DNA from: Alphaproteobacteria bacterium
Lineage (GTDB): Bacteria > Pseudomonadota > Alphaproteobacteria > Rs-D84
Direction of reading: 5' to 3'
Length of the DNA: 64,000 nucleotides
Assembly: GCA_017503725.1 (NCBI GenBank)
Contig: JAFVSL010000005.1
Span: forward strand, 15,455-79,454
In this document: piece after piece, positions 1 through 64,000 of the stretch
Layout of the letters: every line of letters begins with the position of its first letter
Position numbering within the stretch: the stretch's first letter is position 1
The notes under the pieces: generated by a model
What the model was told of the DNA's origin: nothing
Database searches by the model: none
The model's input: only the letters and a program-made list of their open reading frames with translations
Program-made: the position numbers and the translations under genes

Positions 1-1052
1 GCCAATATACATATACCGTTGGCCCAGATGGCGTATCCCTTTATCACGGCAAACAAAAACTGCCCATAACACTTAAAACGCCGGCAACCCCTGGCACATC
101 ACGATCAGTCACGGATTTCGCGATTGCCCCCCGCCCAAGAACGGGTGGCGGATCTGGCGGTGGCTCTGGTGGCGGTTCCGGTGGCGGATCTGGCGGTGGA
201 TCCGGCGGTGGCTCTGGCGGCGGTTCTGGCGGCGGTTCTGGTGGTGGATCCGGTGGCGGTTCTGGCGGTGGCTCTGGTGGCGGTTCTGGTGGTGGATCCG
301 GTGGTGGATCTGGCGGTGGTTCCGGTGGCAGTTCTGGCACAACCACAACACCACCCAAGGGATGGGGCGCGGCATCCACACTGCAAAAGGCTGGCGCGGT
401 CCTGGGGGCGGCAACCGGCGCATATGGAATCTATGAAAACACCGCGGGACAACACGAACATACCGCCGGGAACGTTGCCGGCGGGGCCGTATCAGGCATC
501 ATTGGTGGCGTCAGCGTTGGTGCACTGTGGGGTGCCAAAGCCGGCTGGATTGGGGCCGCGGCCGGTGCCGTTATTGGTGGCGCAATTGCCGGTTCGCAAT
601 TATTCTCTGAAACAGACTGTCTTTATGACCCGGTTATACGAAAAGAAGACGGCAGTCCAACATTCACTTGTTGCAACACTGCATTTAACAAAGGCGAAAG
701 ACAGGTGGAAATTGGTGGATATATGTTCTGTGATACGACCAACGAAAACGGCCAACCACTGGCCGGCGTCAGACAATGCAAGCAGGGTGGTTCTGCAACA
801 AAACTATCCTGGTGGGATGGGTTATGGCAAGACGACACTTGGGACATAGAATGCACACCACGTTGGTGCAACAATACCCCCCCCCCAGATCTTAATGTAA
901 TTCCAATTGCGGATCCTGAAAACTTTTGTTGGAATTGGCAACCGGCCGACGGCAGTGATAACGGCACACCAACCGATTCATATGGTGCACTAATTCAAAA
1001 ATTACAATCTGCGATATCGGCATACGAACGGCAATGTGGCGCATTACAATAA
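1..1052 (+). CDS. 5'-partial ORF in frame 0 running off the window start. It has a (GGGS)n low-complexity repeat of about 64 units at 144-335. A glycine-zipper-like hydrophobic segment follows (AGAVLGAATGAYG...IIGGVSVGALWGAKAGWIGAAAGAVIGGAIAG). The C-terminal domain is Cys/Trp-rich. Hypothetical protein.
   Basis: Manual translation of frame 0 from position 3 to the TAA stop at 1050-1052 found no stop codon. The six-frame ORF 705..1052 is its 3' end. The listed ORFs 124..849(+) and 44..379(-) are other frames of the same repetitive DNA. Confidence 0.55.
   Translation, partial: QYTYTVGPDGVSLYHGKQKLPITLKTPATPGTSRSVTDFAIAPRPRTGGGSGGGSGGGSGGGSGGGSGGGSGGGSGGGSGGGSGGGSGGGSGGGSGGGSGGGSGGGSGGSSGTTTTPPKGWGAASTLQKAGAVLGAATGAYGIYENTAGQHEHTAGNVAGGAVSGIIGGVSVGALWGAKAGWIGAAAGAVIGGAIAGSQLFSETDCLYDPVIRKEDGSPTFTCCNTAFNKGERQVEIGGYMFCDTTNENGQPLAGVRQCKQGGSATKLSWWDGLWQDDTWDIECTPRWCNNTPPPDLNVIPIADPENFCWNWQPADGSDNGTPTDSYGALIQKLQSAISAYERQCGALQ
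144..335 (+). repeat. Coding tandem repeat of 12-nt units (ggt ggc gg[at] tc[tc]) encoding a GGGS linker-like tract
   Basis: Direct reading of about 16 near-identical 12-nt units. Every frame stays open on both strands, which is why overlapping ORFs are called here. Confidence 0.8.
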
Positions 1053-2737
1053 TGAAAGGGATTCTGGTTTTATTTTTTCTGGTATTATTGCCAATTAACG
1101 CACTGGGGGGTGACCCGGTTCTTAAATTCGAAGATATACAAAACCAACCGCGCGATAATACCGAATGCGCAACGGGCGCATTTGCGGATGCGCTGTCCCA
1201 GACCGCCAATACAGTGTCGGAATACGATGACGAACAAACCATTCAACAATGGATTTATGCAACATTTTCTGACAAAGCCGTTTTAGAGCGTGCTTTGGCG
1301 TGTTCAGAAATCGCCAACGCCGACGACAACGACACAATAAAATTTATGCCGATACAATACCTATTTCCTGGTGGCCGTGAAATTGTCGTAAACTATGAAA
1401 CCCAACCCAAGATTTTAAAACAGCGTATCCGATTGGCGGACAAGCGTGGCACACCATCATCTGACCCAAACCCACGCATTGGTACCGACAATGCCGTTTG
1501 GACAAATATCGATCCCGCCTGGTATGCGATTATGGTAACCGAACACGGCGCATTAAATAACTTTGTGGGCCCCGATAAAAACAACACTATCTCACTAGAT
1601 TATATAAAGAGCAATATCGATTCTTTGTTCCCATCGGGGCGGGGTGGCAAATGCACCGACCGCAGTGCAAAATCACGCGACAATACAATGATTAACAAAA
1701 CCGTGCGGGACAAAACCGTCGACATCAAAGACGACACAAACGATTACTATGTCGCGGGTGATGTTAACTTGCAATGGCTTTCATATATGGAAATCGCACT
1801 TGATGTTGCATTAACAGTCGTCACGATGGGCGGTTCCCAGGCAATAACCGGCATCACAAAAGCCGCCCGTGCATCAAGAAGCCTAAAAAATTTAACCACC
1901 ACAATTAAACAACTTGAAAAAATTGATACGGTTACAGACTATGTAAAATTATCTTCTCGATTAGACGTCGCAAAGGCGGCAAACAACGCCGATGAAATTG
2001 CCGACATTACAAAACGAATGGCGGATTTAGAAAATGCTGATGACAATGTAAAACTCTTCAAACAATCAACCGATGCAGTCAAAGATATAAACAAATATCT
2101 GGACGCGCTAAAAGCAATGAAAGGATTGCGCAAGACCAAACAAACCGGCAACATTATCGCCCGCGGGTTCAAGGGCGCCAAAGCCACCGCCCAATCATTA
2201 AAGGCCGTAAATACGGGCACCAAGACCCTGGACAAGGCTGCAAAAATTGCACGCAAGGGGATGAAGACCGGCCGAATAAACGATTGGTTGTTCCAATCAA
2301 CAATGAAAAACATTGGTGCATTAGGCAGGCTAGGGACCGGCACAGGGATTCTGTACGGCGCATTAAAATTTATGGGCGGTATGTACGATTGGACCGAAAC
2401 CAGCACCGGCGATTTTACAAACAATATTGAATTTGCACCACTGTTATTATTATCCGCAGATGATTTACAGGGCCAAGAAAACGTTGTAAATCACGGAATG
2501 TGGCTAATGTGGGCGGGCGATTCCACATCCCCCACCGACGACGATGCCGCATTTTTACAGGCAATGGATTTTGCATCTAAATTCCACGAAGATTTGATGG
2601 AAAATCAAAACGATTCAAATTCGCCCTGTAATATTGACATTTGGGTTGTTAAGCCAATCATCCGTGATCCCGGCACCGAACACCAGGCATTATATTACCT
2701 GGTTATGAATGACGTGCCCTGGACCACGGGTGAATAA
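1052..2737 (+). CDS. Hypothetical secreted protein, 561 aa, with N-terminal signal peptide MKGILVLFFLVLLPINALGG. Its start overlaps the upstream stop (TAATG).
   Basis: Long ORF. Signal-peptide-like N-terminus begins at the second ATG, 1052. No recognisable catalytic motifs. Confidence 0.6.
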   Translation: MKGILVLFFLVLLPINALGGDPVLKFEDIQNQPRDNTECATGAFADALSQTANTVSEYDDEQTIQQWIYATFSDKAVLERALACSEIANADDNDTIKFMPIQYLFPGGREIVVNYETQPKILKQRIRLADKRGTPSSDPNPRIGTDNAVWTNIDPAWYAIMVTEHGALNNFVGPDKNNTISLDYIKSNIDSLFPSGRGGKCTDRSAKSRDNTMINKTVRDKTVDIKDDTNDYYVAGDVNLQWLSYMEIALDVALTVVTMGGSQAITGITKAARASRSLKNLTTTIKQLEKIDTVTDYVKLSSRLDVAKAANNADEIADITKRMADLENADDNVKLFKQSTDAVKDINKYLDALKAMKGLRKTKQTGNIIARGFKGAKATAQSLKAVNTGTKTLDKAAKIARKGMKTGRINDWLFQSTMKNIGALGRLGTGTGILYGALKFMGGMYDWTETSTGDFTNNIEFAPLLLLSADDLQGQENVVNHGMWLMWAGDSTSPTDDDAAFLQAMDFASKFHEDLMENQNDSNSPCNIDIWVVKPIIRDPGTEHQALYYLVMNDVPWTTGE

Positions 2738-2802
2738 TTTTATTCCTGTTGTGTTTTTTATTGCGTTTTAATATAATAAAAATCATAAGAAAGGACGGCA
2801 CA

Positions 2803-3120
2803 ATGAAAAAAATATTATCAGCATTTATAATTTTATGCACAACGGTTGGCCTTGCCTCTGCGTACCAGGTTATGTCTTCGCGCGAACTGGGCAAAAGCGA
2901 TGCAAAAAATCAAAATATTGTTGTAAAATGCACAACCCCCGCTGGCAAGGTTTCAAATCAAACCTGTTCATTGCGCAGGTATGCAAAATGCACCGGCACG
3001 GGCACAAACAAAAAATGTACCGGCTGGCAACCGTGGAAAGATTTACGAAACCCATCCAAACAGTATTCAGATTGGAAGGCGGCCGCATCCGCGTGCTGTC
3101 GTGAAAAGGGCCTAAGATAA
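2803..3120 (+). CDS. Small secreted Cys-rich protein, 105 aa, signal peptide MKKILSAFIILCTTVGLASA
   Basis: ATG at 2803 preceded by AAGGACGG. Eight Cys residues. Followed by a hairpin terminator. Confidence 0.5.
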   Translation: MKKILSAFIILCTTVGLASAYQVMSSRELGKSDAKNQNIVVKCTTPAGKVSNQTCSLRRYAKCTGTGTNKKCTGWQPWKDLRNPSKQYSDWKAAASACCREKGLR

Positions 3121-3148
3121 AAAATCCCGCCGGATGGCGGGATTTTTC
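3121..3148. terminator. Bidirectional rho-independent terminator hairpin (aaaaatcccgccggatggcgggattttt)
   Basis: Perfect GC-rich inverted repeat flanked by A-run and T-run. The same hairpin family recurs at about 4470-4500, 8905-8935, 15186-15215, 19697-19727, 28605-28632, 34608-34633, 35927-35958 and 57652-57685. Confidence 0.8.
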
Positions 3149-3628
3149 TTAGTTGTTCATTGCACACGGTTCGGTAAATTCATATGTGCCGGGTGCGTCT
3201 GTAAATGATACGCCCGCCGGCGCGTACATTATGCAATCCCCCGCGGGATTTGATACCAAACACGATTCTGCCACCCCCACAGATACCATTCCAGACGGGC
3301 ACGTCGTCGCAATTGTGATTTGCGGTTCATCAATCGCAATATACCCCGATGGGCAATCTGTGGCGGGGCCATTATCCAAAACACACACACCGGCATCGCA
3401 TTTTAACCCACTGGCACAGGGTGGCACACCGGTGTAAACCGTCAGTGTGCTACTGGTACAGGTCTGGCCCAGTGTTGCCGCCGCCACACAGGTTGCCATT
3501 GATAGACCACTCGTTCGCAAACATACCCCAGAATCACATTGCGTACTGTATAAACAACTTTGACCATTTGCGAGCCCTGCAATCGCGGGTAACGGCATCA
3601 GTATAAACAAAAACATAATTCGTTTCAT
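3149..3628 (-). CDS. Family-A secreted Cys-rich protein, copy A1. Conserved C-terminal block CPSGYIAIDEPQITIATTCPSG...AESCLVS.PAG.CIMYAPAGVSFTD.PGTYEFTEPCAM.
   Basis: Signal peptide MKRIMFLFILMPLPAIAG. RBS AAGGTG. Paralogous to the ORFs at 24884..25156 and 34633..35118. Confidence 0.65.
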   Translation of the reverse strand: MKRIMFLFILMPLPAIAGLANGQSCLYSTQCDSGVCLRTSGLSMATCVAAATLGQTCTSSTLTVYTGVPPCASGLKCDAGVCVLDNGPATDCPSGYIAIDEPQITIATTCPSGMVSVGVAESCLVSNPAGDCIMYAPAGVSFTDAPGTYEFTEPCAMNN

Positions 3629-3637
3629 AGCAACACC

Positions 3638-4045
3638 TTAGTTGGACACAGTTGTAAACAGTGCGGACCGGAATTCGGCATCATCTCTAACAAGCTCTGC
3701 ACAAGCGAGTGAACAATTAGTAGCGCAAATGTAATCGTCATTGTCTTCAAAATTAGAGCTGAACCAGGATGAGACCGCTGGGCTAATCATACGACACCAG
3801 CAATAGTAACCTCCGCCATAATTTAAAAGTGTGTCTGATGTTTCTTTTACTGCCCCGGACGTACCAGTGCACAGTCCAATTCCTTTTATAGTTATATTGG
3901 AAGATTTTAGCGTCCATTCTGAATACTCGTAATCGTCGATATAAAAGTCGTTGTTATTCTCTGATAGCGCGACGCATCGTTGTACGGCCGTCGCGGGTGC
4001 GGCGAGTATCGCGCCAACCGCGGTTAAAGTTAAAAGTTTTTTCAT
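3638..4045 (-). CDS. Family-B secreted Cys-rich protein, copy B1. Signal peptide MKKLLTLTAVGAILAAPATA. Conserved YYCWCRM..P..SSW motif and C-terminal Cys framework.
   Basis: Start taken at the internal ATG 4045 with RBS AAGGAG 7 nt upstream. The six-frame ORF extends to 4093. Paralogs at 24412, 35566, 16461 and 15967. Confidence 0.65.
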   Translation of the reverse strand: MKKLLTLTAVGAILAAPATAVQRCVALSENNNDFYIDDYEYSEWTLKSSNITIKGIGLCTGTSGAVKETSDTLLNYGGGYYCWCRMISPAVSSWFSSNFEDNDDYICATNCSLACAELVRDDAEFRSALFTTVSN

Positions 4046-4205
4046 TTGTTCAATCTCCTTTCTTTGTTTTATTCGCGAAAAAACAAAAACCACCGAATAA
4101 ATTCAAGTGGTCAGGAGGTTAACGACAATCTAATAGAATTGTGCTGTTTATTCAATATATTCACAGCCCCCCTGACTTTTATATTCAGGAGTTGTCTTAT
4201 TCGAT
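4046..4205 (-). promoter_or_regulatory. Conserved ~150-nt 5' leader of the B/A cassette, copy L1. Mutually exclusive pairings CTCCTGA / GTCAGGRGG / CCTCCTGAC, a downstream hairpin plus T-run, then the RBS.
   Basis: Highly similar sequence sits upstream of B2 (24262-24411), B3 (35567-35722) and B4 (16486-16625), always in the same orientation relative to the gene. Confidence 0.6.
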
Positions 4206-4503
4206 ATTAAATCGAAAACTATTAGCACGGGTCGTTACACCCCATTATGGTAAAAACACCATAACAACTACATTATAACGGATTGTTTCCATTTGCGCAA
4301 TTGCAATGATAAATAAAAATTTAGTGGTGAGCCGTAAGTGGCTAGTGGATAGTGTTTGTGTGCGGCAAATGCCGCACATTATAGTGCCATCACTAACCAC
4401 TAATCACTAAGATAAACTTTTATTTATCTTAGCGTTTTCATATCACATATCTCTTGTCTCATATCTCATAAAAAATCCCGCCGGATGGCGGGATTTTTTA
4501 TCT

Positions 4504-4579
4504 GGTGGATGAAACTGGACTCGAACCAGCGACCTCTTCGATGTGAACGAAGCGCTCTAACCAACTGAGCTATTCATCC
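4504..4579 (-). tRNA. tRNA-Val (anticodon CAC), CCA encoded
   Basis: Reverse complement GGATGAATAGCTCAGTTGGTTAGAGCGCTTCGTTCACATCGAAGAGGTCGCTGGTTCGAGTCCAGTTTCATCCACCA folds as a cloverleaf. Anticodon stem CTTCG/CGAAG, loop TTCACAT. Confidence 0.75.
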
Positions 4580-4655
4580 ATATTCGGTGACGCTTATTAT
4601 ATATTCATTCGCCATATCTTGCAAGACTTTTTGTTTTGTGATACCATTTGCACAT

Positions 4656-5696
4656 ATGATACAAAAACGCATAGTATTTCTTTGGACACTGTTAATATGT
4701 ATGATGGACGCATACGCGGCCTCTTTATTACGGGGGGCACATTTTCCGAAAACAACATCTGATTTAGACTTTTCCGAAAAATTAGATATAAAGGCCGATG
4801 GTTATGAACCGTTCACGGGGCTAAGTCCATACCAGGCAATAAAATTCATAGAAATGGAAGACGCCGCCCACGACGCAATCGAAGCGGAATTAACCCGGGC
4901 CGGAATAAACCAGTGCCCCGAATGCGATAAAAATGGCAATATGCCAACATACTCAGACGGTGGCGCAATCATAATCCCAACACAACCGTCGTACCCACAA
5001 CCGGCCTATACAAAAAACGGAACAAACCGTATGCGCCAGGGGGCGGGGGGATATTGTTCTTTGCGACATCCGCAAATTCCCGCGGGGCAACAGATTCCCC
5101 TTGGACAACCGGTTAATATGCAAGATATGCCCACCCCAGAATCGTTTACCAACGAAAAAACCAAAAACATTATGAAAAACACACTTGATGGCGCTATGTG
5201 TTCCCCGTACGGATGCCGCGAAAAAATTGGAACGCAAAACGTTACACGACCACATACCGGGGTTGATATTGGTTGCACGGCGGACTTTTATCGTATGCCG
5301 ATTTATGCAACCGCGGATGGCGTTGTATCCACCGTTATCAGGGAACAGCGGGGAAAATCTGCCGGGAACTATATCGGTATAAAACACGGTTCTGAATGGA
5401 TGACACAATATATGCACCTGGATGAAATCTTGGTATCCAAGGGGCAAAGGGTTTCCGCCGGCTGTCTTATTGGATATATGGGTTATACCGGTGGCAACGC
5501 GGATCAAAAAAATCCATCAATGGGCCGGGATTTAACCCACCTGCATTATGAAATTTTATATTCTGGACGCGCATCAAGTTTATCTGCACCAGACGGTCGA
5601 CAAATCCCGATTTATCGCGAACGCCCCTGTAATAATGGCAAAGGCTTTAAAACAAAAATCAAGCCAAACGACCTTATGACATATTACGACAAATAA
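4656..5696 (+). CDS. M23/LytM family metallopeptidase, secreted (HTGVDIG ... HLHYEI motifs)
   Basis: Conserved M23 motifs in the C-terminal half. Start at ATG 4656 gives a signal-like N-terminus MIQKRIVFLWTLLICMMDAYAAS. An alternative start lies at 4587. Confidence 0.75.
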   Translation: MIQKRIVFLWTLLICMMDAYAASLLRGAHFPKTTSDLDFSEKLDIKADGYEPFTGLSPYQAIKFIEMEDAAHDAIEAELTRAGINQCPECDKNGNMPTYSDGGAIIIPTQPSYPQPAYTKNGTNRMRQGAGGYCSLRHPQIPAGQQIPLGQPVNMQDMPTPESFTNEKTKNIMKNTLDGAMCSPYGCREKIGTQNVTRPHTGVDIGCTADFYRMPIYATADGVVSTVIREQRGKSAGNYIGIKHGSEWMTQYMHLDEILVSKGQRVSAGCLIGYMGYTGGNADQKNPSMGRDLTHLHYEILYSGRASSLSAPDGRQIPIYRERPCNNGKGFKTKIKPNDLMTYYDK

Positions 5697-5733
5697 AAAA
5701 TCGCCAAATGGCGACTCTGACTGCTAAAAACGG

Positions 5734-5820
5734 TGGTGGGGATAGTGGGACTTGAACCCACACGGTCGCAATGACCAAAGGATTTTAAGTCCTCAGCGTC
5801 TACCATTCCGCCATATCCCC
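5734..5820 (-). tRNA. tRNA-Leu (anticodon TAA), class II with long variable arm, CCA encoded
   Basis: Reverse complement GGGGATATGGCGGAATGGTAGACGCTGAGGACTTAAAATCCTTTGGTCATTGCGACCGTGTGGGTTCAAGTCCCACTATCCCCACCA. Anticodon loop CTTAAAA. Confidence 0.8.
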
Positions 5821-5836
5821 GAAGACCTTAAAAATC

Positions 5837-5912
5837 TGGTGGAGCTGATGGGACTCAAACCCACGACCTCTACGATGCGAACGTAGCGCTCTATCAACTG
5901 AGCTACAACCCC
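5837..5912 (-). tRNA. tRNA-Ala (anticodon CGC), G3:U70 identity pair present, CCA encoded
   Basis: Reverse complement GGGGTTGTAGCTCAGTTGATAGAGCGCTACGTTCGCATCGTAGAGGTCGTGGGTTTGAGTCCCATCAGCTCCACCA. Anticodon loop TTCGCAT. Confidence 0.8.
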
Positions 5913-5919
5913 TAAAAAA

Positions 5920-6006
5920 TGGTGCGGATAAGAAGACTCGAACTTCCAAGGTATTGCTACCACTAGTACCTGAAACTAGCGCGTCTACCAATTCCGCCAT
6001 ATCCGC
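5920..6006 (-). tRNA. tRNA-Leu (anticodon CAG), class II, CCA encoded
   Basis: Reverse complement GCGGATATGGCGGAATTGGTAGACGCGCTAGTTTCAGGTACTAGTGGTAGCAATACCTTGGAAGTTCGAGTCTTCTTATCCGCACCA. Anticodon loop TTCAGGT. Confidence 0.8.
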
Positions 6007-6139
6007 AGGCGAAAACTATATTATATTAAATTTAAATTCTTTGCAACAAGAAAAATAAATCCATATAAACTTTTTAAACCGCAACAACACATATTTCACT
6101 TGCCCTAAAAATTATAAATTTGCTAACATTTCATCAGAG

Positions 6140-8845
6140 ATGAAGAAAGTTCTGATTTTTGTTGCATTGTGCCTGGGACTGACCGGTGGCACATATGGCG
6201 CCGTCCGTGACGGCGGGGTGGCAACACGCGCAAAAAACGGAACCGCAAACACCACACAGCGACTTACCAATTCAACAAAATCTGCACGCACGGCGGCACG
6301 CACATCTACATTAACGCCACGCGGGGTCGCAACCACAACAAAATCCGCCACAACACGTGCAACAACCGCCCGTGCGACAGTGAATAACGCCGCGCGCACC
6401 ACAACCGCCCGCGCCACCACACAAAATCAAAGCCCAATTCCACGTGTCATTTCACGTGCCACCACGGACACAGACACCCAAACACCACAAACCCGCACCG
6501 GGGCCGAATACGAACGTTGTAAAACGGCATATTTTACATGTATGGATCAATTTTGCGGCCAGAAAAATGACGACTATCGTCGTTGTTCGTGCAGTAATCG
6601 CCTCTATGATTTGGTGGACGCGCGCGAAACATTGACCCAGGCGGGCGAACAATTGACCGTATTTACAGAAAATCTGGACGTGGTTGGTATGACCGCCGCC
6701 CAGGCAACGGCTATGAAAACCGCATCCGACGGGGAAAAGGCCTTGGCTGATGACAAATCCGCATCCAAGGCGTTATTACAGGCCATATTAAATTCAATCC
6801 GTGGCAAAGATTCATCCGTTGGCGGTAAATTTTCAGACTTAAATTCTATAAACATTTCATTTGATACGGCAAACGCATTCGGCACAATGGACGCGGGCCA
6901 GGCAATCGCAACCTATAATGGGCAAAATTTATACAGTGCGGTTTATCCGCAATGTCGCGCGGCGGTACGCGCCGACTGTAACGACGCATCGTTACAGCGT
7001 GCAATAACCGCATATCTGATGGCAATAGAGCAAGATTGCAACACCGTCGAAACGGCGGTCGAAAACAAGCGCAAAGAAATGAAGTCCGCCATACGCGAGG
7101 GCAGCGCAATGTTAGATCTGGCACGTGTTGAAAATCGTCAAAAACATAATTCATCGGATATTACCACCTGTATCGCAGAGGTAGAGTCTGCAATCCTTAG
7201 TGAACAGGTTTGTGGGGCCGGATATCACAAGTGCCTGGACAATGGTGAATTTATAGATATATCCACCGGCGCACCAATTGCGGGTGTAACAAACTTCTAT
7301 CAATTGGCAGATATGTTGAAATTTGCCGGTGGTGTTGATGCAGCAAATCAAAAATTATCCAAGAATACCGCCAACCGCACATTTGTTCAAAACTTTGAAT
7401 CACGAACAAAAAAATTTGCGGCCGACGCATTGGACAAATGTGTCGAAGATGCGGACATCGTATGGTCTGAATACCTGGACCGGGCTTTATTAGACATATA
7501 CTATGCCCAAAGGGCCAAAGTTGATATCATCAAACAAGGGTGCTTTGATTTTGTATCAACCTGCTATATGAACGCAGACGGGTCGATGACCGACGCAATG
7601 AAAGAATTAACCGGGGACAGTGGCCTGACCATACAACCCAGCAAGATTACATTAACCGGTGCAATGTGTACGGATTATGTCAACTCTTGTAACAGTCTTT
7701 TCAAAACCGATATTATCAAAGACTATATCACCGAACGCCAGGAAACAGACACCCTGACCGCGTGTCGTGCGGTTGCCAAACAATGCTTTGACAGTTTTGG
7801 TGGTGCAAACTATGAAAACTTTTACTATCCGTACAGTGGTTTATTTACACCAAACACAGGAACCGCCCCAGATTGGTTTACACTTTATGAATATATCTCG
7901 GCCGATACGTATAGCAAAAAAAGCAACATAAACGACAAAACCAATTACGATTCAACATATACGGAATTTGCAGAATACGAGGGCAAATACCGTCGTTATA
8001 AATCAACCTGTGCGAAACAATTAACCGCCATAGACTCGTGCAATTCACCCGAAATGATAGAGGCCGCATTTGGTGGATTCGATAAAATGTACGTAGAATC
8101 CCTAAGCGACGATACCGCCACAACATTCAACACATCGGGTAATGGGACCTGTGATTATATATTCACAGGGGAAAAAACAGATGGTTCCACAGAAAAATAC
8201 GGCATTATGGACGGGGACTGCCTAAGTCATCGTATCGTGCGTCCAACCGGTGTCGCAACCGAGGTTTATAACCAGGTTATTGACATCCTGACAACCCAAT
8301 GCACAAACTTGCAGGGGCGCTTTATGGAACTGCAATACGGTCGCCTGAATCAATATATGTCCGACAATATCTGTATGTCGAATTTCACATTCCCAACTGA
8401 TAACAATGAAGAGAATCCGATCAAAAAACTTCTTGTTTTGGGCGACGGCAAAAAGGATCAACACGAAAATATGTGTCCACGCGATTATACACTGTCCGTA
8501 GACACAAAATCATGGGGGGCGTGCCTGTGCTGGGAAAATGGTGGCCGACGCAGTAAAAACGGCACATCCGCCAAATGTGTTGCTGCAATTCCGGTTGCCG
8601 CAAACGCCAATGACGCGACTTGCTCTAACGAGCTGTTAGATAAACTTGGGTGGCATTTTACAGAAGAAGACGCATTTAAAACACTTGTTTCTGATCCAAC
8701 CGCCTGGTGCGTACGTAACGTATATTCCAGCAAGAAACAAATATGCCCAGTCGCATATGATGATGGCGATGAAATTACGAGCAGTGGAGAATGCGATTAT
8801 GTTGTTGGCGGACAAAGTGATTTGCCAGACGGCCTGTCAATGTAA
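6140..8845 (+). CDS. Family-C large secreted protein, 901 aa. Signal peptide, a Thr/Ala/Arg-rich low-complexity region, then a Cys-rich domain beginning CKTAYFTCMDQFCGQKNDDYRRCSCSNRL.
   Basis: Long ORF with clear signal peptide MKKVLIFVALCLGLTGGTYG. Paralogous N-terminal architecture and Cys motif in the ORF at 62682..63647. Confidence 0.7.
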   Translation: MKKVLIFVALCLGLTGGTYGAVRDGGVATRAKNGTANTTQRLTNSTKSARTAARTSTLTPRGVATTTKSATTRATTARATVNNAARTTTARATTQNQSPIPRVISRATTDTDTQTPQTRTGAEYERCKTAYFTCMDQFCGQKNDDYRRCSCSNRLYDLVDARETLTQAGEQLTVFTENLDVVGMTAAQATAMKTASDGEKALADDKSASKALLQAILNSIRGKDSSVGGKFSDLNSINISFDTANAFGTMDAGQAIATYNGQNLYSAVYPQCRAAVRADCNDASLQRAITAYLMAIEQDCNTVETAVENKRKEMKSAIREGSAMLDLARVENRQKHNSSDITTCIAEVESAILSEQVCGAGYHKCLDNGEFIDISTGAPIAGVTNFYQLADMLKFAGGVDAANQKLSKNTANRTFVQNFESRTKKFAADALDKCVEDADIVWSEYLDRALLDIYYAQRAKVDIIKQGCFDFVSTCYMNADGSMTDAMKELTGDSGLTIQPSKITLTGAMCTDYVNSCNSLFKTDIIKDYITERQETDTLTACRAVAKQCFDSFGGANYENFYYPYSGLFTPNTGTAPDWFTLYEYISADTYSKKSNINDKTNYDSTYTEFAEYEGKYRRYKSTCAKQLTAIDSCNSPEMIEAAFGGFDKMYVESLSDDTATTFNTSGNGTCDYIFTGEKTDGSTEKYGIMDGDCLSHRIVRPTGVATEVYNQVIDILTTQCTNLQGRFMELQYGRLNQYMSDNICMSNFTFPTDNNEENPIKKLLVLGDGKKDQHENMCPRDYTLSVDTKSWGACLCWENGGRRSKNGTSAKCVAAIPVAANANDATCSNELLDKLGWHFTEEDAFKTLVSDPTAWCVRNVYSSKKQICPVAYDDGDEITSSGECDYVVGGQSDLPDGLSM

Positions 8846-8927
8846 AAAATCCTTTGTGCTAAATAAAAGTTTAGTTAAGTATCTTATATCACATATCTCA
8901 TTAAAAATCCCGGCATCGCCGGGATTT

Positions 8928-10079
8928 TTATTTGTTTCTAATACCATCCGCGATTAGTGTCGCGGGGGCGCCATTTGATCGACGCCACAGCGTATCCGCA
9001 GATTTTAATTCGGCAATCATCTTTTCACGAACCGATGGAATTGTTAATTGTCCAAACGCGTCCAATGCACTGTCCGCACGGGCGGCCGGCCCTAATAATT
9101 CTGGATATACACCGCGATTTAATAAAATATTCACCAAAGATACCCATTTTACCCGTATCATTTGGCGAACCAGCCACGTGGTTATCGGGTTCATTTTATA
9201 CAAAACAATTGTCGGCACGTGCATCATTGCCAGTTCGGCAGATACCGTACCACTGGCCACAATGGCAATATATGTTTTTGAATAAACATCGTACCGCTGA
9301 TTGGACGGGACCAATGTTGGTTTAACTGGCCACCGCGACGTCTGGTCACGAACATAGTCCACCGTTGTTTCAACGGTTGGAATAACAAACTTGTATCCCA
9401 AAAATCCATTCCGCGTCAGCATATCCACCATATCACGCATTATCGGCAATAAACGTTTGACCTCTGACATACGACTGCCCGGAACCAGGGTGATAATTTT
9501 TTCATCTGATTTGTTCTTTGTTGCATCATATTTGCCGATTATCCCATCTGCAATTGGATGCCCAACCGCAACCGTATCCAAACCATATTTTGTAAAATAG
9601 GGCACCTCAAAATCAAAAAACGCATACAGTTTATCAAATGTTCGCGCATATTTTTTTGCGCGTCCCGGCCGCCAGGCCCAAACCTGGGGGGCAACAACGT
9701 GATGAAATTTAAGACCGTTTTTAATAAGTTCTTGGCCCGCCGGCAACTTGCGAATTTGTTTTATAACACTTTTGACAAAGCCAGGTGCATCAATACTGAC
9801 CACCACATCAGGTTTTATTTCCAATATTGCATTTACCGTCTCGCGGATACGGCGTGTTAGTGTGCGGGCGTGTGCTAAAACCTCTACCGCGCCCATAACC
9901 GCCAAATCACCCATCGGGAACAACGATTTTAATCCCGCAGCACACATATTTTCACCGCCGATGCCAACGAACCGCACGTCTGGCATTTGTTCCATAATAC
10001 GCGCCCCCAGCACATCCCCAGACACTTCGCCCGCGATGATAAAGACGGTTTGCTTATTCTGCATTCTTTGATGTTCCAA
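8928..10079 (-). CDS. lpxB: Lipid-A-disaccharide synthase
   Basis: N-terminus ...TVFIIAGEVSGDVLGARIMEQM is typical of LpxB. Length is about 380 aa. Lies immediately downstream of lpxA. Confidence 0.9.
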   Translation of the reverse strand: MEHQRMQNKQTVFIIAGEVSGDVLGARIMEQMPDVRFVGIGGENMCAAGLKSLFPMGDLAVMGAVEVLAHARTLTRRIRETVNAILEIKPDVVVSIDAPGFVKSVIKQIRKLPAGQELIKNGLKFHHVVAPQVWAWRPGRAKKYARTFDKLYAFFDFEVPYFTKYGLDTVAVGHPIADGIIGKYDATKNKSDEKIITLVPGSRMSEVKRLLPIMRDMVDMLTRNGFLGYKFVIPTVETTVDYVRDQTSRWPVKPTLVPSNQRYDVYSKTYIAIVASGTVSAELAMMHVPTIVLYKMNPITTWLVRQMIRVKWVSLVNILLNRGVYPELLGPAARADSALDAFGQLTIPSVREKMIAELKSADTLWRRSNGAPATLIADGIRNK

Positions 10080-10851
10080 TGCCGCGTTTTGAACGATTTT
10101 CGATAAAGTCTATGGCGTCCATTGCGTATTTGTTATTTTTGACCTCTTTACGCACCTTGGCCAGGCGGTCTGCGGTTGTCCCTTCGTCATTACGAAATAC
10201 CGCCGAATAAACAGAATGAATTGCGTGCATATCTTCATTTGTAAATCCGTGACGCATCAATCCAACACGATTGATTGTACGATACACGGCACGATTACCA
10301 TCATAAATGGCATATGGCAAAACATCACTGCCAACGCCGGACATACCACCAATAAAGGCATTGCGCCCAATACGTGCGAACTGTAATACCATTGTTCCAC
10401 CAGATAAAATCGCAAAGTCTTCGATTTCGACGTGACCGGCAACCTGGACCAGGTTAGACATAACAACACTGTTGCCAACCTTGCAATCGTGGCCAACGTG
10501 CGCATTAACCATAATCTGACAATCATCGCCAATAACCGTACCATCAGATGCCGGCGTCCCCGAATGAATTGTCGCATATTCACGAATCTTGCAGCGCTTA
10601 CCAATACGCAGACCGGTCATTGTGGATTCATCCTGCCACTTTAAATCCTGGCTCATAACGCCCAGAACTGCGAATGGATAAACAATAGAATCGTCCCCGA
10701 TTGACGTTTTTCCGTCAATAACAACGTGCGACACCAATTCAACGCGATCGCCCAAAACAACGTTCGGCCCAATAATGCAATATGGGCCAATTTTGCAATC
10801 TGCGCCCAGTTTGGCCCCTTCGTGAATAATAGCAGTTGGATGTATAGCCAT
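10054..10851 (-). CDS. lpxA: Acyl-ACP-UDP-N-acetylglucosamine O-acyltransferase
   Basis: Left-handed beta-helix hexapeptide repeats. C-terminal ...RHGF..EDM..I...Y..VF motif region. 265 aa. Overlaps the lpxB start by 26 nt. Confidence 0.9.
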   Translation of the reverse strand: MAIHPTAIIHEGAKLGADCKIGPYCIIGPNVVLGDRVELVSHVVIDGKTSIGDDSIVYPFAVLGVMSQDLKWQDESTMTGLRIGKRCKIREYATIHSGTPASDGTVIGDDCQIMVNAHVGHDCKVGNSVVMSNLVQVAGHVEIEDFAILSGGTMVLQFARIGRNAFIGGMSGVGSDVLPYAIYDGNRAVYRTINRVGLMRHGFTNEDMHAIHSVYSAVFRNDEGTTADRLAKVRKEVKNNKYAMDAIDFIENRSKRGIGTSKNAE

Positions 10852-10934
10852 AATATAACTTCTTTGTTTTATTTATTTTCTGCAGAAATCATACCCTAAC
10901 GGGGCACAAAATGGTATTAAATAAATATAACAAA

Positions 10935-11924
10935 TTATAACAAAGTGCGGAATTCCCGCCAATTTTTAACCTGGGGCAATACGGACAAATACAAAACACC
11001 GATTGCGGCCACCGCCGGCATCGTTGTAATCGTCCCAAACAGTATTACCGTCATCGCCAGCATACGTTCCATTAACCCACGTGGTTGCGCCTTTGCGTGC
11101 CATACCGACAACATAAACAGCACCAATACTGCACCACACATACCAACAAACAACGGCACAGATTCCGTCAGCATAAACAGCGCCATCATCAAAACAGACA
11201 CAACCCGCATCATCCATTTTAATTTCACATAGGCACTTTGACGAATCTTGCCACGCGAATTAACATTGTTAAGCGCAATCACCGCCATTGCGCACACACC
11301 AATCATCAGCACAAAAATCAAATGCACCGGTGTTAAATTACCCAACTGACCAAAGCGGAAAAATTCTGGTTGCATCAGCATTGCCACCGTCACCATCAAG
11401 ATAATTAAAATCATTCCCGCAACCGGTCGCATTGCACCACGTGCCACGCGCCCCATCAGCCAGCCCAACGAACACGCACCAACCTGTAATATTGGCCCCC
11501 ACCAGGCGTGCACGTCAGACATCACCAACGCCAAAAGAATCAAGACCGCAATGGCGAATCGCGCCCGTGCATTTATCTTGAATGCTGGCAAATGACGCAT
11601 ATGCGACGCAACAAACAAAGACGTCAGGAAAACAATAACCGCCACCACAAATGGCAACACCGACACTTCATCGCGCAAAACGGCATAGTTTCCACCAAAA
11701 AGCACAACCCACACAAACGTCAGCAACGCCACCACAACACCACCACGCGCATTGATATTATCCGCCCCCAGTGAAAATTTATCACAAATCATCGGTGCGC
11801 ATTTCCACACCAAAAACATCAAAGGCAACGACAGAACCGCCCACCACAAAAACGCAGGCGCGACCAATGCCGCATTATTAAACGCACTAATTGCACTTTG
11901 CACAATAACAACATCATTAAACAT
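10935..11924 (-). CDS. Polytopic integral membrane protein, about 10 TM segments, function unknown
   Basis: 329-aa ORF that is highly hydrophobic throughout. No diagnostic motif recognised. Confidence 0.55.
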   Translation of the reverse strand: MFNDVVIVQSAISAFNNAALVAPAFLWWAVLSLPLMFLVWKCAPMICDKFSLGADNINARGGVVVALLTFVWVVLFGGNYAVLRDEVSVLPFVVAVIVFLTSLFVASHMRHLPAFKINARARFAIAVLILLALVMSDVHAWWGPILQVGACSLGWLMGRVARGAMRPVAGMILIILMVTVAMLMQPEFFRFGQLGNLTPVHLIFVLMIGVCAMAVIALNNVNSRGKIRQSAYVKLKWMMRVVSVLMMALFMLTESVPLFVGMCGAVLVLFMLSVWHAKAQPRGLMERMLAMTVILFGTITTMPAVAAIGVLYLSVLPQVKNWREFRTLL

Positions 11925-11962
11925 AAACTTGCCTTTTGATTTTGTTGAATTATGATATAGGT

Positions 11963-12646
11963 ATGTCTGAAAAACAAGAAATTTTTACCCTTATGGGGGG
12001 GCGCGTTCGTATGCGCCGTGGTTTTTACAATCCAACATCAGATGCGGTGTGGCTGGCGGCGTTTACGCCAACGGGCGCAAAAACCGTGCTGGATGTCGGA
12101 ATTGGTTCCGGCGGGGTGGGGCTGTGCGTACTGGCGCATAATCCGGACATAAAATTAACGGGGATTGATGTGTCGGATGAAATGCTGAACGCGGCACGCG
12201 AAAACGCCGAATTAAATAACCGGGACATAGAACTAATCAACACCGACATTACCAAATGGCGCACAGACCGCACATTTGATATTGTTGTTACAAACCCACC
12301 ATACTTTCGTGGCACGCCCGCAAAACATAACGCACATCATAATGCAGATTTAACCGCGTGGATAAAGAAATGCGTTGCCCGCACAAAACCAAATGGATAT
12401 TGCTGTGTTATAACTGATGCAACAACCGTGGACAAAATAATTGCAGAAATGTCCGTGAATTGTGGTGATATAAATATCTTTCCGTTATTTGGTGCACGCG
12501 ATACCGCCGAACGCGTATTGTTGCGTGGGCGCGTGGGCGCACGGGGTGGGGCGACGCTGCATCGTGGGTTGCCTATGAATTGGGACCCGGTATTGCGCGA
12601 TGGCTTGACTATCGCCGAATCATTGGGTAAACTGTCCAAGATATGA
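11963..12646 (+). CDS. SAM-dependent methyltransferase with NPPY motif, resembling tRNA1(Val) (adenine37-N6)-methyltransferase of the TrmN6/YfiC type
   Basis: VLDVGIGSGGVGL (motif I) and VTNPPYF (motif IV). Start placed at the ATG 11963 (MSEKQEIF). The six-frame ORF begins at 11936. Confidence 0.65.
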   Translation: MSEKQEIFTLMGGRVRMRRGFYNPTSDAVWLAAFTPTGAKTVLDVGIGSGGVGLCVLAHNPDIKLTGIDVSDEMLNAARENAELNNRDIELINTDITKWRTDRTFDIVVTNPPYFRGTPAKHNAHHNADLTAWIKKCVARTKPNGYCCVITDATTVDKIIAEMSVNCGDINIFPLFGARDTAERVLLRGRVGARGGATLHRGLPMNWDPVLRDGLTIAESLGKLSKI

Positions 12647-13920
12647 TAAACTTTATAACAAGACATTTTACATCCCTGTGGGCGTTTGTAACGTCACCGT
12701 TTCGCGCGATATGGCGCGGAATTGTGCGTTTTTTTCCGCCACGCGAATTTACGGTTATGGATACACCGCGTGGTAATGTGTATACTTTCCAGCAAAGCAG
12801 TTTTTGGCGCTTTACGCGTTTTTGTGGCAAAATAGGGCTGATTATTTGGGCATCTTGGTCGACCTATGTATTTGTATATCATCGTCCGTTATTGCAAAAG
12901 CGCACCCAACAACTAGAGGAAATTCGTGCCGCACACGATCGTCATATGACTGATTTACAGACGTATTTGGCAAAATACAACGAATTGGCGCGCAACTTAA
13001 ATGTCATTGATGATAAAATCCTGAACGACAAGGAATTAAAACAAGATGAAAAAGACAAGTTAATGAACACACGTATCAAGACGTGGGGGGAATTGGACTT
13101 CTTGCGCACACGCATTAACGAAATGTTTAAAAACGAAGACTTCGCCCCTGAATATACCAAGATGTCTGAATTATCACTTGAATACGAATTGACACGCGCC
13201 GAAAACGAAGAATTAAAAAAACGCAACACCCAGATGATGGAATCAATGGCCGAAATCGCATCGGCTGACACCCAGATTGTTGATTTGGTCACATCTATGA
13301 CAACCCAGAACACCGAAGAATTACGCGCCGGAATTAAAAAGATAAAATCCACCGTAAATTCATTGGGACTAAGCGAACGTGCGCTGGTTACACGTGCAAA
13401 CAAATTTTCCAGTCCAATTGTCGGTTCGGCATTCAATCCACTTGAATTTGACAAAGAAATGGATGAAAAATACAAAAAACTGGCCGATGGTTTGGAATTA
13501 TGGCACGGCCTTAGCCGCTTGAACGAAATGCTGCCAATTGGTGCCCCGGTTGAAAAGGTTCGCATTACATCAAACTATGGCAAACGCGCCGATCCATTTA
13601 CCGGCGAAACCAAGCGCCACAAGGGAATCGATTTTGCAGGTAAAATTGGCACAGAATTATTTGCCGTTGCCCCCGGCCGCGTGGTTTCCGCCGGCGACAG
13701 AATAGGGTACGGTACAACGGTTGAAATCGACCACGGACTGGGCTTTACAACGCTTTACGCGCACCTGTCCCAGATAATGGTTTCGCGTGGTGATTGGGTA
13801 CGTCCGGGCACGGTTATCGGTCTGGGGGGCTCGTCGGGCCGTTCAACGGGACCGCACTTGCACTATGAAATCCGTTACAAGGGCGCCCAGTTTGACCCAA
13901 CTAAATTTGTAAAGGAATAA
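12643..13920 (+). CDS. M23 family peptidase with N-terminal TM segment and long coiled-coil, EnvC-like architecture
   Basis: C-terminal KGIDFAG...HLHYEIRYKG M23 motifs. A coiled-coil-rich middle region. ATGA overlap with the upstream gene. Confidence 0.8.
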   Translation: MINFITRHFTSLWAFVTSPFRAIWRGIVRFFPPREFTVMDTPRGNVYTFQQSSFWRFTRFCGKIGLIIWASWSTYVFVYHRPLLQKRTQQLEEIRAAHDRHMTDLQTYLAKYNELARNLNVIDDKILNDKELKQDEKDKLMNTRIKTWGELDFLRTRINEMFKNEDFAPEYTKMSELSLEYELTRAENEELKKRNTQMMESMAEIASADTQIVDLVTSMTTQNTEELRAGIKKIKSTVNSLGLSERALVTRANKFSSPIVGSAFNPLEFDKEMDEKYKKLADGLELWHGLSRLNEMLPIGAPVEKVRITSNYGKRADPFTGETKRHKGIDFAGKIGTELFAVAPGRVVSAGDRIGYGTTVEIDHGLGFTTLYAHLSQIMVSRGDWVRPGTVIGLGGSSGRSTGPHLHYEIRYKGAQFDPTKFVKE

Positions 13921-13925
13921 GAAAA

Positions 13926-14276
13926 ATGTTGGCATTTACAAACGCAAAAGAAAAACAATCACCGACCATTATTGGCGCGGGTTGCAAATTAACCGGTGAC
14001 ATAAAAACAGATCACAGTGTCCAAATTCACGGCGAAATTATCGGCGATGTAACAGCCGATGTGGTCGTTATTGGTCGCGGTGGCAGTGTCCAGGGCAAGG
14101 TGACGGCATCACACCTGTTCTTGCACGGGACATTGGATGGTCCGGCAACCGTAAACACGGCAAATATTTTCAGTGCTGCCCAAATGACCGGCGTGCTGTC
14201 TTATCATACATTGAACATCACCGGCAACACGGGTCTGGAATGCAAATTATCGAAACGAAAGGACAAGGCAAAATGA
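13926..14276 (+). CDS. Bactofilin family cytoskeletal protein (DUF583)
   Basis: Repeated beta-helical pattern I.G...G.I......I.G.V.G.V typical of bactofilins. Lies 5 nt downstream of the M23 gene. Confidence 0.7.
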   Translation: MLAFTNAKEKQSPTIIGAGCKLTGDIKTDHSVQIHGEIIGDVTADVVVIGRGGSVQGKVTASHLFLHGTLDGPATVNTANIFSAAQMTGVLSYHTLNITGNTGLECKLSKRKDKAK

Positions 14277-14719
14277 ACAAAAACGTATCAAAAGTATTTA
14301 TCGCGGCCGATCATCGTGGCGTTGGATTAAAATTATACTTGATTGAAATGTTGGCGGCGGCGGGCTATAACGTTGTAAATTTGGGCGTTGACGATCCAAA
14401 CACATCCGCCGATTATCCAGACGTTGCCGCAACCCTGGCCGATGCAATGGAAAGCGATGAAAAATCACGTGGCATCATTATTTGTGGCACGGGCGCGGGC
14501 ATAATGATTGCGGCAAACCGTTACCGCCATATTCGTGCATCACGTTGTGAACGCCCAGACCAGGCGCGCGACGATCGTTTTCACGACGACACAAATGTTT
14601 TGGCATTGGCGGCCGACGACATTGATATTGAAATGGCGTTCTTGTGTGTTCAGGCATTTTTAGAAAGCCCATTTGATGCCGTTGAACGTCGCATCCGCCG
14701 AATTGAAAAAATTTCGTAA
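14273..14719 (+). CDS. rpiB: Ribose-5-phosphate isomerase B of the RpiB/LacAB family
   Basis: IICGTGAGIMIAANRYRHIRA active-site region. About 148 aa. Start at ATG 14273 with RBS AAGGACAAGG. Confidence 0.75.
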   Translation: MNKNVSKVFIAADHRGVGLKLYLIEMLAAAGYNVVNLGVDDPNTSADYPDVAATLADAMESDEKSRGIIICGTGAGIMIAANRYRHIRASRCERPDQARDDRFHDDTNVLALAADDIDIEMAFLCVQAFLESPFDAVERRIRRIEKIS

Positions 14720-14729
14720 AGGATAAAAA

Positions 14730-15185
14730 GTGGAAAAACCAGTCAAACTATCACTAGAACAAGTGTACAATGCTTGCCATCGCTTTATTTGGCACATGGA
14801 CAGCAAGGTAAAAATTGTCCACACCCCAACAGAACGCAGATATATAATCTCGAACTATGATGTCTGGGAGGGCAGTCGTGGGATTTTATACATCTGCATT
14901 CCGCACTATGTGGCCAAAAGCCCCCAGAATCAAACCGGACACATTTTATTCTGTTACAATGGAGCTACGCCAAGATGGATTGCTGCAACACATCACAATA
15001 TTGCACATGCGATGGATGAATCTGCATCAAAACTAACTAAATTGTTGGGCCGTTACCGCGAACCAGTGTTTTTTGATTTAGTGGACAGTGCCGACAAACG
15101 CCCCCTGTATGATCGAGGCCACCCAGGCCTTGGTCGCGGAAGCCAATACCATTTTGTTCGTGATCTTTATCAAAAACAAAAATAA
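14730..15185 (+). CDS. Hypothetical protein with a GTG start
   Basis: ORF of 151 aa followed by a hairpin terminator at 15186-15215. No recognisable motifs. Confidence 0.45.
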   Translation: MEKPVKLSLEQVYNACHRFIWHMDSKVKIVHTPTERRYIISNYDVWEGSRGILYICIPHYVAKSPQNQTGHILFCYNGATPRWIAATHHNIAHAMDESASKLTKLLGRYREPVFFDLVDSADKRPLYDRGHPGLGRGSQYHFVRDLYQKQK

Positions 15186-15214
15186 AAAAATCCCGCATTA
15201 TGCGGGATTTTTTT

Positions 15215-15967
15215 TCATTCGTTACACGGCGCGCTGTACAGATATGTACCAACGTCATCAGAATATACATTCCCCGCGCGCGAATAAAGCCAACACGTCC
15301 CCAGGCCAGCATCACTTAGATGCGTTACTTCTTCGCACGCTGGCGCCGTCCCCAAACTCGCCTTACACGTTCCGTATGACGACGCGTCATAGTCCCTAAA
15401 AATCAAGCCCTGGCGTTCAATTGCAAGCCCACCAAGTCCAGACGGCGCCTCGTCTGGGAACATCTGGTCTTCTATGTCACTGCCACGATATGTCATCCAT
15501 TTGTTCATTTCTGTAAAAAGATACATACCAAGAGTTTGCTTCTCTAATATGCTAGCTTTGCACGCATATGCGCAATTATACATACATGAATCCAAATCAG
15601 CGCTTGTATCCGCCCCCGTTTTTTCTGGAAACCACTGTGTCGCATATGGGCGTATCATTTTACACCAACAATAATTACCCGTTTGTGTGGGCGCCGCAAG
15701 ATGTTTCGCAAATGTACTCATACTTGTGAATCTCGTCGACGAACACGCTGAAATTATTCTGGCATCTGTAAGATATGTATTTACAGAACCAGCAACCGTG
15801 AAACTATGATGCGACGGCCAAATCGATGCTCCAACTGTATAAGTGTCATTTGCCGTCCAACCAAATGCCGTATTCCCAAGAAAATCGGACCCAATTGACA
15901 CTTGGGTAATCGATGCCGCAAATGCGGGTTCTAATACCAACATATATAATATAAATATTTTCTTCAT
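15215..15967 (-). CDS. Family-B secreted Cys-rich protein, long variant, copy B5 (NYCWCKMIRP...W motif)
   Basis: Signal peptide MKKIFILYMLVLEPAFAAS. Contains the YCWCKM motif. Lies immediately downstream of B4 in a tandem arrangement. Confidence 0.6.
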   Translation of the reverse strand: MKKIFILYMLVLEPAFAASITQVSIGSDFLGNTAFGWTANDTYTVGASIWPSHHSFTVAGSVNTYLTDARIISACSSTRFTSMSTFAKHLAAPTQTGNYCWCKMIRPYATQWFPEKTGADTSADLDSCMYNCAYACKASILEKQTLGMYLFTEMNKWMTYRGSDIEDQMFPDEAPSGLGGLAIERQGLIFRDYDASSYGTCKASLGTAPACEEVTHLSDAGLGTCWLYSRAGNVYSDDVGTYLYSAPCNE

Positions 15968-15987
15968 CTTTTATCCCCCCTATATCC

Positions 15988-16461
15988 TTAAAACGCCTCA
16001 AACGCACCAAAAATCTTGCCACGAAAATCTGATGATGTTACCATATAGCTTGCACAATCACGCGCACAATTTGTCACACACTCCAACGCCGAAGTATAAA
16101 GAGTATTAGCCGGCAATCTAACATAACTAGATAAAACTGGTTCGGTCATCTGGCACCAACAATACTTATGCACACCACCCGTCGCGTTTTTCAATGGTCC
16201 CACCGACGGAGACCCCGAAGCCACCGTTGAACAATGTCCATACATCATAACCGCAACATTTTCGCCCGTATAGGGCAGTGTGCATACCACCCCATGTTTA
16301 TACGCGTATTGGCTAAAATACGAATATGCACTTGAATGCACACACGTTGTTTGCGACGCCAGATCTGCTCTGAACGGTGAACAAATATATGACCGCGTTG
16401 GCGTGGCAGCATTCGCAGACAAAACGCCCCCAATTAAACAAAAACATAAAAATCTTTTCAT
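15988..16461 (-). CDS. Family-B secreted Cys-rich protein, copy B4 (KYCWCQMTEP..SSY motif)
   Basis: Start at the ATG 16461 (MKRFLCFCLIGGVLSANA) with RBS AGGAGAAAGG. Preceded by conserved leader copy L4. Confidence 0.6.
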   Translation of the reverse strand: MKRFLCFCLIGGVLSANAATPTRSYICSPFRADLASQTTCVHSSAYSYFSQYAYKHGVVCTLPYTGENVAVMMYGHCSTVASGSPSVGPLKNATGGVHKYCWCQMTEPVLSSYVRLPANTLYTSALECVTNCARDCASYMVTSSDFRGKIFGAFEAF

Positions 16462-16485
16462 TTTCCTTTCTCCTGTTGTTATCAA

Positions 16486-16625
16486 TCCAACGCACCCGCG
16501 TCAGATAATCAAAAACCACCATTCATCAGGTGGTCAGGAGGTTGGAAACAATCATCGGAATTGTGTCGCTTATTCAATATATTCGCAACCCTCCTGACGA
16601 CAAATATCAGGAGTTTAAATTTACC
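16486..16625 (-). promoter_or_regulatory. Conserved B-cassette leader, copy L4
   Basis: Contains AACTCCTGA...GTCAGGAGGGTTGCGAATATATTGAATAAGC...AACCTCCTGACC in the mRNA sense. Confidence 0.55.
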
Positions 16626-16807
16626 GTCCGCAAGACAGATATCCATTGCGAACGCCGATGCACGGGTTTCCACACCCCATTATGACAAAAACCGCCATAA
16701 CAAGTATATTATAGCGAATTCTTTCAACTTAGGCAAATACTAAGATAAGTAAAAATTATGTCCCGAAAAATAAAAAATTTTGTAAATAATCCACCCGGCG
16801 GGATTTT

Positions 16808-17722
16808 TTATTCGTCGCCTGCGCGCGGATGGGCGTGCGCATATATATTTGAAATATCACTCATATTAACGCGTGTATAAACTTGGGTTGCCGCCAACGA
16901 TGAATGCCCCAGTAATTCCTGTAAACTGCGCAAATCCGCACCGCCGGCCAACAATGCCGTCGCAAACGTGTGGCGCAATGCGTGCGGTGTCACATAGTCC
17001 GGCAACTGTAAATAATTTCGCAGGTTTTCCACAACCTTTTCCGCCATACGCGGCGACATCGGCAGGCCCCGCACACTGCGAAACGCAACCTCGTCCGGGA
17101 CCTTTTCGAACGGGTGGGTTGACATATATTTATCCATCGCATCCCAAACCGCCGGCAAGACCGGAACCAAGCGTTCCTTGTTCCCTTTACCCACGATACG
17201 CAAAACATCGGGGCGCCCCATAACATCCCGATTTCGCAGGTTCAAGGCCTCTGATATTCGCAGGCCACACCCAAACAGCAACACCACCAACGCCCAATCA
17301 CGCGCCGCAACCCACGGATTTTTTACATTTGTCGCACGAATCGCCCCGTGCATATCGGCAACATCCGACACGTTTATCGCCTTGGACAATTTGCGTGGCA
17401 CCTTTGGCGAAGATACAAGGCCAATTGCATCGTTTTTTATATCGTATTTTCGCCCCAAGAACTTGTAAAACCCACGCAACGAAGACAATGCCCGCGCCGT
17501 CGATTTATACGCCAATCCGCGCCGCTGACGATCCGCCAAATATGCGCGAAAACAAATCGTATCTGCGCGCGACAAATCCGCGACATCCGCATCCGCGCCA
17601 TTAAATTTGTTAAAAAATTTCAGGAAATCTAAAACATCCATTTCATACGCATCAATCGTATTCAACGAATACCCCTTGGTATCAGACAAATATTTTAAAA
17701 ATTCCTGAATAACGTCTTGCAT
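16808..17722 (-). CDS. Tyrosine site-specific recombinase of the XerC/XerD family
   Basis: C-terminal catalytic region ...HALRHTFATALLAGGADLRSLQELLGHSSLAATQVYTRV. About 300 aa. Confidence 0.85.
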   Translation of the reverse strand: MQDVIQEFLKYLSDTKGYSLNTIDAYEMDVLDFLKFFNKFNGADADVADLSRADTICFRAYLADRQRRGLAYKSTARALSSLRGFYKFLGRKYDIKNDAIGLVSSPKVPRKLSKAINVSDVADMHGAIRATNVKNPWVAARDWALVVLLFGCGLRISEALNLRNRDVMGRPDVLRIVGKGNKERLVPVLPAVWDAMDKYMSTHPFEKVPDEVAFRSVRGLPMSPRMAEKVVENLRNYLQLPDYVTPHALRHTFATALLAGGADLRSLQELLGHSSLAATQVYTRVNMSDISNIYAHAHPRAGDE

Positions 17723-17725
17723 ATT

Positions 17726-18460
17726 TTACCGTATTTCAAACACCGCAGACACACCGACCGACACGTCTGTATCACGACTGACGATTGTGCCGGCGGCATC
17801 CATTGTGGTGGCGACTTCTAATTTTGCCGCACGCATTAAATTACCAGATGCCGGGCGTACCACATCACCGGTTTGCGTACCATATGACACCGCCAACAGT
17901 TTTCCCGCACGCTTGCCATCGCCCGCCGCCAGGGCATCTGCACGCGTACGCGCGTTTTCAACCGCACGCGCCATACAATCTTCGACGATTGGCTTTAAAG
18001 CCTCTGGACTGGTGTACATACGCAAATCTTCGGAAAAGACATTGGTCTGTCCCGCAAACTGGGTCAGAATTTTTTCGATTGTTTCGATATTGTTTGCAGA
18101 AACCTCGACCGCGATTGTTGTTTCGATACCCAATGTCACAGATTTTTGTTCGTCACGATTCCATTCAGTCTTTTCATAAGAATTAAACTGCGTGGTCTGC
18201 ATTTGCACATCTTGCGTTTTCAGAAATTCTGTTATTTCTGCAACCTTGGCCGTTGCCATTTTCACGGACAGCGCCGCCGACTTGTCCAACGTTGTCACAC
18301 GCAGTGTAATTGCCGTTTTATCACGCGGTGCCGTCGTCAGGCATTCCCCCGTTGTCGCAATCGTGCGCGGTTCGCTTTTACGTTCCAGCGCCCCAAATAT
18401 CAGCGCCAACACCGCCGCCGTTCCGATAACTGTTCCAATCCAGGTCAATGATTTTTTCAT
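17726..18460 (-). CDS. Periplasmic SIMPL/DUF541-like protein
   Basis: N-terminal TM/signal segment. Length and composition resemble SIMPL-domain proteins. Assignment by resemblance only. Confidence 0.5.
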   Translation of the reverse strand: MKKSLTWIGTVIGTAAVLALIFGALERKSEPRTIATTGECLTTAPRDKTAITLRVTTLDKSAALSVKMATAKVAEITEFLKTQDVQMQTTQFNSYEKTEWNRDEQKSVTLGIETTIAVEVSANNIETIEKILTQFAGQTNVFSEDLRMYTSPEALKPIVEDCMARAVENARTRADALAAGDGKRAGKLLAVSYGTQTGDVVRPASGNLMRAAKLEVATTMDAAGTIVSRDTDVSVGVSAVFEIR

Positions 18461-18479
18461 ATTCTCTCTCCTTTACTAA

Positions 18480-19472
18480 TTATCCCAACATAGCCTTTTT
18501 AACACGCGCCATTGTTTCGCGTGCAACCACACGTGCGCGCGCCGCACCCCGTGCCAAGATTTCTTCTATCTCGTCCGGATTTGCCATCAAGCGTTCGTAT
18601 TCGTTGCGTGCCCCAGCAAGCGCAGAATTGATTTTTTCAAACAATATTGTTTTTGCCGTACCATACCCCATACCACCCGCACGGAACATTTCCGCAAATT
18701 CGGCGGTTTCAGCATCCGTCGCAAAATGTTTATAGAGTTGATATATGGTCGATGTATCCGGATCCTTGGATTCTTCGGGGGTCTTGGAATCCGTGATAAT
18801 GCGCATAATTTTCTTTTTTAATTCCTTTTCCGGGGCAAACAATGCGATTGTGTTATCATAAGACTTGCTCATCTTTCGTCCGTCCAGGCCCGGAATCAAT
18901 CCCGTATCCGACCCGATTACTGGTTCTGGCAACTTGAATATTTCGCCATATGTATTATTGAAATATCCCGCAATATCACGTGCAAATTCAACGTGCTGCT
19001 TCTGATCGGCACCAACCGGCACAATATCAGAATTATAAAGCAATATATCCGCCGTCATCAGAATAGGGTACGTATAAAGCCCCATATTAACCCCGGCATC
19101 TGTATCCAGGCCCGCGGCGATATTTTTATCCATTGCCGCCTTGTACGAATGCGCACGGTTCATCAACCCCTTGGGCGTGACATTGGATAACAGCGTGTTT
19201 AATTGATAGATTTCATCAATATCCGATTGACGAAACAGTACCGCGTTATCTAAGTCCAGCCCCAACGCAATCATCATCGCCGCAATTTCATAGGTATGCT
19301 GTTTAATTTGTGCCGCATCGTGAATAGAATTCAGCGCGTGCAAATCCGCAATAAACATAAACGTTTTATATTCGCGCGCCCTTTCAATCAGCGGTTTCAA
19401 CGCACCGATATAGTTGCCCAAATGTGGCATTCCCGTGGGTTTAATACCCGTTAATACAATTTTATCTGACAT
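18480..19472 (-). CDS. trpS: Tryptophanyl-tRNA synthetase
   Basis: Class I motifs: HIGH-type (GMPHLGNY) and KMSKS. About 330 aa. Confidence 0.9.
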   Translation of the reverse strand: MSDKIVLTGIKPTGMPHLGNYIGALKPLIERAREYKTFMFIADLHALNSIHDAAQIKQHTYEIAAMMIALGLDLDNAVLFRQSDIDEIYQLNTLLSNVTPKGLMNRAHSYKAAMDKNIAAGLDTDAGVNMGLYTYPILMTADILLYNSDIVPVGADQKQHVEFARDIAGYFNNTYGEIFKLPEPVIGSDTGLIPGLDGRKMSKSYDNTIALFAPEKELKKKIMRIITDSKTPEESKDPDTSTIYQLYKHFATDAETAEFAEMFRAGGMGYGTAKTILFEKINSALAGARNEYERLMANPDEIEEILARGAARARVVARETMARVKKAMLG

Positions 19473-19722
19473 AATAATTACCTTTTCCTGTATTTGATTT
19501 TAATGAATTTGTTATTGAAATGAAAGCCCAAAAATACGCGGGCAGGGTGTAAAAAATCCTTAGGCGGCGATGCGCCAACAAAAAGCACTTGAAAAGATAA
19601 ATTTATTCGAACTCATACCAATCATTATAGTGCACAATTATAAAATTTGCAAGTTTTACAAAGATAACTATTTATAGTATCCACCACTAGCCACTAAAAA
19701 ATCCCGCCAATGGCGGGATTTT

Positions 19723-22119
19723 TTATTTTTTCACAACAAAGTTTACCAATTTTTTCGGGACAACAATTGTCTTGATAATCGTTGCGCCATCTAACTTGGC
19801 ACCCAATGCACTTTTTGCCATTTCAACCAATGCATCGTCGGCCACGTCCGCCGGCGCAACAAATTCTGCACCACGTTTACCGTTAACGGACGCAACAATT
19901 GTCATTTCGGTCTCAACCAGTTTCGCCGCATCAAATGTTGGCCAATCTGACAACGCCAGCATTTCATCGTGTCCCAATTTTTCCCACATTTCTTCGGTCA
20001 AATGTGGTGCAAATGGATTTAACACCCGAACCAGCGTTTCGTACGCCGCCCGCGGCATACCACCCGAAAATGCATTGATATATTCCATCATCGCAGAAAT
20101 CGCCGTGTTAAATTTCATATTTTCAACGCGCTCTGTCACATCCGCAATCAATTTATGCATCAAACGTTCTTGGGTCGCGGTCATTTCATCGCCCGTCAAA
20201 TTATCAGACATATTTTCTACACGTTTCAAGAAACGCTGAACCCCGGCCAGTGCACCATCGGTCCATACCGCGTTATTTTCCCACGGCCCCAGTGACAACA
20301 CCGAAACACGCCCCGCATCAGCCCCAACAGAATCAACCAAATCCGCCACCATAAAACCATTCCCACGCGACTTGGACATTTTATACCCATCATTACCCAT
20401 CAACAGTCCCTGGGCCGTACGCTTTGCGTATGGTTCCGGTGTATTAACCAATCCCAAATCATACAATGCGTGATGCCAGAAACGCGAATAAATCAAATGA
20501 CGTGTGTTATGCTCGTGTCCACCGTTATAGTGTGTAACCGGCATCCAATTTTCCATCTGCTGGCGCGAACAAAATTCTTTATCATTCTTTGGATCCAGAT
20601 ACCGTAAATAATACCACGATGACCCCGCCCATCCCGGCATAGTATCCGTTTCACGTTTTGCAGGCGCCCCACAATGTGGACACGTTGTATTTACCCAATC
20701 GGTTGCACGGGCCAGGGGCCCTTCGCCATCATCGGTTGGTTTATAGTCCACCATATATGGTTGCATAATCGGCAATTCAGATTCATCAACCGGTACCCAG
20801 CCACATTTTTCACAATAAACCATTGGGATTGGTTCGCCCCAATACATCTGGCGTGAAAAACCCCAGTCTTTTAATTTATATTTTGTTGTGCCACGTGCAA
20901 AGCCGTGTTCCGTACCATATTTAATTGCGGTGGCAATGGCTTCTTCTTTGCCCATACCGTCCAAGAAGGATGAATTTATATGCGCACCGTCGCCTTCCCA
21001 AACTTTATCAGGTTCACCACCGGCCAAAACCGGGATAATTTCCAAACCGAATTTCTTGGCAAAGTCCCAGTCACGACCATCGTGCGCCGGCACCGCCATA
21101 ATTGTCCCATACGCATAATCAACCAATACATAGTCCGATGTGAACACAGGGATTTCTTTGCCGGTATATGGATTCAATGCCATTATACCCTCTAAACGCA
21201 CACCCGTCTTTTCCTTGGTCGCGTCTGTCCGTTCAATCTCAGATTTTGCGGCAGATTCCTTGATATACGCACGTACCGCATCCGCGTTTTTAATTTTACC
21301 TTCGTCCAGCCATTTTGCCAACAACTTGTGTTCCGGGGCAATTACACAGAACGTCACACCAAATATAGTATCTACACGCGTCGTATAAACCGTCATAACA
21401 TCATCCCCAACACGGAAATCAACATCCGCGCCGTGCGATTTACCAATCAGGTTTACCTCATCTTTTTTAATACGTTCATCAAAATCAACATCTTTTAAGC
21501 CGTCTAATAATTTATCGGCATATTTAGACAACGCCAAATTCCACTGAACCTTCATTTTCTTTTCGACCGGCCCGTGACAGCGTTCACAACAACCATCTTC
21601 TAACTCTTCATTTGTCAGGTTTGTTTTGCACGCCGGGCACCAATTCATCGGCAGGGCAGATTTATACGCCAACCCCGCCTTGTAAAACTGAATAAACATC
21701 CATTGTGTCCATTTAACATATTCCGGGTCAGACGTTGCAACACGTGTTTCCGGACTGACCGACCAACCAACACGATCAATCATTTTTGAATATGCTTCTA
21801 TCAATTCCTTTGCAACGTCTGCCGGATGGCGTCCAATCTTGGTGGCATAGTGTTCACCGGCAATCCCCATTGCATCAAAACCCATTGGGAACAAAACATC
21901 ATATCCACGTGCACGACGAAACCGGGCCAAAACATCGATTCCCGAATAATTCATCATATGTCCCGCGTGCATCCCGGCACCGGACAAGAACGGAAATTCC
22001 ACCAACGTGTAAAAACGTGGTTTCGAACCATCATCTTTCGGTACAAACGCGCGTGCATCGCGCCAGCGTTTTTGCCATTTTGCCTCACGTTCGTGAATTT
22101 TTTTCATATCATCTGCCAT
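19723..22119 (-). CDS. leuS: Leucyl-tRNA synthetase
   Basis: Class I HMGH, the zinc-knuckle region NWCPACKTNLTNEE...CERCHGPV and KMSKS motifs. 798 aa. Confidence 0.9.
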   Translation of the reverse strand: MADDMKKIHEREAKWQKRWRDARAFVPKDDGSKPRFYTLVEFPFLSGAGMHAGHMMNYSGIDVLARFRRARGYDVLFPMGFDAMGIAGEHYATKIGRHPADVAKELIEAYSKMIDRVGWSVSPETRVATSDPEYVKWTQWMFIQFYKAGLAYKSALPMNWCPACKTNLTNEELEDGCCERCHGPVEKKMKVQWNLALSKYADKLLDGLKDVDFDERIKKDEVNLIGKSHGADVDFRVGDDVMTVYTTRVDTIFGVTFCVIAPEHKLLAKWLDEGKIKNADAVRAYIKESAAKSEIERTDATKEKTGVRLEGIMALNPYTGKEIPVFTSDYVLVDYAYGTIMAVPAHDGRDWDFAKKFGLEIIPVLAGGEPDKVWEGDGAHINSSFLDGMGKEEAIATAIKYGTEHGFARGTTKYKLKDWGFSRQMYWGEPIPMVYCEKCGWVPVDESELPIMQPYMVDYKPTDDGEGPLARATDWVNTTCPHCGAPAKRETDTMPGWAGSSWYYLRYLDPKNDKEFCSRQQMENWMPVTHYNGGHEHNTRHLIYSRFWHHALYDLGLVNTPEPYAKRTAQGLLMGNDGYKMSKSRGNGFMVADLVDSVGADAGRVSVLSLGPWENNAVWTDGALAGVQRFLKRVENMSDNLTGDEMTATQERLMHKLIADVTERVENMKFNTAISAMMEYINAFSGGMPRAAYETLVRVLNPFAPHLTEEMWEKLGHDEMLALSDWPTFDAAKLVETEMTIVASVNGKRGAEFVAPADVADDALVEMAKSALGAKLDGATIIKTIVVPKKLVNFVVKK

Positions 22120-22269
22120 AATTTCGTCCTATGTGTTATTAAAATTACCTTAACCCCCAGTTTATATTTCGCGCGCACATTATTCAAGTTTTTTTATACA
22201 GACACATAAAAAAATCTAGACTTTTTTTATTTTTCAATAAATACTTGTTACGGGGTGCATATATGCCCC

Positions 22270-22440
22270 GGACATAGTGATGTGGCTTTGGCTTAGAACA
22301 CCAAAACATTGAACGAAATGGCTACCACTTTATGTCCCGACCAAGCGGTCGGGATGTCGTTGCTCGCAAGACAACGAGGTCATCAATGTTTGACTGTTCT
22401 AACTCCCGACCACCACTTGCTATGGTGGTTTTTTTATTAC
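22270..22440 (+). promoter_or_regulatory. Structured leader upstream of the PAP2 phosphatase gene. Several hairpins ending in a strong intrinsic terminator (ACCACCA-CTTGCTA-TGGTGGT plus T7). Alternative pairing of GGTCGGGAT with two TCCCGACC copies.
   Basis: Read directly. GTCCCGACC-aagc-GGTCGGGAT is a perfect hairpin. A second TCCCGACC overlaps the 5' arm of the terminator. The terminator ends about 20 nt before the RBS. Confidence 0.5.
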
Positions 22441-22459
22441 AATCGAAAGGAAAGAAAAT

Positions 22460-23014
22460 ATGTCAAGACTTAGAACTCTTGTCGCGTTTTCTGTTTGCGG
22501 GGCATTGACCGCAAATGGTGCAATTGCGGGTGGACCTTTTTCATTTTCCAACCCGAATAAACTAAGCGATACATTTATGGTGATGACGGTGGCATACGCC
22601 CTGGGGCTAAGCAGTACCGAAGATAACTTTGACGGTGCCATTGAATTAGCCACCAGTATTGCCGGTGCCCAGATAGTTGCCGAAGGTATCAAGGCCCTTG
22701 AACTGGAACGCCGCCCGAATGGTTCCGATTGGAAATCATTCCCCAGTGGTCATTCCGCCGCCGCATTCAGCAGCGCAATGTTCGTCCACCGTCGTTACGG
22801 ATGGAAACCGGCAATTATACCATACGCAATGGCCGCGGTAACTGGTTGGGGCCGGGTACGTGCCGACGCGCACTATTGGCACGACGTCCTGGGCGGGGCG
22901 GCAGTATCTGCACTTTTTACCTGGATTGTTGTGGATAAATATGACGTGGCACAAAATATTACAGTTGCTGCCACCCCCGATAACATCCACGTCGGGTTCA
23001 AGACAGAATTTTAA
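22460..23014 (+). CDS. PAP2 superfamily phosphatase, secreted or membrane-associated
   Basis: Signature motifs KxxxxxxRP (ELERRPNG), PSGH (FPSGHS) and SRxxxxxHxxxD (RVRADAHYWHDV). Signal peptide present. Confidence 0.8.
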   Translation: MSRLRTLVAFSVCGALTANGAIAGGPFSFSNPNKLSDTFMVMTVAYALGLSSTEDNFDGAIELATSIAGAQIVAEGIKALELERRPNGSDWKSFPSGHSAAAFSSAMFVHRRYGWKPAIIPYAMAAVTGWGRVRADAHYWHDVLGGAAVSALFTWIVVDKYDVAQNITVAATPDNIHVGFKTEF

Positions 23015-23739
23015 TATTTAAAACACGCCAAGAATTCGGTATTGCCACTGCCACCCTGAATAGGGGACGTGGTGATACCACACGATTTAAATCCACATTT
23101 TTCAAACGCATCAACAACACGCGCAATTGATTCTTCGTGCAGTTGCGACGACTTGATAACGCCATTATATTTGGCGGCGATTTCGCGCGAAACTTCAAAC
23201 TGGGGCTTAATCAGGGCAATCACATATTTTGGCATCCATCGGGGCAGGGATTCCACAATATTCGTCAGCGATATAAACGACACATCAATCACGATTAAAT
23301 CAACCGTCTCGGTCGGCACAACATCGCGAATATCGGTCTGCTCCATCGATATAACACGCGGATTCATTCGCAGTTCATCCGCCAACTGATTTGTCCCAAC
23401 ATCAACGGCATAGACACGTTTCGCCCCACGTCGCAACAACACGTCTGTAAATCCACCGGTACTGGCCCCGATATCCAGACAAAATAAACAATCCGGACTT
23501 ACACCAAAATAATCCAAGGCGTGTTCCAATTTCAAACTGCCGCGACCAACGGAATAGGGCAAATCACCCCCAACAATAACGTCGCTTTCCTCGACCGATT
23601 GACTGGGCTTCTTGGCGGGTGCACCATTAACCGTCACCAGCCCCGCACGAATGGCCGCCACCGCACGTGCACGCGTTGGGTATAAATTCCGCCGAACTAA
23701 TTCTAAATCCAATCTCATAGACGCACTATAGCGCCACAT
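23011..23739 (-). CDS. tlyA: TlyA-family rRNA 2'-O-methyltransferase (S4 RNA-binding domain plus FtsJ-like MTase)
   Basis: ...VDVGASTGGFTD... and S4 domain (RAR..I..G.V.VNG). The start may be the internal ATG at 23718. Confidence 0.75.
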   Translation of the reverse strand: MWRYSASMRLDLELVRRNLYPTRARAVAAIRAGLVTVNGAPAKKPSQSVEESDVIVGGDLPYSVGRGSLKLEHALDYFGVSPDCLFCLDIGASTGGFTDVLLRRGAKRVYAVDVGTNQLADELRMNPRVISMEQTDIRDVVPTETVDLIVIDVSFISLTNIVESLPRWMPKYVIALIKPQFEVSREIAAKYNGVIKSSQLHEESIARVVDAFEKCGFKSCGITTSPIQGGSGNTEFLACFKY

Positions 23740-23806
23740 ATGTTAAAAATCAACTTGACTCTGTTCTTTTTACACCTATACTAAGAACCCCAAAAGGATA
23801 AAATTT

Positions 23807-24058
23807 ATGAGCAAAACAATCACATGTAACGGATGCAACAAATGCTGCGCACTTGGTGCAACACCTGTAAAAAACAACTATGTACTGGATATAGAAAAGC
23901 AATATTATATCCCAACCATTAACGGCGAAATTATCACCGCCTATATCGAAAACGGCGAACAGAAAAATATCAATCTGTGCGAAACTGTCGAAAAGGCGAT
24001 TGAAGCAGCCCAGCGGGTTTCTTGCTTCTGTTGTTATCATACACAAAATGTGAAATAG
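23807..24058 (+). CDS. Small Cys-rich hypothetical protein, 83 aa (CNGCNKCC ... CFCCYH)
   Basis: RBS AAAAGGATAAA upstream of the ATG. Nine Cys residues. Confidence 0.4.
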   Translation: MSKTITCNGCNKCCALGATPVKNNYVLDIEKQYYIPTINGEIITAYIENGEQKNINLCETVEKAIEAAQRVSCFCCYHTQNVK

Positions 24059-24261
24059 GGGGCCCACCACCAAAATCCACACCGCCCATCCAGGCGGTGT
24101 TATTATTTATTTTTATTATTGTATTTTTTCTCTATACATTTTATAATCACGGTGTCAGCGGGATTTTCCACTGATGGGGTGTCAGAACCCGTACATAACG
24201 CGTTTGGAATCGAAATCCAGCGCGCCATTGGCGTGTTTTTTTCGTATCTGTCCAAACGATA

Positions 24262-24411
24262 AATAAAACTCCTGAACACATAGGTGTCAGGAGGGTTGCG
24301 AATATATTGAATAAGCACACAATTCGTTATGATTGTTCTGAACCTCCTGACCACTCGTTTATGCGCGGTGGTTTTTGTTTTTTCGCGAAAAACAATGAAA
24401 GGAGATTGAAT
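24262..24411 (+). promoter_or_regulatory. Conserved B-cassette leader, copy L2
   Basis: aaaactcctgaacacataggtgtcaggagggttgcgaatatattgaataagcacacaattcgttatgattgttctgaacctcctgaccactcgtttatgcgcggtggtttttgttttttcgcgaaaaacaatgaaaggag, then ATG. Confidence 0.6.
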
Positions 24412-24873
24412 ATGAAAAAACTTTTAATCTTAACCGCGCTTGGTGCGATTTTGACCGCGCCCGCAATGGCGGTACAAAAATGCGTACAGTTGCCCACAAA
24501 AGGCTCAGGTTGTTCTTTTAGCAGCAGCTCTTTCAGCATTGAAATACCCATAAGCTGCAGTGCTGCTGGGATATCTATGAAGGCTATAGCGTTGTGTGCT
24601 TCTGCTTATGCTGACAAAGGAGGCGTCGTATCAGCAGGCTTAGTCGCAAACACAATAGATGGGGAAACTATGTCTTATGGTCCCTACTATTGTTGGTGCA
24701 AACTTGTTCAGCCAGTTGAATCAAAGTGGGTATTGGCTTCTAGTACAAGCAACGACGAATTCAGTTCCTGTTCTTATTCCTGCTCCCAAAAATGCGCCGA
24801 AGCGATGCGGGCCCCTAAAGATGTTGAACTTGATATCTGGCCAATAATGCTGGAAAATTTATTAGTTGATTAA
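24412..24873 (+). CDS. Family-B secreted Cys-rich protein, copy B2 (PYYCWCKLVQP.ESKW)
   Basis: Start at ATG 24412 (MKKLLILTALGAILTAPAMA) with RBS AAAGGAG. Confidence 0.65.
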   Translation: MKKLLILTALGAILTAPAMAVQKCVQLPTKGSGCSFSSSSFSIEIPISCSAAGISMKAIALCASAYADKGGVVSAGLVANTIDGETMSYGPYYCWCKLVQPVESKWVLASSTSNDEFSSCSYSCSQKCAEAMRAPKDVELDIWPIMLENLLVD

Positions 24874-24883
24874 GGTGGCGGAT

Positions 24884-25156
24884 ATGAAACGAATTATATT
24901 TTTATTGTTGTGTATGCCAGGGTTGGCGCACGCCGCCGCCCCCAGTACCACTTGTCCATCTGGATACATCGCCATAAACGAACCTGCCATTACAATTGCA
25001 ACCACGTGCCCCAGTGGCACAATTTCGGTTGGCACGGCGGAATCGTGTTTGGTGGAAAGTCCCGCGGGGGATTGTATAATGTACGCGCCGGCGGGTGTCA
25101 GTTACACCGACAGTCCCGGCACATATGAATTTACCGAACCGTGCGCAATGCAGTAA
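24884..25156 (+). CDS. Family-A secreted Cys-rich protein, copy A2, short form of 90 aa
   Basis: MKRIIFLLLCMPGLAHA signal peptide, then the conserved block CPSGYIAINEPAITIATTCPSG. RBS AAGGTGGCGG. Terminator at 25157-25185. Confidence 0.65.
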   Translation: MKRIIFLLLCMPGLAHAAAPSTTCPSGYIAINEPAITIATTCPSGTISVGTAESCLVESPAGDCIMYAPAGVSYTDSPGTYEFTEPCAMQ

Positions 25157-25185
25157 AAAAACGCCCATTGGGCGTTTTTTTAATC

Positions 25186-25953
25186 AGGCAGGAACAGGGC
25201 CTATCCCCCCCCTGGATACAGTATTCTTGTCACATATCTCATTTCTCACAAAAATCCCCCAACCCGGGGGATTTTTTGCAATTTTTACCGCCCCGCCGAC
25301 CGTTTTTCGCCCGCAAACCCGCAGAAATCCGCCATTTTTCGCATTTTTAGCACCAGAATAGGGGGCAAAACCCCAATTTTCGGCCATTTTTGACATTTTC
25401 ACCATACAAATCCACCCGTTATCCAAACATCAAAAAAAAACATAAATCGGATACAAAAAAGTACTTAAAAAAGTATTTTAATAAAAAACACTTAAATTTA
25501 TTTATAAATCTATAAACAAAATGATATTTTTATTATTTAATAAATAATTTTAATTTTTTCCGCAACAAAACACGCATCGCACCACAGACAAAAAAACAGA
25601 TCGATTTTCATCGCGCCGGGCACAGAATTATACGTCACAAAATTATCATCGCCACCAGAATCAAACAACATCACACCAGGGCCACACAAACACACCAATC
25701 GCGCCACAGGGCGCAGAATTCCGCCAATCACACAATTATACGTTCATCGCGCCGAGAATCGATTAAGGCATATACCACCAACACACACCAAGCGGAATAA
25801 CACCCGCCATAATCGCAATCATCGGCCCCAGGACAGACATAAATCGGCATAATTATCGGATATTATGCATACACACGCACATTTCCGCTATTCTTCTATA
25901 CCAAACTATACATAATATAAATTATGCGCCTTTTATATATCACTGTCAACCTA
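25186..25953. other. About 770 bp of non-coding AT-rich DNA with direct-repeat motifs (ATCGCGCC x3, ACA[GC]AATTATACGT x2, CCATTTTT x several), an AT-rich tract of about 130 bp at 25430-25560, and one near-DnaA-box TTATCCAAA
   Basis: No ORF with RBS spans the region. Repeats read directly from the sequence. Confidence 0.4.
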
Positions 25954-26124
25954 TCATTTTCTAGACTTCTTTACCCTATTATTTTCAACACTCAGCAAAT
26001 CTTTTATCTCTTGCAAATTTCTGTTAACGGCACGCAATTCAAACGGCATCATCAGCCACGCTATGACAAAGCACACCACCAATACCAGAAATAACAGATA
26101 CAATATCCCCCAAATCAAAAACAT
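25954..26124 (-). CDS. Small membrane protein of about 56 aa (MFLIWGILYLLFLVLVVCFVIAWLMMPF...)
   Basis: Internal ATG with RBS AAGGAG 7 nt upstream. A single TM helix. Confidence 0.35.
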   Translation of the reverse strand: MFLIWGILYLLFLVLVVCFVIAWLMMPFELRAVNRNLQEIKDLLSVENNRVKKSRK

Positions 26125-26273
26125 ACCCCACTCCTTTTTATACAATCCTATTATATCATATTTGCCAACGCCAGTCCACCCACCCTGCAAAACTATACAT
26201 AATTCATAACAATCCCACAAAAAAAGCGGGGCCGCAACGCCCCGCCAACAAACCTAAACCAAATTATCACAAA

Positions 26274-26837
26274 TTATTTCTTAGCCTTTGTAATCTTTTT
26301 GATTTTTTTGATTTGGCTGACTGCTAATTTCTTTACATTTTTCAGACTTTTTTCCAAATCACTATCTTCGGCGGCCGCCGTTTCAACCGGTTCCACATCC
26401 GAACAACAGAACGGACATTTTGTTGCCGCGTTGCTAATATTCGATTTACAGTATGGACACGCGTGTGTTGTCACCGGTGCTTTGGCACGTGCCTTATTCA
26501 CCGTACGCACAAACAAGAATATTGCAAACATAGTAATAAGGAAACTAACAATCGAATTCAGGAACAGCCCCAAATTCAACGTTGTTGCGCCCGCCGCCTG
26601 GGCCGCCGCAATCGTTTCATAGTGCGCGCCTGCTTCGCCACCGCCCAAGACAAAGAACCACTGTGAAAAATCAACACCACCAATCAACAACCCAATCGGT
26701 GGCATCAAGACATCTTTTACCAACGAATTTACAACACTGGTCATAACACTACCGACAATGATACCAACCGCCATATCGATTGCATTGCCACGATGAATAA
26801 AAGAACCAAATTCTTTAACAAGTTTCTTTACCGCCAT
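26274..26837 (-). CDS. mscL: Large-conductance mechanosensitive channel with a C-terminal extension containing CPYC...CPFCC
   Basis: N-terminal 130 aa match the MscL hallmark (...FGSFIHRGNAIDMAVGIIVGSVMTSVVNSLVKDVLMPPIG...). The protein has about 50 extra C-terminal residues with four-Cys spacing. Confidence 0.8.
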   Translation of the reverse strand: MAVKKLVKEFGSFIHRGNAIDMAVGIIVGSVMTSVVNSLVKDVLMPPIGLLIGGVDFSQWFFVLGGGEAGAHYETIAAAQAAGATTLNLGLFLNSIVSFLITMFAIFLFVRTVNKARAKAPVTTHACPYCKSNISNAATKCPFCCSDVEPVETAAAEDSDLEKSLKNVKKLAVSQIKKIKKITKAKK

Positions 26838-27393
26838 TTTTCTTTCCTTTTGCTATATGTTGTTTTATTGCACAAATCACCTTGTCCAGGGTTTTGCGCA
26901 AATTCTCGTCACGGGTTTCAACCGTAATATCTGCGCACGCATACGTCTGATACCGCTCATCAATTAACTGCCCCAAAATTTTACGACTGTCTGCGTGTAA
27001 TAATTGCGGACGCGTATTTCGCGAATTTGTTCTTTTTACAAGTAATTCCAGGTCAGCCTTCAACCAAATTGTCAACGCATTTTTAAGTAATATCTCGCGC
27101 ACCGCCGGGGTTATAAAAGCCCCCTCGCCGGTGGACAAAACCTTGACCCGCGGGTCCGTATCCAACAGACGTTCGATAACACGTTGTTCAACACGACGAA
27201 ATTCGGCCTCGCCGTACATAGAGAAGATATCAACCACACTGCACCCGGCGGCGGCCTCTATTTCTTTGTCTGAATCCACGAACACAACCCCCAGACGTCG
27301 TGCCAACGCACGTCCAACACTGGTCTTGCCCGCCCCCATCAGGCCGACCATAACAATCGGCCGATCCAACAATTTTACTAAATCTTTATCCAT
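26815..27393 (-). CDS. aroK: Shikimate kinase
   Basis: Walker A (GLMGAGKTSVGRALA). About 190 aa. Confidence 0.8.
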   Translation of the reverse strand: MDKDLVKLLDRPIVMVGLMGAGKTSVGRALARRLGVVFVDSDKEIEAAAGCSVVDIFSMYGEAEFRRVEQRVIERLLDTDPRVKVLSTGEGAFITPAVREILLKNALTIWLKADLELLVKRTNSRNTRPQLLHADSRKILGQLIDERYQTYACADITVETRDENLRKTLDKVICAIKQHIAKGKKNGGKETC

Positions 27394-27512
27394 AACACGC
27401 TTATTTTAGCAAAAAAAGCCACGCGCACAATAAAAAATCTTTTTATGTTTTTATTCCGACAAAAAATATGGTATAATTCCCACATAAGTACTTATTAAAC
27501 GAGAGAATAAAA

Positions 27513-28595
27513 ATGAAACCATCATATCTTTTAATTGCCGGCTTGTTGGCCACGGTCACATACGGCGCAAACGCATCTCATTTTTATGCAAATGGCATTT
27601 CTATGAACAACATTGCCACAATCCAGGATTCAATTCTGCACACCGCAATGCACACATTTGATCGTGTTCCGGCGGCAAATCTGGGCGACAAAAAAACAAT
27701 GATGCCCCCCGCCCCCGAAAAAAGCATAAATGAGTTATATGGTCAATTTCCGATATACGGCACAATGTCCATATACGGCGAATACGAAGAATATGAATTC
27801 GCCGGGCGCAGTGGTGGTGACGGCAAAAACCCACTGTTAAAGAATTTACAGTTCACGTGGCAACATTACAGCGACGATGTAAAACTGGATAATTTTGGCC
27901 GTGCCGATTCCAGATACGATTTAGCAATGACCGGCATCACCGGCGGACGCACGGAATTTTTCGACGGAATAACCGGTTGGGCGGCATACGCGGGCTTTAT
28001 CGATGGCAAACAATCGACCAGCGCCCTGCAAATCGACCAACGTGGTGGATACGCCGGGATATTTAGTCGTTTTAATTTAAAGCACTTTAACTTATCCGCA
28101 ACAATCAATGGCGGTGTTTTAACAAACGATGCAGATTTCGCACTGGGGTCTGACAATTATACAAATATGTGGGCCGGCGCGGCGGCAAACGCATCCATTA
28201 ACATAATATTGGATGACACATTCTCGCTGCAACCGGGGGTCCAGGTTGGATACACCTGGATTGAATCAGACAGTTATGTTTCCGCCACCGGCGACGACGT
28301 TTCTAATTCCGACCTGGGTGTGTTTGAGGTTGCACCCGCCCTGCACGCGATTAAGCATATCGGCAGTGGTTGGTTCGGAACCGCACACGTACGCTATGTT
28401 GCAATGATGACGGACGGCGGCGATTTATCGGTAAACGCAACTGATTTCGCCACATTGGAATCTGACAATTTTACAGAATATGGCCTGTCACTGGAAAAGA
28501 CGGTGGGACGTCTGAATCTGTCGGGCACATTGGTCCGTCGCGACGGTGGCCGTGACGGCTGGGGCGGCGGTTTGAATGTAAAGTATATATTCTAA
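27513..28595 (+). CDS. Outer-membrane beta-barrel protein of unknown function
   Basis: Signal peptide. Alternating amphipathic strands. C-terminal ...NVKYIF with terminal Phe. Confidence 0.6.
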   Translation: MKPSYLLIAGLLATVTYGANASHFYANGISMNNIATIQDSILHTAMHTFDRVPAANLGDKKTMMPPAPEKSINELYGQFPIYGTMSIYGEYEEYEFAGRSGGDGKNPLLKNLQFTWQHYSDDVKLDNFGRADSRYDLAMTGITGGRTEFFDGITGWAAYAGFIDGKQSTSALQIDQRGGYAGIFSRFNLKHFNLSATINGGVLTNDADFALGSDNYTNMWAGAAANASINIILDDTFSLQPGVQVGYTWIESDSYVSATGDDVSNSDLGVFEVAPALHAIKHIGSGWFGTAHVRYVAMMTDGGDLSVNATDFATLESDNFTEYGLSLEKTVGRLNLSGTLVRRDGGRDGWGGGLNVKYIF

Positions 28596-28632
28596 TAAAA
28601 CACAACAAAAAAAATCCCCCGTTGGGGGATTT

Positions 28633-28968
28633 TTAACGTTGTTTTTGGATTTTAACAGGCAATTTTTTATTCACACCTAACACCCACCGCCAGGTATCCG
28701 CGATAATCTTGTCAAATCCACCTTTTTGCTCAAATTCTACAATCCACGATTGAACGTCTGACTGATATCTTTCAAAACTCTCATACGACTGCCAACAATT
28801 ACGCAAGGTGCTGCGCTGATATCGCAACCGCTTATCATACTCGGTATACTCAGCGGGGGACTTCCCATCCAACACCTTTTCACACAGAGTATAAACCGCC
28901 TTGATTGTTGCCTTGCGACGCACAAGCCTACTCCATATTCGCCAGTTGCTCCAACTGATCCGCCGCAA
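28633..28968 (-). CDS. Hypothetical protein overlapping the prfA 3' end. May start at the GTG at about 28923.
   Basis: ORF only. No motif recognised. Confidence 0.3.
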   Translation of the reverse strand: MRRISWSNWRIWSRLVRRKATIKAVYTLCEKVLDGKSPAEYTEYDKRLRYQRSTLRNCWQSYESFERYQSDVQSWIVEFEQKGGFDKIIADTWRWVLGVNKKLPVKIQKQR

Positions 28969-29992
28969 TCAGCGCATCAATCATTTCATCCAATCCGACG
29001 CCACCCGCCAAGATATCATCCAACTTGTACAGGGTTAATTTGATACGATGATCGGTTACACGTTGTTCTGGGAAATTGTACGTACGAATCTTTTCGCTGC
29101 GGTCGCCCGAACCAACCATTGTTTTACGCGAAGCGTTGCTGGCCGATTCCTGTTCCATACGCTGTTTTTCATACAGTTTTGAACGCAACACAGACATCGC
29201 GGAAATCTTGTTTTGCAATTGACTGCGTTCATTCTGGCACGTGACAACAATCCCCGTCGGAAAGTGCGTAATACGAATCGCACTGTCGGTTTTGTTAACG
29301 TGCTGGCCACCGGCACCGGACGCACGGAAAATATCGATACGAATATCCTTGTCTTCGATAACGACGTCTATGTCTTTGGCCTCGGGCATAACGGCGACGG
29401 ATGCGGCACTGGTATGAATACGGCCGCCGGCCTCGGTCTCGGGCACACGCTGAACACGATGAATCCCCGATTCAAATTTCATACGACCATACGCCCCCGC
29501 CCCGTCGATTTTAAAGACAATCTCTTTGTACCCGCGCAGGGATGTCGCATTTTCTTCGATAACCTCGACTTTCCAGCCCTGGCGCAGGGCATATGATTTA
29601 TACTGATTATATAAATCACCCGCAAACAGCGCAGATTCTTCGCCACCGACGCCCGCACGAATTTCCATAATCACACTGTTGTCATCGGCATCGTCACGTG
29701 GCAACAACGCAATTTGCAGACTTTTTTCAATATCCGGCAATTTGTGATTTAATTCGTGCAGTTGTTCATTTGCAATTTCACGCAATTCTGGGTCGTTCAG
29801 CATTTCTTGGGCATCACTAATCCCCGCCACTGTTTGAAAATATTCCGTAATTAACGGCAAAATTTCATTCAGGCGCGAATATTCCTTGGACAGTTTTGTT
29901 AACTCATCCCCCGAAACCGACCCCGAATTCATTTGCGCTTCGATATCTGCGGCACGCGTTTGAATATCGCGTAATTTTTGTTCAATAATCAT
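28928..29992 (-). CDS. prfA: Peptide chain release factor 1
   Basis: GGQ motif (SGAGGQHVNKTDSAIRITH). RF1-type tripeptide region (RVPETE, PxT-like) rather than the SPF of RF2. No programmed frameshift. Confidence 0.85.
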   Translation of the reverse strand: MIIEQKLRDIQTRAADIEAQMNSGSVSGDELTKLSKEYSRLNEILPLITEYFQTVAGISDAQEMLNDPELREIANEQLHELNHKLPDIEKSLQIALLPRDDADDNSVIMEIRAGVGGEESALFAGDLYNQYKSYALRQGWKVEVIEENATSLRGYKEIVFKIDGAGAYGRMKFESGIHRVQRVPETEAGGRIHTSAASVAVMPEAKDIDVVIEDKDIRIDIFRASGAGGQHVNKTDSAIRITHFPTGIVVTCQNERSQLQNKISAMSVLRSKLYEKQRMEQESASNASRKTMVGSGDRSEKIRTYNFPEQRVTDHRIKLTLYKLDDILAGGVGLDEMIDALIAADQLEQLANME

Positions 29993-29997
29993 TTTTA

Positions 29998-31299
29998 TTA
30001 CGCCCCCAACACCGTCTTTATCGCATCGGCAACCGACAACGACTGCTGTTCACCGGTTGTCATATTTTTCAATGCAACAACTTGATTTTCTTTCTCGGAT
30101 TCGCCAACTATCACACTGAATTTAGTTTTAATTTTATCGGCATACTCAATTTGATTTTTAAACTTTTTTTCCGCATCCAGATATGCCACCGCCGGTATTT
30201 TTGCATCGCGCAACGCGTTTAAAACAGACACCGCGTACGATAAATTTTCATTCCCCATACACAGCACCGCCACATCCACCGGCGATTCAAATTGCGTCAA
30301 ATCAATCGCCCCAGATTCCATCAGCGCAACAAAGATACGCGAAAAACCAATGGCTGCACCGACACCAATAATCTTGGTTTTACTGAATTTTCCGGTCAAA
30401 TCCGCATAACGACCACCACCGGCCGCCGTACCCAGTTCTGGATGATTTAATAACTTAAATTCAAATACCAAACCGGTATAATACGCCAAACCACGTGTAA
30501 TCGACAAATCAATTTCGGCATTTTTTACCCCGAACAATTCCAGCGTTTTCATAAATTCATTCAATTCTGAAACCGCCGCATCCAACTTGTCAGACTTGTT
30601 CAAGAAATCAAAATAACCATTTGTAAATACTGATTTGATTTGATTTTCTTTGCTTTCATTATTTAACGTATCACGCAACCCTTCGGCAAAGTCTGCATCG
30701 CCCATTTTATCTTTTTTATCGATTAAAACGAACACATCTTTCTTTTGATTATCATTCATTTCCAGATAATCAAACAATGCATCCCAGAACGGACGCGAGC
30801 CGACACGAACCGCATTTTCACCGATAAATTCGGACACTGAATTTAACGTACGTTGAATCACAGAAATAATTTCCGCATCATAATTCGTAGACAACGAATT
30901 TACGCCCATTATATCCATATCCATCTGATAAAATTCGCGATACCGACCACGCTGTGCGCGTTCACCACGGTAACGTTTTGAAAACTGACTGGCCCGGAAT
31001 GGGAACGTCAAATCGTTCAGGTGCCCCGCCACATATCGCGACAATCCCACCGTCCCGTCATAGCGCAGGCCCATTTTTGTGTCGCCCTTCTGGAACAAGA
31101 ACATCTGGGTTTCAATTTCATCCCAGTTATCTTTGTCCGTCAACACCTCGGCCCGTTCAATGGCCGGCAAATCCAGCATATTAAACCCAGACGTTTTTAA
31201 TACATCCAACATACGCGCCGCACAAAAATCAAAGCAACGCTGTTGCGCCGGTAATAATTCTATAAAACCTGATAATGGTTTTGTTGGTTTAAGATCCAT
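29998..31299 (-). CDS. hisS: Histidyl-tRNA synthetase
   Basis: Class II motif 2 region (RYRGERAQRGRYREFYQ), motif 3 (GGGRYADL) and a C-terminal anticodon-binding domain. Confidence 0.85.
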   Translation of the reverse strand: MDLKPTKPLSGFIELLPAQQRCFDFCAARMLDVLKTSGFNMLDLPAIERAEVLTDKDNWDEIETQMFLFQKGDTKMGLRYDGTVGLSRYVAGHLNDLTFPFRASQFSKRYRGERAQRGRYREFYQMDMDIMGVNSLSTNYDAEIISVIQRTLNSVSEFIGENAVRVGSRPFWDALFDYLEMNDNQKKDVFVLIDKKDKMGDADFAEGLRDTLNNESKENQIKSVFTNGYFDFLNKSDKLDAAVSELNEFMKTLELFGVKNAEIDLSITRGLAYYTGLVFEFKLLNHPELGTAAGGGRYADLTGKFSKTKIIGVGAAIGFSRIFVALMESGAIDLTQFESPVDVAVLCMGNENLSYAVSVLNALRDAKIPAVAYLDAEKKFKNQIEYADKIKTKFSVIVGESEKENQVVALKNMTTGEQQSLSVADAIKTVLGA

Positions 31300-31650
31300 T
31301 TTTTATTCCCTATTGTTTTTAATGGAAAAACTTAATGCACAATGTGCACACATTATATCATATAAAAATGCAATATGCTAATATTCGCCCGCGCGGGCGT
31401 GATGAAAAACAGAAAAGATAAACTTATTTTCTTTCATATCGCTTTAATTTTAGGACAAATTTTATAATTTTCAAGTAAAAACCGATAAAAAAAGGCGGGA
31501 CACACGCCCCGCAATAAACATCCAAATGACGAAAGAAAAGAATTCCTTGCCTTGAACATCCGAACAATTCATCACAGATTTGTGTGTCCCATCAAGATAT
31601 CCATATTATGACACACCACACCATCCACCGCCACAGGTACGTTTTCACAT

Positions 31651-32358
31651 TCAAAACCACTTGTGCAATTCGCCACCATTCTGGGTCAGCCAACGTTTTG
31701 CACGCTCCACCCCAAATCCATATAATTCACGTACCGTCGCCCAAAATTCCGCCGAATGATCCATATGTTTTGTATGTGCCAATTCGTGCATCACCACATA
31801 TCGCATAACCGCCAAGGGCGCAAACGCCAATCGCCACGAAAAAGACATTGTGCCCGTTGTTGAACAACTGCCCCAGCGGGTTGTTGTATCACGCACCGCA
31901 ATCCGCGCAGGCCAAAATTCACGTGGGGTTGTTCGTATTATTTCCTTTACACGCTTTAAAAATTCAGATTTTATAAAATCGCGTACCCGTCGTTCAAACA
32001 TATCCGCCCCACCCCCAACAATCAACGTATATGTACCATTATTATTTTGAACAAACGCATTTGACCGACGTGATGCATCACGAACCAACGCAACACGCAG
32101 GTCAAAAATCAAAATCTCGTCCCCCGGGCCCAAGGCGCATTTTTGCGGACACGTTGCATAAATATTTTCAACCCATTTTCGTTTAGACTCTAAAAAACGC
32201 AACGCCGCCGAATTTGACGCCAGCCACGGTCGCGACATATGAATTTCACGCACCGGGCGTGTTTTTGGTCGCAGGGTAATATTACGCGCACCACGTCGTG
32301 TTTGAATAATTACTGGGATTTTTTCACCGTTTGATAAAACAAATTCAAATTCGGCCAT
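31651..32358 (-). CDS. Zinc metallohydrolase of the DUF45/YgjP (WLM-like) type
   Basis: HELAH zinc-binding motif (VMHELAHTKHMDHS) near the C-terminus. About 235 aa. Confidence 0.65.
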   Translation of the reverse strand: MAEFEFVLSNGEKIPVIIQTRRGARNITLRPKTRPVREIHMSRPWLASNSAALRFLESKRKWVENIYATCPQKCALGPGDEILIFDLRVALVRDASRRSNAFVQNNNGTYTLIVGGGADMFERRVRDFIKSEFLKRVKEIIRTTPREFWPARIAVRDTTTRWGSCSTTGTMSFSWRLAFAPLAVMRYVVMHELAHTKHMDHSAEFWATVRELYGFGVERAKRWLTQNGGELHKWF

Positions 32359-32360
32359 TT

Positions 32361-34142
32361 TTATTTAATTTTCTTTTTTAAATCACCCGCAATTTTATCC
32401 GCATCAAAACCAAAGTGTTTGTAAACTTCATCCCCGGCCCCAGACATACCGAATTCATCAATTCCAACAACCGCATCGGCAAATTCAAACCACGGCGCGG
32501 TGGCGCCCGCCTCTATCACCACAACAAAGCCACGTAATATTTCATTTTTATATTCATCACTTTGGCGCTTGAAATATTCAACCGATGGCATAGACACAAC
32601 CTGAATCCCGGCGCCTAATTTTTCTGCAACCGCAATGGCCAACGGAACCTCGGCCCCGGTTGCAATAATTGTCGCGCGAACGCGCGCCGTTGTTGCCGGA
32701 CGTATTACATATGCCCCACGACAAATCTGGGCATCGGTTGGCGTCGGAATTTGCTTAAACCGCTGTCGCGACAGGATGATTGACGACGGACTGTTATTAT
32801 CACGCAACGCCATTTGCCAGCATACCGCAACCTCGTCCGCGTTACAGGGTCTAAACACATTCATATTTGGAATCAATCGCAATGATGCCAGTTGTTCAAT
32901 CGGCTGATGCGTGGGACCATCTTCACCAACGGCAATACTGTCGTGTGTCAAAACATAAATCATCGGCAACTTGGACAATGCCGCAATACGCATCGCCGGC
33001 CGCATATAATCACTAAACACCAAGAACGTTGACGCATACGCACGCAGTCCAACCGACACAACACCATTCATAATCGCCGCCATTGCGTGTTCGCGCACAC
33101 CAAAGTTTATATAATTGCCATTAAATTTCCCCGGCAAGATATCACGCGACGCGCCCACACGCACATTCGTACTGGCGCCCAGGTCCGCACTGCCCCCAAA
33201 TATCGGGAATCCCGCGCGGATAATTTCATTCAAATAAAGTCCCGACAATTCACGCGTTGAAATTGTATCTGATACCGCCGGCATTTTCACCGTCGACACA
33301 TTCATAGACGGATTAACCATTAACATATCAACACGACGACGCGCCACATCCGACCACAGCATTTCACCCGTCGACGATATGTTTTCTTCAATTAAACGTG
33401 ACAATTCATCATCCGTCAGTGCATACCCGTGCGCCCGATTAGAACCCGCCAAACTTGTCCCCAGGCCAATCTTGGTCTTGCATTGAATAAAGGTTGGCCT
33501 GTCCGCATTTTGCGCCATAGACAATGCGCGATTTATTTTTACAAAATCATTACCCGGCACCGTTATCACATTCCAACCCGCGGCCGTCATACGCATAGAC
33601 ACATCAGCATCCACCAATGCGGCGCCATCAATCGATACGCCATTATCATCCCACAACAAAACCAGATTATTTAAACCATACCGACCGGCAAAAGAAATCG
33701 ATTCGTTTGCGACCCCTTCCATTAAATCACCATCAGAGCACAAACAATACACCCGCCCATCTGAATTACGCAGCTTTTCCGCCAACGCGATGCCAACCGC
33801 ATTTCCAACACCCTGGCCCAGTGGCCCCGTTGTTGCATCAACACCGTCAATACCAAATTCTGGATGCCCCGGCAGGCCACCCATTTTACGAAAAGAATTT
33901 AACGACCGAATATCATACCCACACAAATTCAAAACCGAATACAATAACGCCGATCCGTGTCCCGCCGACAAAATAAATTTATCCCGACCGAATCGCAAAT
34001 GATTTGCATAAATCGCGGTTATAATATCCGCCGCCCCCATCACAATTCCAATATGTCCATTGCCGGCACATTTTAACGCATGCAGGGCCCACGCGCGAAC
34101 CGCACGTGACATTTCTTTTAAATCTTTGGAATTGTACGCCAT
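32361..34142 (-). CDS. tkt: Transketolase
   Basis: N-terminal TPP-binding region (GHIGIVMGAADI...SAGHGSALLYS...GHPE...GPLGQG). Confidence 0.85.
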   Translation of the reverse strand: MAYNSKDLKEMSRAVRAWALHALKCAGNGHIGIVMGAADIITAIYANHLRFGRDKFILSAGHGSALLYSVLNLCGYDIRSLNSFRKMGGLPGHPEFGIDGVDATTGPLGQGVGNAVGIALAEKLRNSDGRVYCLCSDGDLMEGVANESISFAGRYGLNNLVLLWDDNGVSIDGAALVDADVSMRMTAAGWNVITVPGNDFVKINRALSMAQNADRPTFIQCKTKIGLGTSLAGSNRAHGYALTDDELSRLIEENISSTGEMLWSDVARRRVDMLMVNPSMNVSTVKMPAVSDTISTRELSGLYLNEIIRAGFPIFGGSADLGASTNVRVGASRDILPGKFNGNYINFGVREHAMAAIMNGVVSVGLRAYASTFLVFSDYMRPAMRIAALSKLPMIYVLTHDSIAVGEDGPTHQPIEQLASLRLIPNMNVFRPCNADEVAVCWQMALRDNNSPSSIILSRQRFKQIPTPTDAQICRGAYVIRPATTARVRATIIATGAEVPLAIAVAEKLGAGIQVVSMPSVEYFKRQSDEYKNEILRGFVVVIEAGATAPWFEFADAVVGIDEFGMSGAGDEVYKHFGFDADKIAGDLKKKIK

Positions 34143-34178
34143 ATGTGATATTATATCACAAAAAGGACATATATAAAA

Positions 34179-34607
34179 ATGTTAAAAATTTGGACGGATG
34201 GATCGTGCCTGGGTAATCCGGGCCCCGGCGGATGGGGATTTGTTGCAACCGACGGCAAAAACATTGCCGAACGCAGTGGCGGCGAAAAAAACACTACAAA
34301 CAATCGAATGGAATTGATGGCGGTGATATGCGCCCTGACCGCGGCGCGCCGACACGACGAATTGGAAATCCACACCGACAGCCAGTATGTAAAAAACGGA
34401 ATGTTATCCTGGGTCAAAAATTGGAAGAAAAACAATTGGCGCACCGCTAACAAAAAACCGGTCAAGAACCAAGACCTGTGGATGAAACTGGATGAATTGG
34501 CATCGACAAAAAAAATTCATTGGTTCTGGGTACGTGGCCACAATGGCGACGAAATGAACGAACGCGTAGACTTACTTGCCCGCACCGCCGCCGAAAACCT
34601 GAAATAA
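34179..34607 (+). CDS. rnhA: Ribonuclease HI
   Basis: IWTDGSCLGNPGPGGWG ... NNRMEL ... TDSQYV catalytic residues. 142 aa. Confidence 0.9.
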   Translation: MLKIWTDGSCLGNPGPGGWGFVATDGKNIAERSGGEKNTTNNRMELMAVICALTAARRHDELEIHTDSQYVKNGMLSWVKNWKKNNWRTANKKPVKNQDLWMKLDELASTKKIHWFWVRGHNGDEMNERVDLLARTAAENLK

Positions 34608-34632
34608 AAAGCCCCAGTTTCTGGGGATTTTT

Positions 34633-35118
34633 TTATGACATTGGACACGCACCTGTAAATTCATACGTGCCTAGTGTGTCTGTAAATGATACGCCCGCCG
34701 GCGCATACATTATACACGACCCCGCGGGACTGGATACCAAACACGATTCCGCCGTACCAATGGCGGTTGTGCCACTGGGGCAATTGGTCGCGATGGTGAT
34801 TTGTTCTTCATTTATTGCAATGTAACCTGATGGACAGGTATCTATTGCATTACAAAGACCGTTTTGACATATCAAACCACTGGCACAAGGTTTTTCCGTA
34901 TCAAGATAATAACCTATATCTCCTACTTTTGTTCTACAGGATTCTCCAAGGACGGCGGGCGCTGCACAATACCTCAATAATTCGCCACTTTTTTGTGAAC
35001 ATACCAGCGATGCGCAATCTCTGTTCGCTATGCACTGTTCACCATTGGCCAGTTCGCCTTGTGCAGCCGCATACGCGACAATCGGTACAAGCATCAATAA
35101 AAATATCAATCGTTTCAT
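34633..35118 (-). CDS. Family-A secreted Cys-rich protein, copy A3
   Basis: Start at ATG 35118 (MKRLIFLLMLVPIVAYA) with RBS AAGGGG. Carries the conserved block CPSGYIAINEEQITIATNCPSG. Confidence 0.65.
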   Translation of the reverse strand: MKRLIFLLMLVPIVAYAAAQGELANGEQCIANRDCASLVCSQKSGELLRYCAAPAVLGESCRTKVGDIGYYLDTEKPCASGLICQNGLCNAIDTCPSGYIAINEEQITIATNCPSGTTAIGTAESCLVSSPAGSCIMYAPAGVSFTDTLGTYEFTGACPMS

Positions 35119-35128
35119 TCGCACCCCC

Positions 35129-35566
35129 TTAATTGGCCAATGAACCAAACAGCGCGGACCGGCACTCGGAAACGCTCTGGGCGTAGTACGCACAGCTGTA
35201 CGAACAGGAGTACACGCAAAAACTGGCGGACGAAACCGCGCCGAGATACACCCAAGACGACACGGCCGGCTCGACCATTTTGCACCAGCAATATTTATTG
35301 GTCGTATCCGATGAGTCGCTTACCGTTGTAATTGCATCCGATGTGCCATATGTTGCGTCCGCTTTTTGATTTGAGCACATCGCAATTCCCTTAATCGGGA
35401 CACTGGTACCATTCGTTGTACACGTCGCGGACCAATCCGCATTCCCCGCCGTCGGTGTCGATGTACATGTCGTGCTTGATGCGTCCAGCGCCACGCATTT
35501 CTGGACGGCGGTGGCGGGTGTGGCGAGTATCGCACCAATCGCGGTTATTGTTAAAAGTTTTTTCAT
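35129..35566 (-). CDS. Family-B secreted Cys-rich protein, copy B3 (NKYCWCKMVEPAVSSW)
   Basis: Signal peptide MKKLLTITAIGAILATPATA. RBS AAAGGGAG. Confidence 0.65.
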   Translation of the reverse strand: MKKLLTITAIGAILATPATAVQKCVALDASSTTCTSTPTAGNADWSATCTTNGTSVPIKGIAMCSNQKADATYGTSDAITTVSDSSDTTNKYCWCKMVEPAVSSWVYLGAVSSASFCVYSCSYSCAYYAQSVSECRSALFGSLAN

Positions 35567-35722
35567 CTGTTTACTCCCTTTCTTTTGTTTTATTCGCGAA
35601 AAAAAACAAAAACCACGCGCATAAACGAGTGGTCAGGAGGTTAGTAACAATTATAAGGAATTGTGTGCTTATTCAACATATTCGCAACCCTCCTGACACC
35701 TATATGTTCAGGAGTTTTTATT
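35567..35722 (-). promoter_or_regulatory. Conserved B-cassette leader, copy L3
   Basis: Near-identical to L2 in the mRNA sense, including the U-run hairpin (cactcgtttatgcgcgtggtttttgtttttttt). Confidence 0.6.
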
Positions 35723-35959
35723 TGTCATTTGGATTTCATACGAAAAAACACGCCATATGGCGCGCCCGGTTCAGGATCTTTCGTTGTTTTATCCAGACGC
35801 CTTATATCGGGTTACTACACCCCATTACAACCATCGGTTATAACAAACAAATTATAACCAAATATTTCATCAAACGCAACGACGAAGATAAATAATTATG
35901 TATTCCTCCACTAACCACTTACACTAATCACTAAAAAATCCCGCCGAATGGCGGGATTT

Positions 35960-36619
35960 TTATCCACGGAACCCCAGTGCAACAATAAACATTTCCACAC
36001 TGTCCTTGCGTGACGATGGTGGCTTGATATGATGCACAGATTCAAATTTTTCTTTGATTTGTTTTAATAAATCATTTGTTGTTCCGCCGGTAAAGGACTT
36101 ACACACAAACGTACCACCCGGCTTTAATGCACGTAACGCAAAATCAAACGCATATTCCAATAAAACCATCTGACGAATATGATCTGTCTTTTTATGTCCA
36201 ACCGTATTCGGCGCCATATCAGATACAATCACATCCGCGGTTCCATTACCAATCTGGTCTGGTTGCAAGCCCAACTTTTCTTCCAGCCAGCGCAATGCCG
36301 CATCAGATGTAAAATCGCCCTGATATGTTTCCACACCGACAATTGGCGATATTTCCAGCAAATCCATCGCAAAAACTTTCGATTTCGGATACGTCCGCGC
36401 AATATATTGCGACCACGAACCCGGTGCCGCACCCAAATCAACAACAACCTGACCATTGCGCAAGAATTTAAACTTCTCGTTCATCTCAATCAGTTTATAT
36501 GCCGCACGTGCGCGATAGCCATCCTTTTGTGCGCGTGCGACATACGGATCCGCCGCCTGGCGTTGCAGCCACGCGACCGACGATTTCTTTGCCGCAATTT
36601 TCTTATTTGTTATTTTCAT
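35960..36619 (-). CDS. rlmE: 23S rRNA (uridine2552-2'-O)-methyltransferase
   Basis: FtsJ motifs (VVDLGAAPGSWSQY, DVIVSDMAPN). About 219 aa. Confidence 0.85.
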   Translation of the reverse strand: MKITNKKIAAKKSSVAWLQRQAADPYVARAQKDGYRARAAYKLIEMNEKFKFLRNGQVVVDLGAAPGSWSQYIARTYPKSKVFAMDLLEISPIVGVETYQGDFTSDAALRWLEEKLGLQPDQIGNGTADVIVSDMAPNTVGHKKTDHIRQMVLLEYAFDFALRALKPGGTFVCKSFTGGTTNDLLKQIKEKFESVHHIKPPSSRKDSVEMFIVALGFRG

Positions 36620-37137
36620 TATCGTGTACGATTCTGCTCTTTGATACGACGCTTGTGCGCATTGTATGCCTCCATAGCAGCCGCCTGGGGACTTACATAT
36701 GTTGTATACATACGTTCATCATCGGCGCTATAAAATTCTGTATCCTTGCCGTGATGCTTATAGGTCACAACAACATTATACCCGATAACACGCCCATTTT
36801 CTATGACCTCGCGCGGGGATTCAACAGATGTCACATCCCAATTAAAAATATGCCGCCAATCTGTTTTCAGTCTCTGCGCCTTTATTCTTTCACGTTCTTG
36901 CTGTTTTCCCATTTTACGCAGATGTTCCTTGTACGATGCCTGGGCCGCATCTTTGGGGCCAACCCACACCTTGTACAAACGCGGATCATCTAAACTATAA
37001 AACTCCACATCTTGACCGTGATACTTATATTCCACGACAACCCGATATCCAACGGTCTTGCCATCTCGCACAACTGCCTCTGGGGCTTTAAGTGCGACAA
37101 TATCCCAGTCCAATATATGCTTCCAATCTATTTTCAT
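36619..37137 (-). CDS. Hypothetical protein made of two tandem copies of an ~85-aa module (W.D.....P.EV...G...GY.VVV.YK.HG.D.EFYS.DD.R.Y)
   Basis: Internal repeat seen by eye. Start taken at the ATG 37137 (MKIDWKHIL), 1 nt after the upstream gene's TAG. The six-frame ORF extends to 37260. Confidence 0.5.
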   Translation of the reverse strand: MKIDWKHILDWDIVALKAPEAVVRDGKTVGYRVVVEYKYHGQDVEFYSLDDPRLYKVWVGPKDAAQASYKEHLRKMGKQQERERIKAQRLKTDWRHIFNWDVTSVESPREVIENGRVIGYNVVVTYKHHGKDTEFYSADDERMYTTYVSPQAAAMEAYNAHKRRIKEQNRTR

Positions 37138-37138
37138 A

Positions 37139-37411
37139 CTATCTACCTTTAATTTTTTGTTGTTTTTCACGATAGAAGTCGAACGCCATTTTTCGTGCCT
37201 TGGCACGTGTAACCATACATAACTTCTCTTCATCATCTGCGAACAGGTATTTCCGTTCACCGTGATATTTATAGTTTACCGTAACCTCGTATCCCAAAAG
37301 AACGTGCCCCTTATCACGATAATCACGATAAACCTCGACCGGTGCAGACACCGCAACCGGTGTCCAATCAAACCAAGTTTTTACATCATTTACAATACCA
37401 CGCAAACCCAT
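37139..37411 (-). CDS. Hypothetical single-module protein of 90 aa, with the same ~85-aa module as the downstream gene
   Basis: VKTWFDWTPVAVSAPVEVYRDYRDKGHVLLGYEVTVNYKYHGERKYLFADDEEKLC aligns with both repeats of the 36619..37137 protein. Confidence 0.5.
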   Translation of the reverse strand: MGLRGIVNDVKTWFDWTPVAVSAPVEVYRDYRDKGHVLLGYEVTVNYKYHGERKYLFADDEEKLCMVTRAKARKMAFDFYREKQQKIKGR

Positions 37412-37412
37412 T

Positions 37413-37910
37413 TTAATTTACCCCCTGTGGTTTTGGGCCAGGTTGCTGTTGCATACGTGCCATAACCGCTTCCATACCACCCATACGCTGAATCATTGCC
37501 ATTTGTTGTTTCATTTTTGTGTATTGCTTAATCATATGTTCAACATCACGTACGGTGCAACCTGCTGTCTCGGCAATACGTGCCTTGGCATTGGCGAAAA
37601 CTTTTTCTGGATTTGCGCGTTCTTCGGCGGTCATCGCTTCCAAGATTTTAATTTGCGCATCGACACTGCCGTCTTTGATTTTTTCTTTCATTGCACCAAC
37701 GGCATCTTTCATACCCGGCACCATTTTCAACAGACCGCTAAAATTGCTCATTTTCTTAATCTGCTTTAACTGCGCCAGCATATCATTCATATCAAATTGA
37801 CCCGACATCATACGCTCGGCCGTTTCGCGCATACCAGATGGTATTTTTTCCGCCACCGCTTCGTTTTCTACAACATTTTCTTGTTTTTTCTTTTTACCAA
37901 AGCCAAACAT
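37413..37910 (-). CDS. Standalone SRP54 (Ffh) M-domain-like protein of 165 aa, with no NG/GTPase domain
   Basis: Aligns by eye to the Ffh linker and M-domain (FD.ND.L.QL.Q.KKM..........PGM ... AEERA.PE ... A.ARIAE.AG..V.DV..M.KQY..M). Strong RBS AAGGAG 7 nt upstream of the ATG. The upstream neighbour is uvrA. Confidence 0.65.
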   Translation of the reverse strand: MFGFGKKKKQENVVENEAVAEKIPSGMRETAERMMSGQFDMNDMLAQLKQIKKMSNFSGLLKMVPGMKDAVGAMKEKIKDGSVDAQIKILEAMTAEERANPEKVFANAKARIAETAGCTVRDVEHMIKQYTKMKQQMAMIQRMGGMEAVMARMQQQPGPKPQGVN

Positions 37911-37951
37911 TTCTACTCCTTTTAATGTTTTCTATTTTATTGTCTTTTTAT

Positions 37952-40786
37952 CTATTTGTCCAGATACTTCTTTAAATATTTCCCGGTCTGCGATTCGGAT
38001 ACATTTACAATATCTTCGGGCGTACCGGTTGCGATGACCCGACCGCCATTTGAGCCACCGGTTGGCCCTAAATCTATAATCCAGTCTGCGGTCTTAATCA
38101 CTTCCAGATTATGTTCGATAACGATAACCGTATTCCCTTGTTCGACCAATTCGTGTAACACAGACAACAACATCTTGATATCTTCAAAATGCAATCCCGT
38201 TGTTGGTTCGTCCAAGATATAAATTGTTTGCCCCGTACTGCGTGCGGCTAATTCTTTGGATAATTTTATACGCTGGGCCTCGCCCCCGGACAGGTCCAAC
38301 GAACTTTGCCCCAGTTTGATATAATCCAACCCCACACGCTTTAACAACCCCAATTTGCGGGCAATTTTGGGGACATTGACAAAGAACCGATATGCCTCTT
38401 CGACGGTCATATTCAAGACATCTGCGATTGATTTACCCTTGTACTTTACCGCCAGTGTTTCTTCGTTATAACGCGTCCCGTGACAGCAATCACATTCCAC
38501 ATACACATCGGCCAAGAAATTCATTTCTATCTTAATCTGGCCATCACCCTGACAGGCCTCGCACCGGCCACCTTTGACGTTAAATGAAAAACGCCCCGAC
38601 GTGTATCCACGTGCCTTGGCCTCGGGCAGGCACGCAAAGAAATCACGAATATCGCCAAATACACCGGTATATGTTGCCGGATTACTGCGTGGTGTGCGCC
38701 CAATTGGGGATTGATCGATATCAACCACCTTGTCCACGTTTTCCATACCACGAATAATATCGTGCGCCCCCGTTTCCAGTTTTGAATTGTACAACGCACG
38801 CATCAGCGCCGGATACAACGTATTTAACAGCAATGTCGATTTCCCAGACCCCGACACACCCGTCAGCGCCACAAATTTACCCAACGGAAATTCAACATCT
38901 ATGTTTTTAAGGTTATTCCCACACGCACCCGTCACAACAATTGATTTTCCATTACCCGCGCGACGCTTTTTCGGTACGGCAATTTTACGTTTACCCGATA
39001 AATATTGCCCGGTGATTGAATCTTTGTTTTTTATAACCTGACCGGGGGTCCCGTGCGCAACAACATTTCCACCGTTAATTCCCGCGCCACGTCCAATATC
39101 CACCAAATAATCCGCCGCGCGCATTGCATCTTCGTCGTGTTCGACAACAATGACCGTGTTATCCTTGTCCCGCAGCATTTTCAGCGTTTCCAACAATTTG
39201 TCATTATCCGCCTGGTGCAGACCAATGGATGGTTCATCCAAAACATACAGAACCCCCGACAGACCACTGCCGATTTGTGACGCCAGGCGAATACGCTGGG
39301 CCTCGCCCCCCGACAGGGTGCCCGCCATACGCGACATTGTTAAATACCCCAACCCAACATTTTGCAGGAAATATAATCTGTCTGTAATTTCACGCAAAAC
39401 AATTCGTGCGATTTCATTATCTTTGGTCGACAAATGATTTGGCAAATCACGGAACCATTGCAGGCAATCATCAACCGACATATCACACACATCCATAATG
39501 TCGGCACCATTTATACGCACACATAACGCATGAATATTCAAGCGCTTGCCGTGACACACCGGACACGGTTTTTCAGACTGATATCGCGCCAGATCGCTAC
39601 GTACCGCCTCTGAATCCGATTCGCGCCACCGGCGTTCCAGATTTGGAATAACCCCTTCGAACGGCTTTTCGTACACAAATCCATTCCAGTTAATTTTGAT
39701 TGGTTTATCACCACTGCCGTACAGAATTAAATCTTTTTGTTCCGCCGTCAATGTGTGCCACGGTTTTCCAAGTGGGATTTTGAATGCTTTATGCAAGGCT
39801 TCGAACAAATGCTCATATTGACTAAGCATTCCGCCACGTGACCACGGTGCAATCGCCCCACCCAAAATTGACTTAGATGGATCCGGCACAGCCAAATCCG
39901 GCGACATATTTAATTGCACACCCAACCCGTCACAGTTCTGGCATGCCCCCATCGGCGCATTAAACGAGAACAAGCGTGGCTCAATCTTTGGTACTGTAAA
40001 ACCACTGACCGGACAGGCATAGTTTTGCGAATATAAAATATCTTCATTTGTGTCCAGGCGACGCACCAACACCGACCCCGGCACCAAACGCAAGCCCCCC
40101 TCGAACGATGCATACATACGCGACCGAATTTCTTCTGTTTCGGCATCTGCATCTGGAATTTGTAATCTATCAACAATAACGAAAATATTATGCTTTTTGT
40201 TTTTATCTAATGTCGGCACCGCGGACAAATCAACCAATTCATCATCAATAATCGCGCGCTGATACCCCTGCTTGACCAAGAACGCCAATTCTTTGCGATA
40301 TTCACCCTTACGCTCGCGTACCAGTGGCGCCATAATAAATATTTTTGTACCCGCCGGGATTTTCATTGTCCAATCGACCATTTCCGCAATAGATTGCGAC
40401 TTAATCGGCTTGCCGGTAACGGGTGAATGCGGCACACCAATACGCGCCCACAACAGACGCAGATAATCATAAACCTCGGTCACGGTACCAACGGTAGAGC
40501 GTGGGTTTTTTGACGTTGTTTTCTGTTCAATGGAAATGGCGGGTGACAGCCCCTCAATCAAATCAACGTCTGGCTTTTTCTGCATATCCAGGAACTGACG
40601 TGCATACGACGACAGCGATTCAACATATCTGCGCTGGCCCTCGGCATAAATGGTATTAAATGCCAGCGACGATTTTCCCGACCCAGATACGCCGGTAAAG
40701 ACCACCAATTTATTCTTTGGTATGTCCAGGTCGATATTTTTAAGATTATTTTCGCGTGCACCACGAATTTTTATTACATTTGCCAT
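37952..40786 (-). CDS. uvrA: Excinuclease ABC subunit A
   Basis: Two ABC ATPase modules ([20 protein letters not shown]), zinc fingers. 944 aa. Confidence 0.95.
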
Positions 40787-40862
40787 AGTGATATAAATAT
40801 AGATTAAATATTCAAAAATTCAATAGAAAGGGGCGAAATTTCTTTCGCCCCGGAATACGTTC

Positions 40863-41732
40863 TTATTTCTTGCCCATCAGATTTTCCGGCGACAAAATAA
40901 TCCCAGTTTTGCGAACACCGACATCACCCACACGTGGTGCCAATTTTCCATTAACCCAAACGTCAATTCCGCCCGCGTTACCAAATGTCGCCTTGTACTT
41001 ATCCCCCAATGGCACATAGTAAACATCGCCCGTCACCAACACACGACTAAATTCGGTATTACCACGTGCATCTTCTACCTTGACCCAGGATTCCTGGGTT
41101 GCCTGTAAAATGACATTTGATTTTTTACGATTTTCTGTACCAAAGCGTTCACGCACCGTCAGTTTATATTCAGGCTCGGAACTTTCAACCACCGCAACGG
41201 TTTCTGGTACAACGGGCGCGACCTCTTCTGCGTTACCACCACCCAGTAACGACGCAACAACAATCGCCAAAATAATCGCCGCCAGCGCACCCGCAAACCA
41301 AATCCAGTGTTGATAAACAAACTGATACGCACGCACAAAGAATTCCTTGGTCGGATTTTCAACCTTTAAACTGGGGCGCGCACAGGTCGGTCCTTCTTCG
41401 TCTGCATTATCACCCGACGTTGAACAGGCACCCGGAATAACACCCATTTCCTGTTTAATTTTGGTTACAATTTCATCCGGATTTAACCCCAATTCCATTG
41501 CATAGTTACGCGCAAACCCCAGAATATAAACCGTCTCTGGGATGAACGTATAATTACCCTCTTCCAGTGCTTGCAAAAATTCCTCACGAATGCACAACTG
41601 TTTTGCAATGGTTGAAATTTCACGCTTTCTGCGACCGGTCGTACGCGCATTGCGCAACATTTCACCCGCGGTTAATTCAACCGGCGTTTCGACAACATCA
41701 ACATTTTCGACATTTTCATTCATAATAAACAT
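40863..41732 (-). CDS. rodZ: RodZ-like cytoskeleton protein: N-terminal XRE-type HTH, single TM, C-terminal DUF4115-like domain
   Basis: HTH (GEMLRNARTTGRRKREISTIAKQLCIREEFLQALEEG). TM (WIWFAGALAAIILAIVVASLL). Conserved C-terminal domain. Confidence 0.65.
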   Translation of the reverse strand: MFIMNENVENVDVVETPVELTAGEMLRNARTTGRRKREISTIAKQLCIREEFLQALEEGNYTFIPETVYILGFARNYAMELGLNPDEIVTKIKQEMGVIPGACSTSGDNADEEGPTCARPSLKVENPTKEFFVRAYQFVYQHWIWFAGALAAIILAIVVASLLGGGNAEEVAPVVPETVAVVESSEPEYKLTVRERFGTENRKKSNVILQATQESWVKVEDARGNTEFSRVLVTGDVYYVPLGDKYKATFGNAGGIDVWVNGKLAPRVGDVGVRKTGIILSPENLMGKK

Positions 41733-41756
41733 CCCATCGTTAATAGCATTGTTCGC

Positions 41757-42668
41757 CTAAATCATACCCCAAAATTCGCGAATTGCAACCTTTAAGACAT
41801 CGGCGTCATCAATTTGATTTACACGGATTCTGAATTCAGATGAATTTGGCATTCCCGCACTGTACCACGCGGCGTGCTTACGAAACATCGGCACGGCGGT
41901 CTTTTCACCATAGTATTCAATCGCATATTCCAAATGTCGCAACACAACATCCCCAATATTTTCCGGGTCGCGCCCACCAATCATTTGATTTAAAATCCAC
42001 GGTCGCCCCATCAGACCACGCCCAATCATCGCCCCCGCATAGCCCAATGTATCCAGCCCCTTTAAATCATCCGCCGATTTAATATCGCCATTTGCAATAA
42101 TCGGAATCGGGCACGCCGACACATCTGGATGTACCGCCACCCCCAGGTATAATTGCGCACGTGTTCGCCCGTGCAGCGCCGCGAACCGCACGCCGCAATC
42201 CGCCGCTATATTGATTAAATCGCGCCAATCCATATGCGCATCATCCCACCCCAGGCGCGTTTTTATAGACACTGGAATTTGTACCGCATTTACAACCGCC
42301 GCCATTATTTTACCGGCCTGCCTATGATCACGCATCAAATGCGCCCCGGCATTTGCACGTGTTGCAACCTTTGGCACGGGACACCCCATATTAATATCAA
42401 TCCATTTAGCGCCGGCATCTTGTAAAATACGTGCGGCATCCGCCATCAGGTTTACATCCGCACCAAATATCTGGGCACCAACAGAACCCTCGTCCGCATA
42501 GTTATCAAAATTACGCAGGCAATTCTTATGCGCCCCCACAATAGAATGACACGAAATCATTTCGGTCACCATTGGCGCATTTGGTGAAAACTCACGCACG
42601 ATACGACGAAACGGGCGATCAGTAACCCCGGCAAGTGGCGCAGCAAAAATTTGATTATCACATAACAT
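41757..42668 (-). CDS. dusB: tRNA-dihydrouridine synthase
   Basis: FAAPLAGVTDRPFRR...GADVNLMADAARI...DINMGCPVPKV motifs. Start placed at the ATG 42668 (MLCDNQIF). The six-frame ORF extends to 42905 and would overlap the divergent ftsB-like gene. Confidence 0.75.
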   Translation of the reverse strand: MLCDNQIFAAPLAGVTDRPFRRIVREFSPNAPMVTEMISCHSIVGAHKNCLRNFDNYADEGSVGAQIFGADVNLMADAARILQDAGAKWIDINMGCPVPKVATRANAGAHLMRDHRQAGKIMAAVVNAVQIPVSIKTRLGWDDAHMDWRDLINIAADCGVRFAALHGRTRAQLYLGVAVHPDVSACPIPIIANGDIKSADDLKGLDTLGYAGAMIGRGLMGRPWILNQMIGGRDPENIGDVVLRHLEYAIEYYGEKTAVPMFRKHAAWYSAGMPNSSEFRIRVNQIDDADVLKVAIREFWGMI

Positions 42669-42678
42669 TTGTGATATA

Positions 42679-43014
42679 ATGCCACCGATGAAGGAAAAAA
42701 TCAAAAATTTATTTGCATTTATTGGTCGCGCCTGGTCGGGCGGGATTCGTGGAAAATTTGGCGTTTTGGCGTGTATGTTTGCGCTGTTTATATTCCTGCG
42801 CATATTCTGGGGCGATGTAAACGTCCAGAATTTTGTCATTAACATATGGCGCCTGAACGGGGAACAGGAAACACTGCGCACAGAACGCGCAAAATTGGAC
42901 GCCATTAACCGTCACATCGATTTATTAAAATCATACAGTCCTGATTACGTTTCTGAAATTGGGCTAAAATACCTGAACATTGGTGATGATAAATACAAGA
43001 TTTTAAAGATATAA
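42679..43014 (+). CDS. ftsB: Septum formation initiator of the FtsB/DivIC type: TM segment plus coiled-coil
   Basis: Single TM (FGVLACMFALFIFLRIFW) followed by the coiled-coil LRTERAKLDAINRHIDLLK. Confidence 0.55.
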   Translation: MPPMKEKIKNLFAFIGRAWSGGIRGKFGVLACMFALFIFLRIFWGDVNVQNFVINIWRLNGEQETLRTERAKLDAINRHIDLLKSYSPDYVSEIGLKYLNIGDDKYKILKI

Positions 43015-43076
43015 AAATCCCCCACTTGCCCCCGCGCAAACGGAAGTTTGCGTAGGTGGACATTCAGGGGATTTTT

Positions 43077-43550
43077 TTAATTCAAAAACAAGATTGACGC
43101 ATTTAAATATGTCGCGAACAGCATCCAAATCACATACGGCCATACCAGATATGATGCCAGTTTGCTGATTGGCTTGAACGCAGACGCCATCCATATTGCA
43201 ACTATAATCAACGCAATCAGAACAACCAACGCCGCACCAACCATATGCAGACCAAAATACAAATACGTCCACGCAAAATTCAACACCATTTGCGCCAAAA
43301 ACAGCCAGTACGCACGCGCCTTGCTAAGTCTGGTCTTTTCGTTGCTGATAATCAGATACAACGCCCAACCCAACAGGGCATATAATATTGTCCACGCCAC
43401 ACTGAACACCCAGCCATCTGGTGTCAGCACAGATTTATTCAATGCATTAAACCAGGCATCCGAACCATTATGCGGTGTAAACATCACCCCGAATATTCCC
43501 GGGATAAAAGATATAACCATCGCGATGATAAATTGAAAAAACTTTTTCAT
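43077..43550 (-). CDS. tspO: TspO/MBR family tryptophan-rich sensory protein
   Basis: Five-TM Trp-rich protein of about 157 aa with typical W/Y pattern (WFNAL.K....P..WVFSVAWTILY). Confidence 0.75.
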   Translation of the reverse strand: MKKFFQFIIAMVISFIPGIFGVMFTPHNGSDAWFNALNKSVLTPDGWVFSVAWTILYALLGWALYLIISNEKTRLSKARAYWLFLAQMVLNFAWTYLYFGLHMVGAALVVLIALIIVAIWMASAFKPISKLASYLVWPYVIWMLFATYLNASILFLN

Positions 43551-43686
43551 CTTTTTTCTCTCCTTTATACTCTGGGGAACATTATATCACGTGTTTCCCC
43601 ACCCCGACACAGGAACGATTTCACACACCCCTTGACAAAACAACCCCGGATTTGCTATCCATTCAAGTATTCAAGGAGTAAAAGTA

Positions 43687-44121
43687 ATGAAAAACGAAGA
43701 TATTTTCTTAAAAATCGTTAACCAAAACCCATCTATTTATCAATATGTAGAATTCAAAACCGGCACCCCATACATCAGCGCATTTGACACAAACGGCCGT
43801 CGTACTGCCAAGCATGTAACCTATGACGATAAACATCGTGCCCTAGAACTGGCCATAAGCACCAAGGCACCAACCCTGTCATACGACAACGGTGTTTATT
43901 GTTGGGCAGACGGTACAAATGTTTATCTATTTGTTGAACCAGACCTGGCGCGCGCCCTGTGGCCAAATCGCGAACCATTACAGAACGGATATGTACCAAT
44001 GGCAAATGGCGAAACATTACTGACATTTCCATCATTGATGCACCTGCGCAATACATCATATCATCATCAGAAACAAAAACTGATGAACGCGGCCCAACGC
44101 AACACACAGCACACAATATAA
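43687..44121 (+). CDS. Hypothetical protein
   Basis: RBS AAGGAG upstream of the ATG. Terminator hairpin at 44124-44150. Confidence 0.5.
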   Translation: MKNEDIFLKIVNQNPSIYQYVEFKTGTPYISAFDTNGRRTAKHVTYDDKHRALELAISTKAPTLSYDNGVYCWADGTNVYLFVEPDLARALWPNREPLQNGYVPMANGETLLTFPSLMHLRNTSYHHQKQKLMNAAQRNTQHTI

Positions 44122-44189
44122 AACCATCGCCCCAAAATGGGGCGGTTTGAATTTCTGGTTTACCATACGAAGCATTTTGCGAAGTATGG

Positions 44190-44300
44190 CGCGCCCGGCA
44201 GGATTGTAAATTCCCATATTCGCTTTCGCTCTATGGGCCCCTTTCGCCTACGGCTCGAACCCACAGGTTCTCATCCAAGTTCGTGCAACAAAAATTAAAC
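44190..44300 (-). pseudogene. Tandem decayed tRNA 3'-end fragments. TGGCGCGCCCGGCAGGATT is the last 19 nt of a tRNA-Arg, broken in the T-loop. A second T-arm-like piece is GGGTTCGAGCCGTAGG.
   Basis: The acceptor 3' strand CGGGCGC-G-CCA is complementary to the 5' half at 57571-57618. Confidence 0.45.
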
Positions 44301-44326
44301 CGTCCATCCGGACGGTTGAATTTCTG

Positions 44327-44375
44327 GCACGCCCTACAGGATTCGAACCTGTGACCTGCAGATTAGAAATCGTCT
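44327..44375 (-). pseudogene. tRNA-Arg(TCT)-like 3' half: anticodon loop to CCA with no 5' half. Candidate att remnant.
   Basis: Reverse complement CGATTTCTAATCTGCAGGTCACAGGTTCGAATCCTGTAGGGCGTGCCA has an intact T-arm, acceptor and CCA. The upstream sequence is not tRNA-like. Confidence 0.55.
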
Positions 44376-44479
44376 GAACCGAAACCGATTGTTTGCCCGA
44401 TTCCCGCCCTTTGCCACCATTTTACCCTTATACTAAACTCCATACTATGTAGCAAATATGTAACATTTTTACAAAAACG

Positions 44480-45532
44480 CTACACAATTTCCCAATGACC
44501 GCCACGATCTGGACCGATACGGCGAATTTTCCCGGACTTTTTCAATTTATCCAGATTCCACTTTACACCATCCGGGCTAAGCCCTGTTGCGCTGGCCAAT
44601 TCGGCACGTGTTGCACTTGGATTCTTCGCCAATATATCCAAAATTTTCTGGGCAGTTTTCTGGGTAGTTTTCTGGGTAGTTTTCTGGGTAGTTTTTGCCA
44701 CATTTTCCTTTATCTGCATTTCACGATTATCAAGGCGATTTTTCTCGCCCAATAACAAATTACCAAAGAATTTGTTCAAGTATTCCATCGTGTACGGAAT
44801 ATTCTTTTCCAGATTTTGATAATTCGCACGAACCAGTGCATTTCTGAAATATTTCGCATGCTTTTCAAACATTTCATTGTTTGTATGCAAACCCAACGTA
44901 TCTAAATACTTTATAATAAATACAACTGTCGCGCGAGTATTCCCCTCGCCAAACGGGTGTATTTGCCATATCCCAGACATAAATTTTTCAATATGTTCTA
45001 TGCGTTGGCGTTTGGTTAAACTGCTATAATCAAACTGTTTCTCTTGTGCAAAATCGTATTCCAGCGTTTCAGCAATACTGTCTGCCCGACCATAGACAAC
45101 AGTATCATTGTTCAATATTTCTTCTTTCTTGGTTATATTATATGTGCGGAACTGACCAGCTATTTTTTTATCCAGAACACCATCAAATAAAGCCCCATGA
45201 ATCGATTTATATTCGGCCGGGCTGAATGTAAATGTCTTTTCGCTTAATAATTTCGCAATACGTGCAGATACCTTATCAGCTTCTTGCTCGTCTTGCTCTT
45301 TCTGGGTAGTTGCAGCATTTTCATGATAATAGCGATTTATTTCACGTTCTGCATCATAGACCGATATTTTCCCCTCTATATTATCTTTTGCAATATCAAT
45401 CAGATATTTAGATGGCGTTAAATTATCAACCATCTGCAGACCAATGGCAACACCCCAGTTTTCTGCACGAGTGCGTTTATCCGGTTCGCCTTGCTTTTTA
45501 TATTCACTAAAATACTGCTTTTGTCTTGCCAT
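44480..45532 (-). CDS. Fic/DOC family protein with C-terminal winged-HTH. Contains an in-frame TTQK x4 tandem repeat.
   Basis: Fic motif HPFGEGNTRAT. C-terminal wHTH (ILDILAKNPSATRAELASATGLSPDGVKWNLDKLKKSGKIRRI). Confidence 0.8.
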   Translation of the reverse strand: MARQKQYFSEYKKQGEPDKRTRAENWGVAIGLQMVDNLTPSKYLIDIAKDNIEGKISVYDAEREINRYYHENAATTQKEQDEQEADKVSARIAKLLSEKTFTFSPAEYKSIHGALFDGVLDKKIAGQFRTYNITKKEEILNNDTVVYGRADSIAETLEYDFAQEKQFDYSSLTKRQRIEHIEKFMSGIWQIHPFGEGNTRATVVFIIKYLDTLGLHTNNEMFEKHAKYFRNALVRANYQNLEKNIPYTMEYLNKFFGNLLLGEKNRLDNREMQIKENVAKTTQKTTQKTTQKTAQKILDILAKNPSATRAELASATGLSPDGVKWNLDKLKKSGKIRRIGPDRGGHWEIV

Positions 45533-45623
45533 CTCTGAATTTCATAGTAATCAAACTTCCCCACCTTTTCAACCAAGAAATAAAAACGCGGTCATTCGAC
45601 CACGTTTTTTCGTTCGGTTATAT

Positions 45624-48236
45624 TTATTCCTGTTTGTATCGTTTTTCTCTGTTTAAGAAAGCCTCAAAACCGCCCTCTAGAGCATATAATTTGGCACGTT
45701 GTTCCATATTTTCTATGGTAAAACTTGTTATGTTAGAATCTTTATCAAGATGAATCACTTGATCAGAGTCACCATTTATAACTATATTTGCATTGTGTGT
45801 AGCAAAAATAATTTGCCGTTTAGATTTGATGATTTTTAATATTTTTACTAACTCATTATATATTACAGGTTCTCCTAGGTTGCTTTCTGGTTCATCTATA
45901 ATGATTGGTGTATTTCCAAGTGATAATAATATAATAATAGTTGCGGTTGCTCTTTGTCCAAATGAGCAATCCAATATGTTTTTGTTGTTGTACAGTATAT
46001 TTATTTGTTTGTACTTAACAATATTGTTATATATTTCATCATACTTTGTTTGGAATTCATCCCAATAAATTGTTAAATAATTTGATAAATATTCGACAAT
46101 TTTTAAATCTTGTTTTTCTAACTTCTTGATATAATCTTCTGGTTTATTTATGTTTTTTGGGCATATAAAAGAATTGTTCGAAATTAGTCTCCTTTCCAAT
46201 TCAGATATAAAACTACGTTCTGTTATTTTTAATTCTTGCAATCTATGATCTAGCCAATTGATAAAATCTTTATTCGCTGTTCTATAATCAAAAGTTAATT
46301 CAAAGTTTATCAAGGAACTTTCTTTTCCGCCTATGTTAACCATCTTTTGTGATAAAGAAGTAAATTCTTCTTGTAATGTATTCTGATATGCCTTGATATC
46401 ATTATCAATGTCATTTACAACATTTTTCATAGATACTATATCCGAACGAAGTCCAGAAATTTTAATCATGCATTGTTTAATTTGCTCTTCAAGATTCACT
46501 TTGTTTTGTTCCAAAACAAGTTTGTCTGTTAAATTCTCATCGTTTTCAAAACCACGAAGTTTCAAATATTCTTTCAGTTGGTCTTGTATTTGAACGATGT
46601 CTGAATTGATAGTTTGAAGGCGTTTTTCGGTTGTTTCGAATTGTTTTGGAACAAATGTTTCACCGGCAAATACGGTATGTTCTTCTAATAAGGTTCTTAA
46701 AGATTCAAAAATTGCGTTATATGCTATTCCATATTCGCTTGACGGCTCTGCAGGAATATAATTACCTGTTTTGTGTTCATCGGAATGGTGAACAATGCGA
46801 AGTAATTCTAAAATAACTTTTGTGTATTTATCTTTTTCAATTTGTATATTATTACCTTGTAATATATTTGCTCTTAACCGTTTATTAAAATCAATATAAG
46901 TTTCATCACTAATCCCTGAAATGATTTTTTCAATGTGTTGCTGTTTAATGGTTAAATTGTTCTTTTCTGTTTCGGCATCTAATAATTGCTTGTTTTTGTT
47001 TATAATAGAAATGTAACAGGCAAGTTTATTTTGAATACGTTGTTCTATGTCAGAAAGCGTTGGAGATTGTATTCGATGTCTAACAATATTGGTTATTTCA
47101 TAATTTCTTGCTATACTCTCTATCTCGTTTTGTGTGTAGTATTCTACCTGATCTGTGTTTTTTGTTTCTGCTAAAAATTCTGTCGGTTTATATTGTTTGT
47201 TTAATATTTTGTTAATTATATGATCTCCTTTCTCTCTGATCTTTTTATTGATGGATGAAAGCCCCATTTTATAAGCCAGCAAATCTAGAAAGACCGATTT
47301 TCCTGTTCCTCTATCTCCAATTATACAAATCAGTCCTTTGTTAAGAAATACTTCTTGGTTGATTCCAGAAAAGCAAAATTTGTCCTCTTTCCCGTCCACA
47401 AGTGGTATATATACTTCATCAGGTACAGATAACCGAACATTTTCAATATTGTATAAAGATTCTTCAGGAACCGCCCCAGAAGGTTTTACCTGTATTCTAG
47501 ATTCGCATGAGCAAAGCGCCTGTCTTAGACCTTCTAGTGTTAAATCTGATTTGATCCACAAATCTGCTTTAGGGCTATATGCTCTTGCATCGTGATTGTC
47601 GGAACACAGAATCATAGGGTATACACCTATATTTGGAAATACTTTTTCTTTGTATTCTGCCATATCTCTTTCTTGTCCCATTTCAAAAATATCAATTTTG
47701 TTAACAATATCTGTTTTGATAGCTTGAGATACCTGTAACGAATTTGTTATAACATCATCGATACCATTGCTTTTTCTTCCCGCGTGTATAGATACTAGAC
47801 CATTAAATTCTCGGATTATTTCAATGGCCGCATCTATGTTTACATAGATTTCGTCCTCTGTTCTGCCATTCTGCTTCTGATGATATATACCGCCTTTGTG
47901 TTCAAACGAATTATTGATAGCATCAATGTCAACATGTTCATCAAATATCCCGATTATGTGAATATTCTCTCCAGCACCGCATTCTGTTCGAATTTCAATT
48001 CCTGGAAATACAACCAATTTATCTGCAGCTAATCTTTGTAAATTTTCTATTCTATTTTTATCAATATTGTTATGATCTGTTATTACGACCGCAGAAATAT
48101 TTTTTGAAGTTAAACTATTTATGATGTCTTCGTCGGTTATTGCATTATTTTTATAATCTGAAGAAGATGGTGTATGAAAATGCAAATCCCATTTGTGCCA
48201 TTGGGAACCACAAAAAGATTTTCTTAAATTACCCAT
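45624..48236 (-). CDS. 870-aa protein: N-terminal PHP-type phosphoesterase domain plus ABC/SMC-like ATPase with a long coiled-coil insert between Walker A and Walker B. Defence-type single-protein architecture.
   Basis: PHP motifs (WDLHFHTPSSSDY, VITDHNN, HAGR). Walker A GDRGTGKS. Walker B IIIDEPES. H-loop FATHNANIV. A coiled-coil of about 400 aa in between. The gene is AT-rich. Confidence 0.75.
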   Translation of the reverse strand: MGNLRKSFCGSQWHKWDLHFHTPSSSDYKNNAITDEDIINSLTSKNISAVVITDHNNIDKNRIENLQRLAADKLVVFPGIEIRTECGAGENIHIIGIFDEHVDIDAINNSFEHKGGIYHQKQNGRTEDEIYVNIDAAIEIIREFNGLVSIHAGRKSNGIDDVITNSLQVSQAIKTDIVNKIDIFEMGQERDMAEYKEKVFPNIGVYPMILCSDNHDARAYSPKADLWIKSDLTLEGLRQALCSCESRIQVKPSGAVPEESLYNIENVRLSVPDEVYIPLVDGKEDKFCFSGINQEVFLNKGLICIIGDRGTGKSVFLDLLAYKMGLSSINKKIREKGDHIINKILNKQYKPTEFLAETKNTDQVEYYTQNEIESIARNYEITNIVRHRIQSPTLSDIEQRIQNKLACYISIINKNKQLLDAETEKNNLTIKQQHIEKIISGISDETYIDFNKRLRANILQGNNIQIEKDKYTKVILELLRIVHHSDEHKTGNYIPAEPSSEYGIAYNAIFESLRTLLEEHTVFAGETFVPKQFETTEKRLQTINSDIVQIQDQLKEYLKLRGFENDENLTDKLVLEQNKVNLEEQIKQCMIKISGLRSDIVSMKNVVNDIDNDIKAYQNTLQEEFTSLSQKMVNIGGKESSLINFELTFDYRTANKDFINWLDHRLQELKITERSFISELERRLISNNSFICPKNINKPEDYIKKLEKQDLKIVEYLSNYLTIYWDEFQTKYDEIYNNIVKYKQINILYNNKNILDCSFGQRATATIIILLSLGNTPIIIDEPESNLGEPVIYNELVKILKIIKSKRQIIFATHNANIVINGDSDQVIHLDKDSNITSFTIENMEQRAKLYALEGGFEAFLNREKRYKQE

Positions 48237-48388
48237 ATTATTTGTGCCCTTATGTTAATATTATTATATATCCAATATACCGATACAAGTATAGCTTGGT
48301 TTAATTTTATTTTCAACCTTGCAAATACCTGTTACTTTTGCCAAAATATAAATACACAGTATATCCATATGAAGTCAGCAACCCCATC

Positions 48389-48760
48389 ATGATCACGATA
48401 TTATTATCCATTAAGCCGCAATTTGTAAAAAAGATACTTTCTGGTGAAAAGTGTTTTGAATTCAGAAAGCATATTCCAAATAAAGCGATTGATAAAATTT
48501 TGATATACAGTTCCTATCCGGTGTGTGCTGTTGTAGGAGAGGTAGAAGTTCTAAGTATAATATCTACATCGCCAAAAAAGCTGTGGGAAGAAACTAAAAA
48601 TCAATCGGGAATTGATTCTGAGTTCTTTTTCAAATATTTTGCCGGCAAGGATACAGCATACGCATATAAGCTAGGCAAAATAACAAAATATCCAATTGCA
48701 AAACAGTTAAGTGACTTCGGGGTAAAATATGCCCCTCAGTCATTTGTTTACATAAAGTAA
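48389..48760 (+). CDS. ASCH (PUA-like) domain protein
   Basis: MITILLSIKPQFVKKILSGEKCFEFRK resembles the N-terminal beta-barrel of ASCH domains. ATG at 48389. The six-frame ORF begins at a TTG at 48338. Confidence 0.5.
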   Translation: MITILLSIKPQFVKKILSGEKCFEFRKHIPNKAIDKILIYSSYPVCAVVGEVEVLSIISTSPKKLWEETKNQSGIDSEFFFKYFAGKDTAYAYKLGKITKYPIAKQLSDFGVKYAPQSFVYIK

Positions 48761-48761
48761 A

Positions 48762-49727
48762 TTACCATTCTACATCGATGTAAAACATATCGGCTGGTTG
48801 ACCAAGCAACTGTATATCGAATTTCAAACTTGGTTCTACAATCGTGCTGGCACTGTGTATTCTGAAAGATATCGCCCAACCATTGTCCATTGTTAACACG
48901 ATGGTCGTTTTAGAACCGGGTTTGTATGCTAATTCAATAATTCTTGTAGGTAGTTTGATTTTTGGGATGCTAATCTGCGGTTTAGACACTTTAGATGACT
49001 GGTTTAGGGTGCCGCATACATTAAATGGCATTACTGTGGTTTTATGATCGTTATGGTGGATTAGTTTATAATAATCTTTGCCATTTGACCCCAGTAGATA
49101 TGCGATTATTCCAGATGTAACTTTATCATTATGCAGTTTGAATAGGCTATTAAACTCATCAATAAATGCATCTAAAACTGGCACATAAACGCCATCTTGC
49201 TTATCTGGTAAATCTGACCACGCCACACCGTTATGTTTCAACTCTATAAGCCGGTTAAAAATTGGAGTTATAGCAGAAAAATATTTGTCCGAGCACGGTA
49301 AACCAAACCATTCGTTCCCAAAATCAATATGTTGGGACAATCTGGAGTGTTTAAGAGCAGCATGATTATGTTTCACGGATATCCCTATCTCCCATTTAAT
49401 ATCTCTGCGAATTATGATGACATCACGAATATCACCAGTTCTTGCAATATTATCTGGTTGTAAAAATATTGTCAACGCATCTCTTCCGTCTTCAATGATC
49501 TTTGGTTCCATTTGAATAATGACATCTATACCGGCTGCAGCTGATTTTAGCATATCTTGCTGAACTGTTTCTGTTACACATTCAAAACATTGTTTAGCTA
49601 CCGCAAAGCTGGAGTTTTCTTCAATCGTCACAGGACGGATCTTGGAAACCTTATCATGTATTGTTTGCAAACATGCGTATTCGTATGCCTTGCCCATAAT
49701 CATTGATTGTTCGGTGGATCTGTTCAT
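48762..49727 (-). CDS. Probable Type II restriction endonuclease partnered with the adjacent C5-methyltransferase
   Basis: 321-aa ORF overlapping the MTase stop by 4 nt on the same strand. No sequence motif is conclusive. Assignment is by context and size. Confidence 0.45.
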
Positions 49728-50713
49728 TCGGTTAAATCCTCCATAATCTGTTTTGCAATTTCAAAAGCTAGATTGACAGGAACTGCATTGCCAATCATTT
49801 TGTATCCCACAGCAACATCGGTATATACAAAAATGAAGTCATCCGGGAAGGTTTGGATTCTTGCGCACTCGCGCACGGAAAGTCTGCGATAAGCAGATTC
49901 TTGTCCTTTTACAAATTCGAACTTGTCAGTACTTGCCTTTTGCATAGCTGGTGCGCTGGGGTGTAATGGTGCTTGGCGACCTCCAGCCTGAATAGTGAAA
50001 GAAGGTTCATTCCATCCCCTTACACGATTTCGTGACATAAATATAGAAGACCAGCCACCGATCATGTATTCATGATTAGGAATTTGCAATTCTCCATTGG
50101 TCTTGTTCTTTTCTTTTGCTGGAATTGCGGTCGGCAAATCGCCGATCGCATCTTTCAGGGTTGGCTTATATTCTTTTGGTGCAGGAAACACAAATTTCTT
50201 TTTAAGATCTTTGCGATATCCAATTATGATAACCCTTTTGCGGGTTTCTGGAACGTTATAATCATTAGCATCCACCAATTGCCAGAATATATCATATCCA
50301 CAATCTTCAAATTCTTTTAGAAATCCCTGAAACGCATCAGCGTGTTTTGGATGTAATATGCCAGCCACATTTTCTACCAAGAAGAACTTGGGTTGTTTTA
50401 CTTTCAAAATCCGAATATAGTCATAAAACAGTTGGCCTCGTTTATCTTCTATTCCTCGTCTCGCTCCAGCTTCCGACCAACTTTGACATGGAGGTCCACC
50501 TATAATGCCGATAGAATCTGGGATTTCGCTAGCATCAACATCGGTAATGCTACGTCTGTCCAGCTTAGTGTGTGGAAAATTACGTTCAAAAGTCGCCCAT
50601 ATAGTTTTATCAAACTCATTTGCCCATATAGTATGAAAACCTGCTTTTTCAAAACCTAAATCTAAACCACCAGCACCGCTAAAAAACGACACAACACTAA
50701 AATCTTTCGACAT
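49724..50713 (-). CDS. DNA (cytosine-5)-methyltransferase, from memory closely resembling the GGCC-specific M.HaeIII
   Basis: Motif [12 protein letters not shown], motif [11 protein letters not shown], motif VI ENVAGIL, the C-terminal ...[16 protein letters not shown], and the variable region ...KNKTNGE...[33 protein letters not shown]. Confidence 0.9.
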
Positions 50714-50844
50714 TTTCCTTCCCTTTGGGTTTCTCTCAAAGGGCGGAATAATTAAACCACGAAATTGTTGTTACACAAAAACAATTGCTGAAATCGGTTG
50801 ATTTTCGCGGTTTTTTTATTTACAATTTTGGAACAATTAAAGGG

Positions 50845-51441
50845 TCATTTTCTGCTTTCAAGAAATCGCGAAATTGTGGGCGGGCTGACCCGGATAGTTC
50901 TGGCAATTTTTCGTTTAGAAACTCCTGCTGAATACATATCTAAAATCAAGTTTTCATGACCGTCAATGATATGGTAAGTATTCTTTTGGCCATTTGGACG
51001 GCCCAGTTTTACACCGCGTAATTGCAATGCTGCCAATGCCTCTTTGGTGCGCTGGGCGATAAGATTACGTTCAATCTCAGCTGATAGCCCAAATGCAAAC
51101 GCTAAAACCTTAGATTGAATAGTGTCACCCAACTCATAGCCATCTTTGACGGTATAAAGACGCGCCCCTATTTTCATGCAATGTTCCAATATTCGCATAA
51201 TCATGAACATTTTTCGCCCAAGACGCGAAAGTTCACTACATATTATAACGTCGCCCGGATTTAAATGTTGCAAAACACCGCCTAATGCGCGTTGCTCTGG
51301 CTCTTTGGTGCCGGAAATGCCCGCATCTTCAATGTATTTATCAATACAAAGCCCTAATGCGCTGGCTTTGGATTCAATGCCCAATTTTTGGTTTTCACAG
51401 TCTTGTTTATCGGTCGAAACCCGAATATACCCATATATCAC
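50845..51441 (-). CDS. Serine recombinase (resolvase/invertase family)
   Basis: N-terminal catalytic MIYGYIRVSTDKQ (Ser nucleophile). C-terminal HTH. 198 aa. Confidence 0.85.
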   Translation of the reverse strand: MIYGYIRVSTDKQDCENQKLGIESKASALGLCIDKYIEDAGISGTKEPEQRALGGVLQHLNPGDVIICSELSRLGRKMFMIMRILEHCMKIGARLYTVKDGYELGDTIQSKVLAFAFGLSAEIERNLIAQRTKEALAALQLRGVKLGRPNGQKNTYHIIDGHENLILDMYSAGVSKRKIARTIRVSPPTISRFLESRK

Positions 51442-51597
51442 AATAAACTCCTTTGGTTTGTTGTTCTATATGCCGTAGATTTCATTTTATTCAAGTAAAA
51501 ATAATGTTGATATTACCCTTGCTTTTACTAAATGTCGTATTATTAAACTGGATGTTTGCGCTGGTTGTGCTTTGTTTGTTCTAAAAAAGGAGTAAGC

Positions 51598-52767
51598 ATG
51601 ACATTAAAAGAATCAATCAACAACCTAGAAATACGGATAATCAAGGATAAACAGCAACTTATTCGCCTAGAGCGGGAATTAAATAAAAATCAACAACTAA
51701 CAATAAAAATCTTGCAACAAATTTGTCAGCAAATGCAAATGACACAAAAAACACAGTATACCAAGCGGTTATCAATTGGTGAGGTGCTGGAACGTTACAG
51801 AATAAAAAACGGAATAGACAGCGAGGAGACCAAGCGTAAATGCAAAACTATAGCATATTATTCAAATAAAGTAGGCTTAGAATTGAAATGCGAGTATACA
51901 AAATTTCATAGGGATGTAATTTTGTTGAAAATATTTAATGAAATATCAGATAGAAAAGATATAAAGGGGGATCAGAAAGCAAAGCATGCTAGATGGATTG
52001 TTAGTTTTGTAAAATTTGCAGTATTTGCATATCCTGACCTGTATAAAACAGATGTGCTGGTTGGACTTCCATCTATGAAAAAAACACCCAAAAGCGCCAA
52101 ATGCCCCCATACTCCATATACAGATGAACAATTGAAGTCTATTTTTGACCCGAATAAGAAATTCTTTTATTATAATCCAGAGATTTTTTGGGGGTGTATG
52201 ATAGCATTATTTACTGGTGCAAGAAAAAATGCAGCATTTACATTACAATACAAAGATATAATTCTAAAAGATGGTATTTGGTGTATAAATTTCATAGAAG
52301 ACAGTCCAGGAATTAAACAATTAAAAACAGAAGAGTCTGAGCGAATAGTACCAATTCATTCGGCGCTTTTGAAAATGGGTTTCTTAGAATACATCAATAA
52401 AAAACATAAAAACAATGATCAAGATTTTATCTTTAAAAAGACATGCTTGACCTCCAAAGGCAATCTAAATCCTCACATTACGAGGAACTTTTTTATATAC
52501 CTAAAAGATATCGGTGTAAAAAATCCAGAATATGGAAGGTTTGATTTTCATTCATTCCGTAAAAATGCAAACATTATGATGGAAAAATGCGGGATACTCC
52601 GACCCTATATAGATAAGATTATCGGTTGGATGAGTCGTGGTAGCGAGGGCGAAAGATCATATTCAAATTACTCCATAAAACAAGTGTCGGAACAATTAGA
52701 ATTATTACGCTACGATTGTCTCAAAACGGAATTTAAGAGATGGCAAAAGATAATGTCTAAGATATAA
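51598..52767 (+). CDS. Tyrosine integrase/recombinase (phage integrase family)
   Basis: C-terminal catalytic region with R...H.FRKNA...GW...Y pattern. RBS AAGGAG upstream of ATG 51598. Confidence 0.7.
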   Translation: MTLKESINNLEIRIIKDKQQLIRLERELNKNQQLTIKILQQICQQMQMTQKTQYTKRLSIGEVLERYRIKNGIDSEETKRKCKTIAYYSNKVGLELKCEYTKFHRDVILLKIFNEISDRKDIKGDQKAKHARWIVSFVKFAVFAYPDLYKTDVLVGLPSMKKTPKSAKCPHTPYTDEQLKSIFDPNKKFFYYNPEIFWGCMIALFTGARKNAAFTLQYKDIILKDGIWCINFIEDSPGIKQLKTEESERIVPIHSALLKMGFLEYINKKHKNNDQDFIFKKTCLTSKGNLNPHITRNFFIYLKDIGVKNPEYGRFDFHSFRKNANIMMEKCGILRPYIDKIIGWMSRGSEGERSYSNYSIKQVSEQLELLRYDCLKTEFKRWQKIMSKI

Positions 52768-52839
52768 AAAATTCGATTATTTCACTAGATATTCCATTTT
52801 TTGTTGGCATTGTTGTGTTGAAAAAACAAGAGGCACAAC

Positions 52840-53373
52840 ATGACAACGATAAACAAGCAACACGGGTTCTATGGTGCACTGGCGACACGCTATGACAGTC
52901 CGGTCCACCGACAGGAAATCTGGGACTTAGCGATTAAACGCCTGGGGCAAATTCACTCCGAAAAGTCCGCCGCAGAAATCGTAGACTTTCTGAACAGTCG
53001 TACCGGGCGACACCTGGCCGATGAAATATTTGATGACCCCGGCACCCTAAGCTATGGGGTGGCGATGCTACGCATAGCAATGCTGAACAGGCTTAAAATG
53101 GCGAAATGGTGGGCGCATTACAGTGGCACCACGCTGCACACAGCGCCGGTGGACAAGCGTATGCTGTACCGATCGGCAATCAAGAACGAGATGCGCAATC
53201 GGCAAATACGAAAACTGATAGAAGATGCGCTGGCGTGCACCCATTACGAAGTTTGGCAGACCCCAGAAATGTGGTTGAAATCAGACCTGACAGGTTTGGA
53301 CGAGCTGGAAATGATGTGGACACAGATTCAGCAAGAACTAAAAACCAAAGGCGCCACACATGGAAACGATTGA
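52840..53373 (+). CDS. Hypothetical island protein
   Basis: ORF with ATG. No motifs recognised. Confidence 0.4.
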   Translation: MTTINKQHGFYGALATRYDSPVHRQEIWDLAIKRLGQIHSEKSAAEIVDFLNSRTGRHLADEIFDDPGTLSYGVAMLRIAMLNRLKMAKWWAHYSGTTLHTAPVDKRMLYRSAIKNEMRNRQIRKLIEDALACTHYEVWQTPEMWLKSDLTGLDELEMMWTQIQQELKTKGATHGND

Positions 53374-53629
53374 TGCACTGGAACGGAAACTGCACGCCGC
53401 CCAACAACAGGCATGCAACGCTAAATACCCAACGGGGCTGATAGTTGATCTGAACGGGCCAGCCGGCAATATCTTCTATCTTATGGGCATGTGTAATCGG
53501 CTGGTACGGGAACTGCAATTAAGGCCCGCTGAACGCCAAGAATTTGAAACCGAACTATATGCCACCAGGGACTATCAATCCCGACTGGCTGTCATGGCAA
53601 AATGGTTCGGAATCGTGTTTGTAAAGTAA
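53360..53629 (+). CDS. Hypothetical island protein, 89 aa, start overlapping the upstream stop
   Basis: ORF only. Confidence 0.35.
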   Translation: METIDALERKLHAAQQQACNAKYPTGLIVDLNGPAGNIFYLMGMCNRLVRELQLRPAERQEFETELYATRDYQSRLAVMAKWFGIVFVK

Positions 53630-53702
53630 AACCTGGATTGTTTTTTAAGTCCACAAAAAAAGATCTTCTTACTTTATTGCTTTTTCTTGATTTTTATGGA
53701 TT

Positions 53703-54173
53703 ATGGGGTATGATTTCTGTATGAAAAATAATAATCGACGTGTTATTCTTAACCGTTTTTTTGAAGAATTGGACGATGAGACAAAGTGGACACGGGCACG
53801 CGTTGAGGCACAAATTTATTCTGCGGTCATCCTTGCTATTCAGATGGATAAAAACGACAAAACACGGCAACACATGTTGGCAACATGGCCGGCGGAATGT
53901 TCTGTTCGATATGAATGGTTTGAATCTGTTATTGCAGACGTTAAATTGCCCCCAAATATAGCCCCCTTTGATAACACACACGATAATTTTTATAATGTTT
54001 TGGTGCATTGGTTAGATTCTGTGGACAGTGTCACAGATAGAAAATTATTGATTCTGCATTCAATCGGTTTATCAATGAATAAAATCGGCAAAAAGACTGG
54101 GCTGTTACGTCAGACCGCCAGTCGTCGTTACACCAACGCAATCGATGCGCTGGTTTGGAAATTAAACCACTAA
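53703..54173 (+). CDS. Hypothetical protein with C-terminal HTH resembling sigma-70 region 4 or a LuxR-type helix
   Basis: LILHSIGLSMNKIGKKTGLLRQTASRRYTNAIDALVWKL. Confidence 0.4.
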   Translation: MGYDFCMKNNNRRVILNRFFEELDDETKWTRARVEAQIYSAVILAIQMDKNDKTRQHMLATWPAECSVRYEWFESVIADVKLPPNIAPFDNTHDNFYNVLVHWLDSVDSVTDRKLLILHSIGLSMNKIGKKTGLLRQTASRRYTNAIDALVWKLNH

Positions 54174-54334
54174 ACAAACTAACCTGTATACTTATATCGT
54201 ACCTTTTTATACCGTAAAGTAACCTAAACTAACTTAATTTCCTTTTTGTCGCAAAAACGTGCATTGCGCACGGTTATTTTTTATGCATATATCTTTACAT
54301 AGACTCATCAAAACCCGAAACAAAAGGACAAACC

Positions 54335-54544
54335 ATGACAACAATATTATCCAAGGACGAATATATGACGGAACGCGCGCTGGCTGAAATGTGGGGATTG
54401 AAACGCAATACTTTACAAAAATGGCGCAGTACCGGTGTTGGACCAAAATTTCTAAAACGTGTTGGTCGCATTGTATATCGGAAACAAGATATAGCTGAAT
54501 TTGAACAAAACAACATATTTCAGCGTACAAGCGACAAGCAATAG
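54335..54544 (+). CDS. AlpA-like excisionase / MerR-type HTH DNA-binding protein
   Basis: 69 aa. LAEMWGLKRNTLQKWRSTGVGPKF is typical of AlpA/Xis-family prophage regulators. Lies among the integrases. Confidence 0.55.
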   Translation: MTTILSKDEYMTERALAEMWGLKRNTLQKWRSTGVGPKFLKRVGRIVYRKQDIAEFEQNNIFQRTSDKQ

Positions 54545-54547
54545 GAA

Positions 54548-55135
54548 ATGGTTATGAAACGGCTGGCCAATCCAAAATGGGCACTTTTATTGGAAAATAT
54601 ATCACGCGAAGAACGCGGCGACATATTTATGGCGATTTTGAAATACCCCGACTTGGAATGTTCAAGCGCTGTGTGGCCATTTATAAAAGCCGAACTAGAT
54701 GAAGACGATATTAAATATAAAGCCAAATGTGAACGACTGGCCACGAACAGATTGGCGCGTTGGGGCGAACAGAATTCATCAGATATCAAACAGAACTTAT
54801 CAGATATCAGACAGAAATCAGATGCAATAGCAAATAGCAAGTACAGTACAAACACAATAAAACAAAACAAGGAAATGCATACTCATACGAATGATTTGCT
54901 TCAAAAATTAGCAACTTCTTTTAACCCATCACGAGAGCCAACATATCACATAGACAACGAATTTTCGTTAGCCAAAATCATTAAGAGAACCCCAAACTTG
55001 TTCCCAATATTCGATGAATTTACACCGGAACAAATTGCAAATGGGGAAACCTCATTGAAACGCAAATGCATGGGACAAGATAAAACGATGGCACAAATCA
55101 TAGGATGGATAAGAAATGAAGGAAATTTCACATAA
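54548..55135 (+). CDS. Hypothetical island protein
   Basis: ORF only. Confidence 0.4.
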   Translation: MVMKRLANPKWALLLENISREERGDIFMAILKYPDLECSSAVWPFIKAELDEDDIKYKAKCERLATNRLARWGEQNSSDIKQNLSDIRQKSDAIANSKYSTNTIKQNKEMHTHTNDLLQKLATSFNPSREPTYHIDNEFSLAKIIKRTPNLFPIFDEFTPEQIANGETSLKRKCMGQDKTMAQIIGWIRNEGNFT

Positions 55136-55248
55136 AAACATAATAGGTTCTGTGACGAGTTTTCACATTGAGGGTAACGGCGACCGCGACACTTGCCTAG
55201 CGACAGAAATAAAAAAACGGTGAACGGCGAACACTAAAAGGGGTAACG

Positions 55249-55728
55249 ATGTTATTATCTAGAAGAGAATATGCCGCACATCGCGGTGTTGCGGTATCCG
55301 CAGTCCAAAAAGCCATTGAAACAGGACGAATAACACTAATAGACGGGAAAATAGACCCCGAAAAGGCGGATAAAGAATGGGCAGAGAACACTAACCCAGC
55401 CTATAACACCCCGCGCACAAATGACAGTTCTTCAAATTCTTATCAAAGAAGCAAAGCAATGAAGTCGACATACGATGCAATGCTGAAAAAACTGGAATAC
55501 GAAGAACGTGTAGGAAAGCTAATACCATTAGCACAAGCACAATCTGAGGCTTTTGCGGCAGCCCGATTTTCAAGGGATCAATTACTGATGATTCCGCGAC
55601 GTGTTGCACCGCGACTTATCGGACAAACAAACATTTCCGACATTGAGTATATCTTGACCCAAGAAATTACAGAGGCGTTAAGAAATTTATGCAACATATT
55701 ACAAGGAAACAAAGGAGAACAAAAATGA
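55249..55728 (+). CDS. Hypothetical protein with N-terminal HTH-like segment
   Basis: RBS AAAAGGGG. REYAAHRGVAVSAVQKAIETGRI is HTH-like. Confidence 0.4.
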   Translation: MLLSRREYAAHRGVAVSAVQKAIETGRITLIDGKIDPEKADKEWAENTNPAYNTPRTNDSSSNSYQRSKAMKSTYDAMLKKLEYEERVGKLIPLAQAQSEAFAAARFSRDQLLMIPRRVAPRLIGQTNISDIEYILTQEITEALRNLCNILQGNKGEQK

Positions 55729-55955
55729 CACAAAACACAAAAACTGAAATCAAAACTGCATGGGATAAAACAGTTGCATTTTTAATAGAAAAATCAGACA
55801 CAGTATCTGAAAACATCGCATTGGAAATAATAGGAAAACCCAAAGATGAAATACATGCAATTTTAAGTCGCGCAATGACAGAATTCTGGGACATGGGCGA
55901 GCAATATTTCATACAAGAAATCCGCAAAAGCCAGCAAAAAATACAAGAGTCTTGA
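55725..55955 (+). CDS. Hypothetical small protein, 76 aa
   Basis: ATGA overlap with the upstream gene. RBS AAAGGAGAAC. Confidence 0.4.
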   Translation: MTQNTKTEIKTAWDKTVAFLIEKSDTVSENIALEIIGKPKDEIHAILSRAMTEFWDMGEQYFIQEIRKSQQKIQES

Positions 55956-56018
55956 TAGTCTTATTCACTGGACTTGTGCGCTTTTATTATCAATGTTGTG
56001 TGTAACAAAGGACAACAT

Positions 56019-57230
56019 ATGCGGGCACTTAAATGTCAAAAGTTGGTTTTAACAACAGGATTTCTGAACAAACTGAAATCCGACATTGATTTGCAAATAA
56101 CAGATGCAGCACTGCCAGGGCTACAATGCCGGTATTCGGCCGCATCTGGACGCAAAGTGTTCTATTTGGGATATCGCGTTCGCGGTTCATATCAACAAAA
56201 GCATATGAGATTGGGCACATTGGCGGAATTTAGCTTAAATGAGATTCGCGCACGTGCGATACAAACCAAACAAGATATCGCCAACGGTCTGGACCCGCAA
56301 TCAGAACAACGCATACGCATAAAGCAAAACGAAATGGCCGCAGCACGACGTAAACAAGTCCGTGAACTAACCCCAATATTTATGGAAAAACATTGTCGCG
56401 AAAATAATCGGGAAAACACCTATCGCTCAAACGAAACATTGATGCGCCTATATATAATCCCATATCTTGGCGATAAATACATTGCAGATATTGATCTGCG
56501 CACAATCCAGGATATGTACGATAAAATCAAAAACACAAAAACCGTTGCTGTTGGATTGCATGTTATGCGGTTATTATCGACCTTTCTAAATTGGTGTGAA
56601 AAATACAATTATCGCACAATAAATTCGAATCCGTGCCATTTGGTTCAAAAGGCAAAATCCCCAAAGATGAACCATACGATTCTAGATATTGATGGTTATA
56701 AACGTTTATTTACTGCACTGGACGAGGCATTTTGCGCTGGGAAATATGCACCACAAACCATCCTGGCTATTAAAACACTTGCGCTGACGGGCTGTCGCAG
56801 CAGCGAAATAACAAGCCTGGAACGGGACGAATTAGACCTAGAAAACGGGTATCTACGTTTAAATAAACGCAAAACAGATGCATTTAATGTACCGCTGGGC
56901 GATCCAGCAATCGAAGTTATAAAACAGGCATTGAGAATTTGTAAAAGCAAACAGTATGTTTTTCATTCCCCAATTGACCATACACGCCCATTAACCGATT
57001 TACGTAAAGCGTTCTGGTGGGCATTGGATCGTGCTGGATTACCGCGTATGCGAATACACGACCTGCGCCACTCTTTTGCAACACTGGCCACCAGCATGGG
57101 CGAAGATATACGAATATTAAAAGACGTATTGGGACACACAAAAATCACCACAACTGAAATATACGCACACGCATCAAGTATTGCGGCACGCCGCACTGCA
57201 AACAATGTTGCAAGCATGATAACAGGATAA
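56019..57230 (+). CDS. Phage-type tyrosine integrase (P4-like), convergent on tRNA-Arg
   Basis: Catalytic residues in ...GCRSSEITSLERDELDL... HDLRHSFATLA ... TTEIYAH (R, H-x-x-R, Y). RBS AAAGGA upstream of ATG 56019. Confidence 0.85.
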   Translation: MRALKCQKLVLTTGFLNKLKSDIDLQITDAALPGLQCRYSAASGRKVFYLGYRVRGSYQQKHMRLGTLAEFSLNEIRARAIQTKQDIANGLDPQSEQRIRIKQNEMAAARRKQVRELTPIFMEKHCRENNRENTYRSNETLMRLYIIPYLGDKYIADIDLRTIQDMYDKIKNTKTVAVGLHVMRLLSTFLNWCEKYNYRTINSNPCHLVQKAKSPKMNHTILDIDGYKRLFTALDEAFCAGKYAPQTILAIKTLALTGCRSSEITSLERDELDLENGYLRLNKRKTDAFNVPLGDPAIEVIKQALRICKSKQYVFHSPIDHTRPLTDLRKAFWWALDRAGLPRMRIHDLRHSFATLATSMGEDIRILKDVLGHTKITTTEIYAHASSIAARRTANNVASMITG

Positions 57231-57296
57231 ATTGGTGAATACTGGGTCAACAAATAAAAAGAAAATCGGGGTAAACCCGATTTAATTTTTGGCGTG

Positions 57297-57373
57297 CCCA
57301 GCAGGATTCGAACCTGCAACCTATTGCTTAGAAGGCAATTGCTCTATCCGGTTGAGCCATGGGCACAAAACCA
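57297..57373 (-). tRNA. tRNA-Arg (anticodon TCT), CCA encoded. Its 3' end faces the integrase.
   Basis: Reverse complement GTGCCCATGGCTCAACCGGATAGAGCAATTGCCTTCTAAGCAATAGGTTGCAGGTTCGAATCCTGCTGGGCACGCCA folds as a perfect cloverleaf. Confidence 0.85.
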
Positions 57374-57570
57374 ACTGTATGGAATTCGGCACACCATGCG
57401 ACCAATTCCTGTGTAACATTCTATGTAACAAATATGTAACATTATACATACAATTACATACAATTCAATCAATCTGTGTCAAGTTTTATACAGAACTGAT
57501 TTTCACGCACACCCGCATAAATCCAACCTTTATACATCTTTATCCAAATCTATCCATAAAAATTGCGGAC

Positions 57571-57618
57571 GATTAGAAATCCGATGCTCTATCCAGCTGA
57601 GCTACGGGCGCACGACGC
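57571..57618 (-). pseudogene. tRNA-Arg 5' half (acceptor, D-arm, anticodon stem 5' strand and loop TTTCTAA), broken after the anticodon loop
   Basis: Reverse complement GCGCCCGTAGCTCAGCTGGATAGAGCATCGGATTTCTAATCG, then non-tRNA sequence. Its acceptor matches the fragment at 44195-44213. Confidence 0.55.
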
Positions 57619-57685
57619 ACATTTTATATCAAAATTATTAAGATTTCAAGCACACACAAATAAAAAATGCCCCAACGGGGCATTT

Positions 57686-58318
57686 TTAATCATCAACAGC
57701 TTTCTTTAACTGGCGCAGTTCTATAAACATATAGACGTCTGCCGCCGCATAAAACAGCATTGTTATCGCCAACCAATACACAACTGCGACCGCACCCGCC
57801 ATCGGCCAGAACAGCAACGCAATCGCCAGCGTACATAACGCCAACGCCACAATCAAATCAAAAACCCAATGCCCAAATCGCGCGCGCGCCATATTTATTG
57901 CAAAAATCAATGCACGCAGTGCTTTGAAAAGGAACAAGACCAAAAACACATACAGTAACGCAATCATTGACCCCGCCGGATATACCAGGAACAACACCCC
58001 TAACACAACATTCGCCAATCCAAAAATAACATCAACCCAGCCACCACCATATGGGCGCGCCACAACAAAGCCAGCAATTGCACGATAAAGCCCAAACAAT
58101 ATCAATCCACACCCCAGCACAAACATCAAAGTCGTCAAAACCGCCAACGGTTTAAAAGCCATAAACAGCGCAATTACCCCCAGTAATAAAGCCTCGCCCA
58201 ACAGCAAGGGCGCACTTTTATTATATAATCTTTCAACCGATGCGGCAATCGCATCACGTGCATTGCCACGCGTCATTTTTTTCGTATTTTTTGATGCTGT
58301 ATTTTTACTTTTTACCAT
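57686..58318 (-). CDS. HdeD-family (DUF308) membrane protein
   Basis: Six-TM pattern with repeated G..L..G motifs. Lys-rich N-terminus. Confidence 0.6.
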   Translation of the reverse strand: MVKSKNTASKNTKKMTRGNARDAIAASVERLYNKSAPLLLGEALLLGVIALFMAFKPLAVLTTLMFVLGCGLILFGLYRAIAGFVVARPYGGGWVDVIFGLANVVLGVLFLVYPAGSMIALLYVFLVLFLFKALRALIFAINMARARFGHWVFDLIVALALCTLAIALLFWPMAGAVAVVYWLAITMLFYAAADVYMFIELRQLKKAVDD

Positions 58319-58411
58319 AAAATCCCCCTATTGTTTATATATGGGGGATTATAAAACAAACATCCTAAACATCCAAGGGATTAGTATTCCCAGGCACAAA
58401 AACCGCACCCC

Positions 58412-58771
58412 TTAGGCAAAGAACACAAACAACCACACACACACAACCGCAGTAATGGTTAATAATACAATCGCACTGCCAATATCTTTGGCGCGACCGG
58501 ACAATTCGTGATATTCGGGCCCTATTCTGTCAACGATATTTTCAATGGCACTATTAACCAATTCTGCAACCAGCACACACACCATTGACACCGCCAACAC
58601 AACACGCTCTGTCATTGTTATATTGGCAAACGTCAACACAATCACACCAATTACACACATAAACAATTCTTGGCGAAATGCGGCCTCGTTCTGGGCAACC
58701 GCACGCAACCCATTCCACGAATTTTTAAATGCGGCCATAATTCGATTTAGACCCTTTTTTTTATTCGTCAT
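58412..58771 (-). CDS. dgkA: Diacylglycerol kinase
   Basis: Three-TM protein of about 120 aa with the conserved ...ELVNSAIENIVDRIG... motif. Start at an internal ATG. The six-frame ORF extends to 58810. Confidence 0.75.
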   Translation of the reverse strand: MTNKKKGLNRIMAAFKNSWNGLRAVAQNEAAFRQELFMCVIGVIVLTFANITMTERVVLAVSMVCVLVAELVNSAIENIVDRIGPEYHELSGRAKDIGSAIVLLTITAVVCVWLFVFFA

Positions 58772-60191
58772 TTGATTCGCCCCCAACCGACAGTTTGTAA
58801 TACAAATCATTTTTCTGTTCCATCAATTCCTGTAATGACATATCACCATACTTCTCGCGCAGGGTTTTAACCCCCGCACAACGCGCACTCATCGCCGTCC
58901 CCAGGCCCAACCGGCATCCCGGGACGATGCCACCGGCGGCCTCTATGACCGTTGGAAAGAAATCAAATGCCGCCACCGGACGCGACGTATCAACACCCCG
59001 GAACACATCGTCTGCATTGATGAACACATTATTCAGCGCACGCGACCCCAATGGACTTAATTTTTTCATAATATCCCCAGAATGTTGCATATGATCGTTT
59101 ACCAGGATAACAACCGCGGTCGGATCTTGGCTACGAAACCATTCAACAAAATCTGCGATAATTTTATCCTCGCATTTGGCGATATCTTCCATATTTTCCT
59201 GTTTAAAACCCAAATCGCGACAATACTGGGTATAGTACCCCTTGCAATGCGTATTTATCGTTTCCATAAAGATAAAATAAGGTTGACCAGATTTTATAAT
59301 ATCCGCAATCATTGGACGCGTCATTTCAAACAAAGTTCCATCATCTATGCCCTCGAACGGAATAACGTCCAGTTCATAATCCAACATTGCGCGCAAACGC
59401 ACCCCATCGAATATATTTTCAAATCCCATACGTCGCAAGAAATTTTCTTTCAACGAAAATTTTCCACTGGCTGGAAAAAAGGACCAGGTTTGATATCCAT
59501 TCTTTACAAAGACATTTCCAATACCACTGGCCCCCAGCATTTTTTCAATGCTTTTATAACTGGAAAAGAACAACGGCAACCCAGTCACCATCCCCGTTAT
59601 CGCGGCAATAGTATGCGACAGTCCAGACAACACCCGATAATCTTCGAACGATACATTATCGCGTTCCATTTGCGTGATATGCGGTGTCAAACCACCCGCC
59701 CCGAACAGATTTTCATCCGCATATGGTTTTTCCATACTTTCCAAAGCAATCATCAAGACATTGCGTTTATTTTTAAATGTAATCTTTGTCTTCTCGGGAA
59801 AGACATATTCACGTTCATAAAAATCCGAAACCGTTGTGTTAAAGAAACTGCCGAATTGTATATTTGCATCAACAATCCGCATTCCCAACACAACAACCAA
59901 ACCAACATACACCAAAATTGGTACAATTTTATATTTTCTAAGCAGACCACACACCACCGTCAAAATCACAGACCACAATGCGGAACGTAAAATAACCTTG
60001 CGAATAAAAGACCAAAATATTTCTGCATCAACGCCACCCATACCAACCTGTAACATCAGTGACACTTCATCCATATTGATGCGCCCAAACAGGTCGCCAA
60101 TCCACTTAATCGTGCATTCCAACAACAATATAAACAACACACACGACCACAAAACAAATAACTTTTTATCAAAATTAAATTTAAAAGACAT
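58761..60191 (-). CDS. Sulfatase-superfamily membrane protein, probably a phosphoethanolamine transferase or LTA-synthase-like enzyme
   Basis: N-terminal multi-TM domain plus a periplasmic alkaline-phosphatase/sulfatase-like domain. Lies immediately upstream of dgkA. Confidence 0.55.
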   Translation of the reverse strand: MSFKFNFDKKLFVLWSCVLFILLLECTIKWIGDLFGRINMDEVSLMLQVGMGGVDAEIFWSFIRKVILRSALWSVILTVVCGLLRKYKIVPILVYVGLVVVLGMRIVDANIQFGSFFNTTVSDFYEREYVFPEKTKITFKNKRNVLMIALESMEKPYADENLFGAGGLTPHITQMERDNVSFEDYRVLSGLSHTIAAITGMVTGLPLFFSSYKSIEKMLGASGIGNVFVKNGYQTWSFFPASGKFSLKENFLRRMGFENIFDGVRLRAMLDYELDVIPFEGIDDGTLFEMTRPMIADIIKSGQPYFIFMETINTHCKGYYTQYCRDLGFKQENMEDIAKCEDKIIADFVEWFRSQDPTAVVILVNDHMQHSGDIMKKLSPLGSRALNNVFINADDVFRGVDTSRPVAAFDFFPTVIEAAGGIVPGCRLGLGTAMSARCAGVKTLREKYGDMSLQELMEQKNDLYYKLSVGGESNDE

Positions 60192-60282
60192 AACGCCCCC
60201 GGTGCTATGCTAAGAAATATATCATACGCACGCCTCTATTTCCATTTGAAAAAAGACAATAATTATAACGAATTATAACGGG

Positions 60283-60612
60283 TTATTCCGCCAGATATTT
60301 ATTTGCCAACGAAATCAATTTAATCAAAGATTCAAATTTTTTTATACCCATTTTTTGGGATAAATCCGATAAAAGACGTTGATTTGTCGCCAAATATTCC
60401 AAATACAATTTACGTCCCTTTTTGGTTGGCAAAATTATAACACTGCGCCCATCATCGGGCGACACTACACGCGATACATATCCCAAATCCGCCAACATCA
60501 TCGGCGTATGCGGCCCCGGCATTGTGCACAAAATTTCCAACACCAACATCTGGCTGTGCCGAATCGGCATCCCCGAATTGGCCCGCATATACGCCCGACA
60601 GAACAAATCCAA
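60283..60612 (-). CDS. MarR-family transcriptional regulator
   Basis: Winged-HTH region (HSQMLVLEILCTMPGPHTPMMLADLGYVSRVV...GRSVIILPTKKGRKL). Confidence 0.55.
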   Translation of the reverse strand: MDLFCRAYMRANSGMPIRHSQMLVLEILCTMPGPHTPMMLADLGYVSRVVSPDDGRSVIILPTKKGRKLYLEYLATNQRLLSDLSQKMGIKKFESLIKLISLANKYLAE

Positions 60613-60746
60613 CTCTTAATTTCCAGAACCCATAATAATTCACCCCGGTTAATTAGTATACTTAATCTATATTAACTAAATCGATAAAAAATTACAACAA
60701 AAAAAGACGGTCATACAACCGTCTAAAACGATTATGTTTATACGCA

Positions 60747-62438
60747 TTACATTGATTCTGGGACACGCAATCCCATCAAATCAATTGCACGCAACAATGT
60801 TTCACGCGCAACATTCGCAATATACAAACGCGCTGCCTTTACCCCATCCACTACATCATCACGCAAAATAGGACAATGGTGATAGAATGTATTTATATCC
60901 TGGGCCAAATCGTATGTATAGTTTGCCAACAAATCGGTTGCACGACGCGCAAACGCATTTTCCAGCACGCGTTCAAAATCCATCACACGCAATAACAAAT
61001 TGCGTTCTTCGGCCTGTAATGCGCCGGCATCAGCCATCGCAACAACGCCCATATCGGCCGCCTTTTTTGCAACCGCATTTAAACGCACCGCCGTGTATAA
61101 AATGTATGGTCCGGTGCGCCCCTCGAACTGGGTGACTGAATCAACATCAAAGACATAGTCTGATTTTACATCGTGCATCAAATCATTAAACTTTAACGCG
61201 GCCAACGCAATCATTTCAACCGTTTCATCAGATAATTCTTTGCCCGATTCGGTCGCGCGCGCCCGCACAGAATCCGCAACCATATCCATCATCTGGGCCA
61301 AACTTGGCACATCACCATCACGTGTTTTAAATGGCTTGCCATCGGCACCGGTTATTGTACCGAATCCAATATGTTGCAAATTCGCAGAATCCATACCCGC
61401 CATTTTTGCCGCACGAAATACCTGGGTAAAGTGCAAGTTCTGACGACTGTCGGTGAAATAAACAATATCATTTGGATTGTCGGTCGTCGTACGATAATAA
61501 ATCGCCGCCAAATCCGCCGCCGCATACGTCTGGGCACCCGTACTGGACCGCCACAGAACCGGTGGCATTGGCGCCGTATCTGAATCCAGTTTTACTGGGA
61601 TAATTGTTGCGCCCGCATCCTGGACCAGCATATTTTTTTCTTCTAAAATCTTTTGAACCGCCGGAACATATTCCGCGACCAGGCGTTCACCTTTGTTTTC
61701 ATCAAACGGCAAAATATTCAAGCGCACCAAAACATCCGAAATCTGTGACAAAGACATTGGCGCAAACTTATTATAAATATCCAAATATTCCGCATTACCA
61801 TTTTGCAATTCAACCGTGACACGCTGTGCACGTTCCAACCATTCTTTATCTTCTTTGGCGCGTGCCGCAGATGCCGGATATATCACGTTGATATCATCTG
61901 CATTCTTTGGCATACCGTGTTCCAAAATCCACGCAATAATCAGCCCCATCGGACGCCCCCAGTCGCCCATATGATTATAAGACTTGGTTTTATGTCCCAA
62001 CGCACGCGCAATGCGATTAAACGTATCGCCAACAACCGTCGTACGCAAATGCCCAATATGCAGGGCCTTACCAATATTATAACTGCCGTAATCCATATCT
62101 ATGGTCAAAGGTGCGGCCTTTTCACTTGCGACGTTATATTTTTCTGGGGCCACCAAGAAATCATTCTTCAATGTGATGTTAATGAAGCCCGGCCCCGCAA
62201 TCGTTGCATTTTCTACGAATGGAATTTCGCAAATTTTTGGCAAAATCATTTCTGCGATATCACGTGGCGCCTTTTTTAATGGTCGCGCCAGAATCATTGC
62301 AATATTTGTCGAAAAATCCCCAAAATCACGGATTTTTGGTGTTTCAATCGCAACGTCTGTTGGTAAAGCGTCCGCCAAACCATCAATTTCCATTAACTTG
62401 GATTTTACATTCTCAGAAATAATTTTATAGACATTCAT
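60747..62438 (-). CDS. argS: Arginyl-tRNA synthetase
   Basis: Class I HIGH (ALHIGHLR) and the ArgRS C-terminal DALR domain. Start at the ATG 62438 (MNVYKII) with RBS GAGGT. The longer six-frame ORF would overlap tRNA-Pro. Confidence 0.9.
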   Translation of the reverse strand: MNVYKIISENVKSKLMEIDGLADALPTDVAIETPKIRDFGDFSTNIAMILARPLKKAPRDIAEMILPKICEIPFVENATIAGPGFINITLKNDFLVAPEKYNVASEKAAPLTIDMDYGSYNIGKALHIGHLRTTVVGDTFNRIARALGHKTKSYNHMGDWGRPMGLIIAWILEHGMPKNADDINVIYPASAARAKEDKEWLERAQRVTVELQNGNAEYLDIYNKFAPMSLSQISDVLVRLNILPFDENKGERLVAEYVPAVQKILEEKNMLVQDAGATIIPVKLDSDTAPMPPVLWRSSTGAQTYAAADLAAIYYRTTTDNPNDIVYFTDSRQNLHFTQVFRAAKMAGMDSANLQHIGFGTITGADGKPFKTRDGDVPSLAQMMDMVADSVRARATESGKELSDETVEMIALAALKFNDLMHDVKSDYVFDVDSVTQFEGRTGPYILYTAVRLNAVAKKAADMGVVAMADAGALQAEERNLLLRVMDFERVLENAFARRATDLLANYTYDLAQDINTFYHHCPILRDDVVDGVKAARLYIANVARETLLRAIDLMGLRVPESM

Positions 62439-62507
62439 AACAAACCTCACATTTATTAGCGCATTTAATAAAAATACCGCACTGAATGCGGTGTTTTTAT
62501 TTATCTC

Positions 62508-62584
62508 TGGTCGGGGCGAAAGGATTCGAACCTTCGACATCTTGGTCCCAAACCAAGCACTCTACCAGACTGAGCTACACCCCG
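62508..62584 (-). tRNA. tRNA-Pro (anticodon TGG), CCA encoded
   Basis: Reverse complement CGGGGTGTAGCTCAGTCTGGTAGAGTGCTTGGTTTGGGACCAAGATGTCGAAGGTTCGAATCCTTTCGCCCCGACCA. Anticodon loop TTTGGGA. Confidence 0.8.
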
Positions 62585-62681
62585 AAACGAGTCCCATTAT
62601 AACAGTATTTTTTCAAAATGCAAATTTTATATTTAATTTTGTGCTTGTCTGAAATTGTGAAAATTTCTATGATATAGATAT

Positions 62682-63647
62682 ATGAACAAGTACGTGCATT
62701 TTTTTGGTTTATTACTGGCAATTACAACCACGTCTGCATCGGCGGTGGCGGTATCAACCACGCCACGCGCAACGTCCCAGTATATCAAGCGCGACACATA
62801 TAACTATATGTACCCATATATGAACAATCAAATGCGTACAGACCTGAACCCTGGTGTCACAGTATCGCAATCCACCAATCCAATGGACGTCGTGGTAAAG
62901 ACCAAGCCATTATCAAATTCAACATCCTCACGTCGTGTCGTACCACGCGGCAACGCACAAACAACCGCGCGCGCGGCCACAGCAAATTTAACGCAACCCG
63001 CCACGCAACAAACGAATCGTCGCGTGGTTGCCCGGCGCGCAACAAACACGAACGCAATACCCACAATGGCGCGTGGCAATCGCCGCACCAGTCCGGTTGT
63101 CACAAACGAACGAAACGCATCATCAACAACAATAACCAGCGCAAAAGAGCCCGTATCAACCGCGCGCTGTATGGCGGACTATACCGAATGTATGAACCAA
63201 TATTGTGAACGTGCGGACACTGAATATAACCGCTGTTATTGCAGTGCAAAACTGTCCCAAATCGATGCAAAATACCAACCAGAAATTCAAAATTTAATTA
63301 ACAAGATTTTAACGGCAAAATCGACCAACAAATGGTCTGATGCCGAAATGAACGAATATTGGATGAATACCGTCGGTGGTTATACGGGCGGTGATAATTC
63401 CTGGGCCAATCTGGACGATGCCTTGAACATTGATTGGGCGGGTCTGGAAAGCACCGTACGCGGTCAAAGCGCATTCACGATGGGACACGAATATTGTGTT
63501 CAGCATTTAAACAATTGTTACTATATGTCATCAAATTTGCGTGACGCGTACCGATCGGAAATATCACGTGATTGCGCGATATACGAACAATCATTACAAC
63601 GTATCAAGACCGCCGCCGAAAGTTTATTGGAGTATTATGATGATTGA
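62682..63647 (+). CDS. Family-C secreted protein, short paralog. Signal peptide, Thr/Ala/Arg/Asn-rich low-complexity region, then CMADYTECMNQYCERADTEYNRCYCSAKL.
   Basis: Cys motif and architecture parallel the ORF at 6140..8845. Confidence 0.6.
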   Translation: MNKYVHFFGLLLAITTTSASAVAVSTTPRATSQYIKRDTYNYMYPYMNNQMRTDLNPGVTVSQSTNPMDVVVKTKPLSNSTSSRRVVPRGNAQTTARAATANLTQPATQQTNRRVVARRATNTNAIPTMARGNRRTSPVVTNERNASSTTITSAKEPVSTARCMADYTECMNQYCERADTEYNRCYCSAKLSQIDAKYQPEIQNLINKILTAKSTNKWSDAEMNEYWMNTVGGYTGGDNSWANLDDALNIDWAGLESTVRGQSAFTMGHEYCVQHLNNCYYMSSNLRDAYRSEISRDCAIYEQSLQRIKTAAESLLEYYDD

Positions 63648-64000
63648 ATTTATGGGCATTGAATATGCCCGTGGCGCAACGGCAACAATTCGCAATGACG
63701 GCCCAGCAATGGCACCACGTGCGGTTCAACAAATGTTCCCAGACACAGATTGGATAATGATTGCCGCCGACAATGTTTCACCAACGGTTGCGGCCCAGGA
63801 CCGATTCGGTGACGCGTTTAATATTCACAAGCGTGTCTATGCCGCCACACCACGCGGCCGACATATTATGATTGGCGGCGATCATTCCGTAAACTTTGGA
63901 CATTTTGCGGCCATACGTGACGGATTTCCGGACGAAGATTTGTGCCTGGTCTATATTGATGCGCACCTGGACATTCATACACCCGAATCGTCACGGATTC
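63637..64000 (+). CDS. Arginase/agmatinase/formiminoglutamase-family (ureohydrolase) protein, 3'-truncated by the window end
   Basis: Manual translation from ATG 63637 gives ...IMIGGDHSVNFGH...LCLVYIDAHLDIHTPESS, carrying the GGDHS and DAHxD manganese-binding motifs. Overlaps the upstream stop by 11 nt. Confidence 0.6.
   Translation, partial: MMIEFMGIEYARGATATIRNDGPAMAPRAVQQMFPDTDWIMIAADNVSPTVAAQDRFGDAFNIHKRVYAATPRGRHIMIGGDHSVNFGHFAAIRDGFPDEDLCLVYIDAHLDIHTPESSRI

Follow-up and report, generated by a model that had tools for sequence, protein, structure and literature searches.

The 64-kb window, which is the whole stretch of DNA that was analysed and comes from an uncultured gut alphaproteobacterium, contains four loci at which a leader precedes genes for secreted proteins. 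All four were confirmed from the sequence. They share a 29-nt leader core (GTCAGGRGGGYTGYGAATATRTTGAATAA), which has exactly four occurrences in the window where none is expected by chance. Each is an exact match (4148-4176, 16570-16598 and 35669-35697 on the minus strand; 24286-24314 on the plus strand). In units 1-3, the leader is followed by a family B gene, and a family A gene starts 9-10 nt past the B stop codon. Hence, the unit that an earlier note had described at three loci, with A about 10 nt downstream of B, is present at each of them, and so is the fourth locus. There, two B genes in tandem had been proposed. This is correct for the first (B4) but the second is a fusion of B and A domains. 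With the fusion counted, the window encodes five B domains, as previously stated, and four A domains rather than three. The only DNA repeated within the window is the leader, the region encoding the B signal peptide and the A core. The features are as follows.

4272..4300, minus strand: unit 1 promoter; -35 TTGCGC (4300-4295), 17-nt spacer, -10 TATAAT (4277-4272), read directly and by script
4075..4265, minus strand: unit 1 leader RNA; covariance-model matches of 184.9 and 150.2 bits, and minimum-energy fold
3638..4045, minus strand: unit 1 B1, family B, 135 aa, signal peptide; YCWCRM..P..S.W, then CxC ... CxxxC
3149..3628, minus strand: unit 1 A1, family A long form, 159 aa; N-terminal colipase-N-like Cys domain, then A core
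3120..3147, unstranded: palindromic intrinsic terminator at the end of unit 1; 12-bp stem, then T-run
24119..24147, plus strand: unit 2 promoter; TTGTAT, 17-nt spacer, TATAAT
24155..24386, plus strand: unit 2 leader RNA; covariance model, 200.1 bits
24412..24873, plus strand: unit 2 B2, family B, 153 aa
24884..25156, plus strand: unit 2 A2 (P0091), family A short form, 90 aa; signal peptide and core
25250..25276, plus strand: terminator past unit 2; from the terminator scan
35851..35879, minus strand: unit 3 promoter; TTGCGT, 17-nt spacer, TATAAT
35598..35844, minus strand: unit 3 leader RNA; covariance model, 181.2 bits
35129..35566, minus strand: unit 3 B3, family B, 145 aa; modelled with AlphaFold2 (pLDDT 85.9)
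34633..35118, minus strand: unit 3 A3 (P0092), family A long form, 161 aa
16708..16736, minus strand: unit 4 promoter; TTGCCT, 17-nt spacer, TATAAT
16501..16699, minus strand: unit 4 leader RNA; covariance model, 198.4 bits
15988..16461, minus strand: unit 4 B4, divergent family B, YCWCQM
15215..15967, minus strand: unit 4 B5-A fusion, 250 aa; N-terminal B domain and C-terminal A core, from profile matches
22283..22443, plus strand: fifth, divergent leader-like element; 35.5 bits, E 7e-7

The leader is a structured RNA of about 190-250 nt, situated behind a sigma-70-type promoter in each unit. This length, taken from the predicted start site to the terminator U-tract, exceeds the roughly 150 nt first suggested. 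Similarly, unit 1 had been ended at 4205 but reaches about 4265, or 4300 with its promoter included. All four window units have a perfect TATAAT 33-35 nt 5' of helix P1 and a 17-nt spacer to TTGnnn. Among the family matches listed, the best -10 match falls 32-35 nt before P1 in 47 of 84 members. The leader promoters, with their TTGnnn -35 elements, were not flagged by a simple promoter scan. The leader terminators likewise escaped a simple terminator scan, probably because their outer loop is larger than the 8-nt limit of the scan.

The leader is made up of a P0 hairpin, helix P1, a variable arm, helices P2, P3 and P4, and the terminator GACCAC..GGUGGUUUUUGUUUUUU. P0, which is conserved and found right at the predicted start site, has 8 bp and a GNNUU pentaloop. 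The P3 loop is 15 nt long and conserved (G-AAUAUAUUGAAUAA). In unit 2, the variable arm contains an additional terminator-like hairpin (24219-24237). For unit 1, the unconstrained minimum-energy fold gives both the covariance-model helices and the terminator. The leaders of units 2 and 3 (L2 and L3) are 90% identical across 119 nt, whereas the B genes have no detectable DNA similarity to one another past the signal-peptide region. The view that the leaders are conserved above the coding regions is thus upheld.

Following a pattern scan that listed at least 120 stretches, a covariance model of the four window copies has at least 100 full-length matches in 91 sources. There are at least 100 leader copies in gut metagenome contigs and at least 5 in viral contigs. 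Across the whole window, a search of 4227 Rfam families at gathering thresholds returned six tRNAs and no leader match. A permissive scan of two leaders (E<=10) gave only chance-level matches to snoRNA, miRNA and sRNA models, far below threshold, and nothing that resembles the GEMM models in sequence or structure. Full-text literature searches with motif strings of the RNA and of the proteins found only unrelated primers. The leader is apparently an undescribed RNA family.

We assessed covariation in 94 distinct sequences among the matches listed, using slid partners and 500 shuffles as controls. In these 94 sequences, 96.8-97.3% of cells in the model helices are paired, compared with 44-59% for slid partners; because the pattern used to retrieve the family fixes most of the P3 loop, and the alignment was fitted to the model, these paired percentages and the conservation of the P3 loop are inflated. 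Changes on both sides occur in 24 of 29 pairs, and in 27 of 32 in a later count. None of the 500 shuffles matched the observed covariation values. Several elements outside the model also covary. These are P4, a tertiary pair c15-c227 (UA 48, CG 27), the P0 hairpin (74.6% paired compared with 44-50% for slid partners) and a local 5' hairpin (c12-c28: GC 54, AU 15, GU 13). The terminator stem covaries and is followed by the U-tract. A G-U pair, c12-c287, is kept in 64 sequences, which points to an RNA of the sense strand. Selection on the leader itself, as RNA or DNA, had been argued from its conservation. Consistent with this, it is a widespread, structured RNA with strong covariation.

We read the leader as a transcription-attenuation switch, in which control of termination in vivo and the existence of an effector are inferred. 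In the proposed mechanism, the sigma-70-type promoter would start the transcript at P0. The next roughly 170-230 nt would then fold into helices P1-P4, including the conserved 15-nt loop. In one state, fold T, P1 would form between the 5' GGGG..NNNNAC strand and the distal GUNNNNA-ACCUCC strand, and P2 between CUCCnnn and nnnGGAG. The GACCAC..GGUGG stem and U-tract would act as an intrinsic terminator, leaving the operon off. In the other state, fold A, nnnGGAGG(G)UU would pair with AACCUCCnnn, which comprises the 3' strand of P1 and the first bases of the terminator, while the 5' GGG would close a local hairpin with CCC. The terminator would be blocked and RNA polymerase would read into the genes. 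An effector, which may be a metabolite, second messenger, protein or RNA, would set the balance between the two folds.

The alignment and the computed folds speak to this model. The three bases past CCUCC are complementary to the 3' strand of P2 in 69 of 71 sequences, where shuffling gives 39 on average and 51 at most. They occur in three co-varying triplet sets (AAC/GUU/AAC, UGA/UCA/UGA and UGY/GCA/UGC), and columns c171 and c293 pair as UA in 49 cases and CG in 23. With RNAfold, fold T is the minimum-energy structure of all four window leaders. When forced, the anti-terminator fold is 3-10 kcal/mol less stable than fold T in these leaders. It disrupts the terminator stem, though in L3 only partly. 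Since fold A is the less stable, a kinetic or factor-driven mechanism must be assumed. As in attenuators, the leader lies in the 5' region between promoter and open reading frame (ORF), on the sense strand, and carries compensatory changes. Moreover, covariation and the forced fold indicate that its terminator is mutually exclusive with a helix that uses a P1 strand.

Elsewhere, the leader is followed by genes for further secreted or surface proteins, by many genes for small XRE-type regulators and by prophage genes. From the 100 matches listed, some of them cut by contig ends, there are 74 distinct cases with a same-strand ORF, preceded by a Shine-Dalgarno sequence, no more than 120 nt past the match. 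The median ORF start is about 17 nt past the model match. This distribution suggests that one portable promoter-leader module may govern several operons per genome, encoding secreted or surface proteins, regulators and prophage functions. The downstream genes are highly varied and hence do not point to a single metabolite. One leader in front of many gene types suggests one global signal.

On balance, we lean towards an autonomous unit consisting of the promoter, a two-fold terminator-switch leader, an exported binding module (B) and its partner (A). The leader resembles OFF-type riboswitches and attenuators in several respects. Like them, it occupies the 5' UTR between promoter and first gene, and tandem copies occur. 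A long-range P1 closes its conserved multi-helix domain, the anti-terminator helix also uses the 3' strand of P1, and an intrinsic terminator follows directly. Unlike OFF-type riboswitches, the leader matches none of the 4227 Rfam families, it precedes surface or secreted, XRE and prophage genes rather than a metabolic pathway, and its promoter and 5' hairpin are conserved within the module. Similar gene associations are seen for the c-di-GMP riboswitches GEMM-I and GEMM-II, which are known upstream of adhesins, surface proteins, regulators and phage genes. The likeness is confined to gene associations, for which alone the two were compared; the architecture of the leader differs and it does not match the GEMM models.

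Among the relatives that have these protein families is Candidatus Enterousia (order Rs-D84). Such bacteria are uncultured, have genomes of about 0.7-1.6 Mb and are thought to depend on other cells for living (PMC12306168). Tentatively, the leader could be a new riboswitch class, widespread among genome-reduced, partner-dependent gut Alphaproteobacteria and their prophages. A small molecule reporting the state of the host or partner would then set, all at once, the repertoire of surface binders and the XRE regulators acting downstream; the binders would include B as a non-lectin, disulfide-stapled scaffold diversified by a retroelement. We regard this as possible but doubtful. In any case, over 100 sequences and a model with two states make the leader a concrete RNA for ligand hunting.

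A different account, and one that we think unlikely, is that the leader is a docking site for a protein antiterminator of the lambda N/boxB, LoaP or RfaH type, or for a small RNA, after which polymerase ignores the terminator. The binding site would be the P0 pentaloop hairpin or the 15-nt P3 loop, and the conservation of P0 at the predicted start site would suit such a role. The default computed fold is the terminated one, so that a positive factor would be needed. Furthermore, protein-based antitermination systems are known to serve regulons of surface or secreted proteins, regulators and prophage genes. The genes found behind the leader are of this kind: surface or secreted proteins, XRE regulators, and Bro-N and Rha-like prophage genes. 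However, both alternative folds covary, and processive antitermination does not require two folds. Nor is any candidate factor gene consistently linked to the leader.

The leader might also be a family of stand-alone, trans-acting small RNA genes, whose proximity to other genes is incidental or secondary. Every copy has its own promoter and terminator, and the long A/U-rich conserved loop could be a seed region. At one locus (L022), four promoter-leader-terminator units are arranged in tandem at a spacing of about 205 nt, and the DNA between them contains no ORFs; this array fits a stand-alone small RNA as well as it fits a cis-acting leader. We consider the small RNA explanation improbable. 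In the 74 cases described above, the short distance to the ORF leaves little space for a separate promoter. Anti-terminator pairing makes sense only where read-through matters. In addition, a search of the window revealed no complementary target for the loop: the core pattern, which includes the loop, locates only the four leaders with up to 3 mismatches on either strand.

Returning to the proteins of the proposed unit, B1 is identical to a hypothetical protein (P0002) of an Alphaproteobacteria metagenome-assembled genome (MAG). The 90 close homologues of B include none with an annotation. More widely, the family has 1768 cluster representatives (50% identity clusters) at E<=1e-3. The core YCWC[KRQ]M..P..S.W, previously called invariant, is not strictly so; B2 has YCWCKL and B5 has ..T.W. 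Searches of Pfam, NCBIfam, PHROGs, PADLOC and PDB sequences gave no match for B or for the A core. This agrees with the earlier finding of no assignable domain, apart from a short PF01114 match in the N-terminal extension of A1. Hence, A and B are two large families absent from domain databases, despite the 1768 clusters of B. Signal peptides end ..PATA/VQ[KR]C in B and ..AxA in A, and are of the signal peptidase I type, so that both proteins are read as Sec-exported. Membership of lipoprotein or pilin families is rejected, as there is no lipobox, prepilin motif or HMM match.

The AlphaFold2 model of B3 (pLDDT 85.9) has five beta strands followed by two C-terminal helices. Although confident, it has no relative among solved structures. 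Of the invariant cysteines, C93 and C95 make up a CxC on a predicted beta strand, and C121 and C125 make up a CxxxC on a predicted helix. In the cysteine-stabilised alpha/beta motif of defensins and scorpion toxins, CxC and CxxxC spacing staples a helix to a strand. We infer that, in the B model, CxC...CxxxC disulfides likewise staple helix to strand. The likeness is limited; in B the CxC precedes the CxxxC, opposite to the order in that motif, and the domain is larger, with a sheet of five strands.

Evidence concerning B function comes from relatives. At three related loci (L004, L005 and L077), the 3' end of the B gene is a variable repeat (VR) and a template repeat (TR) is found downstream. 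Mismatches between the two fall at template adenines in 9 of 9 cases for L004, 9 of 9 for L005 and 16 of 19 for L077. An accessory gene and a reverse transcriptase containing IGNLTSQ adjoin these repeats. This is the arrangement of known variable proteins of diversity-generating retroelements, such as Mtd, TvpA and other targets with a C-type lectin fold. By contrast, the predicted B structure is neither a C-type lectin nor an Ig-like fold. The signature argues for a ligand-binding role. In particular, since the C-terminal 40-45 residues of B are diversified by a retroelement in relatives, the most likely role of B is to bind ligands or cells. For the window B genes the link rests on homology; the 64-kb window contains no reverse transcriptase, accessory gene, template repeat or second copy of any B 3' end. 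If the B model is right, a small scaffold other than the C-type lectin joins a very short list of retroelement folds. Such a scaffold would matter for understanding retroelements and for engineering binders.

Secreted effectors, adhesins and a toxin pair had all been suggested for B and A. Retroelement targeting, together with the occurrence of B beside surface-protein repeats, favours binding or adhesion over toxin. We therefore give little credence to B and A being a secreted toxin or bacteriocin with its helper, or proteins of the periplasm whose CWC motif serves redox chemistry or metal binding. The two share small size, richness in cysteine, export by signal peptides, multiple copies and variability with many bacteriocins and defensin-like peptides, and the CxC...CxxxC spacing recalls the defensin motif. 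On the other hand, B is a retroelement target in relatives and, to our knowledge, the known targets of diversity-generating retroelements are binding proteins. Giant proteins carry 4-7 B domains beside Flg_new (Listeria-Bacteroides) surface repeats. Finally, no immunity-like gene without a signal peptide was found beside the B-A pair in the window units and four further loci.

Family A has a core of about 70 conserved residues and 169 homologues, with several per MAG. Residues 18-51 of A1 match PF01114 at 28.8 bits (cut-off 27), by a short Cys pattern of about 34 residues; A2 and A3 have no match. The same domain is precomputed for five A homologues. The N-terminal extension of the long A forms may resemble the colipase N-terminal/Dickkopf-type Cys domain in its Cys pattern. 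Unlike colipase, A is a bacterial protein, the match is one of Cys pattern only and the A core matches nothing. Structure prediction for the core gave no usable model (pLDDT 30-50). In profile-profile comparison, A and B aligned only at their signal peptides and so are not detectably homologous. In the fusion encoded at 15215-15967, the match to the B profile covers residues 68-152 (98.3%, E 2.4e-14) and that to the A profile covers residues 179-249 (92.1%, E 6.3e-7). The same 250-aa fusion ORF is present at locus L009, and cluster P0007 (10 member sequences) is likewise 250 aa. The order B then A, about 10-13 nt apart, recurs at four more loci. Because A is translated 9-10 nt downstream of B, and the two are fused in one case, A is probably a physical partner of B.

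The copies are flanked by different housekeeping genes, namely tRNA-Val/M23 peptidase, XerC, TlyA and RlmE/RNase HI. Hence, they are not segmental duplications; a duplication that includes the flanks, which the earlier note had itself raised, is rejected as the flanks are not repeated. Three further leader-B-A cassettes were found in other housekeeping contexts on other contigs, linked to the source MAG by B proteins identical to ones annotated in the MAG of the window B. The idea of an independent, repeated cassette is therefore borne out.

We regard it as highly improbable that the leader repeat is a DNA-level site (integron attC-like or for invertase recombination), or a recent duplication or gene conversion devoid of regulatory meaning. 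In most family members the P2 arms are CTCCAAC...GTTGGAG, resembling the inverse-core and core sites of attC (consensus RYYYAAC/GTTRRRY), and a gene for a XerC-type recombinase lies directly upstream of unit 4. However, the window P2 arms are CTCCTGA/TCAGGAG, so AAC/GTT is not conserved, and leader G-U pairs are kept on one strand only. The leader sits upstream rather than downstream of genes and has a promoter and a terminator of its own, and its copies are dispersed among housekeeping genes in either orientation. The recombinase reaches 280 bits as a XerC but stays far under the integron-integrase cut-offs. Furthermore, covariation over more than 90 diverged sequences rules out recent duplication as the cause of conservation. 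An integron gene cassette or attC site is thus rejected on core sites, position, promoter and recombinase identity. An invertible promoter is rejected because the promoter is outside the P1 arms.

The fifth, divergent leader-like element (22283..22443) keeps P1, the terminator and the three-way P2/X2 complementarity (UCCCGACC / GGUCGGGA / CUCCCGACC). Its P3 loop is unlike that of the other leaders. The gene 3' of this element (22460-23014) encodes a protein with a signal peptide and weak LpxE/PAP2 similarity.

The window carries a repeated unit of promoter, leader RNA and genes for two small secreted cysteine-rich proteins, B and A. The earlier note had claimed a repeated leader-B-A operon. 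ORF listing and alignment bore this out, and the observation proves to hold more than was first noted. The window contains exactly four copies of a 29-nt leader core, where 0 would be expected by chance. In three units the gene order is leader, B, A, with 9-10 nt between the B stop and the A start. The units are:

Unit 1, minus strand: leader 4075-4265; B 3638-4045; A 3149-3628
Unit 2, plus strand: leader 24155-24386; B 24412-24873; A 24884-25156
Unit 3, minus strand: leader 35598-35844; B 35129-35566; A 34633-35118
Unit 4, minus strand: leader 16501-16699; B 15988-16461; then a 250-aa B-A fusion, 15215-15967

The last of these genes had been read as a second B gene. Instead, in its product the B profile hits residues 68-152 (98.3%, E 2.4e-14) and the A profile hits residues 179-249 (92.1%, E 6.3e-7).

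DNA-level repetition in the window is confined to the leader, the A core and the part of B that encodes the signal peptide (its first ~75 nt). The flanking genes differ from site to site (tRNA-Val and an M23 peptidase; XerC; TlyA; RlmE and RNase HI). Hence, the units are independent cassettes, and an origin by segmental duplication is ruled out since the sites share no flanks. Two small cysteine-rich ORFs lie nearby. The first (2803-3120, plus strand, ~105 aa with a signal peptide) converges on unit 1 and matches no Pfam family. The second (23807-24058, plus strand, 83 aa, starting MSKTITCNGCNKCC) adjoins unit 2 and matches no NCBIfam family. Separately, a 12-nt tandem repeat of ~20 copies (103-350, plus strand), within ORF 124-849, encodes a (GGSG)n low-complexity linker.

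Other contigs were traced via B proteins identical to IKB05-tagged B proteins of the MAG holding the window's own B. These contigs carry three further leader-B-A cassettes, in the contexts of trigger factor, exonuclease VII and thioredoxin-reductase-like/DnaJ genes, and one more B-A pair lacking the canonical leader. Leader loci near-identical to those of the window were found in the SIG48 MAG. The window B and A proteins have identical or near-identical counterparts in MAGs of uncultured 'Alphaproteobacteria bacterium', where they are annotated as hypothetical. B genes also occur in more distant relatives, among them a 'Candidatus Enterousia' MAG. Candidatus Enterousia falls in Rs-D84, an order characterised as having reduced genomes and a probable dependence on partners (PMC12306168).

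No Rfam family matches the leader. Joint folding of the four window copies predicted a long-range helix, P1 (GGGGU-g-UNNNNAC with GUNNNNA-ACCUCC), in which four variable positions covary perfectly between paralogues. Also predicted were a hairpin, P2 (CUCCUGA/UCAGGAG), a conserved loop (G-AAUAUAUUGAAUAA) closed by a short stem, P3, and a final hairpin followed by a U-tract. A degenerate pattern for the leader core matched at least 120 metagenome stretches, several on contigs labelled human gut, and five IMG/VR viral contigs. A covariance model built from the four window copies alone matched 100 sequences among the fetched loci, nearly all full-length. Across 94 distinct sequences, 96.8% of helix cells are paired, compared with 45-57% when partners are slid. 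Both sides are altered in 24 of 29 pairs, and 0 of 500 shuffles attained the observed covariation. The alignment was made by fitting to the model, and most of the P3 loop was already set by the pattern used for retrieval, so features outside the model are the more telling evidence. Three such features were found: a covarying hairpin, P4; a tertiary or pseudoknot pair, alignment columns c15-c227 (UA 48, CG 27); and P0, an 8-bp 5' hairpin (74.6% paired versus 44-50% slid; each position shows 4-6 pair types). One G-U pair is retained in 64 sequences. Hence, the sense strand is the strand that folds. In units 2 and 3 the variable arm, within the sensor domain and upstream of P2, holds an insert resembling an intrinsic terminator, with a GC-rich hairpin and then U7 (24219-24237, plus strand; counterpart within 35598-35830, minus strand).

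The leader can be drawn in two ways. A segment termed X' (the P2 3' strand and next bases, e.g. GUUGGAGG) is complementary both to X1, the P2 5' strand, and to X2, the P1 3' strand together with the opening bases of the terminator stem (e.g. CCUCCAAC). A variable triplet shifts together at all three places (AAC/GUU/AAC, UGA/UCA/UGA, UGY/GCA/UGC). Complementarity between X' and X2 is kept in 69 of 71 sequences (shuffled mean 39, maximum 51), and c171-c293, within this pairing, is among the top mutual-information pairs. The P1 5' GGG and a downstream CCC also covary as a local hairpin (c12-c28: GC 54, AU 15, GU 13). These covariations are an evolutionary trace of both folds. In the proposed terminating fold, P0, P1, P2 and P3 would form together with the terminator. 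In the alternative, X' would occupy X2, freeing the P1 5' GGG to close the local hairpin; P0, that hairpin and the X'-X2 helix would form and the terminator would be broken. For each of the four window leaders, the fold of lowest energy in RNAfold was the terminating one. Enforcing the alternative cost 3-10 kcal/mol and broke up the terminator stem, in the unit 3 leader only partly. An ORF preceded by a Shine-Dalgarno sequence starts at a median of ~17 nt past the model match. Hence, the leader most likely acts at the level of transcription termination. The predicted logic is that of an OFF-type riboswitch or attenuator. We conclude that the leader is a putative RNA switch, widespread and previously unannotated, whose logic is known and whose architecture is new.

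All four window units have a perfect TATAAT 33-35 nt upstream of P1 and a TTGnnn -35 element at 17-nt spacing. The best -10 match falls at the corresponding place in 47 of 84 leader family members. From the -10 position, the predicted start site is the first base of P0. An A/T-rich block (TTATTTATC; e.g. 4304-4320), ~10 nt upstream of the -35 element, is conserved in units 1, 3 and 4, has a looser counterpart in unit 2, and may serve as an UP element or operator.

A second covariance model, rebuilt from 100 leader sequences, identified a fifth, divergent leader-like element in the window (22283-22443, plus strand, 35.5 bits). P1, the three-way P2/X2 complementarity and the terminator are as in the others, and the P3 loop is different. 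Downstream is a signal-peptide gene (22460-23014) with weak LpxE/PAP2 similarity. A similar variant is present in a further locus (L007:653-870). Hence, there may be leader sub-classes with distinct loops. Another locus carries four complete promoter-leader-terminator units in tandem, ~205 nt apart and with no intervening ORFs (L022:171-1009, plus strand). In this array the P3 loops of the third and fourth copies are altered, and a gene (84 aa) follows the last copy only. This arrangement fits stacked switches and also a small-RNA role for the terminated leader.

In other loci, the gene next downstream of the leader may encode a signal-peptide protein, in many cases a cysteine-rich one (B, A and others). 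Other products are a YadA-anchor protein, a trypsin-like protease, a Bro-N protein, proteins that carry Listeria-Bacteroides repeats and many ~75-aa XRE-type helix-turn-helix proteins (HTH_31 in 11, HTH_3 in 4 and HTH_19 in 4 among 60 proteins scanned). In predicted viral or prophage contigs from IMG/VR (L131-L135), the leader lies beside tail- and lysis-type phage genes, directly upstream of a Rha-like regulator (judged by eye), a secreted protein or a transporter-like gene.

A profile search with B found 90 close homologues, none annotated. Exhaustive searching gave 1768 representatives at E<=1e-3; tightening the cut-off to E<=1e-10 left 847. Among the representatives, proteins of 755-6218 residues contain 4-7 tandem B domains (P0211, P0213, P0212, P0214, P0231 and P0279). 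The largest, P0213, has 6218 aa; P0211 (4750 aa) combines B domains with five Listeria-Bacteroides (Flg_new) surface repeats and a C-terminal endonuclease I domain. The AlphaFold2 model of the unit 3 protein, B3, was confident (pLDDT 85.9, pTM 0.77), with five strands and then two C-terminal helices. Of the invariant cysteines, C93 and C95 form a CxC on a strand, and C121 and C125 a CxxxC on the first helix. We infer that these staple helix to sheet, as in cysteine-stabilised alpha/beta peptides, with the order reversed in B. As modelled, the scaffold appears new.

Searches with A gave 169 homologues at 50-80% identity, several in each MAG. Most have 90 aa, comprising a signal peptide and a ~70-residue core with six cysteines. 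Long forms have an extra N-terminal cysteine domain with a marginal colipase-N match. Structure prediction of the A core gave no usable model, and profile comparison detected no relationship to B. The A and B genes lie in close succession in every cassette and are naturally fused in one case, which suggests joint action, A being the probable conserved partner of B.

Three related loci have retroelements, in operons headed by a window-type leader:

L004:2980-5372, complete diversity-generating retroelement downstream of a B-family gene
L004:3315-3447, variable repeat
L004:3633-3765, template repeat
L005:2863-3699, retroelement locus
L077:3144-5238, retroelement locus

Downstream of the last B gene, L004 has a second, 133-nt copy of that gene's 3' end, then a 116-aa accessory ORF and then a reverse transcriptase (RVT_1, E 1.2e-16). 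This enzyme contains IGNLTSQ, which we take to be a signature of diversity-generating-retroelement reverse transcriptases. L077 likewise has a reverse transcriptase and accessory gene. Mismatches between variable and template repeats fall at adenines of the template, the downstream copy in L004, in 9 of 9 cases for L004, 9 of 9 for L005 and 16 of 19 for L077. Such adenine specificity is the defining mark of diversity-generating retroelements. In B, the variable residues are located in the cysteine-rich helix, and the fold of this target does not resemble a C-type lectin. B is thus a large domain family, unannotated so far, that serves as a retroelement target in these relatives. Neither a reverse transcriptase nor a template repeat was found in the 64-kb window. 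There, the mature regions of the B paralogues have diverged past DNA recognition, while leader, signal peptide and A are still similar; diversity in the window comes from paralogues. In the retroelement operons, the leader is followed first by a gene for a third secreted family, of ~320 aa (L004:1516-2472, L005:1351-2325, L077:1323-2294). Its members have three repeats of a cysteine module with CPxGxY, reminiscent of the N-terminal half of the A core.

Follow-up and report, generated by a model that had tools for sequence, protein, structure and literature searches.

The window analysed here, a stretch of 64,000 nucleotides (64 kb) from an alphaproteobacterium of the Rs-D84 lineage, carries on its forward strand a PAP2 phosphatase gene (22460..23014) whose product of 184 aa has an N-terminal signal-like sequence. 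The PAP2 domain matches Pfam PF01569 (E = 3e-15), and the nearest NCBIfam model for the protein is LpxE, with a score below the cutoff of that model. A structured element of the same strand, extending from about 22252 to 22435, sits between a promoter-like site and the ribosome-binding site of this gene. An earlier note on this DNA had flagged positions 22270-22440 as a terminator/antiterminator-like leader. The core structure does lie inside that stretch, but the element is larger: it begins with GACA at 22271, and a 5' hairpin precedes it.

Architecture of the leader upstream of PAP2

Reading of the sequence located all three hairpins and the T-tract where the note had placed them, and all features described in this section lie on the forward strand. 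The first hairpin, P4, is made of segment 1 (GTCCCGACC, 22334-22342), the loop aagc and segment 2 (GGTCGGGAT, 22347-22355), which together form nine pairs including one G-U pair. It is followed by P5 (TCGTTG at 22357-22362, loop ctcgcaaga, CAACGA at 22372-22377), a hairpin common to the two folds discussed below, which in ViennaRNA is extended by UC/GA around a GCAA tetraloop of the GNRA type, with one bulged C. The third hairpin consists of ACCACCA (22409-22415), the loop cttgcta and TGGTGGT (22423-22429), followed by T residues up to 22435, and a terminator scan classified it as an intrinsic terminator (22408-22430, eight pairs, then T7). Segment 3 (CTCCCGACC, 22403-22411) is a copy of segment 1; it is complementary to GGTCGGGA, can pair with segment 2 (22347-22354), and overlaps the 5' arm of the terminator by 3 nt. 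The T-run ends about 12 nt before the ribosome-binding site AAGGAAAG, and not 20 nt before it as had been claimed, and 24 nt before the PAP2 start codon at 22460. The minimum free energy of the 168-nt stretch is -60.8 kcal/mol, compared with -40.8 +/- 3.9 kcal/mol for 200 dinucleotide shuffles (z = -5.15); this value, together with the conservation of the element through compensatory changes across dozens of further genomes, places the signal of the flagged stretch beyond chance.

While the earlier note recognised the three segments and the terminator, it missed several further pairings, namely P1, P2, H1, H4 and that of the 5' tail with the terminator. Upstream of them all, the promoter-like site TAGACT-17 nt-AATACT (22217..22245), read from the sequence, predicts a transcription start near G22252. 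The site was absent from the output of a generic sigma-70 scan; its hexamers and their spacing are kept in the related loci L005-L011, and we infer that it may act as a promoter. The predicted transcript begins with a clade-specific hairpin (GGGGTGCATATATGCCCC, 22252..22269). At its position locus L010 has CAAGGGCagacatGCCCTTG, and L045 and L049 carry other hairpins. Loci L014-L022 are without a 5' hairpin, and a promoter-like site read by eye in these loci puts the start at GACA.

The 5' tail that follows (GACATAGTGATGTGG, 22271..22285) is complementary to the 5' arm and the loop of the terminator. In this pairing, called P0, 22273-22280 would pair with 22417-22424 and 22282-22285 with 22413-22416. 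The tail is also complementary to the ATGTC at the start of segment 1, a pairing (H0) that appears in folds of the growing transcript. In the subtypes that we call types I (to which the PAP2 leader belongs) and III, duplexes of a tail with its own terminator reach -11 to -17 kcal/mol, better than cross pairs between different leaders, and the P0 complementarity is absent from types II and IV. The remaining strands flank P4 and P5. The 5' strand of P1, TTAGAAC (22293..22299), pairs over a long distance with its 3' strand, GTTCTAA (22396..22402), and the 5' strand of P2, AAACATTGA (22304..22312), with 22383-22391. The same region can form two local hairpins: H1 (22287..22305), in which TTTGG (22287-22291) pairs with CCAAA (22301-22305) and whose loop holds the 5' strand of P1, and H4 (22378..22395), in which GGTCA (22378-22382) pairs with TGACT (22391-22395) and whose loop is the 3' strand of P2, TCAATGTT.

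Covariation and the two folds of the leader RNA

Covariation among related sequences shows that evolution has maintained two folds of the leader RNA that exclude each other. Predicted fold A consists of the long-range helices P1 and P2, the hairpin of segments 1 and 2 (P4) and P5, and leaves the terminator free. Predicted fold B consists of H1, H4, P5 and a helix between segments 2 and 3 that overlaps the base of the terminator. P2 and H4 cannot coexist, since the loop of H4 is itself the P2 strand, without linkers. A single MAFFT alignment across the subtypes (A4) contained register errors and was replaced by two covariance models, one for each fold, and the helices of one fold were scored, where possible, on the alignment fitted to the other. 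It should be noted that covariation is expressed here as counts of paired cells and of both-side changes among related metagenome-assembled genomes, in which kinship is ignored.

On its own alignment, 87.4% of the cells of fold A are paired, and both-side changes occur in 26 of 29 pairs; the corresponding values on the fold B alignment are 88.6% and 18 of 21 pairs, compared with 23-50% of paired cells in slid controls. The earlier note had proposed an alternative pairing of CTCCCGACC with GGTCGGGAT that would replace the first hairpin, and this pairing is borne out as the best-conserved helix of the element: in an alignment fitted to fold A, whose model left segment 3 unpaired, 99.2% of the cells of the helix are paired (slid controls, 26-59%) and six of its eight pairs show compensatory changes. 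Thus the exclusive pairings of a terminator/antiterminator arrangement (fold A on one side, the helix of segments 2 and 3 and H4 on the other) are both conserved, and the paired segments, for which conservation and covariation in relatives had been put forward as the check, are kept, with changes that compensate each other, in dozens of further genomes.

The individual helices present a similar picture. Both-side changes are found in seven of seven or six of seven pairs of P1, depending on the alignment, in eight of eight pairs of P2 on both alignments, in four of six pairs of P4 (91% of cells paired), in all six stem pairs of P5, and in five of five pairs of H4 (alignment A8). The column count of H1 is weak (73.7% paired) because the register of this hairpin shifts between subtypes. 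Folds constrained for each sequence were therefore used for H1, and about 27 of 32 such folds constrained to fold B contain it, as read by eye from the structures. The variants of the paired strands are TTGAAC/GTTCAA, TTAATC/GATTAA and CTTACTAAC/GTTAGTAAG in P1; GGGT/ACCC, GGGC/GCCC and GGACT/AGTCC in H1; and AGTCA/TGATT, GGTTA/TGACC, ACAAT/ATTGT, ACTAT/ATAGT, ATTCA/TGAAT and AATCAT/ATGATT in H4. Segments 1, 2 and 3 covary as a trio, with TCCCGAC, TCCTGAC and CTCCAAC among their forms. The pairing is also strand-specific: many pairs are G-U, and matches on the reverse strand reach at most 33 bits, compared with 100-155 bits on the sense strand.

Nearly all invariant positions (list from alignment A4) fall in helices of fold A or fold B. 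The only conserved unpaired positions belong to motifs at the tip of P5, and these differ between subtypes: in types II to IV the place of the tip is taken either by the loop GAATATATTGAATAA or by an arm that is longer and has an A-rich, conserved internal loop. No conserved ligand pocket is visible, since pairing in one fold or the other explains almost every conserved nucleotide.

A multi-copy family upstream of genes for exported proteins

In 36 of 54 related loci PAP2 has the element immediately upstream, and leuS adjoins in only six of these 36; the element stays with PAP2, and not with leuS, when the upstream neighbour changes. In the window leuS is divergent (start at 22119), and the possibility that the hairpin is the terminator of an upstream gene was rejected on this ground. 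Where the start codon could be matched, PAP2-linked copies end 19-31 nt before it, and every PAP2-linked member listed has a hairpin and a T-run at the position of the terminator. Locus L011, a close relative which encodes a PAP2 protein 76% identical to that of the window and also has a divergent leuS, keeps TAGACT-17-AATACT immediately in front of the PAP2 ribosome-binding site and is without the leader. Neither reading of the sequence nor a scan revealed a promoter-like site between the T-tract and the PAP2 start codon.

The note was right in that the element sits before PAP2, yet it is not PAP2-specific, as it belongs to a family of multiple copies. Covariance-model searches added four further copies in the 64-kb window, and more came to light in related loci as well as in metagenomes. 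The second copy (4084..4260, reverse strand; 56 bits in search R1 and 75 bits, E = 3.8e-13, in search R2) has the promoter TTGCGC-17-TATAAT and precedes an operon on the same strand for Cys-rich secreted proteins (3638-4093 and 3149-3628). The third copy (16510..16696, reverse strand; R2, 75.7 bits, E = 2.8e-13) precedes genes for Cys-rich secreted proteins with a YCWC motif (15988-16485 and 15215-15967). The fourth copy (24172..24376, forward strand) has a large insertion in P3 and was matched over its 3' two-thirds only (R2, 38.8 bits), the full element being read by eye; it precedes 24412-24873, encoding a YCWC protein, and 24866-25156. The fifth copy (35606..35845, reverse strand; R2, 46.4 bits) has the same P3 insertion and the promoter TTGCGT-17-TATAAT, and precedes 35129-35566, again for a YCWC protein, and 34633-35193. 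Both folds are predicted for the fourth and the fifth copies.

All 48 covariance-model matches and the six metagenome matches are in sense orientation. A pattern scan of metagenomes contained six true members among the 80 loci listed, i.e. at least six. For the other copies inspected the distance to the next ORF is 16-58 nt, with the exception of L049:8546, where it is about 370 nt, and a hairpin followed by a T-run was seen by eye in the non-PAP2 copies inspected. The complete downstream ORFs start like exported proteins (PAP2, Cys-rich secreted or OMP-like), the sole exception being a doubtful 74-aa ORF in L049. The family is found in Candidatus Enterousia and related Rs-D84 Alphaproteobacteria, gut bacteria with small genomes of less than 1 Mb (PMC12306168). 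Searches of the literature on Enterousia and on a PAP2 RNA motif turned up no account of the element.

Proposed transcription attenuation and its alternatives

Taking these results together, we consider that the PAP2 5' leader is probably a conformational transcription attenuator of a bistable family that is absent from Rfam. In fold A, P1 and P2 would close a junction with P4 and P5, segment 3 would be left out, and transcription would terminate at 22430-22435. In fold B, the helix of segments 2 and 3 would take the first nucleotides of the 5' arm of the terminator, leading to read-through into PAP2. The choice would be made during transcription, because the two folds lie within a few kcal/mol of each other when segment 3 emerges: up to the end of this segment they differ by 0-10 kcal/mol, in most cases by less than 8, and fold B equals or beats fold A in 12 of 41 leaders.

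The assignment of the two folds to termination and read-through is complicated by two features. The first is the terminator itself. The overlap with segment 3 amounts to four of six bp in L014-L022 and to 1-3 nt in type IV, and the terminator of the window can slip to ACCACU/GGUGGU (6 bp) without touching segment 3, so that the helix of segments 2 and 3 alone may not prevent termination. The second is P0, which in the PAP2 subtype may either reinforce antitermination or close and protect the finished leader. The minimum free energy structure of full-length leaders of types I and III is fold A plus P0 without a terminator hairpin (-60.8 versus -57.7 kcal/mol for the leader studied here), and fold A could for this reason also give read-through in the subtype of the PAP2 leader. 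The true off state could then be an all-local fold, made up of H0 or H1 with P4, P5, H4 and the terminator. Since P0 and the slipping terminator confound the matter, thermodynamics alone does not decide the on/off direction. A transcript 5' end that pairs with the 5' arm of a terminator, as P0 would in types I and III, is known from the pyrG leader of Bacillus subtilis, in which the antiterminator is formed by the 5' end of the transcript and the extra 5' sequence is added by reiterative transcription. In contrast to pyrG, the complementary 5' sequence of the leader is encoded by the template, lies inside a much larger switch and is absent in types II and IV.

Some effector would shift the balance between fold A and fold B. 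The earlier note had proposed a riboswitch or attenuator; the exclusive pairings that this requires are conserved, but almost no unpaired nucleotides are conserved, and a metabolite riboswitch without a conserved pocket is unusual. We regard a small ligand or ion, and hence a true riboswitch, as a reasonable candidate, although we would not put its chances quite at even. Somewhat less probable, and about equally so, are an RNA-binding protein and the absence of a specific effector, in which case the leader would respond to the speed of transcription, to Mg2+ or to similar conditions. The Mg2+ leaders M-box/ykoK and Salmonella mgtA are likewise long leaders that toggle sets of stem-loops to control termination. 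They also resemble the present case in their lipid A and envelope remodelling targets, given that the PAP2 protein here is nearest to LpxE; such remodelling genes are typical low-Mg2+ targets. The leader differs from them in having no M-box match in Rfam, and other members of the family precede genes for Cys-rich secreted proteins.

The strongest rival retains the attenuator and makes an antiterminator protein that binds RNA, comparable to PyrR, TRAP, BglG or ANTAR proteins, responsible for the switch. We judge this unlikely, though it deserves more weight than the explanations that follow. A leader common to several operons would fit a regulon governed by one factor, no conserved unpaired pocket nucleotides are visible across the subtypes, and the motifs at the tip of P5 (the GNRA loop, ATAYAATA...GAAA, or GAATATATTGAATAA) offer possible binding sites. 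The PAP2 leader, however, as a type I member, does not have the motif that the other four copies of the same genome carry in the P5 loop, so that no one protein site shared by all copies can be recognised. Inspection of the neighbouring genes revealed no candidate regulator gene beside any copy, and the small size of the genomes (<1 Mb; PMC12306168) also speaks against this rival.

The earlier note had offered an independent small RNA as an alternative. In this explanation the element would be a gene with a promoter and a terminator of its own, its RNA would act in trans, and PAP2 would be transcribed apart from it. The promoter-like site and the strong terminator lead one to expect a discrete RNA of about 165-185 nt upon termination, the full-length minimum free energy structure resembles stable small RNAs in being a closed rod whose ends are paired, and in type IV segment 3 presents a single-stranded CCUCCU, resembling an anti-Shine-Dalgarno sequence, just before the terminator. 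Nevertheless, the T-tract is only 24 nt from the PAP2 ATG with no promoter-like site between them, and L011 puts the same promoter directly before PAP2. All copies are in sense orientation, those linked to PAP2 at a near-constant distance, and the element follows PAP2 from locus to locus. Moreover, a second conserved fold that removes the base of the terminator would be purposeless in a simple small RNA. In view of linkage, orientation and L011 we consider this explanation improbable, whereas it is possible that the terminated product of the attenuator acts in trans.

It is more doubtful still that the leader is a divergent member of a known family, such as the c-di-GMP riboswitches, M-box, T-box, 6S RNA or tmRNA/tRNA-like RNAs. 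At the gathering score, Rfam 15 reports only six tRNAs in the whole window. With the threshold at E <= 10, the best match in 22100-22480 is sRNA-Xcc1 at chance level (22.7 bits, E = 0.12), far from its gathering score of 53, and at E <= 5 no match in the window overlaps any of the five copies. GGTCGGGA...TCCCGACC-ACCA superficially resembles an acceptor stem with ACCA behind it; this and the rod-like fold had prompted us to consider tmRNA, tRNA-like RNAs, 6S and SRP RNA; these were rejected, as Rfam was negative and ARAGORN found six tRNAs elsewhere in the window, with no tmRNA and no tRNA at the leader. The leader also resembles transcription-terminating riboswitches, especially c-di-GMP riboswitches I and II. 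In these structured 5' leaders the 3' strand is in competition with an intrinsic terminator, they occur in many copies per genome before genes for surface, secreted or unknown exported proteins, and they have a GNRA-capped helix in a multi-helix junction; P5 in its three-way junction recalls c-di-GMP-I in particular. The leader differs from them in having neither an Rfam match nor a visible conserved unpaired pocket, and whereas c-di-GMP riboswitches combine an aptamer with a short expression platform, it is almost wholly dual-coded for two folds. No ORF with a GGDEF motif was found in 0.64 Mb of sampled, redundant loci of the lineage, which is a weak test.

We reject as highly improbable a DNA-level repeat (a MITE, a REP-like element or a recombination site) without RNA function. 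At least five copies in 64 kb and the direct (segments 1 and 3) and inverted (segment 2) repeats might suggest one, but the sequences diverge widely while pairing is kept by compensatory and G-U changes that are valid on the sense strand only, scores on the reverse strand are far lower, orientation and distance to the start codon are fixed, and no terminal inverted repeats or target duplications were noticed on reading the copies. The least credible explanation is attenuation of the trp type, with the choice between 1:2, 2:3 and 3:4 pairings resting on the translation of a leader peptide over segment 1: the pairings of segments 1 and 2, of segments 2 and 3, and of the terminator mirror that scheme, and a 58-codon ORF that starts with the ATG at 22332 runs through segment 1, but this ATG has no Shine-Dalgarno sequence before it, L014-L022 have TTG in its place (ATATTGTCC), also without a Shine-Dalgarno sequence, the other subtypes have no ORF there, and the frame is not kept since the P4 loop (aagc, cacaca, ccaaaac, ttct) and the linkers vary by non-multiples of three, so that the explanation was rejected for these indels and the missing ribosome-binding site. 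What the leader shares with trp-type attenuators is that three segments pair exclusively, that the third overlaps the 5' arm of the terminator, and that the choice would be made during transcription. It differs from them in having no conserved leader peptide or ribosome site, and in that P1, P2, H1 and H4 switch as well.

Returning to the conformational attenuator, it may represent a new class of regulatory RNA, either an orphan riboswitch or an effector-free kinetic switch, whose regulon, with at least five operons in 64 kb, would govern much of the exported proteome, including the PAP2 phosphatase, OMP-like proteins and families of Cys-rich secreted proteins, a reading that we offer tentatively. 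As a well-supported structured RNA family not catalogued in Rfam 15, it would join a short list of conformational attenuators, and covariation reveals both of its folds with a clarity that is seldom seen. Judging from the size of their genomes, reduced-genome Rs-D84 gut symbionts presumably carry few protein regulators, and the family may show how uncultured gut Alphaproteobacteria of the Rs-D84/Enterousia type, with less than 1 Mb of DNA, coordinate their functionally uncharacterised envelope and secreted proteins, through which they possibly meet host or partner cells. A ligand, if there is one, would point to a signal of importance to these organisms; if there is none, the leader would be a natural RNA switch of a purely kinetic kind, and a compact model on which synthetic bistable leaders could be designed.

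The PAP2 leader and its linkage to the downstream gene

The structured element is located in the intergenic region between leuS (19723-22119, reverse strand) and a PAP2 gene (22460-23014, forward strand; 184 aa, Pfam PF01569). All the parts that the earlier note had read from the sequence are present on the forward strand: a first hairpin composed of GTCCCGACC (seg1, 22334-22342), the loop aagc and GGTCGGGAT (seg2, 22347-22355); a second hairpin, P5, in which TCGTTG (22357-22362) pairs with CAACGA (22372-22377) and which folding extends to a GCAA tetraloop; an intrinsic terminator composed of ACCACCA (22409-22415), the loop cttgcta, TGGTGGT (22423-22429) and T residues up to 22435, placed at 22408-22430 by a terminator scan; and seg3, CTCCCGACC (22403-22411), which shares 3 nt with the 5' arm of the terminator and is complementary to GGTCGGGA. 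The fold energy of this 168-nt stretch is -60.8 kcal/mol (z = -5.15 relative to shuffles). Since leuS is divergent and lies on the other side of the intergenic region from PAP2, we ruled out that the terminator is that of leuS.

The identical PAP2 protein and the identical intergenic region are also found on other metagenome contigs, and alignment of PAP2 homologues led to the retrieval of 75 genomic loci. The close relatives among them, L005-L058, for the most part carry the label Candidatus Enterousia or uncultured (Alpha)proteobacteria; Candidatus Enterousia belongs to the order Rs-D84, whose gut-dwelling genomes are smaller than ~1 Mb (PMC12306168). Two loci, L151 (ERZ1026780.1 NODE-1, 935,024 bp) and L089 (589,899 bp), are apparently near-complete single-contig genomes of the lineage. 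The element, recognised by BLAST or covariance model, is immediately 5' of PAP2 in 36 of the 54 related loci, and in those with a matched start codon it is closed by a hairpin and T-run ~20-30 nt before that codon. leuS adjoins PAP2 in only 6 of these 36 loci, is 3 kb away in 2 and is not within 5 kb in the rest, and several loci in which leuS does adjoin PAP2 are without the element. In locus L011 (4740-5000), where PAP2 is 76% identical and leuS is divergent, the whole element is missing, apparently through natural deletion or non-acquisition; there, the promoter-like site TAGACT-17-AATACT (window 22217-22245) is kept directly 5' of the RBS, ~20 nt before the start codon. Because this site adjoins the RBS in L011 and linkage to leuS is loose, we consider the element to be PAP2's own leader, sitting between the predicted promoter and the RBS, and PAP2 expression is predicted to be possible only via read-through of the leader's terminator.

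The other reading offered by the earlier note, that the region is an independent small RNA gene terminating before PAP2, is unlikely: the gap before PAP2 is too short for a second promoter, L011 has the same promoter-like site directly before the gene, and throughout the leader family the position and orientation stay the same. A leader-peptide attenuator was rejected, as an RBS for the peptide is missing and indels break the frame. The Rfam search proposed in the earlier note was run, and Rfam 15 and ARAGORN give no known RNA family at the PAP2 leader, nor does any of the five copies in the window match Rfam even at E <= 5; a known family was thereby rejected. A DNA repeat is dismissed because the G-U pairs work on the sense strand only and the copies diverge by compensatory change (reverse-strand model scores <= 33 bits versus 100-155 bits on the sense strand).

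It should be noted that a motif, (T)TATTCCTAT(TTAG), recurs in the promoter-like spacer of PAP2 genes with or without the leader, ~30-110 nt ahead of the start codon or of the leader (L012, L013, L017, L033, L034, L037, L039, L046, L054 and L057); it may be a regulator binding site or part of a non-sigma-70 promoter. The PAP2 protein itself has a signal-like N-terminus, and its closest NCBIfam model is the lipid A 1-phosphatase LpxE, with a score far below the cutoff. Its C-terminus (...NIHVGFKTEF), alternating and with a terminal Phe, resembles an outer-membrane protein C-terminal signature, and the ending is kept among homologues (F184 is invariant in alignment A2).

Two mutually exclusive conserved folds

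The leaders, of which four subtypes (I-IV) are distinguished, the PAP2 leader of the window being type I, have one architecture in common: a 5' tail or 5' hairpin, a G-run, the P1 5' strand, ACC(C), the P2 5' strand, an optional P3 hairpin, seg1, a loop and seg2 (together P4), P5, the P2 3' strand, a short linker, the P1 3' strand, seg3 (a copy of seg1) and the terminator. In the subtype of the PAP2 leader, P5 is capped by a GNRA loop; in the others it is either a longer arm whose A-rich internal loop is conserved or has the loop GAATATATTGAATAA.

The helices P1, P2, P4 and P5 form fold A, which is 87.4% paired, with both sides changed in 26 of 29 pairs (slid controls 30-48%). Because this alignment was fitted to fold A, a second covariance model, R2, was built on the alternative fold and fold A was recounted there: 88.6% paired, and both sides changed in 18 of 21 pairs (slid controls 23-50%). 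The alternative helix proposed in the earlier note, seg2:seg3, was scored on the alignment fitted to fold A, in whose model seg3 is unpaired, and is 99.2% paired, 6 of its 8 pairs being compensatory (slid controls 26-59%). These counts are drawn from related MAGs, and the changes are not independent events. The three segments change together (TCCCGAC/GTCGGGA, TCCTGAC/GTCAGGA, CTCCAAC/GTTGGAG), and the pairings are kept in relatives through compensatory changes. Two further helices belong with seg2:seg3 and P5 in fold B. H4 is GGTCA/TGACT in the window and AGTCA/TGATT, GGTTA/TGACC, ACAAT/ATTGT, ACTAT/ATAGT or ATTCA/TGAAT elsewhere, with both sides changed in 5 of 5 pairs; H1, whose support by alignment column is weak, pairs the G-run with ACC(C) (TTTGG/CCAAA in the window; GGGT/ACCC, GGGC/GCCC and GGACT/AGTCC elsewhere). 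The H4 loop is the P2 3' strand and the H1 loop is the P1 5' strand, with zero spare linker, so folds A and B are mutually exclusive. Pairing in fold A or in fold B explains almost every conserved nucleotide.

In transcripts ending at seg3, the two folds are 0-10 kcal/mol apart, most less than 8, and fold B is equal to or better than fold A in 12 of 41 leaders; in these calculations the end of seg3 is the predicted decision point. The ground state of the full leader is fold A plus terminator in subtypes II and IV, and in subtypes I and III, including that of the window, fold A plus P0, without the terminator hairpin. P0 is a helix between the 5' tail (CATAGTGA..GTGG) and the 5' arm plus loop of the terminator. 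This helix is absent in subtypes II and IV and is maintained by co-variation in I and III, where duplexes of own tail and own terminator (-11 to -17 kcal/mol) are better than cross pairs. When the transcript is folded as it grows, the 5' domain forms first as H1 plus H0 (the tail paired with ATGTC at the seg1 start) and lasts until the P1 3' strand emerges. Fold A therefore needs a rearrangement, which in these models amounts to a kinetic partition of a kind that an effector could bias.

A family of leaders before exported-protein genes

With covariance model R1, built on the PAP2 leaders, four more copies were found in the window, at 4084-4260 and 16510-16696 (both reverse), ~24172-24376 (forward) and ~35606-35845 (reverse), the last two with a large insertion in the P3 arm. 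The census covered the window and loci of up to ~15 kb; model searches gave further copies in L010, L017, L028, L029 and L049, and a metagenome pattern scan requiring only seg1, seg2 and seg3, followed by a model filter, gave at least six more members among the matches listed. Every copy is sense-oriented, each inspected one closes with a hairpin and T-run, and several have a good match to TTGnnn-17-TATAAT just 5'. The distance to the following ORF is 16-60 nt in all but L049:8546, where the nearest one is ~370 nt away and lacks a signal-like N-terminus.

Besides PAP2, the genes 3' of the leaders encode Cys-rich secreted proteins and one 187-aa OMP-like protein ending in ...RCKF. Four paralogous Cys-rich two-gene operons are located in the window (3149-4093, 15215-16485 and 34633-35566, reverse; 24412-25156, forward), with one leader copy before each. 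The first protein is small (~135-160 aa) and Cys-rich, with a signal peptide and a YCWC(K/R/Q)M motif; the second, also with a signal peptide, has either a ...CPSGYIAI...TEPCAM ending or is another YCWC protein. Neither Pfam nor NCBIfam offers a convincing family for these proteins, the one marginal match being to the colipase N-terminal domain (28.8 bits). Outside these groups of downstream genes, besides L049:8546, are a doubtful 74-aa ORF without a signal-like N-terminus in L049, and L149, where the contig stops before the downstream gene.

The P3 insertions of the copies at ~24172-24376 and ~35606-35845 each contain a terminator-like hairpin and T-run (GCGCGCCAttGGCGTG then T7 at 24220-24242, forward; GCGCGCCAtaTGGCGTG then T6 at ~35765-35743, reverse), which may act as a further attenuation point inside the leader or be left over from an inserted element. 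The four type IV-like copies of the window have a G/AGG-rich seg2 (GUCAGGAGG in three, GUCAGGGGG in 4084-4260) and, as seg3, the anti-Shine-Dalgarno-like CCUCCUGAC; the PAP2 leader differs in this respect (GGUCGGGA / UCCCGACC). The terminated product of such copies would expose CCUCCU just 5' of the terminator, and this may have a trans effect on ribosome-binding sites.

Proposed switch and place among known regulators

The leader stands in cis to exported-protein genes and ends in an intrinsic terminator. Its two folds are incompatible with each other, conserved and near-isoenergetic, and one of them takes up the opening nucleotides of the terminator arm. We propose that fold A would lead to termination and fold B to read-through, and that some effector would set their ratio during transcription. 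This direction is well motivated in subtypes II and IV. For the PAP2 subtype, the terminator/antiterminator arrangement of the earlier note holds as regards the two folds, but its on/off direction is uncertain, because P0 can do away with the terminator whichever fold is present and because the ACCACCAC repeat allows a 6-bp terminator beside seg2:seg3. P0 may reinforce antitermination by stacking on seg2:seg3, or it may simply seal and shield the 5' end once the leader is complete; the local 5' hairpin of subtype IV could substitute for it in 5'-end protection.

Conserved unpaired nucleotides are all but lacking, which argues against a classical metabolite pocket. The P5 tips, with their GNRA or A-rich motifs, are conserved, and this points to tertiary docking or protein binding there. 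As effector, a small ligand or an ion is slightly favoured but less likely than not; a protein, and likewise an effector-free response to kinetics, Mg2+ or growth rate, is only a little less likely.

Among known systems, the leader appears to share the 1:2 / 2:3 / 3:4 scheme of trp-type attenuators, from which it differs in being without a peptide, and its action would also be that of a terminator-type riboswitch. As regards the number of copies and the kind of genes that follow, the closest likeness seems to be to c-di-GMP riboswitches; as the PAP2 is LpxE-like, its possible logic may be like that of Mg2+ leaders, and P0 recalls the pyrG 5'-end antiterminator. The leader fails the Rfam models, the one membership test at hand for known families, and we found no description of the leader family in the literature; we therefore rate it as a new family of conformational attenuator leaders. 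What makes it unusual is its almost full dual-coding for two folds, and that within a reduced genome it precedes several operons of exported-protein genes.

Follow-up and report, generated by a model that had tools for sequence, protein, structure and literature searches.

A structured leader RNA family in Candidatus Enterousia, probably undescribed, with two alternative folds upstream of exported-protein genes

Introduction

Several bacterial leader RNAs control expression through a choice between helices. In the PyrR-controlled pyr leaders of Bacillus, a hairpin between a first and a second segment (1:2) blocks a second helix (2:3) that competes with a terminator upstream of the ribosome-binding site (RBS). 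Terminator-type riboswitches, including those for c-di-GMP, have a multi-helix junction whose P1 3' strand is shared with an alternative helix. The c-di-GMP riboswitches are found in many copies per genome, upstream of genes for surface, envelope and secreted proteins. Known riboswitch classes include ON and OFF members, and terminated riboswitch transcripts act in trans in other bacteria. T-box leaders are large, multi-copy and lineage-restricted, carry a short copy-specific segment in a conserved scaffold, and end in a terminator/antiterminator choice. The ompA 5' UTR is a known mRNA stabilizer, and 5' UTRs of its type are long, with a 5'-terminal hairpin, and precede envelope protein genes. 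In its predicted layout, the leader RNA described here resembles each of the pyr, riboswitch, T-box and ompA-type leaders.

Candidatus Enterousia and the order Rs-D84 (Alphaproteobacteria) are uncultured gut bacteria with genomes of less than 1 Mb and few recognizable regulators or transporters (PMC12306168). The leader described here may bear on how such organisms control the surface through which they interact. It is a structured RNA of 200-260 nt, probably of a previously undescribed family, and extends from a fixed σ70-like promoter to T2, a predicted intrinsic terminator some 30 nt ahead of the RBS.

Results

Copies and distribution

The window, the whole 64-kb stretch of DNA analyzed, holds four copies and a fifth, divergent one. 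A search of the window with the 14-mer AACCTCCTGACCAC returned four exact occurrences, against 0.17 matches expected at two or fewer mismatches. An earlier reading from the sequence alone had not included the fifth. The copies and the genes behind the four main ones are as follows.

24119-24411, + strand: copy c24, preceding a two-gene operon (24412-24873 and 24884-25156)
4046-4310, - strand: copy c4, a short form without the hairpin T1; covariance-model match 4085-4245, 118 bits
4045-3638 and 3628-3149, - strand: operon preceded by c4
16462-16740, - strand: copy c16; model match 16511-16680, 95 bits
16461-15988 and 15967-15215, - strand: operon preceded by c16
35567-35880, - strand: copy c35, a long form with T1; box at 35825-35808; 78.7 bits
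35566-35129 and 35118-34633, - strand: operon preceded by c35
22251-22433, + strand: fifth copy (type III), with segments GUCCCGACC / GGUCGGGAU / CUCCCGACC; 18.8 bits, E 0.005 in the window search

A metagenome scan recovered more than 111 stretches from gut MAGs of Ca. Enterousia and Alphaproteobacteria. The sequences collected comprise more than 120 copies in gut genomes of Ca. Enterousia (order Rs-D84), with 121-127 matches to the covariance model. Two of the types, I and II, are both present within single genomes. The genes downstream are unrelated to one another, and nearly all encode proteins with a signal peptide. A phage origin of the window, with its many tRNAs and terminators, was rejected: megablast gave no phage match, and the window encodes LeuRS, UvrA, transketolase, ArgRS and HisRS.

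Organization of copy c24

The sequence-only reading had placed a leader of about 150 nt at 24262-24411. Segments 1 to 3, the hairpin, the U-run, AAGGAG and ATG are all there as described, and this covers the 3' two-thirds of the element correctly. The element starts about 90-130 nt further upstream, and the shorter reading thereby missed the promoter, the 5' hairpin, the AUGGGGUGU box and the dominant long-range helix, P1. From promoter to start codon c24 is made up of the following parts.

24119-24147, + strand: predicted σ70-type promoter, with -35 TTGTAT (24119-24124), a 17-nt spacer and -10 TATAAT (24142-24147)
24155-24174, + strand: P0, a 5'-terminal hairpin; the A of the AUGGGG box is the last base of its 3' arm
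24174-24200, + strand: P1 5' strand, with the box AUGGGGUGU as P1a (24176-24182)
24183-24188, + strand: P1b 5' strand CAGAAC, variable
24189-24193, + strand: P1 internal loop CCGUA
24194-24200, + strand: P1c 5' strand CAUAACG, variable
24177-24180 with 24187-24190, + strand: the local "box hairpin" alternative, GGGU with ACCC
24201-24259, + strand: variable mid-domain arm, closed by CGUUUGGA:UCCAAACG
24219-24237, + strand: T1, a terminator-like hairpin with a U-run (24238-24243), flagged by the terminator scan
24269-24294, + strand: P2, the hairpin formed by segments 1 and 2, whose arms enclose a variable extension and loop; proposed anti-antiterminator
24269-24275, + strand: segment 1, CUCCUGA, whose partner is UCAGGAG (24287-24293)
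24286-24294, + strand: segment 2, GTCAGGAGG
24297-24317, + strand: P3, a short stem UGC:GCA enclosing the invariant 15-nt motif GAAUAUAUUGAAUAA (24300-24314)
24318-24340, + strand: P1 3' strand, made of J CACAAUU (24318-24324), P1c CGUUAUG (24325-24331), AUU (24332-24334) and P1b GUUCUG (24335-24340)
24319-24323 with 24332-24336, + strand: the alternative J-hairpin, ACAAU with AUUGU, whose loop is the P1c 3' strand
24341-24351, + strand: segment 3, AACCUCCUGAC, of which AACCUCC is the partner of the box (P1a) in fold A and CCUCCUGAC that of segment 2 in fold B; proposed antiterminator
24343-24351, + strand: CCTCCTGAC, the extent of segment 3 in the sequence-only reading
24351-24371, + strand: T2, an intrinsic-terminator-like hairpin CCACUCG...CGCGGUGG (in DNA, CCACTCG...CGCGGTGG)
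24372-24383, + strand: T2 U-tract (in DNA, the run TTTTTGTTTTTT)
24384-24414, + strand: spacer holding an A-rich tract that can pair with the U-tract, the Shine-Dalgarno sequence (SD) AAGGAG (24399-24404) and the ATG (24412-24414)

TANAAT is found in 96 of 127 upstream regions, as TATAAT in 74. It ends 25-26 nt before the box in 64 copies, and in 64 copies a TTG lies 17 nt upstream of it. The predicted TTG-N20-TATAAT promoter keeps a conserved position, 25-26 nt ahead of the base at which conservation of the RNA begins, and the element should therefore be inside the transcript, in line with its first reading as RNA. A simple consensus scanner missed the promoter of c24 because its -35 is weak.

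Behind the promoter, P0 is represented by 77 distinct sequences, every one of which forms a hairpin of 7-8 bp (median -7.4 kcal/mol; shuffles have -2.6). The box hairpin also occurs in variants of the form GAGGU...ACCUC. The mid-domain hairpin and its U-run are present in 55 of 79 leaders, with a short hairpin in their place in 11. The extension of P2 covaries (CAC:GUG, CC:GG, CCC:GGG, UAC:GUG), as do all three pairs of the P3 stem. Three divergent copies have the P3 motif split by an inserted GC hairpin (GAAUAAU[hp]AAAAUAA), and for this motif no pairing partner beyond chance was found elsewhere in the window. Between the U-tract and the A-rich tract a helix of at least 6 bp can be drawn in 44 of 79 leaders.

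Fold A and the long-range helix

A fold built on P1, fold A, was recovered by RNAalifold and is the minimum free energy structure (MFE) in 96% of 76 leaders. The variable strands of P1 are complementary within their own copy. P1b has 19 distinct versions, which form a median of six of six Watson-Crick pairs in cis, and no trans pairing reaches six; P1c has 67 versions with a median of six in cis, a level reached by 1% of trans pairings. Across the 127 sequences, in an alignment fitted to fold A, 92.8% of the cells are paired, compared to 78.2% in shuffles and 37-48% when the alignment is slid, and 29 of the 33 modelled pairs have double-sided changes; the cis/trans tests are free of the bias that such a fit brings. 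Covariation scored 0.362, a value that none of 500 shuffles attained; the comparison values were 0.129 and about 0.05. Three of the four modelled basal pairs of T2 also covary. In the copy near 4046-4205, where the sequence-only reading had seen different bases that still pair, the hairpin is as described, and the scarcity of covarying pairs that would have spoken against an RNA is the opposite of what we found. A covariation-supported structured domain thus lies in the predicted 5' UTR, as is the case for RNAs of the riboswitch type.

Alignment limits which helices can be counted in this way. MAFFT on full leaders misplaces helices of variable register and moves the register of the type II segments, so formal counts on that alignment were limited to the J-hairpin and P3. 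The model alignment A4 has segments 1 and 2 misaligned in long and divergent copies, and the 2:3 helix was therefore tested without an alignment. Throughout the leader, invariant paired segments have two alternative partners each, and freely varying ones have a single partner.

Alternative helices of the proposed fold B

Both P2 (1:2) and P1a (box:segment 3) exclude the 2:3 helix. The first reading had proposed 1:2 and 2:3 as alternative helices. In divergent copies all three segments change together, from CUCCUGA/UCAGGAG/CCUCCUGAC to CUCCAAC/GUUGGAG/CCUCCAAC or UCCCGAC/GUCGGGA/CUCCCGAC; these coordinated sequence changes support the proposal. Segment 3 has nine distinct versions, each with a Watson-Crick complement of 8-10 bp in its own leader; the cis mean is 9.4 bp compared to 4.9 bp for pairings in trans. 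Segment 1 follows segment 3 across the divergent types. As types I and II coexist in single genomes, pairing between RNA segments is favored over recognition by one sequence-specific protein.

The J-hairpin is 96% paired, including a switch from A-U to U-A. Its ACAAU:AUUGU is replaced elsewhere by (G/A)CUAU:AUAG(U/G), GUCA:UGAC or GAUA:UAUC, and the complementary sequences are entirely different in the fifth copy and in one further sequence, L078. ACAAUU...AUUGU as a plain third hairpin in a junction closed by 2:3 was rejected, since its "loop" is the 3' strand of the covarying P1c. It survives only as an alternative helix of fold B.

Compared to fold A, fold B is less stable by a median of 9.6 kcal/mol. 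When successive prefixes of the transcript were folded, fold A was preferred at almost every stage, and c35 alone flipped to the 2:3 helix. Fold B would thus need kinetic trapping or an effector. The changes that argue for it amount to few independent events, in roughly three to four lineages, because the type II copies may stem from one change.

Predicted terminator T2 and its overlap with the 2:3 helix

A hairpin followed by a U-tract, T2, is present in all 124 of 124 copies with many different stem interiors, placing a predicted intrinsic terminator between the predicted promoter and the start codon, as in an attenuator. The hairpin has a median length of 20 nt and a median ΔG of -6.9 to -7.4 kcal/mol, and the 9-nt tail behind it has a median of eight U and a minimum of six. 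Removing one, two or three basal nucleotides lowers its stability to -5.4, -2.3 and -1.0 kcal/mol. The 2:3 helix captures one such nucleotide in 29 copies, two in 50, three in 32, and four or five in five, and capture by this helix of 8-13 bp brings the median from -7.4 to -3.2 kcal/mol. The overlap is 1 nt in the three type I copies of the window that could be scored; with an overlap this small, branch migration could restore T2. A hidden antiterminator in main-type copies was sought between the P0 region and T2 and between any upstream segment and the T2 interior. Both were rejected, as pairing in cis equaled that in trans, and no further cis partner was found for main-type T2. The second terminator-like hairpin, T1, is not accounted for by the two-state model.

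A fifth, divergent copy

The fifth copy sits before a PAP2-family gene (22460-23014; Pfam PAP2). Its MFE is -72.6 kcal/mol (z -5.7). Here the long-range helix continues into T2, and the 5' strand makes a 12-bp pairing with the 5' arm and the loop. Closure of P1 over T2 would then switch expression on. A diverged ortholog, L142, retains the helices of the fifth copy through compensatory changes. The syntenic ortholog L001 is almost identical and is for that reason uninformative on the pairing. In the metagenome scan for type III most matches were to an unrelated high-GC repeat, and L142 was the sole relevant one.

Downstream genes

To judge export, a strict hydrophobic-core heuristic was applied to the N-termini. 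It was passed by 73 of 103 distinct downstream N-termini compared to 12 of 36 background ORFs. Since the heuristic under-calls Thr/Gly-rich signal peptides, the true fraction was judged by eye, which left only about five N-termini without a signal peptide. The products include an outer membrane β-barrel protein, a trypsin-like protease, proteins with PKD or Flg_new surface repeats, Cys-rich secreted and adhesin-like proteins, the PAP2 enzyme, and signal-peptide proteins without a Pfam family. Among copies with sufficient sequence behind them, nearly all are followed by an SD and an ORF on the same strand, the start codon of which is 43-142 nt beyond segment 3 and a median of 30 nt beyond the end of the model.

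Comparison to Rfam

The leader had seemed unlike any named class, and no Rfam family matched it at threshold. Rfam 15 at gathering thresholds returned only six tRNAs for the whole window, and permissive scans of 24100-24450 and 22180-22470 gave nothing above 22.7 bits. For the PyrR binding site (RF00515), whose gathering score is 54, the stretch 24266-24382 gave 19.4 bits (E 2.2), an insignificant match that is the best one because the layout is shared. PyrR and other Rfam families were rejected on these scores, far below threshold, and the downstream genes are not for pyrimidine biosynthesis or transport, the gene context of RF00515. Signature sequences of the leader were not found in the literature searched.

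Discussion

We consider it fairly likely that these leaders are a new family of cis-acting, two-state RNAs, which most probably control transcriptional read-through into exported-protein genes. Transcription would start at the conserved promoter, and the RNA would offer two mutually exclusive sets of helices. In fold A, the predicted thermodynamic ground state, P1 would connect the 5' box, together with two variable segments, to the stretch that runs up to and includes AACCUCC of segment 3, and would close a four-way junction of the variable arm, P2, and P3 with its invariant AU-rich motif. As P1 would then clamp segment 3 and segment 1 would hold segment 2, T2, a weak terminator, could form and transcription would stop before the RBS. 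In fold B the box hairpin and the J-hairpin would keep the strands of P1 apart. Segment 3 would form a helix of 8-13 bp with segment 2, probably nucleating at the two G's unpaired in P2, and by taking the basal 1-5 nt of T2 would let the polymerase read through. The proposed logic is that of an anti-antiterminator (1:2 with P1), an antiterminator (2:3) and a terminator (T2). From these features we infer that termination is the regulated step, in the direction given; the balance may be shifted by a ligand, a protein, an RNA, polymerase speed or temperature. The P3 motif is the sole conserved feature that pairing does not explain, making it the best candidate for a contact site.

If the leader is a switch, it would be the main regulatory device for exported proteins in these bacteria and would give experimental access to the signal that they sense. 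To RNA biology it would offer a compact natural bistable RNA with both conformations visible in covariation, a 5'-to-3' clamp helix of an unusual kind, and perhaps both ON and OFF wiring within a single scaffold. Being absent from Rfam 15, it has been overlooked by genome annotation pipelines. A broader reading, which we offer tentatively as a possibility, is that a gut symbiont with a reduced genome controls much of its secretome through a single, new class of sensing RNA. Dozens of exported-protein operons per genome of less than 1 Mb would answer one signal, for example a second messenger, a host- or partner-derived molecule, or the state of the envelope or of secretion. OFF and ON members would share a scaffold, and the P1b and P1c "barcode" helices would be selected so that P1 forms within one molecule and not between co-expressed leaders.

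A classical metabolite or second-messenger riboswitch would refine the two-state attenuator by naming the kind of effector: a small molecule would bind the fold A junction and the P3 motif, stabilize P1 and switch termination. The complex junction closed by P1, whose 3' strand joins the alternative helix next to the terminator, is what such an RNA would have, as are the many copies per genome before surface and secreted proteins, the apparent existence of ON-type and OFF-type arrangements, and one invariant unpaired motif still to be explained. However, that motif, the only conserved element left over once the alternative pairings are taken into account, is AU-rich and has the form of a hairpin or internal loop, which is commoner at protein or tertiary contacts than in ligand pockets. 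The regulated genes hint at no metabolite, fold A has an advantage of about 10 kcal/mol even with no ligand, and no Rfam riboswitch matches. We regard this version as rather unlikely, and the data support the label attenuator-type RNA switch over that of a ligand-binding riboswitch.

The leader may instead be a constitutive, non-switching 5' UTR, an expression cassette with a strong promoter, a 5' hairpin and a compact fold that stabilizes or processes the mRNAs of abundant envelope proteins, with T1 and T2 leaky or structural. Fold A as the ground state at nearly all transcript lengths is in line with this, and P0 resembles mRNA stabilizers such as the ompA 5' UTR. The long double-stranded P1 could be a substrate for RNase III, and envelope and secreted proteins are often highly expressed. 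Such a UTR leaves unexplained why changes in segment 1 are mirrored in the part of segment 3 outside P1a, which also stays complementary to segment 2 in three types, and why the J-hairpin and the box hairpin, both of which exclude P1, are kept up. A universal hairpin with eight U before the RBS would merely waste transcription. This we think quite unlikely.

Having their own predicted promoter and terminator and many nearly identical copies, the leaders could also be primarily genes for trans-acting small RNAs, some 200-260 nt long and ending at T2, with downstream expression as incidental read-through, comparable to the terminated riboswitch transcripts that act in trans elsewhere. However, an SD and a same-strand ORF stand behind nearly every copy with enough flank, there is no room for a second promoter, and no orphan copy with intact structure was seen, only one degenerate fragment (L049:1837-1966), which makes this a very improbable account.

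Still less credible is attenuation by a leader peptide, in which a ribosome on a short ORF from the AUG of the box would cover the P1 5' strand and pick the fold. The box does start with ATG in 76 of 79 type I leaders (TTG or GTG in the other three), and a ribosome there would block P1 and favor fold B. But only 8 of 79 leaders have an SD-like motif ahead of the AUG, the length of the ORF varies from 7 to 102 codons with no conserved peptide, and hairpin P0 closes on the A of this AUG. Divergent copies have ACG or CAG at this position, and covariation of P1b accounts for the apparent "codon" variation. On the rarity of the SD, the variable ORF and the place of the A inside P0 we rejected this reading.

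An element acting as DNA, whether operator sites for a regulator, which the sequence-only reading had held out as its alternative, or a MITE or Correia-like repeat with terminal inverted repeats, would also be multi-copy and intergenic with direct and inverted repeats, but we give it next to no credence: the inverted repeats differ in nearly every copy and stay complementary through copy-specific compensatory changes (P1b and P1c only within their copy), the opposite of what a transposase or operator predicts; G.U pairs are tolerated far more than A.C (122 to 37), as for RNA made from this strand; the geometry from promoter to same-strand start codon is fixed in copies with enough flank, unlike the variable insertion sites and orientation of such a repeat; and orthologous loci of different genomes keep identical variable sequences.

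The two-state attenuator that we favor differs from each of its closest relatives. Unlike the pyr leaders, it adds a long-range helix of about 20 bp from the 5' end that clamps segment 3, its antiterminator overlaps the terminator by only 1-5 nt, and its regulon is one of exported proteins with no pyrimidine genes. Compared to riboswitches, its conserved nucleotides are mostly explained by alternative pairing and not by a binding pocket, and its gene context suggests no ligand. In T-box leaders the copy-specific segment pairs with tRNA, whereas P1b and P1c pair in cis; no Rfam T-box model matches, and the downstream genes are not aminoacyl-tRNA or amino-acid genes. In contrast to ompA-type stabilizing 5' UTRs, the leader has alternative folds with covariation, holds a terminator inside the UTR, and stands before dozens of unrelated genes.

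A leader with four full copies in the window

A sequence-only reading had described a leader with alternative pairings at 24262-24411. All the features it described are present there, and its observation is confirmed. The following were read in the sequence.

24269-24275 (+) segment 1, CTCCTGA
24286-24294 (+) segment 2, GTCAGGAGG
24343-24351 (+) segment 3, CCTCCTGAC
24351-24371 (+) CCAC...GTGG hairpin, T2
24372-24383 (+) run TTTTTGTTTTTT after the T2 hairpin
24399-24404 (+) AAGGAG
24412 (+) ATG

The 14-mer AACCTCCTGACCAC occurs exactly four times in the window, against 0.17 matches expected at up to two mismatches. A repeat finder and a four-way alignment gave four full copies.

~4046-4310 (-) full copy c4
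16462-16740 (-) full copy c16
24119-24411 (+) full copy c24
35567-35880 (-) full copy c35

As had been noticed from the sequence, the T2 hairpins differ between copies with the pairing kept. The extent of about 150 nt proposed for the leader was too short: the region is as described but the element is larger, with a TATAAT box, a 5'-terminal hairpin (P0) and a conserved box, AUGGGGUGU-NNNN-ACCCG, further upstream in every copy. A TANAAT hexamer is present in 96 of 127 upstream regions and in 64 of those 96 ends 25-26 nt 5' of the box; TTG lies 17 nt upstream of TANAAT in 64. Because these hexamers stand upstream at fixed spacing, the whole element should lie inside the transcript from the predicted promoter. 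P0 has 77 different sequences, each folding as a hairpin of 7-8 bp that ends on the A of the box.

Some copies also have a cluster of TAGTG(G/A)-type repeats (ttagtgattagtggttagtg...) between the upstream terminator and the leader promoter (4320-4420 (-), 35900-35935 (-), and 140-260 of L002, a locus from outside the window). The hairpin GTGTGCGGCAAATGCCGCACA additionally occurs in 4340-4380 and in L002. The cluster could be a further conserved upstream module, for example an UP element or binding site. The repeat finder also returned a direct-repeat family, D2, made up of nearly identical terminators flanked by A-runs to one side and T-runs to the other (AAAAATCCCGCC...GGCGGGATTTTTT), at 4460-4501, 8891-8932, 15174-15215, 19685-19726, 25238-25279 and 35922-35963.

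Downstream of each of the four copies is a two-gene operon for small Cys-rich proteins with signal peptides. They belong to no Pfam family, and their 36 database relatives are all from uncultured gut Alphaproteobacteria. The second genes (3149-3628 (-) and its paralogs 24884-25156, 34633-35118 and 15215-15967) share a Cys-rich C-terminal domain, CPSGYIAI.E..ITIATTCPSG...CIMYAPAGVS.TD..GTYE. Towards its N terminus, the 3149-3628 product weakly matches the Pfam Colipase N-terminal domain (E 1e-6, 28.8 bits; cutoff 27).

The window is cellular DNA, encoding LeuRS, UvrA, transketolase, ArgRS, HisRS and six tRNAs, and no phage match was found for it. A tandem repeat with a 12-nt period (GGTGGCGGATCTGGC...) at 103-350, listed by the repeat finder as 14 overlapping 92-nt copies, appears to encode a long Gly-Gly-Ser-type linker within ORF 124-849. 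Positions 44313-44368 and 57278-57333 share 56 nt at 77% identity, including the motif GGATTCGAACCTG. The latter overlaps a tRNA-Arg gene (57290-57366 (-)); neither ARAGORN nor Rfam calls a tRNA at the former, which could be a fragment of a tRNA or the scar left by an old integration.

Covariation of the long-range fold

In single-sequence folds, variable bases of the 5' box complement variable bases just 5' of segment 3. RNAalifold gives the same architecture, fold A, in which a long-range helix P1 (P1a, GGGGU:AACCUCC, followed by P1b and P1c) closes a junction formed by a variable mid-domain arm, P2 and P3. P2 is the segment 1:2 hairpin, the extension of which covaries, and P3 is a short covarying stem with the invariant motif GAAUAUAUUGAAUAA. 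The 6-bp P1b has about 17-19 versions over 79 unique full leaders, all complementary but for three extraction errors. P1c (6-8 bp) is nearly copy-specific in sequence and still complementary, for example CAUAACG:CGUUAUG and CUGUAUG:CAUACAG.

A covariance model built from 18 seeds with the mid-domain excised found the four copies in the window at 79-118 bits and a weak fifth match at 22288-22433. It matched 121-127 sequences among the fetched loci, about 17 of them divergent. Covarying pairs, which the sequence-only reading had proposed to look for, are abundant. In a 127-sequence alignment, itself fitted to fold A, 92.8% of cells are paired, against 78.2% when shuffled and 37-48% with partners slid, and 29 of 33 pairs have double-sided changes. 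The covariation score is 0.362, compared to 0.129 shuffled and about 0.05 slid; none of 500 shuffles reaches 0.362. Alignment-free cis/trans tests are not so fitted. For P1b, the cis median is 6 of 6 Watson-Crick pairs and the trans median 3, with no trans pairing reaching 6. For P1c, with 67 distinct strands, the cis median is 6, reached by 1% of trans pairings. G.U pairs outnumber A.C pairs (122 versus 37), as expected for an RNA read from the leader strand.

Alternative pairing of the three segments

In type I leaders segments 1, 2 and 3 are nearly invariant, so alone they are uninformative on pairing. Divergent copies are the informative ones.

Type I: CUCCUGA / UCAGGAG / CCUCCUGAC
Type II, several loci: CUCCAAC / GUUGGAG / CCUCCAAC; segment 3 is GCUCCAAC or ACUCCAAC in sub-variants
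Fifth window copy: UCCCGAC / GUCGGGA / CUCCCGAC
One divergent copy: segments 1 and 3 both contain CUCCUGG

The proposal that 1:2 and 2:3 are alternative helices is borne out by the joint change of the three segments in divergent copies. The 10 nt before and into T2 have nine versions, each matched by a Watson-Crick complement of 8-10 bp further upstream in that leader; segment 2:3 complementarity averages 9.4 bp in cis against 4.9 bp between types (both alignment-free). AACCUCC alone suffices for P1a, and the remainder of segment 3, idle in fold A, follows the changes in segment 1 and stays complementary to segment 2. Types I and II are found together in the same genomes, which disfavours a single sequence-specific protein reading segments 1 and 3. 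The independent events underlying this second fold, fold B, are few, roughly three or four lineages.

Two local hairpins of fold B exclude P1. The loop of the J-hairpin, ACAAU:AUUGU, is the P1c 3' strand, and the 3' arm shares bases with P1b. Its pairing stands at 96% and includes an A-U to U-A switch; divergent copies read (G/A)CUAU:AUAG(U/G), GUCA:UGAC or GAUA:UAUC here. The box hairpin is GGGGU...ACCCG, with variants GAGGU...ACCUC. Paired segments that are invariant have two alternative partners each, and those that vary freely only one, a conservation pattern that fits an RNA with two folds.

A putative switch at a weak terminator

All 124 copies have T2, its hairpin being about 20 nt long and its 9-nt tail containing 8 U (minimum 6). 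The hairpin is weak (median -6.9 to -7.4 kcal/mol), and the conserved CCAC:GUGG base supplies most of its stability. The 2:3 helix, of 8-13 bp (mode 10), captures one basal nucleotide of T2 in 29 copies, two in 50, three in 32 and four or five in 5. The T2 median is -5.4, -2.3 or -1.0 kcal/mol once one, two or three basal nucleotides are lost, and -3.2 kcal/mol under the capture that each copy allows.

We propose that P2 and P1 would hold segment 3 off segment 2, letting T2 form. When local hairpins delay P1, segment 3 could invade P2, probably starting at two G's of segment 2 left unpaired in P2, and the resulting 2:3 helix would cripple T2 and allow polymerase read-through. The model has weak points. 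Fold A is the MFE structure in 96% of leaders, fold B costing a median of 9.6 kcal/mol more. Prefix folding prefers fold A at almost every stage, flipping to the 2:3 helix in c35 only. The 2:3 overlap with T2 is 1 nt in the three scorable type I copies of the window, and no other cis partner of T2 was found in main-type leaders. The model also does not account for T1, a GC-rich hairpin with a U-run in the variable mid-domain of 55 of 79 leaders (window 24219-24243 and 35745-35775 (-)), which a simple scan scores as terminator-like; short copies such as 4085-4245 lack it.

The T2 U-tract also complements an A-rich tract just upstream of the ribosome-binding site motif (SD), for example UUUUUGUUUU with AAAAACAA (window 24372-24404 and equivalents). 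This helix is 6 bp or longer in 44 of 79 leaders, is seen also in a single-sequence fold, and would in read-through transcripts form a hairpin ending beside the SD.

A divergent fifth copy

The fifth copy (22251-22433) lies upstream of a PAP2-family gene (Pfam). It keeps P0, P1b, P1c, P2, the J-hairpin, segment 3 and T2, every one with a different sequence, and folds with z = -5.7. Its long-range helix runs on through segment 3 into T2: the 5' arm and loop of T2, CCAC-UUGCUAUG, are the pairing partner of CAUAGUGA-U-GUGG (22273-22285), so that closing P1 would itself block termination. The close ortholog L001 is uninformative. In L142, a diverged metagenomic ortholog, the helix is CAUAGUUA:UAACUAUG, with two wobble pairs replaced by Watson-Crick pairs, one of them changed on both sides; its T2 stem is CCGCC:GGCGG versus CCACC:GGUGG. 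This single lineage suggests that OFF and ON wiring may be built on one scaffold. Other matches to the pattern of this copy on L120-L175 (contigs Ga0105053-55, Ga0209390, Ga0209491, Ga0335398) were rejected as an unrelated repeated high-GC element, ...TTCTCCCGACCCAAGGGTCGGGAGTCCACACTAGTTTTACATTGG...CTCCCGACCC..., found on dozens of contigs from a few metagenomes.

Distribution and downstream genes

An RNA-derived pattern matched at least 111 stretches in the genome collection. Among the matches listed, the sources are 'Candidatus Enterousia', Alphaproteobacteria or Rickettsiales MAGs from animal guts, except for two records labelled 'uncultured Muribaculaceae bacterium' and 'uncultured proteobacterium'. 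Ca. Enterousia is a member of the uncultured order Rs-D84, where genomes are mostly below 1 Mb (PMC12306168).

Many unrelated ORFs, not a single gene family, stand downstream of the leader, with start codons 43-142 nt 3' of segment 3 (median 30 nt beyond the end of the covariance model). A strict hydrophobic-core test is passed by 73 of 103 distinct downstream N-termini versus 12 of 36 background ORFs; judged by eye, only about five of the 103 have no signal peptide. Pfam finds an OMP beta-barrel/Opa-type porin, a trypsin-like protease and PKD and Flg_new surface repeats among the products, most of which have no family.

Within each of 10 genomes the P1b and P1c combination is unique to each copy (37 copies, no duplicates), and combinations are common to orthologous loci of different genomes. 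This fits simple compensatory drift, and also selection keeping P1 intramolecular among many co-expressed, otherwise identical leaders. One degenerate leader (L049:1837-1966 (+)), with no obvious downstream gene, keeps segments 1-3, P3 and T2 and has nothing for the P1 5' strand to pair with; it may be in decay.

Other readings and known families

A metabolite riboswitch is possible. The AU-rich P3 motif is the sole feature left to explain after alternative pairing, and it resembles a site of protein or tertiary contact more than a pocket for a ligand. An inserted hairpin splits this motif in three copies, and no complement to it was found elsewhere in the window. A non-switching stabiliser UTR would leave the three-segment covariation unexplained. 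Translation of a leader peptide from the AUG of the box is unlikely: an SD-like motif precedes it in only 8 of 79 leaders, the ORF varies from 7 to 102 codons, its A is part of P0, and ACG or CAG takes its place in divergent copies. A trans-acting sRNA gene is also unlikely, since nearly every copy for which sufficient downstream sequence is available has an SD and an ORF on its own strand after it. DNA operators, the alternative allowed by the sequence-only reading, and MITE-like repeats are rejected by the copy-specific complementarity, the G.U excess, the fixed geometry and the variable sequences shared by orthologous loci.

The evidence supports, and extends, the earlier interpretation of the leader as a probable new attenuator or riboswitch-like RNA whose pairings exclude one another. 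That reading had recognised no named class; likewise, no Rfam 15 family matches the leader at threshold in the window, permissive scans giving only PyrR (19.4 bits, threshold 54) and sRNA-Xcc1 (22.7 bits, threshold 53), and its signature sequences were not found in the searched literature. The leader belongs to no described family, and would work like a three-helix attenuator or the expression platform of a riboswitch.
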